Program-made: the position numbers and the translations under genes
Notes under the pieces: model-generated
Told to the model about the DNA's origin: nothing
Databases searched by the model: none
The model's input: the letters and a program-made list of their open reading frames with translations, nothing else
In this document: positions 1 through 64,000 of the stretch, piece by piece
Position numbering within the stretch: position 1 is the first letter of the stretch
Layout of the letters: each line of letters begins with the position of its first letter
DNA from: Gammaproteobacteria bacterium
Lineage (GTDB): Bacteria > Pseudomonadota > Gammaproteobacteria > Porifericomitales > Porifericomitaceae
Reading direction: 5' to 3'
Assembly: GCA_014238615.1 (NCBI GenBank)
Contig: JABAAT010000007.1
Coordinates: 40,736 to 104,735, forward strand
DNA: 64,000 nt

Positions 1-5769
<5,769 letters not shown>

Positions 5770-5947
5770 GATGACTCTCTATAGATCTCCCCATCGTCCT
5801 TCTCTACCTTCATCCAAAGCCACGGGGAAGCCCCAGGCGACTTCAGGTGACCAGGAACAAACGATGGCGGTTCCACCCTGAGTAGAACCCCTCATGTTAG
5901 CAGAGTTTTCAGGCGGCGCCGGGCCGAAAACCGTCGCCGGAGAGCCT

Positions 5948-7027
5948 TCAGAAAGCGTAGTGCCTCAAAGTTTCGCGCAAGTCGCTCTCCGGGAAATCCT
6001 CGCAGAGGAAGGCGTCGCCGAGAGCCCGCAGCAGCACCAGGCGCAGACGACCGGCCCGCTTTTTCTTGTCCGTGGACATCAACTCCCGTAAGCGCTCCGT
6101 GGTCAGATCGGAGGGCAACCGCCGCGGCAGTGCGGCGCGTTGCAACAAGCTTTCCACGCGGCCCAACAACTCCGCGGGCAACAAGCCCATCCGGCACGAC
6201 AAATCCACCGCCAATAAAAGCCCCAGGCCCACCGCTTCTCCATGCAGCCAACCCGCGTAACCCTGTGCGGTTTCGATCGCGTGCCCGAAGCTATGCCCCA
6301 GGTTAAGCAAGGCCCGAACCCCCGTCTCCCGCTCATCACCCTGGGTGATTTCCAGCTTGTTGCGGCAGGATCGCTCGATCGCAAAATCCAGGGCCTCGGC
6401 CCGCAACTCCAATAACTCCTCGATATGCTCCTCCAGCCAGGCAAAGAACTCGGCGTCCCTGATCAGGGCGTACTTGATCACCTCGGCCAGGCCGGCACGC
6501 AGGGCGCGGGAGGGAAGGCTGCGCAGCACCCCGGGATCCACAAGCACCGCGATCGGTTGGTGAAAAGCGCCGATCATGTTTTTACCCAGGGCGTGATTCA
6601 CCGCCGTTTTGCCGCCCACGGACGCATCCACCTGGGCTAACAGGGTGGTCGGCACTTGTATGTAGTCAAGGCCGCGTTGATAGCAGGCGGCGGTGAAGCC
6701 GGTCAAATCCCCGATGACACCACCGCCCAGGGCCACCAGCGTGTCGTCACGCCCTACTCCGGCACGCAGCAACTCGCCGACCAACTGATCCAACTGCGCA
6801 AGGCTCTTGCTGCTCTCGCCGTCCGGCACCAGTAACAGGCGCGGTTGCTGCGGCCACAGGGCCTGCTTCAGGTCCGCAAGGTAAAGCTTCGAGATCTCCG
6901 CACTGCTGACCACCACCACGGTGCCATGCTTCAGGTGCGGCTCCAATAAGCCGCGCCGCCGCAACAGGTCGGCTCCCACGTAAACCGGGTAAGTGCTGCT
7001 GGCATGCTCCGCCCGCAAAATTTTCAT
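5948..7027 (-). CDS. aroB: 3-dehydroquinate synthase
   Basis: 372-aa ORF, probably starting at the internal MKILRAEHASS. Contains GGGVIGDLTGFTAACYQRGLDYIQVPTTLLAQVDASVGGKTAVNH and a LGHSFGHAIE motif. Located downstream of aroK. Confidence 0.9.
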   Translation of the reverse strand: MKILRAEHASSTYPVYVGADLLRRRGLLEPHLKHGTVVVVSSAEISKLYLADLKQALWPQQPRLLLVPDGESSKSLAQLDQLVGELLRAGVGRDDTLVALGGGVIGDLTGFTAACYQRGLDYIQVPTTLLAQVDASVGGKTAVNHALGKNMIGAFHQPIAVLVDPGVLRSLPSRALRAGLAEVIKYALIRDAEFFAWLEEHIEELLELRAEALDFAIERSCRNKLEITQGDERETGVRALLNLGHSFGHAIETAQGYAGWLHGEAVGLGLLLAVDLSCRMGLLPAELLGRVESLLQRAALPRRLPSDLTTERLRELMSTDKKKRAGRLRLVLLRALGDAFLCEDFPESDLRETLRHYAF

Positions 7028-7094
7028 GGCAGGACACCCCGAACCGACTCGAAACCGCGAAACCACCCCGGCAAACGCCGGACCCCTGCTTCGC

Positions 7095-7640
7095 TCAGGC
7101 TTTCGGTATGAAAGCGAGGCGGCATATTTCCCCTACAATCTCCGGCACTGAAAGGTCGGTGCAATCCACCACGAGGTCGGCGATTTCCTGGTAAAGCGGC
7201 GCCCGCCGCGCCAGGATCTCCTGTAAGGTCTGTACGGGACGCACACCCTGCAGCAACGGCCTGGCGGGCTCCCCGGACAGTCGCTGCAACAACTCTTCAA
7301 GCGGGGCCCGCAGGTACACCACCAGCCCCCAGGATTTCAGAAGCCGACGATTGTCCGAAGACAACACGACACCACCGCCGGTGGCAAGCACCGCACCAGT
7401 AGATTTGTTTAACAGGCCCCGCAACACCCCGGATTCAAGGGAACGAAAAAATTCTTCCCCCCTGCGGCTGAAGATCTCGGCGACAGAAACCCCGGAGCTA
7501 TCCTCAAGCTCCTCGTCCGCGTCCAGGAAAGGCAAACGCAACCGCCCGGCCAACGCCCTGCCGACCGTGCTCTTGCCGACCCCCATGGGGCCTACCAAGG
7601 CATACCTGGCGGCGTCGGGGGCGTCCCCGACACCCCCCAT
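7095..7640 (-). CDS. aroK: shikimate kinase
   Basis: 181 aa with Walker A GPMGVGKSTVGRALA and an LPFLDAD motif. Conserved pilQ-aroK-aroB arrangement. Confidence 0.9.
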   Translation of the reverse strand: MGGVGDAPDAARYALVGPMGVGKSTVGRALAGRLRLPFLDADEELEDSSGVSVAEIFSRRGEEFFRSLESGVLRGLLNKSTGAVLATGGGVVLSSDNRRLLKSWGLVVYLRAPLEELLQRLSGEPARPLLQGVRPVQTLQEILARRAPLYQEIADLVVDCTDLSVPEIVGEICRLAFIPKA

Positions 7641-7643
7641 GGC

Positions 7644-9743
7644 TCAGAATTCCTGGGAAAGAATCTTCGGAGTGACGAAGATCAACAATTCCTGCTTGCG
7701 GCTACTCTGTCCTTTACGCCGAAACAAGGCCCCAAGGTAAGGAATCTCCGAAAAATAAGGAACGCCCTCATTCCTCTCCTGGGTCCGCTCGGTATAAATC
7801 CCCCCCAGTACAACCGTCTCACCATTATTCACCAGCACCTGCGTCTGCAGCCTGTTCTTGTCAATACTCGGCGTTCCCAGCACAGTAATCGAGCCGATGG
7901 CGTCCTGGTTTACTTCCAGGTCCAGGATCAAACGATCATCCGGGGTGATTTGAGGGGTGACCTTCAAGCGTAGCACGGCATCTTGGAAAGACACCGAGGT
8001 GGCGCCGCTGGAAGAAGCCTCCTGGTAGGGCACCTGAACGCCCGATTCGATCATGGCCTCACCCTGGTCGGTGGTGATGATCTTGGGATTCGCTATCTCC
8101 TCACCCCGACCTTCGTTTAACAGGGCACTCAACTCCAGTTGCAACAGGTAAGAGCCCAACTTCCCGAAGACCAGGCCGTAGCTGGCCGCCCGACCGTCCA
8201 GAACCGTCGGTAAATCGACAATATAAGGAAAAGATCCACTGCCCTCGGTAGTAATCCCTGGAATAGCTCCCATAGTCGTAGCCTGGTTGCCCGTCCCCCC
8301 AAAGCTGATCGTGCCTTCCCTGGTTCCACCCCCGTATATCTGGAAACCGTCACCGAGATCTATCGTCTGGTTATAACCAAAACGCACTCCTATATCTTTA
8401 GTGAATTCGGTGTCCGCCCTGATGATACGTGATTCGATCAACACCTGCCGCACCGGCACATCCAGACGGCGCACCACCGCGCTGATCGCCTCCAGGCGGG
8501 AATAAACATCCTGAATGATCAACAGGTTGGTACGCTCGTCCACGCTGACATTGCCGCGCTCGGAGAGCAGGTTGTAATCTTTGGACTTCAGCAAGGCGGC
8601 AATTTCCCTGCCCTTGGCGTAGTTGACCTGTATAAACTCGGTTTCCAGGGGCTCCAACTCTACGAGTTCCTTTTCAAGCTCCAATTCCTGCCGCTCCTGC
8701 TGGGCAATCTCACTCTGGGGAGCCACCAGTACAACATTACCCATCTTGCGCATCGCCAGGCCCTTGGACTTGAGAATAATATCCATGGCCTGATCCCATG
8801 GCACGTTCTTCAGGCGCAGGGTCACCGAGCCGCTGACCGTATCACTGGCCACCAGGTTAAGCCCGGTGAAATCAGCAAGCACCTGAAGTACGGCGCTGAC
8901 AGCAATGCTCTGGAAGTTCAAAGACAGCAACTCCCCCGTATATGGGAATTTTTCCCTGAGCTCCGCCTCCCGCGCCGCCGGAGTGACCGGGAACACATCA
9001 ATGATGAGCTGGTTTCCCGACTGCAACACCAGGTAGTCATAGTCCAGGTTGGTCATAGATACCTTCATACGCACGCCCTGTGCGAAGGCAGTGGTATCCA
9101 CTTCACGCACCGGTGTGGCGAAATCCAGAACGTCCAAACGCCGGTCCAGCGCCTCGGGCAAACTGGCACCTCGAAACTCAATATGCAATTCAGGGCCTCT
9201 TTGCTGGATATCGTAGTTAAGCGTAGGATCGCTTAACACCACCGAGATCCTTCCCTCCCCCTTCTCACCGCGTCTAAAATCCACATTGCTGATATCAAAA
9301 TCAGAATAGGCCACCGCCATGGAAGCGTCTGAAGAACCTTGAAAACCCGCCCCCAAACTGACAGACACCTGGCTGCCCTGCGTCGTCACCTCGTAACCCA
9401 CCGGGCGCGACAAGTGAATCAGTACCCGGGAACGATCCCCAGACTCCACCGCCGTGACCCGGAGTACCGGATCGCTCCCCACATCCATGTTGCGCTCAGC
9501 AAGCCCCAGGGCGACGCCAGGGAAATCCAGCACAACCCGCGCGGGATCCTCAATCTTAAAACTCCGAGGCTTCTCCACGGGGCCGGAGAAGTTCAACTGC
9601 AAATTTACATCACCACCCTGCGCGGATTGCCGAATCTCGTCCAGGGTCACCGGGACCGCACGGGCAACGGTGCCGACAAGAGACAACAGCAACAGCGGCA
9701 ATAGCAGGCTGAGATATGCCCTGGAAAGCCCGCCTCGTTTCAT
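7644..9743 (-). CDS. pilQ: type IV pilus secretin PilQ
   Basis: Signal peptide MKRGGLSRAYLSLLLPLLLLSLVGTVARA (internal ATG at 9743). Secretin N0 domain LSLNFQSIAVSAVLQVLADFTGLNLVASD. C-terminal secretin domain NGETVVLGGI...LLIFVTPKIL. Confidence 0.9.
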   Translation of the reverse strand: MKRGGLSRAYLSLLLPLLLLSLVGTVARAVPVTLDEIRQSAQGGDVNLQLNFSGPVEKPRSFKIEDPARVVLDFPGVALGLAERNMDVGSDPVLRVTAVESGDRSRVLIHLSRPVGYEVTTQGSQVSVSLGAGFQGSSDASMAVAYSDFDISNVDFRRGEKGEGRISVVLSDPTLNYDIQQRGPELHIEFRGASLPEALDRRLDVLDFATPVREVDTTAFAQGVRMKVSMTNLDYDYLVLQSGNQLIIDVFPVTPAAREAELREKFPYTGELLSLNFQSIAVSAVLQVLADFTGLNLVASDTVSGSVTLRLKNVPWDQAMDIILKSKGLAMRKMGNVVLVAPQSEIAQQERQELELEKELVELEPLETEFIQVNYAKGREIAALLKSKDYNLLSERGNVSVDERTNLLIIQDVYSRLEAISAVVRRLDVPVRQVLIESRIIRADTEFTKDIGVRFGYNQTIDLGDGFQIYGGGTREGTISFGGTGNQATTMGAIPGITTEGSGSFPYIVDLPTVLDGRAASYGLVFGKLGSYLLQLELSALLNEGRGEEIANPKIITTDQGEAMIESGVQVPYQEASSSGATSVSFQDAVLRLKVTPQITPDDRLILDLEVNQDAIGSITVLGTPSIDKNRLQTQVLVNNGETVVLGGIYTERTQERNEGVPYFSEIPYLGALFRRKGQSSRKQELLIFVTPKILSQEF

Positions 9744-9871
9744 GAAAGCTGGGAAAACACTCGTAACTCGACTGGCAGTCCTCATAAGCCTCGATCCTCT
9801 GTTGACGGGCTGAATTAAAATCGTACGATGGGGTCTCAACCCGGATGCTGTTTCTCTCATCGCTAAGCTAC

Positions 9872-10453
9872 TCAGGTGTCATCCAGAGTAATGCTGGCCC
9901 GACGCTCTTCCAGGCGACCCCGTGGATCTACCAGCAATTCCCTGATCTGGACTCGATTTTCTTCAATGCTGATTATCTTACCGACGTTCCTCCCCAGGTA
10001 ATTGTCAACCTCCACACGATGCAAGGTCGCCTGGGGATCCAAAATCAAAGCCCAGCGCCGTTCCGAGTTTTCCATGGTGCCAAGCATACGCAAGGCATCC
10101 AGCTCAAACTGTTCCAATTCTTCCCGCTTCCGGGTATTCAATTCCCATTCCAACTCGGGAGGGAGTGTGATGTATTCTTCCACGCTCCCGCCCCCCACCC
10201 CGCCATCGGATGCAGCCGAACTGTAGAAATCCCGGAAAGGGTCTCTAAGCGCCCCCGGGTAATCAACAACCTCGGCAGTCGCAATAGGACGCAGCGGCTT
10301 AACCGGCTGTCCAGGACGCTGCATCTGCTCATTGAGCCAAAGCTCCAGATCCCCGATATCAGAATCACCACATCCAGCCAACAGCAAGCCGGACAACAAG
10401 GCAACCGGCAACCGGCCCGGCAGCGCTCGCAACAATTTCAAAATTTGCATCAT
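9872..10453 (-). CDS. pilP: type IV pilus assembly lipoprotein PilP
   Basis: 193 aa with lipobox LLAGC. Position between pilO and pilQ. Confidence 0.85.
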   Translation of the reverse strand: MMQILKLLRALPGRLPVALLSGLLLAGCGDSDIGDLELWLNEQMQRPGQPVKPLRPIATAEVVDYPGALRDPFRDFYSSAASDGGVGGGSVEEYITLPPELEWELNTRKREELEQFELDALRMLGTMENSERRWALILDPQATLHRVEVDNYLGRNVGKIISIEENRVQIRELLVDPRGRLEERRASITLDDT

Positions 10454-10461
10454 GGTCCTTA

Positions 10462-11034
10462 CTACTCCGTAGGCAAAGAACGGTAGGTTTTGGCCACGGC
10501 CTGCATGACAAGCTCGGTGGAAGAGTCGTTTCTGCCTCTCTCCCGCTTGTCAACCTTGATGTCTTGAATGGTCACAATACGGGGCAGCCTGGCTACTCCA
10601 TCAACGAAATTTCCGAATTTATTATAATCCCCGACGACCTTGATGTTGATAGGCAATTCCACGTAATACTCGGTTGTCCGTTCGGCCTGCAGTTCTAAAA
10701 GCTCAATCTCCAGGCCGGCTCCCAGGCCCTCCTGCGAGATATCAACGAGCAGACCCGGCACCTCGGTTTCATCCGGAAGCTGCCTGAGCAACTGGCTGAT
10801 ACTCTCCTCGATCTCGGTTTGCTGCTCCTTGAGCGCACTAAGGCTCGCCGCCCGGGCCTGCTTATCCGTGACTTCCGCCTTCAAGCTGACCTCCTCCTTC
10901 TGCTTTTGGTCCAACTCCTCGGAGGCGCCCTGCAAGGCAAAATAATAAACCAACGCTCCCACAAGCACCAAAACAGCCAGCCAGATTAACAGCCTTAATG
11001 GGAACGGTGCGCTCCCGATGTACCTAATCTTCAT
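10462..11034 (-). CDS. pilO: type IV pilus assembly protein PilO
   Basis: 190 aa with an N-terminal TM helix followed by coiled-coil. Operon position. Confidence 0.85.
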   Translation of the reverse strand: MKIRYIGSAPFPLRLLIWLAVLVLVGALVYYFALQGASEELDQKQKEEVSLKAEVTDKQARAASLSALKEQQTEIEESISQLLRQLPDETEVPGLLVDISQEGLGAGLEIELLELQAERTTEYYVELPINIKVVGDYNKFGNFVDGVARLPRIVTIQDIKVDKRERGRNDSSTELVMQAVAKTYRSLPTE

Positions 11035-11046
11035 GTCGTCCCTCCA

Positions 11047-11628
11047 TCATGAATCCCCTTCAACCCTCGTGGAACTCACCTGACGCACCTCAAGACTGAA
11101 TTCATTAACGCGCAAATCCAGCGATTCCCCTTCACCGCCGATATCTTTTATCCGGATATACTTCAGCGTCGGCTTGGAAAAGAAGCTTGATCTTTCCAAT
11201 CCGCGCATGAAGGAAGAGACGCGGGCTTCGGATTCAGCAAGGCCATCGATAGTCAGCAGCGTCCCGCTCTGCCTCAGGCTGGTATAACTGGCGCCTTCCG
11301 GCAAAGCGCTTTGCAGCTGGTCAAACAACTTCACGATGGATGGGCGATTGGTCTGCAGCAATTCAATGGCGTCCATGCGCGCAAGCAACGCGCTTTTCTT
11401 CTCCTCCAGCTGCTCGATCTCCACGATTTTCGCGTCCAGCACGGAGACGTGACTCGCCAGGATCCCGTTACGCTGCTCCTGGTTCCGTATCTGCTCACGC
11501 AACGCCAGGTAGAAAACTCCGGCGCCCACCGCCCCCAGCGCGGCGAAAAGCAAGGTGACGAACAGGAAATCCTGAATCTGCTGTCTGCGGAGTTCCTGAC
11601 GCCAAGGCAAAAGGTTGATCTTAGCCAT
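11047..11628 (-). CDS. pilN: type IV pilus assembly protein PilN
   Basis: 193 aa. MAKINLLPWRQELRRQQ start typical of PilN; a single TM. Confidence 0.85.
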   Translation of the reverse strand: MAKINLLPWRQELRRQQIQDFLFVTLLFAALGAVGAGVFYLALREQIRNQEQRNGILASHVSVLDAKIVEIEQLEEKKSALLARMDAIELLQTNRPSIVKLFDQLQSALPEGASYTSLRQSGTLLTIDGLAESEARVSSFMRGLERSSFFSKPTLKYIRIKDIGGEGESLDLRVNEFSLEVRQVSSTRVEGDS

Positions 11629-12698
11629 TAGTCAAAACTCCTTAATGCCAAGCCACAACTGACCATTAACGAAGAAGCGTCCTTCTTCAACTCTGCACGC
11701 GACACCCGGCTGCTGTTCGGCATATCGGCAAAAGGGTCAGCCAACACGGTGCGTAATTTGAGTCCCCCCTCCACGTACTCCGCCAGCCCCGCGATGGCGC
11801 AGGTACCACCGGAAAGCACCAACATATCCACGGAGGATATACTGGTGGAAGACAGGAACAGGCGCCGCGCCCGGTCTATCTGCTCCACCAGGGAGGCCTT
11901 GTAGGGCTCCAGCACCTCTGATTCGTAATTCTCGTAACTCTTAGACAGCAGGCCCTGCCGCTTGCCCATTTCGGCCTCGTCAAAAGACATACCGAAATGC
12001 TGCTGTATGGATTCAGTCAACTGGTTGCCCCCGAAATTCTCCTCGCGGGTAAAAATAGAGCGAAAGCCCTCCAGCACGCTGAAAACGGTGTTCGCCCCCC
12101 CCACGTCCGCCACCGCCACCACGGCATCATCCGCAACCGGGTGACTGCTTTCCATCATCAGGGAGACGGCATTCTCCAAGGCGAAAGCCTCCACATCAAC
12201 GACCTTGGCCTTCAACCCCGCGCATTCCAGCACCGCAACCCGGGAGTCAACATTATCGCTACGGGAAGCCGCCAGCAGGATATCCAGGCGATTTTCGCTC
12301 TCCAGGGAGGGGCCGATGATCTCGTAATCCAAGTTCACTTCCTCCAGCGGAAAGGGCAGGTACTGCTCGGCCTCAACCTGCACCTGGCTTTCCAACTCCA
12401 CATCACTGAGGCTGGCGGGCATGCTGATCAGCTTGGTAATGACCGAGGCCCCGGAGACCGCTATGGCACCCTGCTTGAGACGGCTCCCGGAACGGTTCAC
12501 CGCCCGAGACAGGGCCTCCCCTACTTCCTGGACCTTCACAATCTGCTTATCCACTACCAGATCCGGGGCCAGGGGCTCGATCGCATAACCTTCCACCTGG
12601 AATTTACCCCGACGACTTCCTATCTCCATGACTTTGACCGAACTGGCACTGATATCAACGCCCAACACCGCCCCGCCTGATTGATCAAATAATCCCAC
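11628..12698 (-). CDS. pilM: type IV pilus assembly ATPase-like protein PilM
   Basis: 356 aa with an actin-like fold (VLGVDISASSVKVMEI). First gene of pilMNOPQ; its stop overlaps the pilN start. Confidence 0.9.
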   Translation of the reverse strand: MGLFDQSGGAVLGVDISASSVKVMEIGSRRGKFQVEGYAIEPLAPDLVVDKQIVKVQEVGEALSRAVNRSGSRLKQGAIAVSGASVITKLISMPASLSDVELESQVQVEAEQYLPFPLEEVNLDYEIIGPSLESENRLDILLAASRSDNVDSRVAVLECAGLKAKVVDVEAFALENAVSLMMESSHPVADDAVVAVADVGGANTVFSVLEGFRSIFTREENFGGNQLTESIQQHFGMSFDEAEMGKRQGLLSKSYENYESEVLEPYKASLVEQIDRARRLFLSSTSISSVDMLVLSGGTCAIAGLAEYVEGGLKLRTVLADPFADMPNSSRVSRAELKKDASSLMVSCGLALRSFD

Positions 12699-13194
12699 GC
12701 TGACTCCTCAAGTATGTACTGCCTACGTCAAATTCTTCCAGCTATCCAGCCAAGTACTCAATGTCTAAATCAACAGACGGCAAATCAATAGCGGTTCCGC
12801 TATTGCGGCTGAGACGCAAGACCCTGTCCACCGGAGAAACAAACCCCGGCGGATACCGGCAGGTCGCCCGCCGCCGTTTAAAACACCGGGTACTAATGCT
12901 AACATAATCCATCGGTCCTGCAAACATCGCTCCAGACGCTACAGCCAGACGCTATTAAGTTGTCGGCCTTTCGCTTTCCGTGCCGCGGCTGTCCAGCCGA
13001 GTCCAGCCGAATCAAGCTGATGCCCGGCATTCTAACGCGGGAAAGCCGTACCTGCAACCCACGGAACGACCTGAAGCCCGGCAACACCGCCCCCCGGCCA
13101 TGGCCGGACCCAGTCCCGGCTTCATCAAACCTGCTTTAGTGAATACGGACTCTTCAGCAACCGCCCGGGGTCACCCGCCAGGTTATTAAGGCAA

Positions 13195-15528
13195 GTGCTC
13201 AGATTCAGCTTCTTCCTGCTATTGCTCGCCCTGGTGGGGACCGCCGTGCTGCTTCCCCTGGGCATGGCGGCGTTGCTGCTGGCGGCCGGAGATTTGCCGA
13301 ATCCAGCGGTGCTGCGCGAGACGCGCCTGCAGATACCGCTACGCATCTACAGCCGTGAGGGCTCGCTGATCGCCGAGTACGGCGCCAAGCGCCGCACGCC
13401 GGTGCGGCTGGAAGACCTCCCGCAACTGCTGATCCAGGCCATGATCGCAGCCGAGGATGGGCGCTTTTATTCGCACCGCGGCGTGGATACACGCAGCGTG
13501 GTGCGGGCCGCACTCCACAACATGCAGGCCGGGCGCGTCGTTGAAGGAGCCAGCACCATCACCATGCAGGTGGCGCGCAACTACCTGCTGAGCCGGAAGC
13601 GGAGCTATGCGCGCAAGCTGCGGGAGGCCATCCTGGCGTTGCGCATCGAACGGCAATTCAGCAAAAGAGAAATCATGGAGATGTATCTCAACAAGATCTA
13701 CTTCGGGCGGAGCGCTTACGGCGTCGTCGCCGCCGCCCAAGTTTACTTCGGGCGCCCGGTGGCCGAACTCAATCTCGCCGAAACCGCGCTCCTGGTCGGG
13801 TTGCCGCAGAACCCGACCCGCAACAATCCAGGGCGTCACCCGGAACGGGCCCGCGAGCGCCGCGCTTACGTCCTGAAGCGTATGCTGGCCTTTGGCTACA
13901 TCGATCAAAAAAGCTACAACGCGGCGCTGCAGGCACCATTGCCGCCCCTCTACCGGCCCGTCATCGGTCTGCATGCCCGCTACCCGGCGGAATGGGTACG
14001 GCAGAAGCTGGAACGGCTCTACGGAGACCAGGTTTACTCCGCGGGCTACCGGGTCCACACCACCATCAGCGACTCCTTGCAGGTGACCGCCGGGCAGGCC
14101 CTGCGCCGGGGATTGTTGGAGTACGGCCTGCGCCACGGCGCATCCGGCCCGGAGCGACACTACCAGCTCCCGGACGCGGCCGGGCCCTCCGAATGGCAAG
14201 CCATACTGGCCCGGCACCCCGAACGGGGCGGGCTGTATCCGGCCCTGGTGACGGTGCGCCGGGGAGAACAGGTGGAACTCTACCTGCGCGGCATCAGCCG
14301 GGTTCACCTGGAAGCGCGGGCGTTTACCGGCTTCGCACCGCCCGGGCCGCGGCGCGGCGACCTGGTACGCGTCATGGAGCAGGCGGACGGCGACTGGAAA
14401 CCGGCCCGGCTGCCCGAGGTGGAGGGCGGCCTGGCCGCCATGGAGCCCCGCACCGGGGCGACCCTGGCCATGATCGGCGGCTTTGACTTCCGCAGGAGTT
14501 CCTTCAACCGGGTCACCCAGGCGCGGCGCCAGCCCGGCTCCAGCTTCAAGCCCTTCATCTATTCCGCCGCCCTGGAAAGCGGCCTGCAGCCTTCCAGCCC
14601 GATCAACGATGTGCCCCTCGTTTTCCACGAACACAAGCAACATGATGAGCCGTGGCGGCCGCACAATTACGACGGCGGCTTCCGTGGCCGGACCACCCTG
14701 CGCGAAGCGCTGGTGCAGTCACGCAACATCATCAGCGTGCGCCTGGTCGAGAACATGGGATTGCCCTTCACCAGGGCCTATCTCTCGCGCTTCGGCTTTC
14801 GTCCGGAGCAATTGCCTGAGAGCCCCACCATGGCCCTCGGTAACGTGTCCGTCTCGCTCCTGGACATGCTGCGCGGCTACTGCGTCTTCGCCAACGGCGG
14901 CTTCCTCGTGGAGCCGTACCTGATTGACCGCGTGGAAGACCAGGACGGGAAAGTGCTGTGGGCCCACGAAGCGCGGCATGCCTGCCCGGAGTGCACACCG
15001 CGCACGGAGCAATTTGGGCGCGGCATGGGCGTCCAGTTGTCCCAGGAGGAGGAGGATTCCGGCAACCCCTCGGCAACAGCGCCGCGTGTCATCAGCCCGG
15101 CAAACGCCTGGCTCATGGGCGACCTGACGCGGGACGTCATTCAGCGCGGCACGGGCCGCCGGGCGCGCAGCCTGGGCCGCCGCGACCTGGCTGGCAAGAC
15201 CGGCACAACGAACAATCAGCGCGACGCCTGGTTCATAGGTTTCAACGCTGAACTGGCGGCTGCGGCCTGGGTGGGCTTTGACGACTATCAGCCCCTGGGA
15301 ACACGCGAGACAGGCGCCCGCGCCGCCCTGCCGATCTGGATGCATTTCATGGAAAACGCGCTGCGAGGGCGGCCCGAAGCCATCCTGGGACGACCGCCCG
15401 GAGTGTTGGCGCAACGCGGCGGGGGCAAAGTGGAGTACTACCTGGCCGGCGCGCACCAGGACTTTCCGGATGTTCCACCGCCGTCCCGGGAAAAAGACAC
15501 GCGCAACCCCCAGGATCTGGTCTTCTGA
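13195..15528 (+). CDS. mrcA: penicillin-binding protein 1A (bifunctional transglycosylase/transpeptidase)
   Basis: 777 aa with a GTG start. Glycosyltransferase motifs EDGRFYSHRGVD and RKxxE. Transpeptidase motifs SSFKPF, SRN and KTGTT. Divergent from pilM, as in many gammaproteobacteria. Confidence 0.9.
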   Translation: MLRFSFFLLLLALVGTAVLLPLGMAALLLAAGDLPNPAVLRETRLQIPLRIYSREGSLIAEYGAKRRTPVRLEDLPQLLIQAMIAAEDGRFYSHRGVDTRSVVRAALHNMQAGRVVEGASTITMQVARNYLLSRKRSYARKLREAILALRIERQFSKREIMEMYLNKIYFGRSAYGVVAAAQVYFGRPVAELNLAETALLVGLPQNPTRNNPGRHPERARERRAYVLKRMLAFGYIDQKSYNAALQAPLPPLYRPVIGLHARYPAEWVRQKLERLYGDQVYSAGYRVHTTISDSLQVTAGQALRRGLLEYGLRHGASGPERHYQLPDAAGPSEWQAILARHPERGGLYPALVTVRRGEQVELYLRGISRVHLEARAFTGFAPPGPRRGDLVRVMEQADGDWKPARLPEVEGGLAAMEPRTGATLAMIGGFDFRRSSFNRVTQARRQPGSSFKPFIYSAALESGLQPSSPINDVPLVFHEHKQHDEPWRPHNYDGGFRGRTTLREALVQSRNIISVRLVENMGLPFTRAYLSRFGFRPEQLPESPTMALGNVSVSLLDMLRGYCVFANGGFLVEPYLIDRVEDQDGKVLWAHEARHACPECTPRTEQFGRGMGVQLSQEEEDSGNPSATAPRVISPANAWLMGDLTRDVIQRGTGRRARSLGRRDLAGKTGTTNNQRDAWFIGFNAELAAAAWVGFDDYQPLGTRETGARAALPIWMHFMENALRGRPEAILGRPPGVLAQRGGGKVEYYLAGAHQDFPDVPPPSREKDTRNPQDLVF

Positions 15529-15557
15529 TTTCAAGCCAGGCCCCCCGAACTTCGCCC

Positions 15558-17780
15558 ATGCATACCCCGTCCCCCGCGCCGGGAACAGGTTCAGTGTCGA
15601 CTTCCATCCTGCGGGTCGCGCTGCCGGTGCCGCGGCGGCGGCTCTTTGACTACCTGCCGCCACAACGTCCGGAGCAGTCGTTGCGCCCCGGCATGCGCCT
15701 GCTGGTACCTTTCGGGCGCGGCCGCCGGATCGGCATACTTCTAGGCACCGCCGCTACCAGCGAACTGCCGCGACAGCGCTTGCGCCGCGTCCTGGCGCCG
15801 CTGGACAAAACACCGCTGCTGGACACCGCACAGCTGCGCCTGCTGGAGTGGGGCAGCCGCTACTACCAGTATCCCATCGGCGAGGTCGTGTTCGGCGCAC
15901 TGCCGGCCTTGCTGCGGACCAACGCCGCACCGCTCCCCGAGGCGGAATACTGGCGCATCACCGCCGCGCCGCCCGCCGCGCGGCGACTCAGTCCACGCAT
16001 GCGGGAGTTGCTGGAAACCCTGCGTCGGACGCCGGAGGGACTGGATACGGCGCGCCTGGAGGGCCGCGGCCGCCGGACCCTGGAAGCCCTGGCGCGGCGC
16101 GGCCTGGCGCGGCGCGGCGCGGCGCCGCTCGGTACGCCGCGCCAGGCCGTGCCGCGCCCCGGCCCACGGCTGAACCAGGCGCAACGCACGGTCGTGAACA
16201 CCCTCCTGGCCGAACTCGGGCGCCCGCGACCACGGCGCTTTCTGCTGGAAGGCATCACCGGCAGCGGCAAAACCGAAGTTTACCTGCGCGTGGTGGAGGA
16301 AGTGGCGCGGCGCGGCAGGCAGGCACTGGTGCTGCTACCCGAGATCGCCCTCACCCCGCAGCAACTGAAGCACTTCCAGGAACGCCTGGGAGTCTCCGTC
16401 GTGCTGCTGCATTCGGGATTGACGGAGCGCACCTGGCTCTGCAACTGGCGCGCCGCGCGCGGCGGCGAAGCCACCGTGATCCTGGGCACGCGCTCGGCGG
16501 TCTGGGCGCCGCTACGCAACCCCGGCGTCATCATCGTAGACGAGGAACATGACTCCTCCTACAAGCAGCAGCAAGGCTTCCGCTACCGCGCGCGCGACGT
16601 GGCGGTGATGCGCGCGCGCCACCAACGGGTGCCGGTGATCCTGGGAACGGCCACACCCTCCCTGGAATCCGCGCACAACAGTCTGCGCCGACGTTACCAG
16701 ACCCTGACTCTGCCACGGCGCGTCGGCGGCGCCCGGCTTCCTGAAATGCGCCTGCTGGACATGCGGGGAGCGCGCCTGCAGGGTGCCTTCACCGCGCCGT
16801 TGCTCCACGCCATCGGAAAAAACCTGGAGCGCGGGCAGCAAACCCTGATCTTTCGTAACCGGCGCGGGTTCGCACCGATCCTGCTGTGCCACGGCTGCGG
16901 CTGGCGCGCACTCTGCCCTGACTGCGAACTGCATATGACCTACCACAAGCGGCTGGGCCGCCTGCTCTGCCACCGCTGCGATCGATGGCAGAGCTGGCAG
17001 GGCCGTTGCCCCCAACCGAAATGCGGCGGCGACTGCCTGGAACTCGGACACGGCACCGAAAGACTGGAGGAAACCCTGGCCAATGCTTTCCCCGGCGCGC
17101 GCCTGGTGCGTATCGATCGCGACACCACCCGCGGCCGTGGGAGCCTGGAAAAACTGCTCGGGGAAGCACACAGCGATAAAACCGACATCCTGATCGGCAC
17201 CCAGATGCTGGCCAAGGGACACCATTTCCCGCGGCTCACCCTGGTCGCTATCGTGGACGCCGACCACGGGTTCTACAGCCTGGACTTTCGCGCCCTGGAA
17301 CACATGGCCCAGTTGATTACCCAGGTCAGCGGCCGCGCCGGACGCGCCCGCGAGCCGGGATTGGTGCTACTGCAAACCCACCAGCCACGGCATCCGCTGC
17401 TGGGCACCCTGCTCGCCGAAGGTTACGGCGCCTTCGCCGCGGCGGCGCTGAACGAACGCCGCGCGGCCGGCCTGCCGCCCTACAGGCGCTGGGCATTGCT
17501 GGGCGTTGAAAGCCCGCGCCGCGCGGATACCATGGATTTCCTGACCCGCGCGCGGCGCCTGCCGGAACTGGCATCCCTGGAAAAATTGAAGTGCTTCGGG
17601 CCACACAACGCGCCCATTCCTCGCAGGCAGGGACGCTACCGCGGCCAGTTGCTGTTACAGTCTCGCTCCTCCAGGCTGGTACCAGGCGCCCTGGAAGCTT
17701 GGCTACAACGCCTGGAAGAGCTGCCGCGGCCCCGTGACCTGCGTTGGGCACTGGACGTGGACCCGCTGGAAATTCTGTGA
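15558..17780 (+). CDS. priA: primosomal protein N' (replication restart helicase)
   Basis: 740 aa. Walker A GITGSGKTEVY, DEEH box, and two Cys4 zinc-finger motifs (LLCHGCGWRALCPDCELHMTYH...LLCHRCDRW). Confidence 0.9.
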   Translation: MHTPSPAPGTGSVSTSILRVALPVPRRRLFDYLPPQRPEQSLRPGMRLLVPFGRGRRIGILLGTAATSELPRQRLRRVLAPLDKTPLLDTAQLRLLEWGSRYYQYPIGEVVFGALPALLRTNAAPLPEAEYWRITAAPPAARRLSPRMRELLETLRRTPEGLDTARLEGRGRRTLEALARRGLARRGAAPLGTPRQAVPRPGPRLNQAQRTVVNTLLAELGRPRPRRFLLEGITGSGKTEVYLRVVEEVARRGRQALVLLPEIALTPQQLKHFQERLGVSVVLLHSGLTERTWLCNWRAARGGEATVILGTRSAVWAPLRNPGVIIVDEEHDSSYKQQQGFRYRARDVAVMRARHQRVPVILGTATPSLESAHNSLRRRYQTLTLPRRVGGARLPEMRLLDMRGARLQGAFTAPLLHAIGKNLERGQQTLIFRNRRGFAPILLCHGCGWRALCPDCELHMTYHKRLGRLLCHRCDRWQSWQGRCPQPKCGGDCLELGHGTERLEETLANAFPGARLVRIDRDTTRGRGSLEKLLGEAHSDKTDILIGTQMLAKGHHFPRLTLVAIVDADHGFYSLDFRALEHMAQLITQVSGRAGRAREPGLVLLQTHQPRHPLLGTLLAEGYGAFAAAALNERRAAGLPPYRRWALLGVESPRRADTMDFLTRARRLPELASLEKLKCFGPHNAPIPRRQGRYRGQLLLQSRSSRLVPGALEAWLQRLEELPRPRDLRWALDVDPLEIL

Positions 17781-17814
17781 AGCGCGACGAGCACCCCAGG
17801 CCACACGCAACGAC

Positions 17815-19563
17815 ATGATCAGAACCCGCCTGCTGGCCCTGCTGCACGAGGCGTTACGCGCCTGCGCCGCGCCCGCGGACGCCGGCCCGGCTTCCGGTGC
17901 GACGCTGGAACATCCGCGCAACACCGAACACGGCGATTATGCCAGCAACATCGCCCTGCTGCTCGCAAAAGCCAGCGGTACGGCGCCACGTTCCCTGGCG
18001 GAAAACATCCAGGCGGCGCTGCCGAACTCACCCCTGCTGGAACGCGCCGAGATAGCCAACCCCGGCTTCCTCAACCTGTTCGTGGCCCCCCAGGCCTACC
18101 TCGAGGAACTCCGGAAAATCCTCGCGCGCGGCGCGGCTTACGGGCGCGCCGCGGCCGGCTCCAAACCCCCGCTGCTGCTGGAATTCGTCTCCGCTAATCC
18201 CACCGGCCCATTGCACGTGGGGCACGGCCGCGGCGCCGCCTATGGGGACAGCCTGGCGCGCCTGCTGGAGGCCGCCGGCCACCCGGTCAGACGCGAATAT
18301 TACGTCAACGATGTAGGACATCAAACCGAGCTGCTGGCGCTCAGCACCTGGCTGCGCTACCTGGAAGCGCCCGACGGTGCGCCCCGGCTGCCTTTCCCGG
18401 AATGCGCCTACAAGGGCCCCGGCCCGGTCGCACTCGGGGCCGCACTTTACCGCGAGGAAGGCGACCACCTGCTCCACCGGCCACCCCTGGAGGCGCTGCG
18501 TGCCGCCGAGGCGGGAGGCGAAGCGGAACTGGAGCCGTTGCTCCGGGAAGCACGCGCGCTCCTCGGCGAAAAAAACTTCGACACAGTTCGCCGGTTCGCC
18601 TTGGAACACGTGCTGGAGGACATCCGCCTGGACCTGGAACAATTCGGCGTGTGCGTTGAACATTGGACTCGGGAAAGCGAATTGCAGGAATCCGGACGGG
18701 TGCAGGCTGCCCTGGAACGCCTGGAGGCCCGCGGCGGGGTGTTCCGGGAAAAAGGAGCACTCTGGCTGCGCTCCAGCGCCCATGGGGATGAAAAAGACCG
18801 GGTGCTGGTGCGCGCGGACGGTCGGCACACCTACTTCGCCGCCGACCTCGCCTACCACCTGGAGAAACTGGAGCACGGCCCCGGGAACCTCATCGATGTC
18901 TGGGGCGCCGACCACCATGGCTACGTGGCGCGCCTGCGTGCCGGGTTGCACATTTGCGGCGTCCCGGAGAAACGCCTGGAGGTGCTGCTGCTCCAGTTCG
19001 TCTCCCTGTCGCGCCACGGCAAGCGCGCGGCCATGTCCACCCGCGCCGGGGATTATGTCACCCTGCGCCGCCTCCGGGAGGAAACCGGCAAAGACGCGGC
19101 GCGTTTCTTCTACCTGTTGCGCAAACGCGAACAACACTTGGATTTTGACCTGGAGCTGGCCCGGGAACAGTCCAACGAAAACCCTGTTTATTACCTGCAG
19201 TTCGCCCACGCCCGGGTGCAGAGCGTGCTGCGCCGCAGCCGCAGCCGCTTTGCGGATCCGCGGCCGCGGCCGGAAACCCCCGGCGCGGGTCTGCTGCGTG
19301 AGCCGGAGGAACTGCGGTTACTCAAAAGCCTGGCACAATACCCGGAAGTCGTGGCAGACGCGGCCGCGGCCCGCGAACCGCACCAGTTGGCGCACTACCT
19401 GCGGGAGTTAGCCCGGGCCCTGCATGTCTGCTATGACCGGCACTTTATCCTCGGGCCGGAGACGGAGACACGCCGCGCCCGCCTGGCGCTGGCCGCCGCC
19501 ACCGCCCAGGTGCTGCGCAACGGACTGGAACTGCTGGGCTGCGAAGCGCCTGAGCGCATGTAG
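17815..19563 (+). CDS. argS: arginine--tRNA ligase
   Basis: Internal ATG giving MIRTRLLALLHEA. Class I HIGH motif PTGPLHVGHGRGAAYGD. Anticodon-binding C-terminus. Confidence 0.9.
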   Translation: MIRTRLLALLHEALRACAAPADAGPASGATLEHPRNTEHGDYASNIALLLAKASGTAPRSLAENIQAALPNSPLLERAEIANPGFLNLFVAPQAYLEELRKILARGAAYGRAAAGSKPPLLLEFVSANPTGPLHVGHGRGAAYGDSLARLLEAAGHPVRREYYVNDVGHQTELLALSTWLRYLEAPDGAPRLPFPECAYKGPGPVALGAALYREEGDHLLHRPPLEALRAAEAGGEAELEPLLREARALLGEKNFDTVRRFALEHVLEDIRLDLEQFGVCVEHWTRESELQESGRVQAALERLEARGGVFREKGALWLRSSAHGDEKDRVLVRADGRHTYFAADLAYHLEKLEHGPGNLIDVWGADHHGYVARLRAGLHICGVPEKRLEVLLLQFVSLSRHGKRAAMSTRAGDYVTLRRLREETGKDAARFFYLLRKREQHLDFDLELAREQSNENPVYYLQFAHARVQSVLRRSRSRFADPRPRPETPGAGLLREPEELRLLKSLAQYPEVVADAAAAREPHQLAHYLRELARALHVCYDRHFILGPETETRRARLALAAATAQVLRNGLELLGCEAPERM

Positions 19564-19573
19564 GCGCCCAACC

Positions 19574-20290
19574 ATGGAAAACGCCATGGAGAACAGCCTG
19601 GACAAGGGACTGAACACCGACCTGAAGCACCTGGGCCGACGCACGGCTGCCCGGCCCCAGCCCCCCTCCCGCAAGGCCGCGGCCTTGCTGGGACTGGCCT
19701 GCTTTCTCGCCGGTGTTCTCACCGGTGTTTCCGTTAATCCGGAGTTCGGCCGCGCGCCGCCCGAGGTGCAACCTCCCCCAGTCCAAAACGCCGGGGAGCC
19801 TGAAATCACGGCCGAAAAAGACCCCAAACCGATGAAATTCGAGTTCTACACCCTGCTGCCGGAACGCGAAGTGAAAGTGCCGGAATGGAGCGGTGCGCGG
19901 GAACCAGCGCCCCACCATCAGGCGGACGGAGCGAGCGGGGCGGACGGGGCGGACGGCGTCTCGGCGCCACGCGCCGGCTACATGCTGCAGGCCGGTTCTT
20001 TCCGGCTCCTGGAGGAAGCCGAGCGGCACCGTCGAAAACTCGCCGAATTCGGCGTGACGGCGGAGATACAAACGGTGGTTTTGGAGACGGGGGGACGCTG
20101 GCACCGGATCAGAATCGGCCCAAACGCTGATTCGGACGCGCTCAGAAAACTGCAGGCGCGCCTGCGCCGCCACGGCTTCCATTCCATGCTGCTGCGCCTG
20201 CGGCCGAAACCAGTGGAGCCAAAACCGGTAGAGAAAGGCGCGGCTGACACCACGAGCCGCGGAAGCGCTGGACAGACTTGGAGCGGGTGA
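19574..20290 (+). CDS. SPOR-domain protein (FtsN/DedD-like, cell division associated)
   Basis: Starts MENAMENSL. One TM (AALLGLACFLAGVLTGV), a Pro-rich linker, then a C-terminal SPOR-like block YMLQAGSFRLLEEAERHRRKLAEFGVTAEIQTVVLETGGRWHRIRIGP. A SPOR gene downstream of argS is a common arrangement. The 3' end overlaps tRNA-Gly on the opposite strand. Confidence 0.6.
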   Translation: MENAMENSLDKGLNTDLKHLGRRTAARPQPPSRKAAALLGLACFLAGVLTGVSVNPEFGRAPPEVQPPPVQNAGEPEITAEKDPKPMKFEFYTLLPEREVKVPEWSGAREPAPHHQADGASGADGADGVSAPRAGYMLQAGSFRLLEEAERHRRKLAEFGVTAEIQTVVLETGGRWHRIRIGPNADSDALRKLQARLRRHGFHSMLLRLRPKPVEPKPVEKGAADTTSRGSAGQTWSG

Positions 20291-20352
20291 TGGGAATCGA
20301 ACCCACGTCATCAGCTTGGGAAGCTGAGGTTCTGCCATTGAACTACACCCGC
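20279..20352 (-). tRNA. tRNA-Gly (anticodon CCC)
   Basis: Minus-strand sequence GCGGGTGTAGTTCAATGGCAGAACCTCAGCTTCCCAAGCTGATGACGTGGGTTCGATTCCCATCACCCGCTCCA. 7-bp acceptor stem; GTTC/GAAC D-stem; anticodon loop TTCCCAA; T-loop TTCGATTCC; encoded CCA. Near-identical to the E. coli glyU architecture. Confidence 0.85.
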
Positions 20353-20587
20353 GCACCACCAGCGGGCTCGCCCGGTAAGACGGGTGGATGAAAGCAGGCG
20401 GCCCTGGATCGATTCTCCATTATAATAGCACCGTTGAAGCCGGGAAACGGCGACCACGGGCCCCATGCGGAAGCGGGGCGCACCGTGCTCCCAGGCTTCC
20501 CCGGGAACTTCCCGGGGTAACCCCGGGGTACGAAGAGCCGCTAAAATAAACCAAGTGGCTGCTCCCACCCTCAAGGCAGCAACGCGC

Positions 20588-21022
20588 ATGAATCCGGAAC
20601 AGCAAAACAAAATCGGGACATCCCAACCCACCGTGGTGCTGATTGACAACAGCCATGCTATGCAGTCCATGCTGCGCGACTGCCTGCTGGATTTCCAAGT
20701 GTCACTACTGCACTACAATACCGTGGAAGAAGCGGACCGCTACCTACACTCCCACCAACCGGATATAATCTTTCTCAGCCTGCTGATGCCGGACAAAAAC
20801 GGTCTCATCTACCTGCGTGAGCTGCGCCAGCAGATCATGCACCGCTACACGCAGGTCGTCATCGTGACTTCCAAGGATTACGAACAGGATCGGGGCGCCG
20901 CCCAGGAATTGGGGGTGTCCGCCTTCCTCGTGAAACCCATGCCCATGCAGGAACTCACCGAGACCGTGCGGACCTGCATCGAAAAAAACGAAGCGGATAT
21001 AGAGCGCACTCTTCAGCTTTAA
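20588..21022 (+). CDS. single-domain response regulator (CheY-like receiver)
   Basis: VVLIDNSHAMQSMLRD...IIFLSLLMPDKNG...VVIVTSKD...FLVKP gives the receiver acidic pocket, phospho-Asp and conserved Thr/Lys positions. GC about 55%, lower than its neighbours. Confidence 0.75.
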   Translation: MNPEQQNKIGTSQPTVVLIDNSHAMQSMLRDCLLDFQVSLLHYNTVEEADRYLHSHQPDIIFLSLLMPDKNGLIYLRELRQQIMHRYTQVVIVTSKDYEQDRGAAQELGVSAFLVKPMPMQELTETVRTCIEKNEADIERTLQL

Positions 21023-21040
21023 ACCCTGGAATACCTTAGC

Positions 21041-21991
21041 TTGGGACGGGAAATGGAAAACGAGGATTGCTACTTGCGCTTCTGGGGTGTGCGCGGTTCC
21101 TACGCTTCACCTTATTCCTCACACCTGCGGGTCGGCGGCAACACCTCCTGCGTGGAACTGCGCGTGGGACGGCACATCCTGCTCTGCGACGCCGGCACCG
21201 GCATCATCCCCCTGGGCGAGCAGCTGATGCGCCGGGAACCGCCGCAAAGAGAACTCTTCATCGTGCTCACGCACTACCACTGGGATCACATCTGCGGCCT
21301 GCCTTTCTTCATTCCCGCGTTTTCACCGGAATGGCACCTGAAGATCTTCGGCCCGGGGCAGGACGCCCAGGAAGTGGAAGACTACGTATCCAGCCAGATG
21401 ACCTCGCCTTTTTTCCCGGTGAGCACCGCCACCTGGCTGGCCGACATCGAATACCTGGCTCCTAAAACCAGGGAATTCACATACGGGCCTTTCAACATCC
21501 GCTATCAGAACGTGCATCACCCGGGCATCACCTTCGGTTATCGCATCGAGGTCGCCGGCCGCTCCATCGTCTATATCTCCGACAACGAATGCCTGTTCCT
21601 GGAAAAAACCATCACCCAGAAGTCCGCGCAGTTCAACGCCATGGAACGGCGCTACTACGACGAGATGCAGAAGGAGGAGTACGAGGCGGAGCTGGAATTG
21701 CTCACGGGAGCGGATGTCCTCATCCACGATGCCCAGTACACCCGCGAGGAATACGACAAGAAGCAGGGTTGGGGACATTCCTATTACCTGGACACCGTGA
21801 AGTCGGCCCTGGGCGCTGGAGTCAAACTGCTGTTTCTATTTCACCATGACCCCAGCCATGACGACGAAAAGATGCGCGAGATCCACTATCACGCGCTGGA
21901 AAAGATCAACCAGTATTCTTCGCCCATGAAATGCCTGGTGGCGCGCGAGGGAGTCAAGCTCCACCTGAACGGCCCCGGACGCATCGGGTGA
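21041..21991 (+). CDS. MBL-fold metallo-hydrolase
   Basis: HxHxDH motif LTHYHWDHICGLPFF plus downstream His/Asp ligands (HHPG, DNE, HD, FHHD). An alternative ATG at 21053 is possible. Confidence 0.75.
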   Translation: MGREMENEDCYLRFWGVRGSYASPYSSHLRVGGNTSCVELRVGRHILLCDAGTGIIPLGEQLMRREPPQRELFIVLTHYHWDHICGLPFFIPAFSPEWHLKIFGPGQDAQEVEDYVSSQMTSPFFPVSTATWLADIEYLAPKTREFTYGPFNIRYQNVHHPGITFGYRIEVAGRSIVYISDNECLFLEKTITQKSAQFNAMERRYYDEMQKEEYEAELELLTGADVLIHDAQYTREEYDKKQGWGHSYYLDTVKSALGAGVKLLFLFHHDPSHDDEKMREIHYHALEKINQYSSPMKCLVAREGVKLHLNGPGRIG

Positions 21992-22053
21992 CACATCGGG
22001 TGACGCACCGGGTGAAGCAGGCAGGCGAAGCCGCGGCGGAGCCTGGCGCGCGG

Positions 22054-22245
22054 GTGTATATCAACGGGCAGGCCCGGCGCCTGGAACGGCCGCTCAGCGT
22101 GGCCGCCCTGCTGCGGGAATTGGGTCTGCACGGCCGCCTCGCGGTTGAGGTGAACGGTTGCATCGTGCCCCGCGGACGGCACCCGGAACAATTGCTCCGA
22201 GATTCGGATCGCCTTGAAATCGTGCGCGCTGTCGGTGGCGGCTGA
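22054..22245 (+). CDS. thiS: sulfur carrier protein ThiS
   Basis: C-terminal ...[11 protein letters not shown] (Gly-Gly end) and a VYINGQ start region. A GTG start was chosen to give ~63 aa; an upstream in-frame start cannot be excluded. Immediately upstream of thiG. Confidence 0.6.
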
Positions 22246-22272
22246 AGCCGCTGCAGCAGCAGCGGCTTCAGC
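22241..22272 (+). promoter_or_regulatory. perfect 14-bp-stem hairpin between thiS and thiG (overlaps the thiS stop codon)
   Basis: GCTGAAGCCGCTGC-AGCA-GCAGCGGCTTCAGC; no U-tract follows. Confidence 0.4.
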
Positions 22273-22279
22273 CGCCACA

Positions 22280-23071
22280 ATGGATCGGCCGCTCCGCATT
22301 GCCGGGCGCGACTACCAATCGCGCCTGCTGATCGGCACCGGTAAATACCGCGACCTGGAGGAAACCCAACGCGCGGTAGAGGCCAGCGGCGCCGAGATCG
22401 TGACCATGGCAATGCGCCGCGCAACGCTCCCGGTGAAAGGGGCGGGGGAACAGGAAGAAGCCAGCCTCCTGGAGTGCCTGCCCCCGGAACGCTACACCAT
22501 CCTGCCGAACACGGCCGGCTGTTACGACGCCGAGTCGGCGCTCAGGACCTGCCGCCTGGCGCGGGAGCTGCTGGAGACTGACCTGGTGAAACTGGAGGTG
22601 CTGGGCGACCGGGAAACCCTCCATCCAGACATCCCGGAGACCCTGCGCGCGGCCAAACAGCTGGTGCGGGAGGGCTTCCACGTGCTGGCCTACACGAATG
22701 ACGATCCGGTGGCGGCGCGGCGCCTGGAGGAACTGGGTTGCGTGGCGGTCATGCCGATGGGGGCCCCCATCGGCTCCGGGCTGGGCATACGCAATCCACT
22801 GAACATCCTCAAGATCCTGGATCAGGCCTCCGTGCCGATCCTGGTGGACGCCGGAGTAGGCACGGCATCCGACGCCGCTTTCGCCATGGAACTGGGTTGC
22901 GACGCGGTGCTCATGAACACCGCCATCGCCGCCGCGCGGGAACCGGTGCGCATGGCCGTCGCCATGCGCCAGGCGGTACAGGCCGGCCGCCAGGCTTACC
23001 TGGCCGGGCGCATGCGGGCGCGTTTCACGGGCAGTCCTTCTTCTCCCTCCGGCGGCCTGCTCGTTCCTTGA
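22280..23071 (+). CDS. thiG: thiazole synthase
   Basis: [23 protein letters not shown]...; TIM-barrel ThiG signature, 263 aa. Confidence 0.9.
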
Positions 23072-23781
23072 GTCACCCTCCCGGCGAAAAAACCGCGCAC
23101 GCCCCTGTCCCGGAACGTCCACGCGGGCGCTCCGGACGGCTCACCCACGGCCAGGGCCGCGCCCTGCGGGAACTATGGCCACGCTACGGATTGGAATACG
23201 CGCCCACACCGATCGATGCGGAGGCCGTCTTCAGCCGCCGCGCACCACTCTGGCTGGACATCGGCAGCGGCACCGGAGACAGCAGCATCGGCCTGGCGCG
23301 CACCCATCCGGACCGCGACTTCCTGGCACTGGAACCTTACCCGCCCGGCGTGGGACGACTGTTGCGCCGCCTGGAGGAAGAGCGCTTGGAAAACGTGCGC
23401 GTGATGCGCTGCACCGCGCGCGAAATCCTGGAACGGCCACTCTCCGGGGTCCACCTGGAGCGAGTGCTGATCCTGTTTCCCGACCCCTGGCCCAAGCGGC
23501 GCCACCATAAGCGGCGGCTGGTAAACGACGCGTTCCTGCGCCTGCTGGCCGGACGCCTGGCCCCACACGGCCGCGTGCACATCGCCACTGACTGCGCGGA
23601 GTACGCCCAAAACATGCTGAAAGCCCTGGCGGCGGTCCCGGAACTGGCGAACCTGGCCGGCACCGGACGCTACGCGCCCCGCCCCCGCTGGCGGCCTCGC
23701 ACCAAGTATGAAGCCGCCGCCCTGGCGGCACGGCGCCGCGTCTATGAACTGCTTCTGGCGCACGTCCCCGACAGCTGCTGA
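23068..23781 (+). CDS. trmB: tRNA (guanine46-N7)-methyltransferase
   Basis: [14 protein letters not shown] motif, [13 protein letters not shown] site, N-terminal GRLTHGQ. No in-frame ATG; a TTG at 23068 overlapping the thiG stop (TTGA) gives an N-terminus of E. coli-like length. thiSG-trmB synteny. Confidence 0.75.
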
Positions 23782-23846
23782 GGGGCGTCGGGTTCGGAGA
23801 GCCCGCTTAACCAGGCCCCCTTATCACCCCCAGGCAGCCGCAACCA

Positions 23847-24461
23847 TCAATCCAACACCCCGATGGCCGCCACCGTACCAAAGCCGACCCCAATCCACAC
23901 CCCCAGGGGCAGGCTTTCAAACCAGTCGAAAACAGCCGCCCTTTTGGGCGGCTCCTCCGCCTCTCCCTCGACGCCCCCCTCCGCCCCCGCAACGACCCAA
24001 CGCCCACTCCAGTAGTCCAGGCCGTTCACGCGCAGCACGCTGGATCCGTTGCCGTAGCGCACCCATTCCAGGCTGCCGCCGTACCGCACGGCCAGGGAAT
24101 TCCCCCAGCCTTCTGACAGGAAAGTCCGCGCAGGTTCTGAAGCGGGACTCTCCCGCTGCAACACCAGGCCCAGACCCCGCGACCGATGCGCCTTGGCGCC
24201 CGCCCCGAAGTCCATCCGGTAGTAAAGCAGCATCTGCGAATCACCCTCGGCCGACGCATGGCCCGGTAAACCCAGGCCCAGACCCAGGCCCAGACCCAGG
24301 TTCATAAGCACGAGGTAAAACAATCGGAAACAGCGCCGGGAGCAGGGGCGCGGCACCTGGAGAACAGATTGCGGCCGATAAAATAATGGATACATGGTTT
24401 CTTCCTCAGAGACTGGCCATACTTGGGGGGGGACGGAGCAACGCGGGGCCCCGGACGCCAA
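23847..24461 (-). CDS. hypothetical protein (possibly spurious or shorter)
   Basis: 204-aa ORF in high-GC DNA with a (GL)5 hexanucleotide-repeat segment and a C-terminal hydrophobic stretch. A minus-strand intrinsic-terminator-like hairpin lies inside its 3' part, which argues against the full length. Confidence 0.25.
   Translation of the reverse strand: MASGAPRCSVPPQVWPVSEEETMYPLFYRPQSVLQVPRPCSRRCFRLFYLVLMNLGLGLGLGLGLPGHASAEGDSQMLLYYRMDFGAGAKAHRSRGLGLVLQRESPASEPARTFLSEGWGNSLAVRYGGSLEWVRYGNGSSVLRVNGLDYWSGRWVVAGAEGGVEGEAEEPPKRAAVFDWFESLPLGVWIGVGFGTVAAIGVLD
23921..23952 (-). terminator. putative rho-independent terminator (minus strand)
   Basis: On the minus strand, GCCGCCCAAAAGGGCGGC hairpin followed by UGUUUUCG. 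Confidence 0.4.
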
Positions 24462-24550
24462 CCGAAGTCAGCTGAAATCCCATTCAAACTGCAGCCTCGA
24501 TCCTAGCGCAAAACAAATGCCTGCAGAAGGTTAGGAAGCAGGCGCCCCCC

Positions 24551-25612
24551 CTAAAGGCGCCGCGCCAGCGGAACCGCCAGCAAGGCCGTGAGCAACGGCG
24601 GCCACACCATGACCGCCGGGTGCAGTTCCAGCAGGAGCACCAGGGCCGCGGCGCACTGCATCCCCAGCAGCAACAGCACGCTCAGCGCGACGGCCGCCGA
24701 CAGCACCCGGCCCAGACCGCCGTCAGGGCGCACCCCGGCGCCCATGCACAAGGCCGCCAAGGCTAACAGCGGCAGCACGGCCAGGCGCAGCAGGCGTTCC
24801 CAGAGGGCCAGGTCATACAAGCGTGCGGAGCGACCGTAAGACGCCAGTGCCGCGCCGGAGTCCAGGAGACGCACCAGGGGCAACTGCTCCGCATCCAGGC
24901 TCAGCAGGGCGAGGCGACGCGGCCCCAACTCCGGTGCCCAGTCAACCTCCGGCAACAGTCGTCGCCGCACTTCAATACCTCCCCCCGGCAAGGACTCCAG
25001 GGACCATTCCCGCACTTCCCGCAGGCGCCAGCGACCGTCCTCCGGCTGAAAATCAGCGGACGGGGCCCGCAGCACCCGGCGCAGACCACCGGCCGGAGCA
25101 TAGCGATAGATCGTGATGTCGCGCGCGCGCGCCGCGCCCGGATCCCAATGCATGCGTACATGCTCATCGGCGACGCGCAACCAGAACTCCCGCCCCCGAA
25201 CGGGCTGCCGCAGCGCTTCCAGGCCCTGGGCGAAATGCGCGCCGGCCGGAACCAGGTACTCCGAGTTGAGCCAGTCCACGGCTACCACGAGCAACGCCGC
25301 CCCCAGGATCCAGCGGACCAGCCAGGCGCGCGCCAGGCCGCAGCCACGCATGATCCAGAGTTGACCACTGCGCGCCAGCCAGGCGACAGCGCCGGCGCCC
25401 CCGAGCAGGATAGCCGCCGGTAACAGGTCGCGCGCCAGGCGCGGCGCTTCGGCCAGCACCTGTCCCAAGGCAACCGCCAGACCGTCACCGCCCTGGCCCA
25501 GGTTCCCCAACTGGTGCACCGTGGAAAACAACAGGAAGGGGACCATCAACACCACCAGGGCGAGTCCCAGTCCCGCGCAGAAATGCCCCGCCAGGTAACA
25601 ACCGAGCTTCAT
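24551..25612 (-). CDS. lptG: LPS export ABC transporter permease LptG
   Basis: 353 aa with multi-TM N-terminal and C-terminal halves and a periplasmic beta-jellyroll middle. ATGA overlap with upstream lptF. Divergent from pepA, the canonical arrangement. Confidence 0.8.
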   Translation of the reverse strand: MKLGCYLAGHFCAGLGLALVVLMVPFLLFSTVHQLGNLGQGGDGLAVALGQVLAEAPRLARDLLPAAILLGGAGAVAWLARSGQLWIMRGCGLARAWLVRWILGAALLVVAVDWLNSEYLVPAGAHFAQGLEALRQPVRGREFWLRVADEHVRMHWDPGAARARDITIYRYAPAGGLRRVLRAPSADFQPEDGRWRLREVREWSLESLPGGGIEVRRRLLPEVDWAPELGPRRLALLSLDAEQLPLVRLLDSGAALASYGRSARLYDLALWERLLRLAVLPLLALAALCMGAGVRPDGGLGRVLSAAVALSVLLLLGMQCAAALVLLLELHPAVMVWPPLLTALLAVPLARRL

Positions 25613-26676
25613 GCCGAATTATCCCGGACGGGCGGCGCGCCGCCGGTGCCGCCGCGATGGAGGTTTGAAGAGCGCGCCAGCACGGCCGCGGCGCCAAGCG
25701 CAAACAAGGCATGCACTGCCCACAGGCCGGGCCATGGCTCCCACCAGCCCCGTTCCAGGAACAGGCGCCCGACAGCCAGCAGGTTGTGATAGAGCAGCAA
25801 CAAGGCGATGCTGAGAAGTGCGCGCGCATACCAGCGCAGGCCCGGCAGCGGCCCCACCAGGGCCACGGCCAGCAAGGCCAGCACCAGGCATGAGACGGCC
25901 GGCGCCAGGCGCCACTGCCATTGCGGCCGGGTCAGGCCCGCAAGGGCCGCGGGAGGCGACAACGGGAGTGCGGCGGCACCCGGCAACCAGGTCCAGTGTG
26001 CGCGGAAACGGCTGACGCGCAAAGCTCCCGGGTCCGGCAGGCCGCGGTACTCGGTGCCTTCAAAAAATTCCAGTCGCCGCGCGCCGGCCCAGGAGGCACC
26101 GTACACCCGGGCCCGCTCGGCCACCAGCAACGTGGGGGGAGTTCCGCGCAGGTACAAACGCACCCCCTGCAGGTCATCGTTCGGGTCGGCCTGTTCCAGG
26201 TACAGCACCGCGTCGCCCAAGTGGTGAAACACTCCCGAGTGCAGCTTCGAGAGATTAAGCGCACTGCGCGCCAAGTGCAGGGTCTGGGCCGCGGCATGCT
26301 CGGCGCGCGGCGCCACGTACAGACCCAGGAAAGCGCTCAGCAGCGCGACCGGCAAAGCCACCAGGCAGGCCGCCCGCAGACGGGCCCACAGGCCCAGGCC
26401 AAAGGAGCCGCAAGCCACCCATTCGCCATCCGAGGCCAGGCGCGACAAACCATAGAGCAGGCCCAGGAACAGGGCCAGGGGCAGCAACAGGTCACACTTT
26501 TCGAGCAGCTTCAGCAGCCAGAACAGCAACAACGGCGGCAGGGAGCCATCCGTGGCCGCCGCCAGGGACAGCACCCGCGCCAGGCGAAACACTCCCAGCA
26601 ACAGCAGCAGCGAGATGAAGACCACGAGGCAGGGCAGGCCCAGCCGGCGGCACAGGTAGCTTTGCAGGAGCGACAA
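25609..26676 (-). CDS. lptF: LPS export ABC transporter permease LptF
   Basis: 355 aa; same architecture as lptG; gene order lptF-lptG. Confidence 0.8.
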   Translation of the reverse strand: MSLLQSYLCRRLGLPCLVVFISLLLLLGVFRLARVLSLAAATDGSLPPLLLFWLLKLLEKCDLLLPLALFLGLLYGLSRLASDGEWVACGSFGLGLWARLRAACLVALPVALLSAFLGLYVAPRAEHAAAQTLHLARSALNLSKLHSGVFHHLGDAVLYLEQADPNDDLQGVRLYLRGTPPTLLVAERARVYGASWAGARRLEFFEGTEYRGLPDPGALRVSRFRAHWTWLPGAAALPLSPPAALAGLTRPQWQWRLAPAVSCLVLALLAVALVGPLPGLRWYARALLSIALLLLYHNLLAVGRLFLERGWWEPWPGLWAVHALFALGAAAVLARSSNLHRGGTGGAPPVRDNSA

Positions 26677-26845
26677 GGCGTTTTGCTTATCTCGGATGGA
26701 ATGAATACACTATTCGGAGAATCCGTTAAATCGCGCGCCCACCACTGCTCCGCGGGGCGACCCTCTCCAAGCAGTTCCGCACCGAACACATTGCCGGGTG
26801 CACCTGGGACAACAGCGCTTCACTCCGAACCAAGAGAAATCCCCG

Positions 26846-28333
26846 ATGCGATATAAGCTGAGTTTCCTCTCCCCCGCCAGGCAACACTGCCACACTTTGA
26901 TCCTTGGATTGTACTCCGACCAGCGCAAGCCGACAGGCCCGTCGGCCGAACTGGACGCCGCCCTCGGCGGTCTGATCGCCACCCTGCTGGGCAAAAAGGG
27001 ACTCGACTTCCACGAAGGACAACTGGTGCCGCTGCATGAGCCGCGGGGGACGGCGGCCAAGGTCGTGTTGCTCATCGGCCTGGGTGAAAGCGCCTCGTTC
27101 AGCCCGGCGGCCTTTCAGCGAGCGGTCACAGCGGCCACCCGGGCGGCCATGGAGCACGGAGCGACGCAGATCTGCAATTACCTGACCACCTTGGAAACCC
27201 CGAAGGATGCGGCACACAGGATAAAGCAGGCGCTGCTGGCCACGGCCGACGCCGCTTACCGCTTCGACCACTACAAGGGAACGCCCAAAAAGCACGCGAC
27301 ACGGCTGGGCCAGGTGCACTTCGCCTCGGCCCGGCGGGGCAGGAACACGGCGGAACAGCGCGCCCTACGCGAGGCAGAGGCCACCGCGGAAGGCATGCAG
27401 CTGGCGCGCGACCTGGCCAACCAACCCCCGAATGTCTGCACCCCCGCCTACCTGGCGCGGGCGGCGCTGCGGTTGCGCGCCAGCCACGGACTCAAGGTGC
27501 GCGTCCTGGAACGCGCGGCCATGCGTAAGCTGGGCATGGGCGCCCTGCTGGCCGTGGCCCAGGGCAGCCGCCAGACGCCGCGCTTCATCATCCTGGAACA
27601 TCGCGGCGTCAAAGGCTCCCAGGCGCCCATTGTCCTGGTGGGTAAGGGTGTCACTTTTGACACCGGGGGCATCTCCCTGAAGCCCGCCGCCGCCATGGAT
27701 GAGATGAAATACGACATGTGCGGCGGCGCCTCCGTGCTGGGCGCCCTGGCCGCCGCGGCCCGCCTGGAACTACCGCGGTCCGTGGTGGGGTTGGTGCCGG
27801 CCGTGGAAAACATGCCCGGCGGCGGCGCCGCGCGCCCCGGAGACATCGTCACCAACATGGCCGGCAAAAGCATTGAGATCCTGAACACCGACGCCGAGGG
27901 ACGCCTGATCCTGTGCGACGCGCTCAGCTACGCACGGCGTTACAAGCCGAGCCGCATCGTGGACGTGGCGACCCTCACCGGGGCCTGCGTGGTAGCCCTC
28001 GGACACCACGCCACGGGCCTGCTCAGCAACGCGGACAACCTGGCCGAGGAACTGTTGGAGGCCGGTGCGCAAAGCGGCGACCGCGCCTGGCGCCTGCCGC
28101 TCTGGGAAGAATACCAGTCGCAGCTGCGCAGCCCCTTTGCCGATATCGCCAACATCGGCGGCCGCGCGGCGGGCACCATCACGGCCGCCTGCTTCCTGTC
28201 CCGCTTCACGAAAGGCCAAAAGTGGGCGCACCTGGACATCGCCGGCACCGCCTGGCATTCCGGCAAGCGCAAGGGCGCCAGCGGCCGACCGGTACCGCTA
28301 CTCACGCAATTCCTGCTGAACACGCGCTCCTGA
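26846..28333 (+). CDS. pepA: leucyl aminopeptidase
   Basis: Internal ATG (MRYKLSFLS). M17 signature NTDAEGRLILCDAL, plus VGKGVTFDTGGISLKP and DMCGGA. Confidence 0.9.
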   Translation: MRYKLSFLSPARQHCHTLILGLYSDQRKPTGPSAELDAALGGLIATLLGKKGLDFHEGQLVPLHEPRGTAAKVVLLIGLGESASFSPAAFQRAVTAATRAAMEHGATQICNYLTTLETPKDAAHRIKQALLATADAAYRFDHYKGTPKKHATRLGQVHFASARRGRNTAEQRALREAEATAEGMQLARDLANQPPNVCTPAYLARAALRLRASHGLKVRVLERAAMRKLGMGALLAVAQGSRQTPRFIILEHRGVKGSQAPIVLVGKGVTFDTGGISLKPAAAMDEMKYDMCGGASVLGALAAAARLELPRSVVGLVPAVENMPGGGAARPGDIVTNMAGKSIEILNTDAEGRLILCDALSYARRYKPSRIVDVATLTGACVVALGHHATGLLSNADNLAEELLEAGAQSGDRAWRLPLWEEYQSQLRSPFADIANIGGRAAGTITAACFLSRFTKGQKWAHLDIAGTAWHSGKRKGASGRPVPLLTQFLLNTRS

Positions 28334-28342
28334 GTTCCCGGG

Positions 28343-28870
28343 ATGGCTGGCGAGGCAAGCACATCGGCGCCGTCACAGGGTTCTCCCTCGGTGCTGTTTT
28401 TGATCTTGCCCGAAGGCTCCTCCACGCCCCCCGAGCGCGCCTGCTGCAAAGAGGCCGTGCGCGCCTGGCGGGAGGGCCGCCACGTGGGACTGCACACCGA
28501 TTCCATGGAACAGGCGCGGCGCATGGATACCCTGTTGTGGACCTTCAGCGAACTGGACTTTTTACCCCATCGCCTGGCACCGCCCCAGGGGCGCGTTTCC
28601 CGGCTGTCCCAGGAGCAATCGCAGGTGGAGTCCAGCCCCCCCCAGTCGCGCGAGGCGTTCATCAGTTGGGGCGACCAGACGCCGCCCTGCGACCTGCTTT
28701 TCAACCTGGCCCCCTACCTGCCGGTGCTGGAGACGCCCCAGGCAAAAGTGGTTGAAATCGTGCCCGGAAAGGAACCAGAACGATCCCGGGCCCGGAAGCA
28801 CTGGCAACGCTACAAGGAACAGGGACTACAACTGCAATCTCGGAAACTGCGAGAGGACATCGCGCCATGA
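28343..28870 (+). CDS. holC: DNA polymerase III chi subunit
   Basis: VLFLILPEG...LDTLLWTFSELDFLPHRL matches the HolC pattern (YxL..., LDxxLW, F.PH). pepA-holC-valS synteny. Confidence 0.7.
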   Translation: MAGEASTSAPSQGSPSVLFLILPEGSSTPPERACCKEAVRAWREGRHVGLHTDSMEQARRMDTLLWTFSELDFLPHRLAPPQGRVSRLSQEQSQVESSPPQSREAFISWGDQTPPCDLLFNLAPYLPVLETPQAKVVEIVPGKEPERSRARKHWQRYKEQGLQLQSRKLREDIAP

Positions 28871-28992
28871 AGCGGCGCACCCGCTTCCCCCAGGCGGCGC
28901 AATGGAAGGGCCCCCGGCGCACACCGCCACGGCATTAAGCCGGCACGGCCACGGCGCACGGCGCCACGCAAGACACCGAGCGACACCACACC

Positions 28993-31806
28993 ATGGAAAA
29001 ACACTACCAGCCCGAACACTTGGAGCGCCGCTGGTACGCGCACTGGGAACAGCAAGGCTGCTTCGCACCGGCTGGAAAAGGCAAGCCCTATTGCATCATG
29101 TTGCCGCCTCCCAACGTCACCGGGCAATTGCACATGGGACACGCCTTTCAGAACACCCTCATGGACCTGCTCATCCGCCGGCAACGCATGGACGGCGGCA
29201 GGGCGCTCTGGCAGGGAGGCGTTGATCACGCCGGCATCGCCACGCAACTCGTCGTGGAACACCAGCTGCGCGCCCAAGGCCAGGAGCCGCGCACCATGGA
29301 GCGCGAAGAGCTGCTGCGCGCGGCCTGGGATTGGCGCACCGCCTCGGGCGACGCCATCACCCGGCAAATGCGCCGCCTGGGCGCCTCCCTGGACTGGAGC
29401 CGCGAACGCTTCACCCTGGATGAAGGCATGTCGAGCGCGGTGTTGGAAGTCTTCCTGGCCCTGCACCGGGAGGGGTTGATCTACCGCGGACAGCGGTTGG
29501 TCAACTGGGATCCTTCGCTCTGCACCGCCGTCTCCGACCTGGAGGTCAGCGCCAGGGAAGAGGACGGCCGGCTCTGGCACCTGCGCTACCCCGTGGTCGG
29601 CACATCCACGACGCTGGTGGTCGCCACCACCCGCCCCGAAACCCTGCTTGGCGACACGGCGTTGGCCGTACACCCGGAGGATGAACGCTACCGCCGCTGG
29701 ATCGGCGGCCGGGCCCGCGTGCCGCTCTGCGATCGGGAGATACCGATCATCGCCGACGACTTCGTGGATCCGCAGTTCGGCAGCGGCTGCGTCAAGGTCA
29801 CACCGGCGCACGATTTCAACGACTATGAGGTCGGCCTCCGCCACAAGCTGCCTTGCCTGAACATCTTCACACCGGAAGCCAGGCTGAATGAGCAGGCGCC
29901 GCCGGCCTTCCGCGGCCTGCAGCGCGGGCGCGCCCGGGAAGCGGTGCTACAGGCGCTGCGTGCACAGGGGTTGCTGGAAAAGGTAGAGCCGCACCGCTTC
30001 AAAGTGCCGCGCTGCGAACGCACCCGGGAAATCGTGGAACCGCTGCTCACCAGGCAGTGGTTCGTGCGCACCGGGCCGCTGGCGGAACCGGCCATTCGGG
30101 CCGTGGAGCAGGGCCGCGTGCGCTTCATCCCCGAAAGCTGGAACGCCACCTACTTCGAGTGGCTGCGCAACATACAGGACTGGTGCATCAGCCGCCAGCT
30201 CTGGTGGGGACACCGCATCCCGGCCTGGTACACCCGGGACGGCGACGTGCACGTCGGCCGCTCGGAAGAGGAGCTGCGGCAACGCGCCGGCCTGTCCCCG
30301 GAAACGGAGCTACGGCGCGATCCAGACGTTCTGGACACCTGGTTTTCCTCGGCCCTGTGGCCTTTTTCTACTCTCGGCTGGCCTCAACAGACCGGTGAAC
30401 TGCGTAGCTTCTACCCCACTTCCGTCCTGGTGACGGGCTTTGACATCATCTTCTTCTGGGTGGCACGCATGATCATGCTGGGACTGAAGTTCACCGGCGA
30501 GGTGCCTTTCCGCGAGGTGTACATACACGGACTGGTGCTGGACAGCACAGGCCAAAAGATGTCGAAATCCAAGGGCAATGTCCTGGATCCACTGGACCTG
30601 GTGGACGGCGTGCAGCTGGAGCCCCTGGTCAAAAAACGCACCCAGGCCCTGCTCCGGCCCGGGGACGCGCCGCGCATTGAGAGTTCCACGCGCCGGGAAT
30701 TCCCTGAAGGCATCCCGGCCTACGGCGCCGATGCGTTGCGCCTGACCTTCACCTCCCTGGCCAGCCTGGGGCGCCGCGAATTGCGTTTTGAAGTGGGCCG
30801 CATCAAGGGCAATCGTCATTTCTGCAATAAACTCTGGAACGCCACCCGCTACGTGCTGGGCGCCGTTTCGGGGCAGGGGGGGGGAAACCCCGGGGGCAAA
30901 CCGCGGAACGCGGCGGAAGCCCCGCCTCCCGGCACCAACGAAGCCTGGATCCTGGCGCGCCTGGGCCGCGCCCTCGGCGCCATCAACAGCGCCCTGGACG
31001 AGTACCGTTTTGACCAGGCGGCGCGCGTGCTGCGCCACTTCGCCTGGGAGGAATACTGCGACTGGTACCTGGAGCTGGCCAAGATCAGCCTCGGCGATGC
31101 GCGCCGCGGCGCGGCGGAAAAAGCGGCCGTGCGGCGCACCCTTCTGGAAGTTCTGGAAGCCTTCCTGCGCCTGGCTCACCCCTTCATTCCCTTCCTCAGC
31201 GAGGAGCTGTGGCGGCGGGTACAGGAGGCGCGCGGGGCCAAGCCGGAGCCGGGGGCGAGCCTCATGTTGCAGCCTTGGCCACGCGCCGAGCAATTCCCCC
31301 GCGCCCCCGGGGCCGAGGCCGAAATACAGTGGCTGCAGGATTTCCTGGGCGCCCTGCGCCAGATGCGCTCTGAAAACCGCTTGGCGCCCGGCAGACTGCT
31401 GCCGCTCTATTGGAGCGGCGGTACCGCGCGGGAACGCACTTGGCTGCATCACCAGGAACACGCGATCCTGGCCCTCGGACGCCTCCGCGGCCTGGAGGAA
31501 AGCCCGCGGCGGGGCGACGCCGCCACCGCCCTGGTCGGCGACATGCTCCTGCAACTACCCCTGGAGGGACTCGTGGACCCCAACGACGAACTGCGGCGGC
31601 TGCGGCGCGAGCTGGAAAAGCTGGACAAACGTCTGCGCTCATCCGAGCAACGCCTGGCCAACCAGGACTTCCTTGAGCGCGCGCCCCCGGAGCTCGTCCA
31701 GCGCGAGCAACAACGCCACGTGGAACTGTCCCAGGCCATGGACAAACTCCAGTACGAGCAACTCCGCCTGCAGGATCAGCCGGGCGACGCGAAGCCTTCT
31801 TCCTGA
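28993..31806 (+). CDS. valS: valine--tRNA ligase
   Basis: 937 aa. HIGH motif PPNVTGQLHMGHA, KMSKS motif, and C-terminal coiled-coil. Confidence 0.95.
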   Translation: MEKHYQPEHLERRWYAHWEQQGCFAPAGKGKPYCIMLPPPNVTGQLHMGHAFQNTLMDLLIRRQRMDGGRALWQGGVDHAGIATQLVVEHQLRAQGQEPRTMEREELLRAAWDWRTASGDAITRQMRRLGASLDWSRERFTLDEGMSSAVLEVFLALHREGLIYRGQRLVNWDPSLCTAVSDLEVSAREEDGRLWHLRYPVVGTSTTLVVATTRPETLLGDTALAVHPEDERYRRWIGGRARVPLCDREIPIIADDFVDPQFGSGCVKVTPAHDFNDYEVGLRHKLPCLNIFTPEARLNEQAPPAFRGLQRGRAREAVLQALRAQGLLEKVEPHRFKVPRCERTREIVEPLLTRQWFVRTGPLAEPAIRAVEQGRVRFIPESWNATYFEWLRNIQDWCISRQLWWGHRIPAWYTRDGDVHVGRSEEELRQRAGLSPETELRRDPDVLDTWFSSALWPFSTLGWPQQTGELRSFYPTSVLVTGFDIIFFWVARMIMLGLKFTGEVPFREVYIHGLVLDSTGQKMSKSKGNVLDPLDLVDGVQLEPLVKKRTQALLRPGDAPRIESSTRREFPEGIPAYGADALRLTFTSLASLGRRELRFEVGRIKGNRHFCNKLWNATRYVLGAVSGQGGGNPGGKPRNAAEAPPPGTNEAWILARLGRALGAINSALDEYRFDQAARVLRHFAWEEYCDWYLELAKISLGDARRGAAEKAAVRRTLLEVLEAFLRLAHPFIPFLSEELWRRVQEARGAKPEPGASLMLQPWPRAEQFPRAPGAEAEIQWLQDFLGALRQMRSENRLAPGRLLPLYWSGGTARERTWLHHQEHAILALGRLRGLEESPRRGDAATALVGDMLLQLPLEGLVDPNDELRRLRRELEKLDKRLRSSEQRLANQDFLERAPPELVQREQQRHVELSQAMDKLQYEQLRLQDQPGDAKPSS

Positions 31807-32042
31807 TGCTGCGCATCCTCCAGGAAGACATCCAGGTGGTCTTTGAACGCGACCCGGCGGCGCGTGGCGCCGAGGGGCCTTCTTCCTGATGCTGCGCATC
31901 CTCCAGGAAGACATCCAGGTGGTCTTTGAACGCGACCCGGCGGCGCGTGGCGCCAAGGGGCCTTCTTCCTGATGCTGCGCATCCTCCAGGAAGACATCCA
32001 GGTGGTCTTTGAACGCGACCCGGCGGCGCGCTCCCGCTGGCA
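31794..32042 (+). repeat. 83-bp direct tandem repeat, 3 copies (starts 31794, 31877, 31960), spanning the valS stop and cysE start codon
   Basis: The unit GCCTTCTTCCTGATGCTGCGCATCCTCCAGGAAGACATCCAGGTGGTCTTTGAACGCGACCCGGCGGCGCG(T/C)... is repeated with one or two substitutions (GCCGAGGGG vs GCCAAGGGG). Copies 1 and 2 each carry an ATG (31806, 31889) opening a 27-codon [25 protein letters not shown](E/K)GPSS*. Copy 3 carries the real cysE ATG (31972). Confidence 0.9.
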
Positions 32043-32727
32043 AGTGCTCACCACCAGCCCCGGCCTGCACGCCATCTGGCTGCACCGCCTGAACCATGCC
32101 CTGTGGCGCCGCGGCTGCCACTGGACGGCCAGGTTCCTGGCCCACCTCGGACGCTTTTTCACCGGTATCGAGATCCACCCGGGCGCCAGCATCGGGAAAC
32201 GCTTCTTCATCGACCACGGCCACGGCATCGTCATCGGCGAGACCTCCGAAATAGGCGCCGACTGCTCCATCTACCACGGTGTCACCCTGGGCGGCACCAC
32301 CTGGCAGCCGGGCAAACGCCACCCCACGCTGGAGGACGGGGTCGTGCTGGGCGCCGGGGCAAAGATCCTCGGCCCCATCGTGCTCGGCAAAGGCGCCCGC
32401 ATCGGCTCCAACTCCGTGGTCACCCACCCGGTCCCACCGGGAGCCACGATCGTGGGCGTGCCGGGACAGATCGTCAAGACCCGGGCGGGCCGGGCCTCCT
32501 CCGCGGAACCCGCCAGGGAACATCCCTTCGATGCCTACGCCAGCAGTGCAGACGAAGCCAACCCCGTGCAGGAAGAAATCCAACAACTACTGGGCAGGAT
32601 AGGCGCCCTGTCGGAAGAGCTGCACACCCTGAGGGACAGGCTCAATCACGACGCCGGGCAGCAGGACCGCAAGGACCGAAAAGACCCCAGCCAGGCCCCG
32701 CCCCCGGAGCAGGACCCGGAAGACTGA
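31972..32727 (+). CDS. cysE: serine O-acetyltransferase
   Basis: Hexapeptide-repeat core [44 protein letters not shown]; N-terminal ERDPAARS. Unusual ~60-aa charged C-terminal extension. Confidence 0.85.
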
Positions 32728-33016
32728 GGAAACATCACAACAAGAGACCACCGCGTGGTCCTGCGTCCCGGCATCCAACCTGGTCTCCAGGCCGTGTTCG
32801 CGCTTCGCGCGCTGAACCTCATCCCCCCTGGGAAGCGCCCAGCAGCGCCCAGCTGATACGCCCGGCGGTCCTGGCAGATACGCTGGAGAGAGACCAAGGC
32901 AGACCGTCCCCAACGTACCTCCGCACTAGAACCTGCCGTGCGCTCGGCCCACCTCTCGGAACTCCGCGCTTGCCCGGCCGCGGAGAAATACAAGGCGATC
33001 CTACAATCCGTCGTCC

Positions 33017-33500
33017 CTATAATTTGTTGTCATTGACGAATTTTTGGAACTCCGGAATGCTGAATACATGCAGGAGCCAGGCTTTCCCTGCCTGGTTCCG
33101 TAACCACTGCTCCGCTCCCTCCGAGTAGCCGCCACCATCCAGCACGACTAGCGTGCTGATACCGGAATCTTCGATTGTCAATACCAGGAATGGGAATTTT
33201 TCCTCCACGCTCCCGGAAGACTGCTGCCACTTGCCTTCAATCACAAGTCCGTTCGGGTGCCTGGTGGGGTGGTACAGGATAAAGTCGCACTTGTTGGTTA
33301 CGTCTGTACGGGTCTCTCCCTATCGGATACTGCCTGGCATAAATCGGTTGCCCCTTGCATTTCAGCGTGGCGAATTCCGCCGCGTCAGCGCGCTGATACC
33401 CGGCCCGCTCTACCACGCTGGAGATAATCTCCTCCAGGTTACTTCCGGTCTTGTTAGCTCGATGACCTTGTTGATCAGGTGCTTGTGATGATGGTTTCAT
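33017..33500 (-). pseudogene. PD-(D/E)XK nuclease-like gene split by a -1 frameshift (candidate degraded restriction endonuclease)
   Basis: Two overlapping minus-strand ORFs (33237..33500 and 33017..33244). When joined they read ...KCDFILYHPTRHPNGLVIEGKWQQSSGSVEEK..., i.e. D...(E)xK spacing. Immediately downstream of, and overlapping, a Dam-family MTase. Local GC about 50%. Confidence 0.45.
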
Positions 33501-34464
33501 TTCGGTCGCCGCGGTCTTCCGCCCTGCAGTTGATGGTGCCTGCCGCTTTTGCCGTATGGATTGTCCAATGCACGGACTTGTAAAGTTTGCGGATGAACGG
33601 CGTGTCTGAGTTGGAGATGATCACCGCTGCTCCCGCCTTACGCCAACCGTCCGCACACTTTGCAAGGTGTTGCTGTGCCTCGCTGTTGAAACGATGAGCC
33701 GTATATTGATCGTAGGTCTCATCGTAGGGCGGATCGCAATAGACCAGGTCGCCCTCCCGCGGTGCAATCGCATCAAAAAGCTGCCTTTGCAGGTCTGCCT
33801 CTTTGAGTGTTGCGGATACGGCGCGCAGGTTATCGGCATCAACGATCGCGGGGTTTTTGTATCGACCGATTGGAACATTGAACCTCCCCGAACGATTGAC
33901 GCGATACAGACCGTTGAAACAAGTCTTGTTGAGATAAATAAACCGCGCAGCCCTCTCAATCGGATCCTCTATCCCGTCCTTCCCGCGGATGACTTTATAG
34001 TGCCGCGGTGAATGCCGGCACCGGTGGGCTTTCAATTTCTCTACCAGCTGATCGCAGTGCTGCTGGATCATTTTGTAGGCAATCATTAACTCCGGGTTAG
34101 CGTCCGACAGGTGCGCCCGGGTGATACGGTTTTCAATGGCGTAGAACAGCGCCCCTCCGCCCACAAACGGCTCCCAGTACTCCTCGATGGTGTCCGGCAG
34201 GTGTTTCAGCAGGTCGGGTACCAGCGACCGCTTACCGCCCGCCCACTTGACGAATGGGCGGGCCCGCACCCCGGACGTCGGATGCACTCCGCATAAGCCA
34301 GCCAGGCGGCCGTTCGTGGGCGCCTTGCCCGTGTGCGCCTTGCCATTGACATCTTCCGGCCCCCCGCGGCCGACGGCAGGCCGACGGCAGGCCGACGGCT
34401 GCACGCTTCCGCCCGCACCCGGCGGAGTGGGGATCGGGATGGAGCTATTCCGGGCGGCGGGCAC
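33475..34464 (-). CDS. Dam-family (D12 class) N6-adenine DNA methyltransferase
   Basis: Motifs FVKWAGGKRSL (SAM/motif I), DPPY (motif IV), and FxNGLYRVNRSGRFNVP. The true start is probably internal (GTG near 34270); the first ~65 codons are GC-rich low-complexity and contain a 10-mer tandem repeat. GC about 55%. Confidence 0.8.
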   Translation of the reverse strand: MPAARNSSIPIPTPPGAGGSVQPSACRRPAVGRGGPEDVNGKAHTGKAPTNGRLAGLCGVHPTSGVRARPFVKWAGGKRSLVPDLLKHLPDTIEEYWEPFVGGGALFYAIENRITRAHLSDANPELMIAYKMIQQHCDQLVEKLKAHRCRHSPRHYKVIRGKDGIEDPIERAARFIYLNKTCFNGLYRVNRSGRFNVPIGRYKNPAIVDADNLRAVSATLKEADLQRQLFDAIAPREGDLVYCDPPYDETYDQYTAHRFNSEAQQHLAKCADGWRKAGAAVIISNSDTPFIRKLYKSVHWTIHTAKAAGTINCRAEDRGDRNETIITST

Positions 34465-34474
34465 GGGCTACCGC

Positions 34475-35032
34475 CTAGAAGGGGATATCGTCGTCAAAGT
34501 CCTCCCCGCCACCGGAATCGGCGGGTCCGGGCGCGCTCTCCCGGGGAGCGCGGGGCGCACTTTCCCGGCCGCCGCCGCGCGTCGGTGCGCCGCGCCGGCG
34601 CTCACCACCACCGTCCGCCCCCCCGGACGGGCCCCCGGACGGGCCATCGTACGACTCCCCCCCCTGCGACGGGGGCTCGCCGGATGTCTCCCCACGGCGG
34701 TCCAGCATCATCATGTCGTTGCCGACGACCTCGGTGTTGTAGCGATCGCGGCCTTCCTGGTCCTGCCACTTGCGGGTCTGCAGGCGTCCTTCCAGGTAGA
34801 TGCGGGAGCCCTTGCGCAGATATTGCTCGGCGACCTCGGCGGTGCGCCCGAAAAGCACCACCCGGTGCCACTCGGTGTGGTCGATCCATTCGCCGCTGTC
34901 GCGATCCTTCCGCCGATCGGTGGTGGCCACGCGTAGATTGGCCACCGTCACCCCACTCTGGGTGCTGCGTGCCTCCGGATCGGCGCCTAAATTGCCGACC
35001 AGTATGACTTTATTGATGCCTCGACCTGCCAT
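34475..35032 (-). CDS. ssb: single-stranded DNA-binding protein
   Basis: OB-fold N-terminus [20 protein letters not shown]; Gly-rich tail ending DFDDDIPF. Divergent from uvrA. Confidence 0.9.
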
Positions 35033-35230
35033 GATTCAGCCCTCCCTGGCTTTTATATGGAGCGACCCGCGACCGGGATTCCGACCGGGGGCCTGGTTTC
35101 AGATGGTGGTAATTTCTCGCCGCACCTCTTATTATTCCCCAAGTCAGGCCGCGCTACAAGCACTCATTTCCTGGGGCTCGGGTTCGAGGGGCCGGGAGCG
35201 GCTTTCCCCCTTCTTCCAGGCTGCTCACCT

Positions 35231-38061
<2,831 letters not shown>

Positions 38062-38065
<4 letters not shown>

Positions 38066-39042
38066 AGCGACAGGAAACAGACGGCGGCCTGCTGATCTGC
38101 GGCTCCTTCGCCTACGATCACATCATGGTGTTCCGGGACCGCTTTACCTCCCACATCCTCCCCGAACAGCTGCGCATTCTGAATGTCTCCTTCCAGGTGA
38201 GCGGCCTGCGCCGCGAGTTCGGCGGCTGCGCGGGCAACATCGCCTACAGCCTGAACCTGCTGCGGCCGGGCAGCGCGCGCCCGGTGGGCGCGGTGGGCGG
38301 CGACTTCAGCGACTACGCGGCTCGGCTGCGTACGGCGGGCATCGACACCAGGCTGGTGCGAGAGTTCCCCAAAGAACTAACCTCCCAAGCCTTCATCATC
38401 ACGGATCTGGACGACAACCAGATCACCGCCTTCCACGCCGGGGCCATGAACCGCTCTCACGAACTCAGCCTGGCACCGGGCACCAAGGCGCGGCTGGCGA
38501 TTCTTTCCCCGGACGGCCGCGATGGCATGCTGCGCCGCGCCGTGGAGCTCAGCCAGGCCGGTATTCCCTTCCTCTTCGACCCCGGGCAGGGCCTGCCCCT
38601 GTTTGACGGCCCACAGTTGCACCATTTCCTGGAGGAGGCCGACTGGATGGCCTGCAACGACTACGAGTGGCGGCTCTTCCAGAAGCGCAGCAAACTGAAC
38701 CTGCCAAAGGTGTTGGAGCGCATCCAGGCCCTAATCGTCACGCACGGCGCCCGGGGCTCCGTCATTTACACCCGGGAAAAGGAGTACCGCATCCCCCCGG
38801 CGCCCGCAAGCCGGGTGGAGGATCCCACGGGCTGCGGTGACGCCTACCGCGCCGGGTTGCTGTACGGCATGCTGGAAGACTGGGATTGGGAACAATGCGG
38901 CCGCCTTGCGGCCCTGCTGGGAACCCTGAAAGTGGAACATCCGGGCACCCAGAATCACCGTTTCGATTGGCGGGAATTGGGGCGCCGCTACCAGGCCGCC
39001 TACGGCGAAGCCCCGCCCTGGCCCAGTCCCGGGACCGATTAA
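38062..39042 (+). CDS. PfkB-family carbohydrate/nucleoside kinase
   Basis: Motif [12 protein letters not shown] (cf. DTxGAGD) and an N-terminal GG dipeptide region. GTG start overlapping the uvrA stop. Confidence 0.7.
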
Positions 39043-39657
39043 GCGCGACTCCCCGGTCCTGGTAAGACAGCGGCCAAAAAGCCCGCGCAACCGCCGCCGC
39101 CGAACTTCTGTCCAACCGACATCCAACGAAATACCCGGCCTTGCCCGGCTGGAAACACCCTCACGGCGCGTCATCTTCGTGGCCCGCGGTGCATTGACGG
39201 GTTGAAACGGATGCTGCCGTGATACGATACGCTACAGGGTGTCCAGGGTATTGACGAGGATTGTGAGACGGCCCCCACGGAGAGATTGGATATGAAGGTA
39301 CGGAATTGAGCATAGAAGGCAAAGTCACAAAGGCTGGCATGGAGAGTACGGCCATCGAGACAAAGGCCAATGTGGCGTCACCGGGCATGAAGGGAATTCG
39401 CTCCGAAATTAGGGAGTCCGGGCACCCAACCCCACTCCGCAATGGGGAATCAATGAAAAGCATTCAGCGTGACGGCCCTGCATCGGCGTTGCCCCCGGAT
39501 AGGCCGGGCGGCCGAAGCGGCCCCCCCTCTCCTCGATCTGTGACCGGGTGCGGCTGGGGTGGTAAGTCGCTCAGTGCGGGTGCTCTCCCTCCCCAGTCCC
39601 AGGCTGGTCGGTAGCAGGGGGGAACCGGAACCACACCAGGAATCAGGAGGTAATTTG

Positions 39658-40236
39658 ATGAGTGATTCAAACCTTGGCGATGCCAACCTGAACAAGGAAA
39701 GCCTGCGCGGGGAAGACCTGCACGGAGCCGATTTGACCGGGGTCGACCTGAAAGGGAGGGACCTGAGCGGTGCCAACCTGAGCGGTGCCAACCTGCGTGG
39801 CGCCGACCTGCGCGACGCCAACCTGGGCGGAGCCGACCTGCGCTGCGCCAACCTGAGCATCAAGGACGATATGAGCCCAACCAACCTGAGCGGCGCCAAC
39901 CTGGGCAAAGCCGACCTGCGCGGCGCCAAGCTATACGGAGCCACCCTGCGCAATGCCGACCTGCGCAATGCCGACCTGCGCGGCGCCAAGCTGTATGGAG
40001 CCGACCTGCGCGATGCCGACCTGCGCGATGCCGACTTGCGTAATGCCGCCCTGTTCGACGTCGACCTGACCGATGCCAACCTGCGCGCGGCCGACCTGGG
40101 CGATGCCACCCTGAGCGATGCCACCCTGAGCGATGCCGACCTGAGCGATGCCAACCTGCGTGGCACCGACCTGAGCGATGCCGATCTGCGTGGAGCCAAC
40201 CTGGACGGAGCCAAGCTGGACGACGAAGTCAATTAG
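39658..40236 (+). CDS. pentapeptide-repeat protein (Qnr/MfpA-like fold)
   Basis: 192 aa of A(D/N)LxG pentapeptide repeats in two blocks separated by SIKDDMSPT. AGGAGG RBS 7 nt upstream of the ATG. Confidence 0.8.
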   Translation: MSDSNLGDANLNKESLRGEDLHGADLTGVDLKGRDLSGANLSGANLRGADLRDANLGGADLRCANLSIKDDMSPTNLSGANLGKADLRGAKLYGATLRNADLRNADLRGAKLYGADLRDADLRDADLRNAALFDVDLTDANLRAADLGDATLSDATLSDADLSDANLRGTDLSDADLRGANLDGAKLDDEVN

Positions 40237-40309
40237 GACGACGACGTCGAGCTGACTCCCTGGGCTGGTCGACGGAAGCCCCGTCAAAAAACTCTCACCG
40301 CCTGCTTCA

Positions 40310-41116
40310 TTAAGGCAATTGCCGGCGCTCCGCCGCCGCATCCTGATCCTCCCCGGCCGCCGCGGCTTCCCCGGCAGGTCCCGGCGGCAGCCCGGCGACC
40401 GTGCTTTCGATCCAGTCCCGAGCCGTATTCATGATCTCCCGGGCACTCCGGCGCCGCATCTCGATGGGTGCCCCGATGACCACCCGGATGCACCCCGGGT
40501 ATTTACGCCAACCGCTCCTGGGCCAGTAATGCCCCGCATTGTGCGCCAGGGGCAACACCGGGCACTTGGCGGCCGCGGCCAGCACCCCCCCGGAAGCGTG
40601 ATAGCGGCCGCGCTGTCCGGGCGGCATCCGGGTGCCCTCCGGAAAAATCAACACCCAACGGCCACGGCGCAGTTCCGCCAACCCCTGCTCCACGACCCGG
40701 CGCAGGGCTTCCTGGCCGCGCCCGCGATGCACGCTGATCGGCTCCAGGCCGGCCATGCCCCACCCGAAGAACGGTATCCACAGCAGTTCCCGTTTGATGA
40801 CATTGGCGTGCGGGGGCAGAATGCGATGCAGGGCCAAGGTTTCCCATGCCGACTGATGCTTGCTGAATACCAGGGCCGGGCCTTCCGCCGGCAGGTGTTC
40901 CAGGCCCTCAACGCGGTGGTGTATGCCGCAGCTCAGGCGCAGCCACCAAAGCGCGAAGCGGTTCCATTGGCAGGTGAAGCGGTAACGCCAGGCCAGCGGC
41001 AACGGCCGCAGCAGGGGGCACAGCAGGCCGAAAAGCAAGGTCGCGGCGGCGAAACCGGCGGAGAACAGCAGGCCGCGCAGCAGGGCCACGGGCACCGCTT
41101 CCTCAGGACTCCGCAA
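40310..41116 (-). CDS. plsC: 1-acyl-sn-glycerol-3-phosphate acyltransferase
   Basis: N-terminal TM, SKHQSAWETL (HxxxxD-type block) and FPEGTR. Confidence 0.8.
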   Translation of the reverse strand: MRSPEEAVPVALLRGLLFSAGFAAATLLFGLLCPLLRPLPLAWRYRFTCQWNRFALWWLRLSCGIHHRVEGLEHLPAEGPALVFSKHQSAWETLALHRILPPHANVIKRELLWIPFFGWGMAGLEPISVHRGRGQEALRRVVEQGLAELRRGRWVLIFPEGTRMPPGQRGRYHASGGVLAAAAKCPVLPLAHNAGHYWPRSGWRKYPGCIRVVIGAPIEMRRRSAREIMNTARDWIESTVAGLPPGPAGEAAAAGEDQDAAAERRQLP

Positions 41117-41660
41117 GACGCTCGACGTAAGCGTCCAGGTCCGGATAAACCGGCACCCCGGAGGGCACCGCGCCGCGTTTCAGCTCAGCGGTGCCGCGGC
41201 CGCTCAGCACATGGATGGGATCGGCTCCGGCGGCCCGCGCGGCAACGGCGGTAACCCCCAGGTCGGCGACCGAGGGAATGCCATTCAGATCCGGCCGCCC
41301 GAGACGCCGCGCGATTTCGGGAAACAACTGGATCTCCGGCTGCGCACAGGGACAGTCCTCCCGCCCGTCCTTGCAACCGCAAAATAAGACCGCGTCCACC
41401 CCGCCGCTCGGCACCAGCTGGCGCAGGCGCTGGCGCAGTTCCAGGCACATGGCGTACAGGGCTTGCGGCACGGCGTCCCCCCCGTCCCCCGCATCGCTGC
41501 TGAGCAGCAGGCGCCACCCCTGCCGGCACAGGCGCGCCATGGCCTCCAGGCTGCCCGGGAGCAGCTGCCATTCTTCCAGGCGTTCCGGCAGCGGCCGCGC
41601 GGGATCGTCCAGCACGCCCTCGCGACTGAGGATCAGGTAGAGGGCATCGGGAGCGCTCAC
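41103..41660 (-). CDS. gmhB: D-glycero-D-manno-heptose 1,7-bisphosphate phosphatase (HAD family)
   Basis: HAD-IIIA-like with a Cys cluster (CGCKDGREDCPC). glyQS-gmhB-plsC synteny. Confidence 0.65.
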   Translation of the reverse strand: MSAPDALYLILSREGVLDDPARPLPERLEEWQLLPGSLEAMARLCRQGWRLLLSSDAGDGGDAVPQALYAMCLELRQRLRQLVPSGGVDAVLFCGCKDGREDCPCAQPEIQLFPEIARRLGRPDLNGIPSVADLGVTAVAARAAGADPIHVLSGRGTAELKRGAVPSGVPVYPDLDAYVERLAES

Positions 41661-43798
41661 GGCGCGGCCCGGGTGGTGGGCAGCAGCGACAGGTCGGCGA
41701 CGCTGCGCAGCAACTCATGTAGTTCGGCCAGGAGCGCCAGCCGGTTGCGGCGCAACGCCTCATCCTCACACTGCACCAGCACCTTATCGAAGAAATTCTC
41801 CACTGGAGAGTGCAGTGTGGATAGTTCCTCCAGCACTGTTTCGTATTGCCTATCCCGCAAATGCGGCTTCAAGTTCTCACGCAGCTCCCGGCAGCACTCC
41901 GCCAAATCCAGTTCCTCCTTCTCGCGCAGCAGGCTCTTATCCAAGGCACCCGGCGGCGGACCCCCGGACTTGCGCAGGATGTTGCGAATGCGCTTGTCGA
42001 CACTGGCCAGTTCTTGGCACTTCGACCCACCCTGAAACGGCCGCAAGGATAGCAGACGGTCCTCTAAATCAGCAATTGAGCCCGATCGGCGCACCGCGAG
42101 CACCGCTTCGATCTCCTCCGGCCCCGCTTGCTGCACCTCCAGGAGATGGGCACGCCAACGCCCCAGCATGAAATCCAGCAGGCCGGGCGCGGCCTCGTCA
42201 CGGCCATAGCCCCTGGCAGCCATCGCCAACGCCTCCTCCAAATCCAGCAGCCAGGAATTGAAAGAGAGGATGCGCACGCAGCCCAAGGCGGCACGCCGCA
42301 GCCCATAGGGATCCTTATCGCCGGTGGGGGCCTCCCCAATCCCGAAGAACCCGCTCAGCGTGTCCAGGCGATCCGCCAGCGCCAGGACCTCTCCGAGCTT
42401 ACCGGGCGACGGCAGGTTGTCCCCGGCGTGGCGTGGCAGGTACTGCTGCTCGAGCGCCGCCGCCACCTCCTTCGACTCTCCGTCACACTCCGCGTAGTAG
42501 CGCCCGGCAAAACCCTGCAGTTCGGGGAATTCCCCCACCAGTTCGGTGGTCAGATCGCATTTACACAATTCCCCGGCGCGCCGTGCCAAGGCGGGATCAA
42601 CGCCCTTCTCCCTGGACTCGGCCAGAGGAGCATCCCAAAAGGCGACCTTCGCTGGCTGCCTCATCTCGTTCGATGCACCGGCCAGCTGGGCACTCAGTGC
42701 GGCGACCCGCTCGCTCTTATCCAGCATGCTACCCAAGCGGTGATGGAAGACGATATCGGCCAGCTCCGTGCACCGCGCCGCCAGTGGGCGCCGTCTATCG
42801 CGCTCCAGGAAGAACTGTGCGTCCTTGAAGCGCGGCAACAGCACACGCTCGTACCCGGCGCGTATCAGCCCCGGATCCTCCGGCTCCTGGTCCATGACCG
42901 CCAGAAAGTGCGGCGTTAACCGGCCGTTCGCTTCTAACGGGAAAAAAAACTGTCGGCCCCCAAGCACGGCAATCAACACTTCGCAGGGCAGTTCCAAGAA
43001 AACTTCCGGGAAGCTTCCGACCACCACTTGCGGCCACTCCACCATGGCGCTGACCTTGGCCAGCAACCCCTCGGGCTCTATGAGATGTGCCCCCAGCTTA
43101 TGCGCCTCCTGGTTCAGACCGTTGAGTATCTCTATCTCACGCGTCAAGGGAGAGGCCAGCACCTTGACCTTTTCCAGGCTCTTTTCGTACTCGGAGGCCC
43201 CACGCAACTCAACAACGGCGGGCGCCAGTAACCGGTGACCACGGCTGGAACGCCCCGCGCGCAACCCGAAGAGCTCCAGTTCAACGACTTCGGTGCCATA
43301 CAGCAACACCACCCAGCGCACTGGCCGCACGAAGTCCTCCACGCCTTCCTTCCAACGCATGCGCCGCATGGAAGGCAGCCCTGCCAGCGCCGCACGTACC
43401 AGCTCCGGCAACAGCTCCACCGTGGCCCGGGGCGCGTTGCGCATCCGATGCAACAGGTGCGTCTCCCCACGCTCCATGGACTCCAACCCCACCCCGCAGG
43501 AACGGGCAAAACCCAGGGCCGCCGGCGTCGGCCGCCCGGAAGCGTCAAAAGCCACCTCCAGGGCCGGGCCGCGACGGACCTTCTCGCTCCCCGGAGACGT
43601 CTCAGCCAGCTTTGACACCCGCACCGCCAGCCGCCGCGACGTCGCGAAATACTCATGGCCGGCAGCATCCAGGCGCGCGCCCTGAATCGCCGCGCACAAG
43701 GCAGCATCCAGGCCCGCACCCAAGCTCTCCAGGTGCCGCGCCGGCAGCTCCTCGGTGCCCAATTCCAGGAGCAGATCCGCGCTCACGTGGCTCCCCAC
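41657..43798 (-). CDS. glyS: glycine--tRNA ligase beta subunit
   Basis: 713 aa, typical GlyS length and N-terminus. Overlaps glyQ. Confidence 0.9.
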
Positions 43799-44709
43799 CC
43801 GGACAGCAGCGGAAAATTCAAACGCTCCCGCGCATGCAGCCAGGCGGCAGCCACATCGCGCGCCAGGCGCCGCACCCGCAGAATGCCGCGCTGCCGCTCC
43901 GTGACCGATAACAGCCCTCCCGCGTCCAGCAGGTTAAAGACATGCGAAGCGCGCAGCACGCTGTCATACGCCGGCAAGGGCAACTCCGCCTCCAGCAGCC
44001 GCGTGCAATCGCTTTCACACTGTTCCAGGGCGGCGCGCAGCCCCGGCCCATCGGCATGTTCAAAGTTGGCGGCCGACATCTCGGCCTCGGCCTGCCGATA
44101 CAGATCCTTGTAACACAGGGCGCCGCCGTCCGGCGTATGGGCCCACGTCAGATCGAACACGCTGTCCACTTCCTGCAGGTACATGGCGAGACGTTCCAGG
44201 CCATAGGTAATCTCACAGGAAACCGGTCGGCAATCCAGCCCGCCGACCTGCTGAAAGTAAGTAAACTGCGTAATCTCCATCCCGTCCAGTTGGACTTCCC
44301 AGCCCAGCCCCCAGGCCCCCAGGGTGGGAGACTCCCAGTCGTCTTCCACGAAGCGCAGATCGTGGCGACCCAGCTCCAGCCCCAACGCCTTGAGCGAATC
44401 CAGGTAAGCCTGCTGGCAGTCCTCCGGAGCCGGCTTCAGCAGCACCTGGAACTGGTAATAGTGCTGCAGGCGATTCGGGTTGTCCCCGTAACGCCCATCC
44501 GACGGCCGCCGGACGCCCTGCACGTAGGCGGCCCGCCAAGGCTCCGGACCCAGAGCCCGCAGGAAAGTAGCCGGATGAAAGGTACCGGCGCCCATCATGT
44601 GATCGTAGGGCTGCAGGACCAGGCAGGAACGTTCAGCCCAATAATTCTGCAGCCGCTGAATCAACTGCTGGAAATCGTTCGGACGACCGGTGGGCTGAGG
44701 CGTATGCAT
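43783..44709 (-). CDS. glyQ: glycine--tRNA ligase alpha subunit
   Basis: [46 protein letters not shown] is near-identical to the GlyQ consensus. Confidence 0.9.
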
Positions 44710-44947
44710 AAGGGAAAATCCAGCAAAGCCGCCGCGCGTCGCTGACGAACGGCCCGGCCCGACCGTGATAAGTGCTGACGTTTACAGTATAACCCGAGCC
44801 CCGCCCCACCCCGCCCCTGCTGTACCAGGCACGCAAGCCCGACACCAGGCAAGATTCAGCGCCGCGCCGCTCCAGGGAACAGGACAGGAATCAGGCAATG
44901 GATCAGCGGGCCCATCGCCGGTTGCAGGCGACCATACGCCACGCTCA

Positions 44948-45121
44948 ACGTTACCGCCGCCGCTGCCCGGCTCCCGCCAAAACCAGGACGCTCGGCACGC
45001 GGCGGCAGGGCATACACACGGCTTCCCTCGAAGTCGGGCTCCAGGTTGACGGCCCCAAGGATCACCCCTCGGCTGTCACGCACGTTACCGCCGCCGCTGC
45101 CCGGCTCCCGCCAAAACCAGG
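44948..45121. repeat. pair of 40-bp direct repeats (44948..44987 and 45082..45121)
   Basis: ACGTTACCGCCGCCGCTGCCCGGCTCCCGCCAAAACCAGG occurs twice, 134 bp apart, in the intergenic region between glyQ and the small ORF after sspA. Confidence 0.7.
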
Positions 45122-45137
45122 CCGCATGGCCGGGCGG

Positions 45138-45332
45138 TCAGCAGTGCAGGCAGCGCTTGACCCCGAAGATTTCCTCGGGATCGCCTTCCGAGTTCACGTA
45201 GTCAAGGATCACCCTCAGGGCCTTGTTTTCATCAGTCAGGTCGTATTTCTGGGCCGCAGCTTGCAGCAACTCCAAGTGTACGTCGCGTATCAAAAAATTG
45301 TACTCCAGTTTGCCGTCCTCCAGATCGCTCAT
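45138..45332 (-). CDS. small acidic hypothetical protein (64 aa)
   Basis: MSDLEDGKLEYNFLIRDVHLELLQAAAQKYDLTDENKALRVILDYVNSEGDPEEIFGVKRCLHC. Sits where sspB usually lies but does not resemble SspB. GC about 54%. Confidence 0.4.
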   Translation of the reverse strand: MSDLEDGKLEYNFLIRDVHLELLQAAAQKYDLTDENKALRVILDYVNSEGDPEEIFGVKRCLHC

Positions 45333-45386
45333 CTTTTATTCCTCCCAAGGGAATCCCCGGTATGCGGTTGCAACCAGGTCACCTTG

Positions 45387-46025
45387 TTAACCTTCATAAA
45401 GATCGCGTTCATCCTCGGTCAGGCTGCCGTCAAACGCCGCGCGCGACAGCAGCTCATCGCTGTAGCGCTTCAGATGTTTCTGCGCCCCGGGCGACAACTC
45501 CAGGTCATAACTCCGCAGTCGCCAGAGCAGGGGCGCCATGCAGGAGTCCAGCAAGGTATATTCGTTGGACATGAAATACCTGCGGTGCATGAGCAGCTGC
45601 GAGATGGTGGTGAAGTTATCGCACAAGGTGCGGCGCGCCTTCGCCGCGGCCAGCTCATCGGTGTTCTCCAGCCGCAGGGCCGGTTTATACAGGTCGCGCA
45701 GGATGCGGAAGCGCAGCATGCGGTTCTCGGCCCTGGCGACCGGATCCAGGGGCTGCAGGGGGGGATGCGGGTAACGCTCATCAATGTATTCCATGATGAT
45801 CTGCGGGTCATAGAGCACCAGCTTGCGATCCAGCAGGGCCAGCACGTCGTCACAAGGATTGAGCGCGGCCAGATCCTCGGTTTTATCCGCGTTGCGCACA
45901 TAACGAATATCCATGCTGATATTCTTTTCCTGCAGCACGATCCGCACGCAGTGGTGCAGCGGATCCAAGGGGTCGGAATAGAGAGTCAGCACGGAAGGCC
46001 GGATCAACATCTCGGACATAACCAT
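45387..46025 (-). CDS. sspA: stringent starvation protein A (GST-like)
   Basis: LTLYSDPLDPLHHCVRIVLQEKNISMDIRYV...IIMEYIDERYPHPPL matches E. coli SspA closely. Confidence 0.85.
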   Translation of the reverse strand: MVMSEMLIRPSVLTLYSDPLDPLHHCVRIVLQEKNISMDIRYVRNADKTEDLAALNPCDDVLALLDRKLVLYDPQIIMEYIDERYPHPPLQPLDPVARAENRMLRFRILRDLYKPALRLENTDELAAAKARRTLCDNFTTISQLLMHRRYFMSNEYTLLDSCMAPLLWRLRSYDLELSPGAQKHLKRYSDELLSRAAFDGSLTEDERDLYEG

Positions 46026-46065
46026 CTTCTGTCAGCCGCGCGCAGGCCGGGCGGCCCTGTCAAGC

Positions 46066-46776
46066 TCAATGCACATCTTTCCAGTAGTCCCTCTTCAAAA
46101 GCCAGGTCACCAGGATAAGCAGCAGCAGGTAAAGCATCACCCAGGGCCCGAAGAAGCGACGCTCCATGCGGGCGGGCTCGCCAATATAGTACAGAAAGTT
46201 CACCAGGTCACCCGCGGCACGGGCGTATTGTTCTTCGTTCATGCTTCCGGCCCGCACCTGCTCCAGGTGATCGACCAGCTGCTGAGGAACTCCCAAGGGA
46301 CCTTCTTCAGTGCGATACACGGGGCGCCGGAGACCCTGTAACGGCCACAGGGCATGCGGCATGGCGGTATCCGGAAACACCAGGTTGTTGACGCCGGAGG
46401 GCCGGGTTTCATCCAGGTAAAAGCCGGTCAGGTAAGCATACAGCCAGGAGGCGCCGCGCGAACGGGCCACGACGCTGAGATCCGGTGGCGCCACCTGGAA
46501 AAAGCGTTTACCGTCCGCCGCGCTCATGGCCGAGCTCATATGCGCGCCCAGCTTGTCGGTGCCGAACATCAGGTTGCGCTGCATCACCTCCGCGGGAAGC
46601 TTGAGATCTTCGGAGATGCGTTGATAACGCACGTAACGAGCCCCGTGACAACCAGCGCAATAGTTGACGAACAGGCGCAGACCGCGCTGCAGGGAGTGCA
46701 GGTCGGAGATTTGTGCATGGTAGCGCGGCGTTTCCCCGCCGTCGGCGGCCGCCGCCGCCGCGCCGCCCGGCAGCAT
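46066..46776 (-). CDS. petC: cytochrome c1 (bc1 complex)
   Basis: Heme-binding CAGCHG motif and a C-terminal TM anchor. The signal peptide is only complete if a non-ATG start upstream (overlapping the petB end) is used. Confidence 0.8.
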   Translation of the reverse strand: MLPGGAAAAAADGGETPRYHAQISDLHSLQRGLRLFVNYCAGCHGARYVRYQRISEDLKLPAEVMQRNLMFGTDKLGAHMSSAMSAADGKRFFQVAPPDLSVVARSRGASWLYAYLTGFYLDETRPSGVNNLVFPDTAMPHALWPLQGLRRPVYRTEEGPLGVPQQLVDHLEQVRAGSMNEEQYARAAGDLVNFLYYIGEPARMERRFFGPWVMLYLLLLILVTWLLKRDYWKDVH

Positions 46777-46808
46777 CAGTAACAGAAGCCAGGGAAGTCG
46801 GAGCGCGT

Positions 46809-48038
46809 TCAGCGCAGCCGCTCCGGCTCAGGGAGTTCTCGATCGTAGCGGCTGTAGATCGGCATCAGCAGGAAAAAGGCGAAGTACACCGCGGTCAAGG
46901 TGCGCAGGGTGTAGTTGTACCAGGGACGATCGGTATGCAGGGTACCGAGCACACCCAAGGCCACGAAACTGAACGCGAAGGCCGCCAGCGCGCCGCGAAA
47001 TATCGGCCCACGGTAACGGATCGAGCGCACCCGGCCGCGGTCCAGCCAGGGCAGCAGGAAAAACAGCATGACCGCCGCCCCCATGGCGATCACACCGCCG
47101 AGCTTGTGCGGTATGGCGCGCAGGATCGAGTAGAAAGGCGTGAAATACCAGACCGGCGCGATGGTATCCGGTGTCTTCAGCGGGTCAGCCGCCACGAAAT
47201 TGTTGTGTTCCAGGAAGTAACCGCCCAGGTCGGGGGCGAAAAACACGATCGCGAAGAAGATGAACAGGAACACCGATAACCCGAAGATATCCTTGACCGT
47301 GTAGTAAGGATGGAAAGGCACACTATCCAGGGGACGGCCCTGTGCATCCTTACGGCGCTTGATCTCAAGGCCGTCCGGGTTGTTCGAGCCCACGTGGTGC
47401 AGGGCCATCAGGTGCGCCCCCACCAGGATCCCCAGCAGCAGCGGCAAAGCGATCACATGCAGCGCGAAGAAACGGTTCAGGGTGGCATCCGAGATCAGGT
47501 AGTCGCCGCGCATCAGGGTGGCCAGCTCGTCGCCCCACGGCAACACGCTGAACACGGAAATGATGACCTTGGCGCCCCAGTAGGACATCTGCCCCCAGGG
47601 CAGCAGGTACCCGAAAAAGGCCTCCGCCATGAGCACCAGGTAGCTGAGCATGCCGATGGTCCAGAGCAGTTCACGCGGCTCCCGGTAGGAGCCGTAGAGC
47701 AACGCCCTGAACATATGCAGGTAGATGACGATGAAGAAGAAGGAAGCCCCGGTGGAATGCATGTAGCGCAACAGCCAGCCCCAGTCCACGTCGCGCATGA
47801 TGTACTCCACGGAGGCGAAGGCGAATTCCGCCGAGGGCTTGTAGTTCATCGCCAGCCAGATGCCGGTGACGATCTGCAACACCAGCATGAACAACGCCAG
47901 GGAACCGAAGTAGTACCAGAAGTTGAAATTCTTCGGGGCGTAGTAACACGCCATGTGGTCGTGCCAGAAGCGCGACACCGGGATGCGATCGTCCAGCCAG
48001 CCTAGAAAGCGCAGTGGAGCGGAAAGACGCTTGTCCAT
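46809..48038 (-). CDS. petB: cytochrome b (bc1 complex)
   Basis: 409 aa, polytopic, with the expected heme His ligands in helices. Confidence 0.9.
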   Translation of the reverse strand: MDKRLSAPLRFLGWLDDRIPVSRFWHDHMACYYAPKNFNFWYYFGSLALFMLVLQIVTGIWLAMNYKPSAEFAFASVEYIMRDVDWGWLLRYMHSTGASFFFIVIYLHMFRALLYGSYREPRELLWTIGMLSYLVLMAEAFFGYLLPWGQMSYWGAKVIISVFSVLPWGDELATLMRGDYLISDATLNRFFALHVIALPLLLGILVGAHLMALHHVGSNNPDGLEIKRRKDAQGRPLDSVPFHPYYTVKDIFGLSVFLFIFFAIVFFAPDLGGYFLEHNNFVAADPLKTPDTIAPVWYFTPFYSILRAIPHKLGGVIAMGAAVMLFFLLPWLDRGRVRSIRYRGPIFRGALAAFAFSFVALGVLGTLHTDRPWYNYTLRTLTAVYFAFFLLMPIYSRYDRELPEPERLR

Positions 48039-48042
48039 GGAT

Positions 48043-48630
48043 TCAGACGGCTTCTTCGCCGATGATTAATTTCTGCTCGCCGGAGAAACGGTACAGGGGC
48101 ACTTCCAGGTTGAGTTGCGCCGGCACGCCCTTATACACGCGCCCGGCCAGGTCAAACCGCGAGCGATGGCAGGGACAGTAAAACCCGCCGTTCCAGTCTT
48201 CCCCCAGGTTGTGCTCGGCGCCGGCCGCCAGGTAAATCGGCACACAGCCGAAGTGCGTACACTGCGCCAGTAACACCAGGTATTCGGGGCGCAACGAGCG
48301 GTACTCGTTGCGGGCGAATTCCGGCTGCTGCGCCTTCAGAGACTTCGGATCCCTCAGTTGCGGGTCGTTCTCCCGCAATTCGCCGATCATTTCCGGCGTC
48401 CGGTACAACACGACGACAGGACGACCGCGCCATTTCACGGTGCGGCGCGCGCCGCCTTTACGCAGGTCGCTGATATCCACATCCACTGGCCCGCTGGCGA
48501 TGCGCGCCCGGGCGCTGGGTTGCAGGCTGGTCAGGAAAGGTACCGCGGCGGCGACCAGGCCGCCGCCCCCCACAACGGTGGCGGTGGTTGTCAGAAAGCG
48601 CCGGCGGCGCTGATCAAAATCGCGGCTCAT
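48043..48630 (-). CDS. petA: ubiquinol-cytochrome c reductase Rieske iron-sulfur subunit
   Basis: Tat-like N-terminus RRRRFL; Rieske boxes CTHFGC and CPCHRSRFD. Confidence 0.9.
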   Translation of the reverse strand: MSRDFDQRRRRFLTTTATVVGGGGLVAAAVPFLTSLQPSARARIASGPVDVDISDLRKGGARRTVKWRGRPVVVLYRTPEMIGELRENDPQLRDPKSLKAQQPEFARNEYRSLRPEYLVLLAQCTHFGCVPIYLAAGAEHNLGEDWNGGFYCPCHRSRFDLAGRVYKGVPAQLNLEVPLYRFSGEQKLIIGEEAV

Positions 48631-48654
48631 GGAAGCTGGGGCCTTTCTCTAAGA

Positions 48655-48684
48655 TGCAGGCCGGAATGCAGGCCGAAATGCAGA
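48655..48684. promoter_or_regulatory. tandem 12-mer ATGCAGGCCG(G/A)A x2.5 in the petA upstream leader
   Basis: Direct repeats 25-55 bp upstream of the petA ATG. A sigma54 -24/-12 match was looked for and rejected. Confidence 0.3.
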
Positions 48685-48878
48685 AAAATCACGATTCCAC
48701 TCTAGACGAAAGCGGCGGCGGCCTTCCGGCGAAGACACCGGAGAAGACCGTCAAGGGAAGAAACGGCGGGGCTTCAATACAACCGTGAAGTATAGCATGC
48801 ACGCCCCCGCCGAGAACCAGGCGGGGGGATACCCATTCAGGGTAACGGCCACCCGCGGCCGGGCCGCCGGGCGCCCTG

Positions 48879-50513
48879 TCAGTCGTCTTCCCCGGAAGGT
48901 GTTTTCTGCAGGCGGCTGTAGAGGGTGGAACGATTCACACCCAGCAGTCGGGCGGCGCGGCTCAGGTTGTTCCCGCTGATCTCCAGGGCGACTCGCACGT
49001 AGCGCTGCTCCTGCCTTGAAAGTACCTCGTTCAGCTGGAAGTCGGGATCCAGGAGACGGCGGCGCAGCTCGGAATCCTGTCCCAGGGTATCCGGCGCGGC
49101 TCTCAGTTCCGGGTCCAGCTCTTCCGCCAGTTGTTCCACGCCGATGCAAGTGCCGGGATGGCGGGCGCAGAGCCGGATCACCACGTTCCGCAGCTCACGC
49201 ACATTCCCGGGGAAGAGATAGGAAAGCAGCAGGGTGCGCGCTTCCTCGGACAAGCGGATACCCGTGGCATCGGTCGTGTACAGCTTGCGGAAATGCTCAA
49301 ACAGCAACAGGCGATCGTCGCCGCGGTCGCGCAGCGCCGGGACCAGCATCGTCAACACGCTCAAGCGGTGGTAAAGATCCAAGCGGAAATTCCCGTTGCG
49401 TACCTCTTCCCGCAGATCCCGGTTGGTGGAGGCGAGGATGCGGGCGCGCAGGCGGCGCGTTCGGGTTTCCCCCAGGCGGTAATAGTACCCATCGTCCAGC
49501 ACCCGCAGCAGCTTGGCTTGCAGTCTGGGGGACAGCTCGCCCACCTCGTCAAACAGCAGCGTACCCTCCCCGACCTCATCAAAGAAACCGGACCGCTCCT
49601 CGTGCGCGTCGGTGAAAGCGCCGCGCGTATGGCCGAAAAGCTGCGCCTCCAGCAGTTCTCCCGGCAGGGCCGCGCAGTTGACGGGAAGATAAGATCGCCG
49701 CGCGTTCGCCCCGGCCTGGTGCAGACGCCGCGCCACCAGTTCCTTGCCGGTCCCGGACTCCCCCTCGATCAGCAGCGGAAAAGGCACCTTGGCGAACTGG
49801 GTGATCAGGGTGCGCAAAGTCTGCATCACCGGACTCTCACCCAGAAGTTCCCGCCCGTCCGGGGAGGCGTGCCCGGCCAGCTTCCGCTCCGCCTCGCGCA
49901 TCGTGCGTTGGTGCCACAAGCGGGCGCGCAGTAACTCCAGCTCACAGGGCTTGGTGATGAAATCCGCGGCACCCAGGCTGAGCGCCTGCTGTACGTTGTC
50001 CCGGGTGCTCTGTCCGGACAGCACCAGGATCTTCATATCCCCGTCCCGCGCCAGCAGCTCCCGGAGCAACCTCAGTCCTTCACGCGGGTCATGCGGCTTG
50101 GGCGGCAAGCCCAGGTCAAGCAGCACCAACTCCGGGGGGGCGCACTCGCGTAGCAGGTTCAGGGTGTCCCTGCGCGTGGCAGCGCTCACCAGGCGATACT
50201 CATCACCCAGGGCGATCGACAGGGAACCGACGATCAACTCATCATCGTCAACCAGCAGCAAGACCGGCTTGGTGGTATCGGCCGCGCCACCAACCGGCGT
50301 AAATTCCGGATTGTTCTGCACACTTGATATCGAGAGGGATCTCAGCTGGGAAGCCGGAAGCTCAAAGGCTGCGGGGCCGGCAACGGGCGGGCGGCCGCCG
50401 CCAGGCGTTGCGGGAGCGGGAAGGCTTCTTCTATCTGCAATTCCGCGGCTCTGGGCGTCGAGGTTCCTGAAGCCATTGATGAGCCCCCAGCGTAAAACAC
50501 CACCCGCCGACAA
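48879..50513 (-). CDS. sigma54-dependent response regulator (NtrC family)
   Basis: Receiver domain (LLLVDDDE...LLDLGLPP); AAA+ sigma54 activator core (GESGTGKELVARRLH, GAFTDA, ESELFGH-like); C-terminal Fis-type HTH. About 80 aa of low-complexity N-terminus, so the true start is possibly an internal GTG. Confidence 0.85.
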   Translation of the reverse strand: MSAGGVLRWGLINGFRNLDAQSRGIADRRSLPAPATPGGGRPPVAGPAAFELPASQLRSLSISSVQNNPEFTPVGGAADTTKPVLLLVDDDELIVGSLSIALGDEYRLVSAATRRDTLNLLRECAPPELVLLDLGLPPKPHDPREGLRLLRELLARDGDMKILVLSGQSTRDNVQQALSLGAADFITKPCELELLRARLWHQRTMREAERKLAGHASPDGRELLGESPVMQTLRTLITQFAKVPFPLLIEGESGTGKELVARRLHQAGANARRSYLPVNCAALPGELLEAQLFGHTRGAFTDAHEERSGFFDEVGEGTLLFDEVGELSPRLQAKLLRVLDDGYYYRLGETRTRRLRARILASTNRDLREEVRNGNFRLDLYHRLSVLTMLVPALRDRGDDRLLLFEHFRKLYTTDATGIRLSEEARTLLLSYLFPGNVRELRNVVIRLCARHPGTCIGVEQLAEELDPELRAAPDTLGQDSELRRRLLDPDFQLNEVLSRQEQRYVRVALEISGNNLSRAARLLGVNRSTLYSRLQKTPSGEDD

Positions 50514-50972
50514 TCAACCTTGCAGGCAGGGACTTTTAGCCGACCGCCCGGCCCAGGGACGCCGCCGGGCGGGCTGACTGCTCCCTTCATAAGCTTCCAC
50601 CAACACCTTGGATACCTCCGCCATGCGGAGAGGCAATTGCCGGAGGTGACTAACAACTAACCACCACGCATCGCCACCGTCACTCAGATCCTTTTTCCTG
50701 CTCTCCATGCGGTCGGCGATCTGAGCCATCTGCGCGGTCACATGCAGCAACCGATCGCGAGGCTGTTTCTTCTCCAGTAGTTCAGAGGCCAGGACTCTAA
50801 ACTTCTTCAACTCCTCGTTCAGGGCACCCAGGTACTCCGACTGCTCGGGCTGGCCCACCAGGAAGCTTCTCGTCTCCTGCAACTCCTCCCCCCAGTGCTC
50901 CAGGCGGCGCAAGACGGCTGAATTCAATTGCGCTTGTCTCTCTAACGCATTCACTTGCGATTTTTTCTGCAA
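50514..50972 (-). CDS. hypothetical coiled-coil protein
   Basis: 152-aa ORF whose stop directly abuts the regulator start. Confidence 0.4.
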   Translation of the reverse strand: MQKKSQVNALERQAQLNSAVLRRLEHWGEELQETRSFLVGQPEQSEYLGALNEELKKFRVLASELLEKKQPRDRLLHVTAQMAQIADRMESRKKDLSDGGDAWWLVVSHLRQLPLRMAEVSKVLVEAYEGSSQPARRRPWAGRSAKSPCLQG

Positions 50973-51637
50973 CTCATTTCACCTCACAAGACCTCTTCGT
51001 ATCTCAACCATGAATGGCTCCCCCTGGTCAGCACCCGACGTGTCAATGTCAGTCTTCCTCCCTGGCCTTGCCAGTTAATCGAGCCGTAGTCTGTCTGAGC
51101 TCTTCCGCGACATTTCCTACTATATTAATAACCTGGATGGGTTGTCTATTTTTCATACCCGCAAGCTCATTTTTTCCACCATTAAGCTCCTCTTCTACAC
51201 CCTATTAGACCGTTCAACAACTACATCAGCTCGGGCAGAACAAGCTGGATAATGCTCTTTCGCCATTCCATGGACCAGGCACCTTAGCAGATGTTTCAAG
51301 CGTACTTTATTAAGGTTATTCGTAGGACGCCAGTGACACCAATACCTAAGAATTTCTCCTGTACCCGTGAGGGTGTCCTTGCACCGGTCCAGGAAGAACC
51401 CATGACCAGCTCTCTCAGCCTTACTACCACAAGGCTAGCATACTGCCCCGAAAAAAGCAACCTCCAAGAGCTCAGTAAAACAACTACTTCCAAGACCCTC
51501 TTAAAAGCTCTTTTATATGGGACTAATAGGTAAGATTAGGTAATCATATCACCATAATCTACACAAATTCCTACGGTTGAGGACACACCTGTCAAGCGCC
51601 CGTTTGTCTAAAATTAAGAAATCAGTATTGGGATCTT

Positions 51638-52175
51638 GCGAATGCTGCACTGGACCGTTTTTATCAACGATTGATTGATAGGCTCGGAGGCCGCAGGATG
51701 GCTTCCTGGAGGGGAGCCCCCCTGGGCGTGCCCGCGGGCGCCCCTGGGGCGTCCGCCGCGAGGCAACGCGGATTGTGCCCGCAAAGCCCAGTCCGAGCAG
51801 TTGGACGGCCAAGGCAACCGCGCTGCTCCCGCCGCGGGCCGCGTGTCGATCAAGCCGACGCAGGCTGCGGGCGGCCGCTTCCACCGTGCGGCAACCGCCG
51901 GCGAATGGAACATACACCTGTGGCAAGCGGTTGCCGGGACTAGTCGGGCGGCAGTCCGCCGCGCACTTCCAGCGCCAGGTGAGACGCGCCGCGAAAAGGG
52001 CACGGGAAAACGCCGCATGGGTGCGTTTTTAGGGAGGGCCAGGGGGTAGTCCCCACTTGTGGCCGGCCGCCGCGCCAGGCCGACCTATGCCGGACGGCAC
52101 GATGGAACGGCGCCCCCGGCGATGACGAGCGCGCCCAAGCCGACCAGGCACCAAGTCAGGCGGACTTCCAAGTCC
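51638..52175 (+). repeat. GC-rich conserved element, copy A, of a 4-unit tandem array
   Basis: Shares its 5' block (GAATGCTGCACTGGRCCGTTTTTATCAACGATTGAT...CCCCCCTGGGCGTGCCCGCGGGCG...GCGAGGCAACGCGGATTGTG) with copy B. Shares its 3' block (...GCGCCGCGAAAAGGGCAC.GGAAAACGCCGC...GGGGTAGTCCCCACTTG.GGCC...CTATGCCGGACGGCACGAT.GAACGGCG) with copies C and D. Confidence 0.8.
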
Positions 52176-52891
52176 GTCCAGGTCGGTGGAGCGGAGGATT
52201 CAGGCGGCACTGGAAGAAGTGCGGACTCCGCAACAGCCGGAGCCTGCCGCCCGACCCCCGACTGCAGCCGCCGCCACCGGAAATCAGGCGGCAACCGGAG
52301 CCGGCCACCAACACGAGCGTGGATTCCGGGCCCGGCGGTCCCTGACCAGCCGCCCGGGGCCGGGATCGGGGGAAATGTCACACCAGGCTAGTCTTTTCCC
52401 CCACCCTCATCCTTTTACCCGCCTGATCAGCTCATCTGCTATCCGCCCGGCCACCTTATATCCTCTTTACTTGATCAGTAGATCTGCTGTCTGCTTGACC
52501 AGCTCACCTTCTACCTGATGCTGCCCGCCTATTACCTTTGCCAGTGCAGCCTGTCTCTGTCCTTCCAACTCCCCTATTTTTCAACCACGCCTTGATTGGT
52601 GAGCTTCATGAACTTTATTATGGTTTTATATAGGTCCTCAATTTTTCTCTCGATTTCTTTAATTTCCCCAAAGCTTTTATCCATTTTCTCATGCAACTTA
52701 TTGAACCATCCCCGTAACTCATTTCCAGCACGCACTGCCAGCAGCAGCGTTCAGGACAGCCAGCACAGCGAATTGATTAGCCCCCAGTCGAAAGCAAGGA
52801 CGAAGGCGAGGAAATCCCCCATCAGCTCATTATCACTAGACAAAAAAGACCAAGAGCGCACACAGAGGCGCGACCGGTCGCCTACCTACGT

Positions 52892-53254
52892 CTAGCCCAA
52901 GTGGCCTTGGTGTGCCTTTGGTACCTCGATACTGTGATCATCGACCGTGACGGCTGGTTGTCCACTCCCTTTTCTGCTCACTGGGCTAATCGACGGTGTG
53001 GTATCGTAGCCTGACCCTACCGGCTTTTTGGCAATCATTTCTTCGGCCTTTCGTATCATCTGGTCCAGCTCTTCCTTCCTGCGCCAAAGCTTCGCCAATT
53101 TTCGTTCTTTGGCGTCAAACTCCCGCTCTTTAGCAAATTTCCGTATTTGAAGTCTCACGTAGTTCCACATCGTAATTGGCCCAATCATGGCAGTCCTCCC
53201 AGGCTCTCCAAAAAGTAAAAAGATCGATGACATGCACCAAGTCGGGCAGCGCAT
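52892..53254 (-). CDS. small coiled-coil hypothetical protein (island family 1)
   Basis: MWNYVRLQIRKFAKEREFDAKERKLAKLWRRKEELDQMIRKAEEMIAKK. Paralogous to the ORF at 56729..56995 on the other strand. Confidence 0.3.
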   Translation of the reverse strand: MRCPTWCMSSIFLLFGEPGRTAMIGPITMWNYVRLQIRKFAKEREFDAKERKLAKLWRRKEELDQMIRKAEEMIAKKPVGSGYDTTPSISPVSRKGSGQPAVTVDDHSIEVPKAHQGHLG

Positions 53255-53426
53255 CCAGTCATTTCCTCTACCTGCCTTTGAAGATCAAAAATATGCACGC
53301 TCCATGCGCCAAAAGCCGGGTTAAGCAAAAACAAGCCTATTGTGTGCAAATTGTCCGAATTATCAGAAAAATTATACCATGGCAGCGAACTGCTTTAACT
53401 GACAGCTTTTTCAGAATTGGGACCTT

Positions 53427-53690
53427 GTGAATGCTGCACTGGGCCGTTTTTATCAACGATTGATAGGTTCGGAGGCCGCGGGATGACTTCCGGGGGGAAG
53501 GCCCCCCTGGGCGTGCCCGCGGGCGACCCTGGGGCGTCTCGCCGCGAGGCAACGCGGATTGTGTCCGCAAAGCCCAGGCCGAGCAGCTGGACGGCCGGGG
53601 CAACGGCGCCGCGGCCGCCGCGTGCAACGCTCCGGTCAAGCCGGCGCAGGCCGCAAGCGGCCTGGTTTCACCGTATGGAGATCTAACTAG
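53427..53690 (+). repeat. GC-rich conserved element, copy B (5' part only)
   Basis: About 90% identical to the 5' 260 bp of copy A. Confidence 0.8.
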
Positions 53691-53947
53691 TTGATTTAAC
53701 TATAGTATTCTTGGTGGTTGTTGCTTCTAGACCACAAGCGGAAGACCTGCTCAAAACCCTGGCCGCAAGGTTCCGGAGTCCGAGGACGCGGGTCTTTTTG
53801 TCTTGACGGGAACAGGCTTTTGAGGCATATTTATGCTCACGCCTACGCTTGATCGTGTGCGTGTGCAGCGGTTGGGTGCCTGCCCACCTTCCGCTGGATT
53901 TCGCGGCATGATAGAGAACGATCGGGCGGGTTTTCAATATTTAGCCT

Positions 53948-54160
53948 TTGGGATACTACATGCAGAAGATTGTGGAGGTCGATATGGATCGCAAACATGA
54001 ATCCTCTGGGGAGAGACGGATGGATCGCAAACATGAATCCTCTGGCGAGAAACAGCGCCTGGAGCGAGACAATTTGAAGCGGATGTCTAATGAATTGAAG
54101 GAGAAAGCCAGGCAGCTGAGAGAGCAAGCCGAAGATTGGCGGAATCACAAAGCTTCCTAG
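53948..54160 (+). CDS. small hypothetical protein with an internal 36-bp tandem repeat (island family 2)
   Basis: MDRKHESSGE(R/K) is encoded twice (53983..54054); C-terminal part NLKRMSNELKEKARQLREQAEDW. A paralogous remnant lies on the minus strand at ~62290..62450. Confidence 0.3.
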   Translation: MGYYMQKIVEVDMDRKHESSGERRMDRKHESSGEKQRLERDNLKRMSNELKEKARQLREQAEDWRNHKAS

Positions 54161-54414
54161 CCGTCATTGGATGTCAATCATGGCCGCGCGGAGACAGAGT
54201 TAGAGACTAGATGGTGGTCCCCGTGCGGCACACAGCAATGCAGGGGGAAGGCCGCTCCCTGGGGAAATCTTAATCCGGTCTTAGGAGTGGTCTGGGGGGA
54301 GGGAGACTTCTAATAAATGGGCTGCCAAATGCGTTTCTAAGCGGCTTCTCCGTGTCAATCTTATCCGAATGAGGGACTAATGGGTAATAATAATTCTTAC
54401 ACGGTGCTTGGCGG

Positions 54415-54972
54415 GTGGAGCTTGCTGGTGTTCTTGACGTTGATCGGGATCGGGTGGAGTCCGTCCAACTGGCTGTTCACTGCTTTTATGACTTTAGGGG
54501 GATCGTAATAGGGGGAGGTGGGGTCTGGTGGTGGTTAAGAAAGCAGGCGGGGACGGCCAGTACCGAGGACAGTGCCGAGGACAGTGGCAACATCGATCCT
54601 GAGCTACCTGAGCTACTTGGATCCAGGGATGAGCTGGTAAAGCAGTTTAGTGCGCTCCATGCGCGAATAGAGCAGAGGTCGCATGCGCTCTGGAGAAAGC
54701 AGCAGGCCAAAATACGGGAAAGGCAGCAGCAGATCAAACGGCGGGAAGCGAAGGTCAGGTTGAAGGAAGAGGGGATCGCACTGAATATAAAGCAGGCCAG
54801 ATTGATGGAAAGACGGGCTGAGCTTATAGATACGTATATTGCCTTGCAGGAAAAGCAGGACGCACTAGAGACGAAGAAGGGAAATTGGCTGAAGGAGAAC
54901 GACAAACTGAATAAAGAGCGGGAAGAACTGGCGAAGAAGGTGGAAGAACTGAATAAAGAGCCGGACAAGTAG
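54415..54972 (+). CDS. coiled-coil hypothetical protein (island family 3)
   Basis: Lys/Glu-rich heptad-like C-terminus ...KQARLMERRAELIDTYIALQEKQ.... A related fragment lies at 57385..57597. Confidence 0.35.
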   Translation: MELAGVLDVDRDRVESVQLAVHCFYDFRGIVIGGGGVWWWLRKQAGTASTEDSAEDSGNIDPELPELLGSRDELVKQFSALHARIEQRSHALWRKQQAKIRERQQQIKRREAKVRLKEEGIALNIKQARLMERRAELIDTYIALQEKQDALETKKGNWLKENDKLNKEREELAKKVEELNKEPDK

Positions 54973-55484
54973 GAGGCGGAATCCGCGACAGTCTGGAATG
55001 GTCTTCAAGCCTGTGCATAAAGCTTGTGGATAAGAATGGTCTTCCGGCAGGGTTGATTGTCGGCGGGTGGCGTCTCACGCTGGGACTCGGCATAACTTCC
55101 GGAACCTCAACACTCATTTTGTGAGAGTGCAGACAGAAGACGCCTGTCCGCTTCCGCAACGCCTGACAGCGGCCACCTGCCTGTTGCCGGTGCCGAGAGC
55201 GGACGGCCTGGACGGGCCTGTACCGCGCCCAGGGGCGCAAGGATGCGGAGGCGACCGTAGAGTATCTGCACCGGCATTACCCGGACGGGCCCTGGCCCGG
55301 CTGTCGCCACCGGGTGACCTGGCAGCGCTGGAAGGCACCCCTGGGGACTGTCCGAGAATGGACGAGGATGGCGACTACCTGCCGGCACGGGACCCGGAGG
55401 ATCCGCCCGCGCCGGAGCCCCCGGTTCAGCAGACGGCGAAGTGCCGGCGCCTGCTGCACCCGATAGTAGACTTCAGTACCTAGG

Positions 55485-56165
55485 CACCCCGCCGTGGACC
55501 TTCGCACGGGCGGGCCATGGCGGCCCGGAAGTCCAGGCGCACCCGGAAGTTCCAGAAGTAAGTCGGTGCGCCGCCGTCTTCCATGAGGTAGCGATAGGGT
55601 TCACGCTGCTCAATCCGGCGAAAGAACCAGGGCCGGGAGAACTAATCCGCTTCCATGGATGCGCCCGATGTGTTGTAGAAGCATCCACACTGTATGTAGC
55701 GGCCGGCGGCCGTGCAGTTCGGTTGCGGGAGGTGGCAGGCCGGGGCAACGGCGCCGCGGCCGCCACGGGCGGCGTGCCGGTCACGCTGGCGCGGGCCGTG
55801 GGCGGGCGGTGGATCGCAGGCGGTCGGTGAACCGCGGGCGGGCGGTGGGCCGTGGGCGGGCGGTGCCGCCGTGCGGCAACCGGGGGCGGACGGAACATGC
55901 ACCTGGGGCAAGCGGTTGGCGGGCTTGGGCGGGCGACAGTCCGCCGCACATTTCCAACGCCAGGTTGAGACGCGCCGCGAAAAGGGCACAGGGAAACGCC
56001 GCGGGGATGCGTTTTGAGGGGAGGCCAGGGGGTAGTCCCCACTTGCGGCCAGGCACCGCGCCCAGGCGGACCTATGCCGGACGGCACGATAGAACGGCGA
56101 CCACGGCGATGATGAGCGCGCCCAGGCCGCCCAAGTGCCAGGTCAGGCGGGTTTCCAGAACGGCC
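55485..56165 (+). repeat. GC-rich conserved element, copy C (long form)
   Basis: Its 5' extension ACCCCGCCGTGGACCTTCGC.CGGGCGGGCCATGGCGGCCCGGAAGTCCAGGCGCAC...CTAATCCGCTTCCATGGATGCGCCCGA is shared with copy D; the remainder aligns with A and D. Confidence 0.8.
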
Positions 56166-56728
56166 AGGTCGGCGGTGATGTCGGTTCTCGCGGCAAGTTG
56201 TTCAAAGGGCGAAAATCCGGTCGCAGCGGTCCTGCCCTTGCTCTCGTCCGCGCCGACGGATGATGGGCGCATCGTATCGCTCGGTGTGTGGGAAGGTCGT
56301 CATGGTGTCTGTAACATACCAGGCTTCGCGACGCCTTGGCCGGCCTGGAGCTGCCGGATGCAGCCGTGACATAAAGTGTTTTGCCTCCGTGTGACCAATT
56401 TTTGCCCCTGCCCGGCGAACTTTACCCGCTGTTCCGCCGGTTTCCCTGGAATTCCCAACAATCAATCCCCGTTGTCTCTGTGGCAAAAAACACGGTTCAT
56501 TGGTAGCGCCTGGCGGCATTGATTCGGCCACACTTTTATGCTGTACTTATCTCGTCTGCTGACTGCGCTCGGCGGGTATGCCACCCGTCCGCCTCCGCTG
56601 GGCTTCACGGTATCAAGGAGCCAACCGGGCGGTTTCCAGGGATTTCCCCGCAGACAGATGCGGTTGCTCTTCTCGCCGCCCGGGTGGCTAATCTTTAATC
56701 GCTACAGTCAACCCGATAAGTTTGAAGT

Positions 56729-56995
56729 TTGAACCACCAGATTGGAGATGTTCACATGGCCTGGATTAGACGGAACCCCACCCAGGAGCAAGAGTTCGAG
56801 AAGCGGCTACGCAAGCTGAGAAAGGAGGTGAGGCAAGTGACTGGCGAGATGCGGGAAACAGCCAGGCGGCTGCTGGAGCGAGCCGAGCAGTTGGATGCGA
56901 AGAAAGCCCAGGCTCCCGAGACATCATCAGAGGCCTATAGCGAGGAAAACCGCGGAAAGTCGCTGGTCTCCGTGGAGGAACCCGCAAGGGAGTAG
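56729..56995 (+). CDS. small coiled-coil hypothetical protein (island family 1)
   Basis: MAWIRRNPTQEQEFEKRLRKLRKEVRQVTGEMRETARRLLERAEQLDAKK. Paralog of 52892..53254. Confidence 0.3.
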   Translation: MNHQIGDVHMAWIRRNPTQEQEFEKRLRKLRKEVRQVTGEMRETARRLLERAEQLDAKKAQAPETSSEAYSEENRGKSLVSVEEPARE

Positions 56996-57070
56996 ATCGT
57001 CCCAGGGTAGGGAGGGGAAAGACCTCGGATTAGGCCGCCAAGGGTACTCCTGCGCTCTTTCCCGTGTCAA

Positions 57071-57409
57071 TTGATCCGAATGCGCAATGATCACAATAGT
57101 CCGTCAATGCTGCCGGCGGTGCTGCTGGCGGTGCTTGGGTGGCTCTTGGCGGTGTTCCTGGCGGTGCTCGGGTGCTCCAGATGGTTTCTCACGTTCGACG
57201 CTGTTACCCTCCTTGCTGTCGTGGTTGTGGTTTTCGCGGTATTGCTCTTCGTGTCCCGCGAGCTCAGGTTGGTACAAGACAATCAAATCCGGTCACCGCA
57301 CACCCGGTATTTACCTGGTTCCTTTAGAAAAAGGGAAGGGCGAGGCCAGGCAGCTGGCAGCTGGTTGACTATGCGCTTCAGCTATTGGAGCAAGAGAATG
57401 CCGGGCTGA
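57071..57409 (+). CDS. small membrane hypothetical protein, possibly fused by frameshift to the downstream coiled-coil fragment
   Basis: Two hydrophobic helices (AVLLAVLGWLLAVFLAVLG, LLAVVVVVFAVLLFV) encoded by imperfect 15-mer repeats. The +1 frame continues into 57385..57597. Confidence 0.3.
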   Translation: MIRMRNDHNSPSMLPAVLLAVLGWLLAVFLAVLGCSRWFLTFDAVTLLAVVVVVFAVLLFVSRELRLVQDNQIRSPHTRYLPGSFRKREGRGQAAGSWLTMRFSYWSKRMPG

Positions 57410-57680
57410 TGAAACAGCAGGCTGAACTATTGATAGAGCGGGCCGAGCTGATAGACGGGCGGACAGGTGGGTTGCTGAGTGGGCAAAAGAACAGGCCGGG
57501 CGGAAGAAAAAGCAGGACAAGTGAGCGTCAGATAGATAGGATGCGAAGACCTGCCCCAAGGTCGGCTGCACGGTGGTGCCTGCAGCCCGCGGAGTGATAA
57601 GTGATTGATGGCGGGTGTAGAGGCCGGGAACGGCCTCTTGGCAGAGGTTGATTGTCCGCGGGTTATAAAGAAACCGCGGC

Positions 57681-58215
57681 ACCCCGCCGTGGACCTTCGC
57701 GCGGGCGGGCCATGGCGCGTAGGCGGGCCATGGCGGCCCGGAAGTCCAGGCGCACCTGGGAGGTCCAGGGGCAAGTCGGTGCGCCGCCGCCTTCCACGCC
57801 ACCGCCTTCCATGCCGCCGCCTTCCATGAGGTAGCGATAGGGTGCACGCCGCTCAATCCGGCGCAAAACCAGGGCCGGGAGAGCTAATCCGCTTCCATGG
57901 ATGCGCCCGAGGTGTTGTAAAAAGCATCCACACTGTATGTAGCGGCCGGCGGCTGGACAGCGGCCGTGAAGGCCGGTTGCGGGAGGTAGCAGGCCGAGGC
58001 AACGGGCCGCGACCGCCGCGGGCGGACGGTGGGCCGGTCACGCCGGCGCGGGCCGCGGGCGGACGGTGGGCCCGCGGGCGGGGCAGACGCTTCCACCGTG
58101 CGGCAACCGTCGGCGTCCGGAACATGCACCTGGGGCAAGCGGCTGGCGGGCGGCCTGGTCGGGCGGCAGTCCGCCACGCACTTCCAGTCCAGGCCGGGCG
58201 CGTCCAGGTCGGCGG
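57681..58215 (+). repeat. GC-rich conserved element, copy D (long form)
   Basis: Collinear with copy C; contains an internal 3x expansion of a CGCCGCCTTCCATG 15-mer. Confidence 0.8.

Positions 58216-64000: not shown

Follow-up and report, generated by a model that had tools for sequence, protein, structure and literature searches.

The valS-cysE boundary

The window, that is, the whole 64-kb stretch of DNA that was analysed, contains the co-oriented genes valS and cysE and a tandem array that lies where the first gene stops and the second starts. ValS scored 1158 bits against NF004349 and 1034 bits against TIGR00422, CysE scored 239.8 bits against TIGR01172, and both proteins passed the curated cut-offs (704 bits for NF004349, ValS, and 210.65 bits for TIGR01172, CysE). 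The features of the boundary are as follows.

28993..31806, + strand: valS, valine--tRNA ligase, 937 aa, intact; its last 13 nt sit in repeat copy 1
31794..31864, + strand: core copy 1, 71 nt, with the valS end, the TGATG overlap and cysE codons 1-19 plus 2 nt
31806..31889, + strand: mini-ORF 1, 27 codons, its start overlapping the valS stop and its stop overlapping the next ATG
31865..31876, + strand: junction J1, TGGCGCCGAGGG, 12 nt
31877..31947, + strand: core copy 2, 71 nt, identical to copy 1
31889..31972, + strand: mini-ORF 2, 27 codons, ending in …ARGAKGPSS, its stop overlapping the cysE ATG
31948..31959, + strand: junction J2, TGGCGCCAAGGG, 12 nt, with a G-to-A change relative to J1 at 31955
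31960..32030, + strand: core copy 3, 71 nt, running on into native cysE
31972..32727, + strand: cysE, serine O-acetyltransferase, 251 aa, intact

TRF placed the array at 31794-32030 with a period of 83, 2.9 copies, 99% matches and a score of 467, and by a wide margin it is the strongest tandem repeat of the window, far exceeding chance. The earlier note described three near-identical 83-bp copies, each carrying 13 nt from the valS end and ~70 nt from the cysE start. The array is present at that place, but only a 71-nt core, 100% identical throughout, occurs in all three copies, and the remaining 12 nt occur twice. The core consists of the 13 nt of the valS end and 59 nt of the cysE start with one base common to both, and the valS share was thus given correctly while the cysE share was overstated. 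The 12-nt junction, TGGCGCC[G/A]AGGG, follows core copies 1 and 2 and is absent after copy 3; in context it reads GGCGGCGCG-TGGCGCC[G/A]AGGG-GCCTTC. The 'one or two substitutions' said to distinguish the copies are exactly one, a G at 31872 in J1 versus an A at 31955 in J2.

The junction comes from neither flank, as no match to it was found 5' of copy 1 or 3' of copy 3, and this rules out a simple duplication of the form X-S-S-S-Y. It is also ruled out as a diverged valS tail, since 5 of its 12 positions do not agree with the valS flank whereas the cores show 0 mismatches over 3 x 71 nt; this pattern fits a filler put in at the first event and not slow divergence. A CRISPR-like array was rejected as well, the 'spacers' being 12 nt long and the same but for one base.

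One-base TGATG overlaps at 31804-31808, 31887-31891 and 31970-31974 in the ORF list chain valS, mini-ORF 1, mini-ORF 2 and cysE. The two 27-codon ATG-initiated ORFs that had been reported ahead of the authentic cysE ATG are thus in place, and the start assigned to cysE is confirmed by a homologue alignment in which E7, D8, F13, R15, D16, P17, A18, A19 and R20 are invariant in 8 homologues. A single peptide had been given for both mini-ORFs; their common length of 27 codons stands, but the sequences are one residue apart (…GAEGPSS in mini-ORF 1 versus …GAKGPSS in mini-ORF 2). A family search with mini-ORF 1 gave no match. Each extra copy contributes a chained 27-codon ORF that ends on the next ATG because the period of 83 equals 3x27+2 and the stop and start overlap, and valS and cysE stay unaltered whatever the copy number because the first copy supplies the valS end and the last copy supplies the cysE start. 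A ValS-CysE fusion by read-through of the stop codon was also considered, as cysE lies in the valS frame at three copies, but a second in-frame stop in copy 2 rules it out.

Relatives, sister assemblies and copy number

A single valS/cysE junction with an overlapping stop and start was found in three relatives (CysE 75, 67 and 61% identical), with a 1-nt TGATG overlap at locus L005 and 8-nt overlaps at L021 and L022/L023. The ancestral state is a valS and cysE pair overlapping by one base (TGATG), which is kept in the closest relative. L005, L021 and L022 each have one cysE 5' end, to which the cysE part of the core aligns gap-free; this part is therefore native sequence. In relatives that have the valS/cysE order, the two genes overlap by up to 8 nt or lie up to 2 nt apart at six loci (five contexts), and at one further locus they are 170 nt apart. 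A tandem repeat across the cysE start was found in none of 99 other cysE loci. The relatives returned from the genome collection had at most 57% identity and none had valS upstream of cysE, a metagenome scan with the CysE profile yielded 80 loci, all at or below 60% identity, and the array junction had no match in JGI metagenome contigs. The single junction in relatives together with the lack of a repeat at all 99 other loci indicates that the array is derived, recent and private to its population. Identical cores, the single junctions of the closest relatives and the survey of other cysE loci agree with the recent local amplification that had been proposed, and with the expectation of a single copy in related genomes.

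Four more assemblies of the same population (L001-L004; sample ids BUSC20-1 and SAMN14422895-98) are 99.98-100% identical to the window, which shows a uniform population and a recent event. Outside the array about 1 SNP was found in ~30 kb of pairwise comparison within the population. The novel junction is present in the window and in L001, L002 and L004, and its presence in assemblies from different samples demonstrates that at least a duplication is real. In these short-read assemblies two copies at least are certain; three copies are probable, the exact count being beyond what short-read assemblies can fix. Over the five assemblies, three copies are contiguous in two (the window and L002), an N-gap falls within the array in two and a contig ends within it in one.

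It is possible, though we consider it unlikely, that the copy number is an assembly artefact, that is, that there is only a duplication (two cores and one junction) with G and A as strain alleles, or a variable or larger number of copies, a loop in the assembly graph having been walked twice. The array is broken in three of the five assemblies, with 100-N scaffold gaps in L001 and L004 and a contig end in L003, and a 55-nt, k-mer-sized part of the core marks each break: the L003 contig ends at core position 55, an L004 contig begins with the final 55 nt of a core, and in L001 two contigs have a 55-mer in common, the break falling precisely on the G/A site. Contigs that end, restart and overlap exactly 55 nt into a 71-nt core are the hallmark of de Bruijn assembly at k=55, where the core is a repeat node that the graph could not resolve. 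In addition, L002 has G at both junctions, at odds with the window. On the other hand, three copies were obtained in two independent assemblies, and the G,G of L002 is what bubble collapse would yield. In the window, L001 and L004 alike, it is the A-form junction that adjoins the final copy, which is what would be seen with G and A at two positions of one molecule, and a strain SNP falling by chance within a 12-nt junction is unlikely at the SNP density of this population. The earlier note took the substitution as proof that the triplication is real sequence. This argument is weak, because at k=55 one loop of the graph carries the G and A junctions as parallel branches and the substitution alone fails to separate two positions from two alleles. 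More generally, a 71-nt exact repeat suffices to break k=55 metagenome assemblies, and the copy numbers of such arrays in MAGs are not to be trusted.

Probable origin and proposed translation of the array

The array is most probably a recent, lineage-private short tandem amplification, in an uncultured gammaproteobacterium, at the point where valS stops and cysE starts, and would act as a passive relay and not as a regulatory device. One replication accident, by slippage or template switch, may have fused codon 20 of cysE to a site lying 13 nt ahead of the valS stop, and 12 nt of filler at the join would have produced the 83-bp unit. The two units would then have given rise to a third, either by slippage or by unequal exchange, and a later G to A change would have altered one junction. 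One possible template for the filler was located in the window.

19960..19976, - strand: 17-nt exact match, CGGCGCGTGGCGCCGAG, to a stretch that covers the final 7 nt of the core and 10 nt from the start of J1

Beyond the match come 2 mismatches, and its empirical chance, taken from 30-mers just as rich in GC, is ~2.5%; as a template for the junction filler it is suggestive only.

The mini-ORF starts are embedded in exactly the same sequence as the true start of cysE, and every mini-ORF stop overlaps the start that follows. From this geometry a passage of ribosomes from valS through the two mini-ORFs to cysE is plausible: ribosomes ending valS would most likely restart on mini-ORF 1, then on mini-ORF 2 and then on cysE. 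The array would be a passive relay in which coupled cysE translation is either unaffected or slightly lowered.

A selected regulatory device, in which leader peptides, a translational rheostat set by copy number or a ribosome-binding site in the junction would tune CysE relative to ValS, is by comparison highly improbable. The stops and starts are perfectly chained, but such chaining follows automatically from the period and would be expected by chance in 1 of 3 duplications that include a TGATG junction. A tight valS/cysE junction is kept in most relatives with the same gene order, which suggests that coupling matters, and MIRU arrays are a precedent (PMC12548453); the identical cores, however, carry no conservation signal, and nothing similar was found in any relative or other lineage. 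In copies 2 and 3 the junction puts a GAGG or AAGG ahead of the ATG. This match to a Shine-Dalgarno (SD) sequence is 4 nt long and lies 13 nt from the ATG, and a new ribosome-binding site was rejected on this ground, the match being uninformative where most neighbouring genes have weak or no clear SDs. The array is found in at least four samples, and the persistence of an unstable repeat could hint at selection, but the samples belong to one project and one near-clonal population.

A role as leader peptides, which the earlier note had raised, or in attenuation is not supported. The mini-ORFs have no Cys or other diagnostic codons, and their sole Met is the initiator. No terminator-like site was found on the + strand between 31300 and 33200 and no promoter-like site within the array, a terminator/antiterminator pair is absent, and the array region matches no Rfam family. 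The RNA folds are no more stable than those of shuffled sequence (z of -0.4 to -1.3). A hairpin of UCUUCCUG…CAGGAAGA around the UGAUG of every copy was rejected, as the folds do not exceed the shuffles and the sequence is not conserved in L005. A duplication over an overlapping stop and start keeps both genes whole and yields chained mini-ORFs automatically, and for this reason such mini-ORFs are not to be read as leader peptides without further evidence. The array is a real but ordinary repeat whose only by-products are the two mini-ORFs, both genes being intact.

Comparison with known systems

Short tandem duplications and minisatellite-type VNTRs of bacteria originate by slipped-strand events or template switching and grow by unequal exchange. 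Like these, the valS-cysE array consists of near-identical head-to-tail copies, beyond chance, of a local native unit that is present once in relatives; its junction is absent from relatives, the flanking genes are intact and the copy number is probably unstable. Unlike the VNTRs, the first join here contains 12 nt of filler in place of a clean microhomology, and the segment spans an overlapping stop and start and thus yields a complete ORF per copy.

Translational coupling is usually rationalized by the genes encoding subunits of one complex, and we know of no complex of which the valS and cysE products are both subunits. The geometry of coupled gene pairs is present, with co-oriented genes and a UGAUG stop/start overlap at the ancestral valS/cysE pair and at every junction of the array. 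Termination-reinitiation coupling at such overlapping pairs is covered by a review (PMC12548453, citing Huber et al. 2019 and 2023).

The closest known arrays are the MIRUs, a dispersed and apparently mobile family at many mycobacterial loci in which coupling is by a 4-nt overlap (PMC12548453). In M. tuberculosis H37Rv, for example, senX3 and regX3 are separated by three 77-bp units (PMC4213456; review PMC12548453). The two share tandem units of ~80 bp between co-oriented genes and a short ORF that ends in an overlap with the next start, and this layout, in which the ORF of each unit is coupled to the next (PMC12548453, PMC4213456), would favor a MIRU-like mobile repeat that was inserted at the cysE start codon and then expanded. 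Such an insertion is almost certainly not what happened. The core is not foreign: its first 13 nt are the plain end of the same genome's valS, its 59 nt of cysE code for the conserved N-terminus of CysE and can be aligned gap-free with the single-copy 5' ends of cysE in three relatives, and the 12 nt of the junction alone are non-native. No other copy of the core occurs within the window or in L001-L004. The core as an inserted mobile element is thereby refuted, as it is the valS 3' end joined to the conserved cysE 5' end.

The valS-cysE array is instead a functional analogue of MIRU and not a member of the family. An ORF overlapping the neighboring stop and start is common to both, and the relaying of ribosomes downstream with little effect on expression, of which MIRU units are capable, would be shared by functional analogy. 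The differences are that the unit here derives from the flanking genes' own sequence, that it was seen at one locus of the gammaproteobacterial sequence searched and that the overlap is 1 nt. There is a slight chance that a relay of the MIRU kind has been caught at birth from the genes' own boundary, with a variable copy number, and kept because the added termination-reinitiation steps or the SD-like GAGG/AAGG reset CysE per ValS. If the copy number varied and altered CysE output, the array would be a natural example of a MIRU-like relay born from local sequence.

Anatomy of the valS-cysE array

The strongest tandem repeat of the entire window lies at the junction of valS and cysE, where Tandem Repeats Finder places an array at 31794-32030 (period 83, 2.9 copies, 99% matches, score 467). 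The earlier note had described a tandem repeat at this junction, and both its reality and its coordinates are confirmed by the sequence of 31500-32400 and by the program. The array is built from 71-nt cores and 12-nt junctions (J).

Features of the valS-cysE region
28993-31806, valS, 937-codon ORF, valine--tRNA ligase (NF004349, 1158 bits, cut-off 704)
31794-31864, core copy 1, 71 nt
31806-31889, mini-ORF 1, 27 codons
31865-31876, J after copy 1, 12 nt, TGGCGCCGAGGG
31877-31947, core copy 2, 71 nt
31889-31972, mini-ORF 2, 27 codons
31948-31959, J after copy 2, 12 nt, TGGCGCCAAGGG
31960-32030, core copy 3, 71 nt
31972-32727, cysE, 251-codon ORF, serine O-acetyltransferase CysE (TIGR01172, 239.8 bits, cut-off 210.65)

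There are no mismatches among the three cores. Each contains the last 13 nt of valS, as had been noted, and the first 59 nt of cysE rather than the ~70 nt first proposed, with the A of TGATG common to both genes. The "one or two substitutions" thought to separate the copies reduce to exactly one, a G/A difference between the two full units (31872 vs 31955). J differs at 5 positions from the 12 nt before copy 1 (GGGCGACGCGAA) and at 9 from the 12 nt after copy 3 (CTCCCGCTGGCA). Because it equals neither flank, the array cannot be a single genomic segment simply repeated; it reads as flank-core-J-core-J-core-flank, with J as filler. Elsewhere in the window, a long degenerate tandem array at 39761-40218 (period 15/45 nt, ~29 x 15 nt, 69-70% matches, consensus ACCTGCGCGATGCCA) appears to encode a pentapeptide-repeat protein.

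Copy number in five assemblies

Four other metagenome assemblies of the locus (ENA, BUSC20-1, SAMN14422895-98) match it at 99.98-100% identity and thus sample one near-clonal population.

The array in the window and in the other assemblies (L001-L004)
Window, three contiguous copies, junction alleles G then A
L002, three contiguous copies, junction alleles G and G
L001, 100-N scaffold gap beginning exactly at the G/A site, A adjoining the last copy
L004, sequence begins 55 nt ahead of a core end and breaks into a 100-N gap 55 nt into the following core, A
L003, contig stops after 55 nt of copy 1, before any junction

Wherever a repeat exceeds k, a de Bruijn assembler run at k=55 leaves 55-nt marks. 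Positions 1-55 of L002 correspond to window 30661-30715, and the remainder of that contig begins at 30313; this is a chimeric contig start of k-mer length, which supports k=55 in these assemblies. The graph of such an assembler represents the core as a single node and the junction as a loop, with the G and A forms on parallel branches, and the number of passes through the loop is not countable from the graph itself. The substitution had been offered as proof that the triplication is real; as a pair of parallel branches, it fails to prove this on its own. Since J occurs not only in the window but also in three further assemblies of different samples, a duplication, with at least two copies, is certain. 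Judging by the assemblies alone, three copies are probable, because three is the count in two assemblies, the A junction adjoins the last copy in three assemblies and the G,G form of L002 is the expected product of bubble collapse. The copy number (at least two, probably three) is not trustworthy from these assemblies.

Ancestral state and origin of the array

The closest distinct relative, L005 (CysE 75% and ValS 74% identical), was reached by exact-sequence look-up and homology search; it carries the single junction that the earlier note had expected, as do L021 (67%) and L022/L023 (61%). In L005 the last base of valS is also the first of cysE, within …CACGCTGATGCTGCGC…; the 782-kb contig with this locus has a name (ptg000040l) whose style appears typical of a long-read assembler. 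L021 and L022/L023 keep the order pepA-holC-valS-cysE, with an 8-nt overlap. The cysE part of the core aligns without gaps from the ATG onward to these single junctions and is homologous to them, so the core is native gene sequence. Of 99 further cysE loci, drawn from genomes and metagenomes, only seven have valS upstream, and in none does a tandem repeat span the cysE start. This makes the array derived and peculiar to the window's population, and the identical cores indicate that it is recent, in keeping with the amplification suggested before.

Several other differences were observed at these loci. The C-terminal tail of ValS differs between the window (31770-31806, …QDQPGDAKPSS) and L005 (4960-5001, …KEDPPVTSPPDTTR), and the cysE start that follows it is conserved. 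Downstream of cysE (33017-35032, minus strand) the window encodes a 75-aa PDDEXK_11 protein, a D12-class adenine methyltransferase (33475-34464) and ssb (34475-35032), then uvrA, whereas in L005 (5897-10668) a Metallophos protein and one of 1160 aa are encoded; this stretch is thus variable and may be an inserted segment. A Thiomargarita MAG locus (L006) has an unrelated intergenic 62-bp x 3.7 tandem repeat (3667-3908) just upstream of cysE (start 4001); a second repeat there, 137 bp x 1.8, lies at 1295-1544.

J as a diverged copy of the valS tail is ruled out by 5 differences in 12 nt against none in 3 x 71 nt of core; most likely J entered with the first event. Nowhere else in the window does the junction find a match longer than 17 nt; the 17-nt match is exact (CGGCGCGTGGCGCCGAG, 19960-19976, minus strand), covers the final 7 nt of the core plus the initial 10 nt of J, and is followed by two mismatches. 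It hints at a microhomology-primed template switch without proving it; 11 of 432 equally GC-rich window 30-mers (2.5%) have a match of at least 17 nt elsewhere. The matching site lies ~300 nt from the window's only tRNA gene, tRNA-Gly(CCC) (20279-20352, minus strand). Unequal exchange or slippage between 83-bp units would suffice to turn two units into three, and the G-to-A change would have come after this second step.

Proposed translation through the array and comparison with known repeats

The ORF list and the homologue alignment bear out two 27-codon ATG mini-ORFs ahead of the authentic cysE ATG in copy 3. That start is assigned because CysE residues 7-20 (ED…F.RDPAAR) are invariant and the seven aligned homologues begin at the same position. 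As the first copy ends valS and the last starts cysE, both genes are intact whatever the copy number. From valS through both mini-ORFs to cysE, each stop shares one base with the start that follows (TGATG). With a period of 83 (3 x 27 + 2) and this overlap, the TGA of each following copy falls in frame with the preceding ATG; the 27-codon ORFs are thereby shown to follow from the arithmetic as a by-product, one that any duplication of this type of junction would yield with a chance of 1 in 3. Three copies add 2 x 83 = 166 nt, which places cysE (31972) in the reading frame of valS (28993); between the two starts stand the valS stop and, in copy 2, another in-frame TGA, and a valS-CysE fusion protein by single read-through is therefore ruled out.

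The mini-ORF start contexts are identical to that of cysE from -12 to +59, so whatever mode initiates a single-copy cysE would also start mini-ORF 1. The likeliest mode is reinitiation once valS translation has terminated, given that coupling efficiency is highest at very short intergenic distances (PMC12548453). Termination at each UGAUG could pass the ribosome onward, and cysE, two reinitiation steps further from valS, would probably experience a neutral or mildly reducing effect. A role of the mini-ORFs as leader peptides or regulators of cysE had also been proposed. No promoter-like or plus-strand terminator-like site was found in 31300-33200, no Rfam family was found, the folds of each unit and of the reconstructed single junction are not more stable than shuffles (z -0.4 to -1.3), and the mini-ORFs contain no Cys codon; their peptide matches no curated model. 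A GAGG/AAGG from J sits 13 nt from the ATG, and clear SD motifs are mostly absent in neighbouring genes too. None of the tests run lends support to the regulatory readings.

In sum, a gene boundary has been amplified in tandem, recently and in this population only, with both genes left intact and mini-ORFs as by-products. By kind the array is a short tandem duplication or minisatellite-type repeat, a further instance of an already known kind. The closest described system by layout is the mycobacterial MIRU array, in which tandem units of ~77 bp lie between operon genes, three of them between senX3 and regX3 in H37Rv (PMC4213456). MIRU elements are a dispersed family in mycobacteria, whereas the unit described here, from a gammaproteobacterium by the names given to CysE homologues, is not dispersed within the window and L001-L004, nor is it foreign DNA, and so lacks the features that define that family. 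The ORF inside a MIRU comes to be coupled with the gene that follows it "with minimal impact on expression" (PMC12548453), and by analogy the valS-cysE array would act likewise, as a passive relay.

Follow-up and report, generated by a model that had tools for sequence, protein, structure and literature searches.

A probable immobilized remnant of a Type II restriction-modification cassette, with a frameshifted PDDEXK_11 nuclease gene and an apparently intact Dam-family methyltransferase gene, in an uncultured gammaproteobacterium

Between the host genes cysE and ssb of an uncultured gammaproteobacterium lies a short module in which a gene for a DNA adenine methyltransferase is followed by a broken gene for a small nuclease. 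The locus raises the question of whether this is a working restriction-modification (R-M) system or what is left of one after its endonuclease has decayed, and of how the module came to be there. We analyzed it within a stretch of 64,000 nucleotides, which we call the window; all module elements described here fall within positions 32728 to 34470. Our preferred reading, to which we give a probability of roughly 80%, is that the module is an immobilized remnant of a horizontally acquired Type II R-M cassette whose endonuclease was inactivated recently and whose methylase, probably specific for GATC, now stands alone. The features on which the argument draws are as follows.

28993-31806, plus strand: valS
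31972-32727, plus strand: cysE (serine acetyltransferase; Hexapep matches and CysE relatives), a host gene convergent with the module, which it flanks on the side away from ssb
32988-33001 (possibly 32981-33003), minus strand: putative remnant of the right inverted repeat (IR-R) of an IS1595-family (ISNwi1-like) element, GGATCGCCTTGTAT, found by pattern match
33017-33500, minus strand: pseudogene resembling PD-(D/E)XK restriction endonucleases (PDDEXK_11, PF20472), 161 codons long once the frame is restored
33237-33239, minus strand: TGA that closes frame A, which runs out of frame for about 20 codons after the lesion
33290-33305, minus strand: inactivating 1-nt insertion, within AGACGTAACCAACAAG, located by alignment to intact homologues
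33475-34287, minus strand: Dam-family (D12 class) N6-adenine DNA methyltransferase, apparently intact (PF02086, TIGR00571, motifs)
34288-34474, minus strand: GC-rich spacer (0.74) from the ssb stop to the conserved part of the methyltransferase gene
34475-35032, minus strand: ssb (PF00436), the host gene directly upstream of the module and on the same strand
Beyond ssb, plus strand: uvrA

The original prediction recognized a D12-class N6-adenine methyltransferase from the motifs FVKWAGGK and DPPY, and profile searches bore this out. The product matched PF02086 (MethyltransfD12) with an E value of 1.1e-55 and 189.6 bits (cutoff of 22) and TIGR00571 ('dam') with 255.3 bits (cutoff of 114.85), scored highly on the PADLOC models 'oMTase' and 'MTase_II', and carried the FVGGG motif (AdoMet) as well as the two motifs named above. 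Against the E. coli Dam equivalog model NF008152 it stayed below the threshold (146.9 bits versus a cutoff of 441). Its best solved relative was M.DpnIIA (2dpm, E = 7.6e-50 over the full length), followed by E. coli Dam (E = 4e-36). The reading frame is open from 34464 to the TGA stop at 33475 to 33477. In-frame GTG codons at 34287 and 34269 are the start candidates, and the frame extends upstream to a GTG at 34464, 10 nt past the ssb stop; at the DNA level, homology with other cassettes does not set in until about 34272 to 34287.

The second gene begins at an ATG at 33500, 26 nt ahead of the methyltransferase stop, so that the two genes overlap on the same strand. It had been described as an overlapping PD-(D/E)XK reading frame of about 165 codons; when repaired it comprises 161, and the 161-residue product matched PF20472 with 85.8 bits (cutoff of 23.7). 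Both proteins of the module thus score well beyond the cutoffs of curated families, too far for a chance resemblance. Both the catalytic Asp (in CDF) and the Glu-x-Lys dyad (in IEGKW) are encoded, in the stretch CDFILY...IEGKWQ of the split gene, and the product was 60 to 66% identical to intact homologues of about 154 residues. Close homologues start with ATGnCTGA, which overlaps the methyltransferase stop; the window reads GCACCTGA at this point, and an in-frame ATG eight codons upstream serves as the predicted start, as it does in homologue P0004. In a 108-member alignment, 47 columns were at least 80% conserved, and the window nuclease was identical in 46 of these, the exception being a conservative change of Leu to Val.

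In spite of this conservation, the gene is not a single open reading frame. Frame A runs from 33500 to 33237 (87 codons), and the remainder lies in frame B, which ends with a TAG at 33017 to 33019. A break in this gene had been predicted as a -1 frameshift near 33240; the break is real, whereas both its position and its sign had to be revised. Codon comparison placed it at AGACGTAACCAACAAG, which is 16 nt long in the window versus 15 nt (five codons) in L016, L017, L020, and L027, and which lies between a conserved Tyr codon (33308 to 33306) and the Cys codon of CDF (33289 to 33287). The protein alignments had no length difference at this site, and the extra base is assigned to the interval from 33290 to 33305 as a whole rather than to one position within it. 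Because the lesion is a 1-nt insertion, the C-terminal part of the gene lies in the +1 frame. The nuclease would no longer be produced, as the frame A product loses everything from the catalytic Asp onward.

The commonest artifact of assembly is a single-base indel, and the nuclease is otherwise flawless; both points would fit an intact, active system in which an error of sequencing or assembly mimics a frameshift, an alternative that had been raised along with the original prediction. However, five contigs, which come from four sample or run accessions and may all sample one clonal population, matched the window at 100% identity over 2,001 nt that include the extra base. These were three scaffolds of two ENA metagenome assemblies from two BioSamples (ERZ23490334 and, with two scaffolds, ERZ23489589) and the contigs of two Logan assemblies from separate runs (SRR11455660 and SRR11455655). 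Gene callers applied to these contigs likewise broke the gene in two and reported only a 75-residue C-terminal PDDEXK_11 fragment, starting at a GTG at 33244; an exact look-up of the 87-residue N-terminal fragment found no record of it. The site itself, AACCAACAAG, is not a homopolymer and contains no simple repeat. With the insertion the same in five contigs from four accessions, at a site that is no homopolymer, a sequencing error is very unlikely, and so is an active system behind such an error.

A real break might still be a functional one, either as a programmed +1 ribosomal frameshift, as a slippage or phase-variation switch, or because the split halves work together. The genes of R-M systems are sometimes phase variable, and a late shift would be geometrically possible, as frame A runs for about 20 codons past the lesion. 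However, at the site we found neither a simple-sequence repeat nor a homopolymer, nor a shift-prone codon with a stop after it, and for want of any slippery or repeat sequence we rejected programmed frameshifting and phase variation. In addition, each of the 108 family members in the alignment has one uninterrupted reading frame, with no length change at the site. The called 75-residue fragment lacks the Asp, and hence neither fragment is predicted to contain a complete active site. A functional break is thus very unlikely. The methyltransferase gene, by contrast, has its frame and motifs intact, and together with the reproducible insertion this upholds the proposal that the endonuclease has decayed and left a solitary methylase. 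Since 46 of the 47 conserved columns are retained, the lesion would be a recent one.

Whether the pair was ever an R-M system depends on what PDDEXK_11 does, and we therefore turn to its genomic company. In all seven unrelated loci compared, the methyltransferase gene came first, and the nuclease gene followed immediately on the same strand, either overlapping it, usually by 8 nt, or abutting it. The contexts in which the pairing occurs include L016, L017/L018/L019, L020, L027, L028/L029, and an Alicyclobacillus plasmid, where the pair adjoins an Abi gene and is named by PGAP as 'Dam family site-specific DNA-(adenine-N6)-methyltransferase' and 'PD-(D/E)XK nuclease superfamily protein'. The methyltransferases paired with nuclease homologues were 54 to 67% identical to that of the window, and identities of methyltransferase and nuclease covaried (66/64, 67/66, and 54/61%). 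A search of plasmids gave one distant match, and a search of a phage collection gave none. A profile search of 1.84 billion representatives found 1,220 clusters, 661 of them at an E value of 1e-10 or less; nearly all were stand-alone proteins of about 150 residues, and one was a 432-residue D12-PDDEXK_11 fusion. The methylase and its nuclease thus make up a conserved mobile cassette. As for the features of a Type II R-M system, the window has the methyltransferase motifs and the conserved endonuclease pairing, and an intact endonuclease open reading frame is absent.

It could be argued that PDDEXK_11 is not a restriction endonuclease but another methyltransferase-associated nuclease, for instance one that repairs or nicks DNA or that assists a transposon. 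In that case the module would at no stage have been an R-M system, and its methylase would have had a role outside defense from the start. The protein is very small (154 residues), and the pair is joined to a transposase operon at two loci. Our searches for PF20472 found no characterized member, no solved structure, no NCBIfam model or name, and no literature under that accession or the name PDDEXK_11; the family profile had no match among PDB sequences, and a Foldseek search against the PDB returned nothing significant (E value of 0.001 or less). On the other hand, 33 of the 108 PDDEXK_11 members matched the DpnII Pfam family below threshold, in its catalytic part (best E value of 2.3e-6). 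Taken together, genomic context and fold argue strongly for a true restriction enzyme, and we consider a nuclease of another kind unlikely.

We next asked whether the cassette is native to its host. The lower GC content noted originally for the module was evident in 300-nt windows, with values of 0.52 to 0.57 across approximately 32950 to 34150 versus 0.64 to 0.70 in the adjoining genes. For the whole cassette, GC was 0.556 and GC3 was 0.57 to 0.68, in comparison to 0.66 to 0.69 and 0.80 to 0.85, respectively, for valS, cysE, ssb, and uvrA. Because both GC and GC3 deviate, because the cassette recurs in unrelated contexts, once within an IS1595-type transposon, and because a matching inverted repeat remnant occurs in the window (see below), the data support the earlier view that the cassette is foreign and was acquired horizontally.

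The transposon in question is at L027, where an overlapping gene for an IS1595-family transposase, with the domains Zn_ribbon_IS1595 and DDE_Tnp_IS1595, precedes the cassette. Imperfect inverted repeats of 24 nt (1183 to 1206 and 3461 to 3484) enclose the three genes; they begin with GGGAATTAT and were the sole pair to exceed all shuffles. An 8-bp target duplication, CTTCTATT, directly flanks the repeats (1175 to 1182 and 3485 to 3492), and the element is thus a complete, 2.3-kb transposon of the IS1595 type. A transposase (DDE_Tnp_IS1595) is also present at L028/L029. IS-associated R-M systems and solitary methyltransferase genes, including passenger genes of IS1595 elements, have been described (Furuta et al. 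2010, PMC2853133), as have IS1595-family transposons with passenger genes, ISNwi1-like elements among them (Siguier et al. 2009, as cited in PMC2853133).

The sequence just past the nuclease stop was conserved among L016, L020, L027, and L028, and from these four sequences only we built the pattern GRRTCGYBWWGTRW. It had one match in the 64-kb window, against 0.12 expected, at 32988 to 33001, which is 16 nt beyond the stop of the nuclease gene and coincides with the drop in GC. The matching sequence corresponds to the IR-R of the complete L027 element. This putative remnant appears to mark the cysE-side edge of the foreign DNA, and, as a right-end motif with no second end beside it, it suggests that the window cassette was once IS borne. 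Neither a left inverted repeat nor a target duplication was found in the window above shuffled controls, and tblastn with the L027 and L028 transposases detected no transposase remnant there. Direct or inverted repeats flanking the module were limited to short matches at chance level. Two further resemblances were too weak to claim: GGAAT-N10-CGATCC at about 34430 to 34451, picked out by eye as an L027-like left repeat, and a 16-nt resemblance of 34288 to 34303 to the 3' end of the transposase genes of L016 and L028. Because the transposase remnant, left repeat, and duplication are undetectable and homology begins only at about 34272 to 34287, the window cassette would be at most a one-ended, immobilized relic and is not predicted to be self-mobile.

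The spacer between ssb and the conserved part of the methyltransferase gene (34288 to 34474) contains tandem repeats, one of 11 nt in three copies and one of 15 nt in two. Within it we found no homology to other cassettes, no transposase remnant, and no promoter-like or terminator-like site. The module had been proposed to be inserted between cysE and ssb; it does lie between the two, but we found no empty site that would document the insertion event. Scans with CysE of genome and metagenome contigs retrieved only relatives of 57% identity or less, without ssb nearby, and neither these scans nor the UvrA-based relative yielded a close relative in which cysE adjoins ssb. That closest host relative, L045 (84% identity in UvrA), retains ssb-uvrA-pfkB, and its homology to the window ends exactly at the ssb stop; downstream of ssb it has a response regulator and transposase fragments, and cysE and the methyltransferase gene are absent. 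By its UvrA matches the host falls among uncultured Gammaproteobacteria; Thiotrichales, Thiohalobacter, and Competibacteraceae are among the matches that carry names, with identities of about 70%.

What, then, would the surviving methylase do? In the alignment to E. coli Dam, K9, N120, L122, R124, P134, R137, and Y138 were conserved; we take these to be DNA-contacting residues of Dam, as in the Dam-DNA structure papers. Y119 of Dam is replaced by Phe, as it is in DpnM. Because the nearest solved relatives are all GATC methylases and the Dam contact residues are conserved, the enzyme is likely to be specific for GATC. The frequency of GATC in the window (294 observed versus 302 expected) was neutral, with no avoidance of the kind that past restriction might leave, and is uninformative on specificity. 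We infer that the methylase is expressed and active. The simplest route of expression would be read-through from ssb, since the methyltransferase gene follows on the same strand after 10 to 190 nt that contain neither a promoter-like nor a terminator-like site.

Drawing these strands together, we propose the following course of events. A compact cassette, encoding a Dam-like m6A methyltransferase and then the small PD-(D/E)XK endonuclease PDDEXK_11, is carried elsewhere by IS1595-family transposons; in the window its transposase and left end would have been lost. A single-base insertion would then recently have knocked out the endonuclease by splitting off the Glu-x-Lys dyad from the catalytic Asp. 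The methyltransferase gene, with its frame and all motifs kept, would now specify a solitary ('orphan') methylase with no restriction partner, whose target is most likely GATC and whose transcription probably depends on read-through from ssb. The post-segregational killing exerted by R-M systems predicts that the restriction gene is lost before the methyltransferase gene, and a frameshifted restriction gene beside a lone methyltransferase gene is an ordinary, well-understood outcome of R-M decay.

Judged from its DNA, then, the population probably carries GATC (m6A) methylation laid down by a foreign solitary methylase, without a matching restriction barrier, which is relevant to methylome-based binning and to susceptibility to phages and plasmids. 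The locus would also show R-M decay cleanly at its first step, with one lesion in the restriction gene and the rest intact, in keeping with the model in which restriction is lost before modification. The process of decay is already known; what is new is this instance in an uncultured gammaproteobacterium. Because PF20472 is partnered throughout by Dam-type methylases, has no characterized member that we could find, and can be cargo of IS1595 elements, it reasonably qualifies as a candidate new restriction enzyme of very small size.

A wider scheme is conceivable, which we offer tentatively and regard as somewhat doubtful as a whole. PDDEXK_11 proteins might be uncharacterized minimal Type IIP restriction endonucleases of about 154 residues, pared-down relatives of the DpnII/MboI catalytic core that are cognate to Dam-like GATC methylases and spread as cargo of ISNwi1-type IS1595 elements with GATC-containing inverted repeats. 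The host Dam methylase couples transposition to replication for IS10 and IS50, and a methylase carried as cargo could do the same for its own element. The window would then represent an end state, in which transposase and nuclease have been lost and the methylase has been domesticated behind ssb.

Among known systems, the closest comparison is with the GATC-specific DpnII/MboI type (M.DpnIIA, that is, DpnM, with R.DpnII of PF04556). The window shares its two-gene, same-strand Type II layout, and the window methyltransferase has in M.DpnIIA its best solved relative over the full length. The weak matches of PDDEXK_11 members to PF04556 fell at profile positions of about 142 to 217, which is the catalytic region. 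However, R.DpnII has about 280 residues versus about 154 for the PDDEXK_11 nucleases, which have a family of their own in PF20472, and the window nuclease reached only 11 bits against PF04556 (E = 0.26; cutoff of 23) and is not a member. The cassettes also differ in the order and number of genes, the DpnII cassette having two methyltransferases, and the restriction gene of the window is dead. E. coli Dam, the housekeeping orphan GATC methylase, belongs to the same D12 class, and the window enzyme matched Dam structures at the E value given above; unlike Dam, it has no conserved housekeeping context, its composition is foreign, and its origin would be an R-M cassette. In comparison to ISNwi1-like IS1595 transposons with passengers, for which L027 provides inverted repeats, an 8-bp duplication, and a transposase, the window has the right-end motif only. 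With solitary methyltransferases derived from decayed R-M systems, finally, the window shares an intact methyltransferase gene beside a frameshifted restriction gene and a foreign composition. Here there is no difference in principle, and the window would represent a very early stage of the same process, one lesion into the decay.

The closest host relative (locus L045; UvrA 84% identical) keeps the synteny of ssb, uvrA, pfkB and an acyltransferase gene. From the ssb stop codon onward, L045 differs from the window throughout, carrying a response regulator and fragments of rve and DDE_Tnp_1. Therefore, the ssb 3' flank looks to be a variable spot in this lineage. In the window, the spacer between ssb and the methylase gene has a GC content of 74% and holds two tandem repeats.

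Window 34315-34344: 15-nt repeat, two copies
Window 34368-34399: perfect 11-nt tandem repeat, three copies (GGCCGACGGCA)

A further repeat, at the valS-cysE junction (window 31794-32030), consists of 2.9 tandem copies of an 83-nt unit with 99% identity. Each unit takes in the stop codon of valS, the start of cysE that overlaps it (cctGATGctg) and about 70 nt of the 5' end of cysE. Copies 1 and 2 encode a short peptide, and full-length cysE is reached only from copy 3. In L022, another scaffold from this population, this 5' part of cysE differs. Across the whole window, CTAG was strongly under-represented (22 observed versus 61 expected under a second-order model), and the sole Rfam match was a minus-strand tRNA (20282-20352).

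The methylase gene was not called at full length in all of the other loci carrying the methylase-nuclease pair. In L029 (2131-2999; a 3.47-Mb contig) the gene is split into parts of 86 and 203 aa beside an intact nuclease gene, and in L028 (2130-2999; an 82-kb contig from the same sample) it is whole, at 289 aa. The L020 methylase was called at just 208 aa, yet the FVKWAGGK region was found upstream. The split and short forms in L029 and L020 could reflect assembly indels or, alternatively, decay in the "wrong" order. The profile search for nuclease relatives also recovered a natural fusion, P0242 (432 aa), in which a D12 methyltransferase (residues 17-253) is joined to a PDDEXK_11 domain (residues 287-411).

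At L027, the D12 methyltransferase and PDDEXK_11 nuclease genes are the passengers of a complete transposon with 24-nt inverted repeats and an 8-bp target duplication (CTTCTATT). We observed a GATC site (CGATCC/GGATCG) inside the terminal inverted repeats of this IS1595-family element.

L027 1175-3492: complete IS1595-family (ISNwi1-like) transposon, 2.3 kb, end GGGAATTAT
L027 1200-1203 and 3463-3466: GATC in element ends
L028, about 3525-3548: GATC in element end
Window 32996-32999: GATC in the remnant of the right terminal inverted repeat

GATC has been lost from the degenerate element ends of L016 (GGGTCG) and L020 (GAATCG). The inverted-repeat GATC is probably the target of the cargo methylase, and it is therefore possible that transposition of the IS1595-family element is regulated by methylation.
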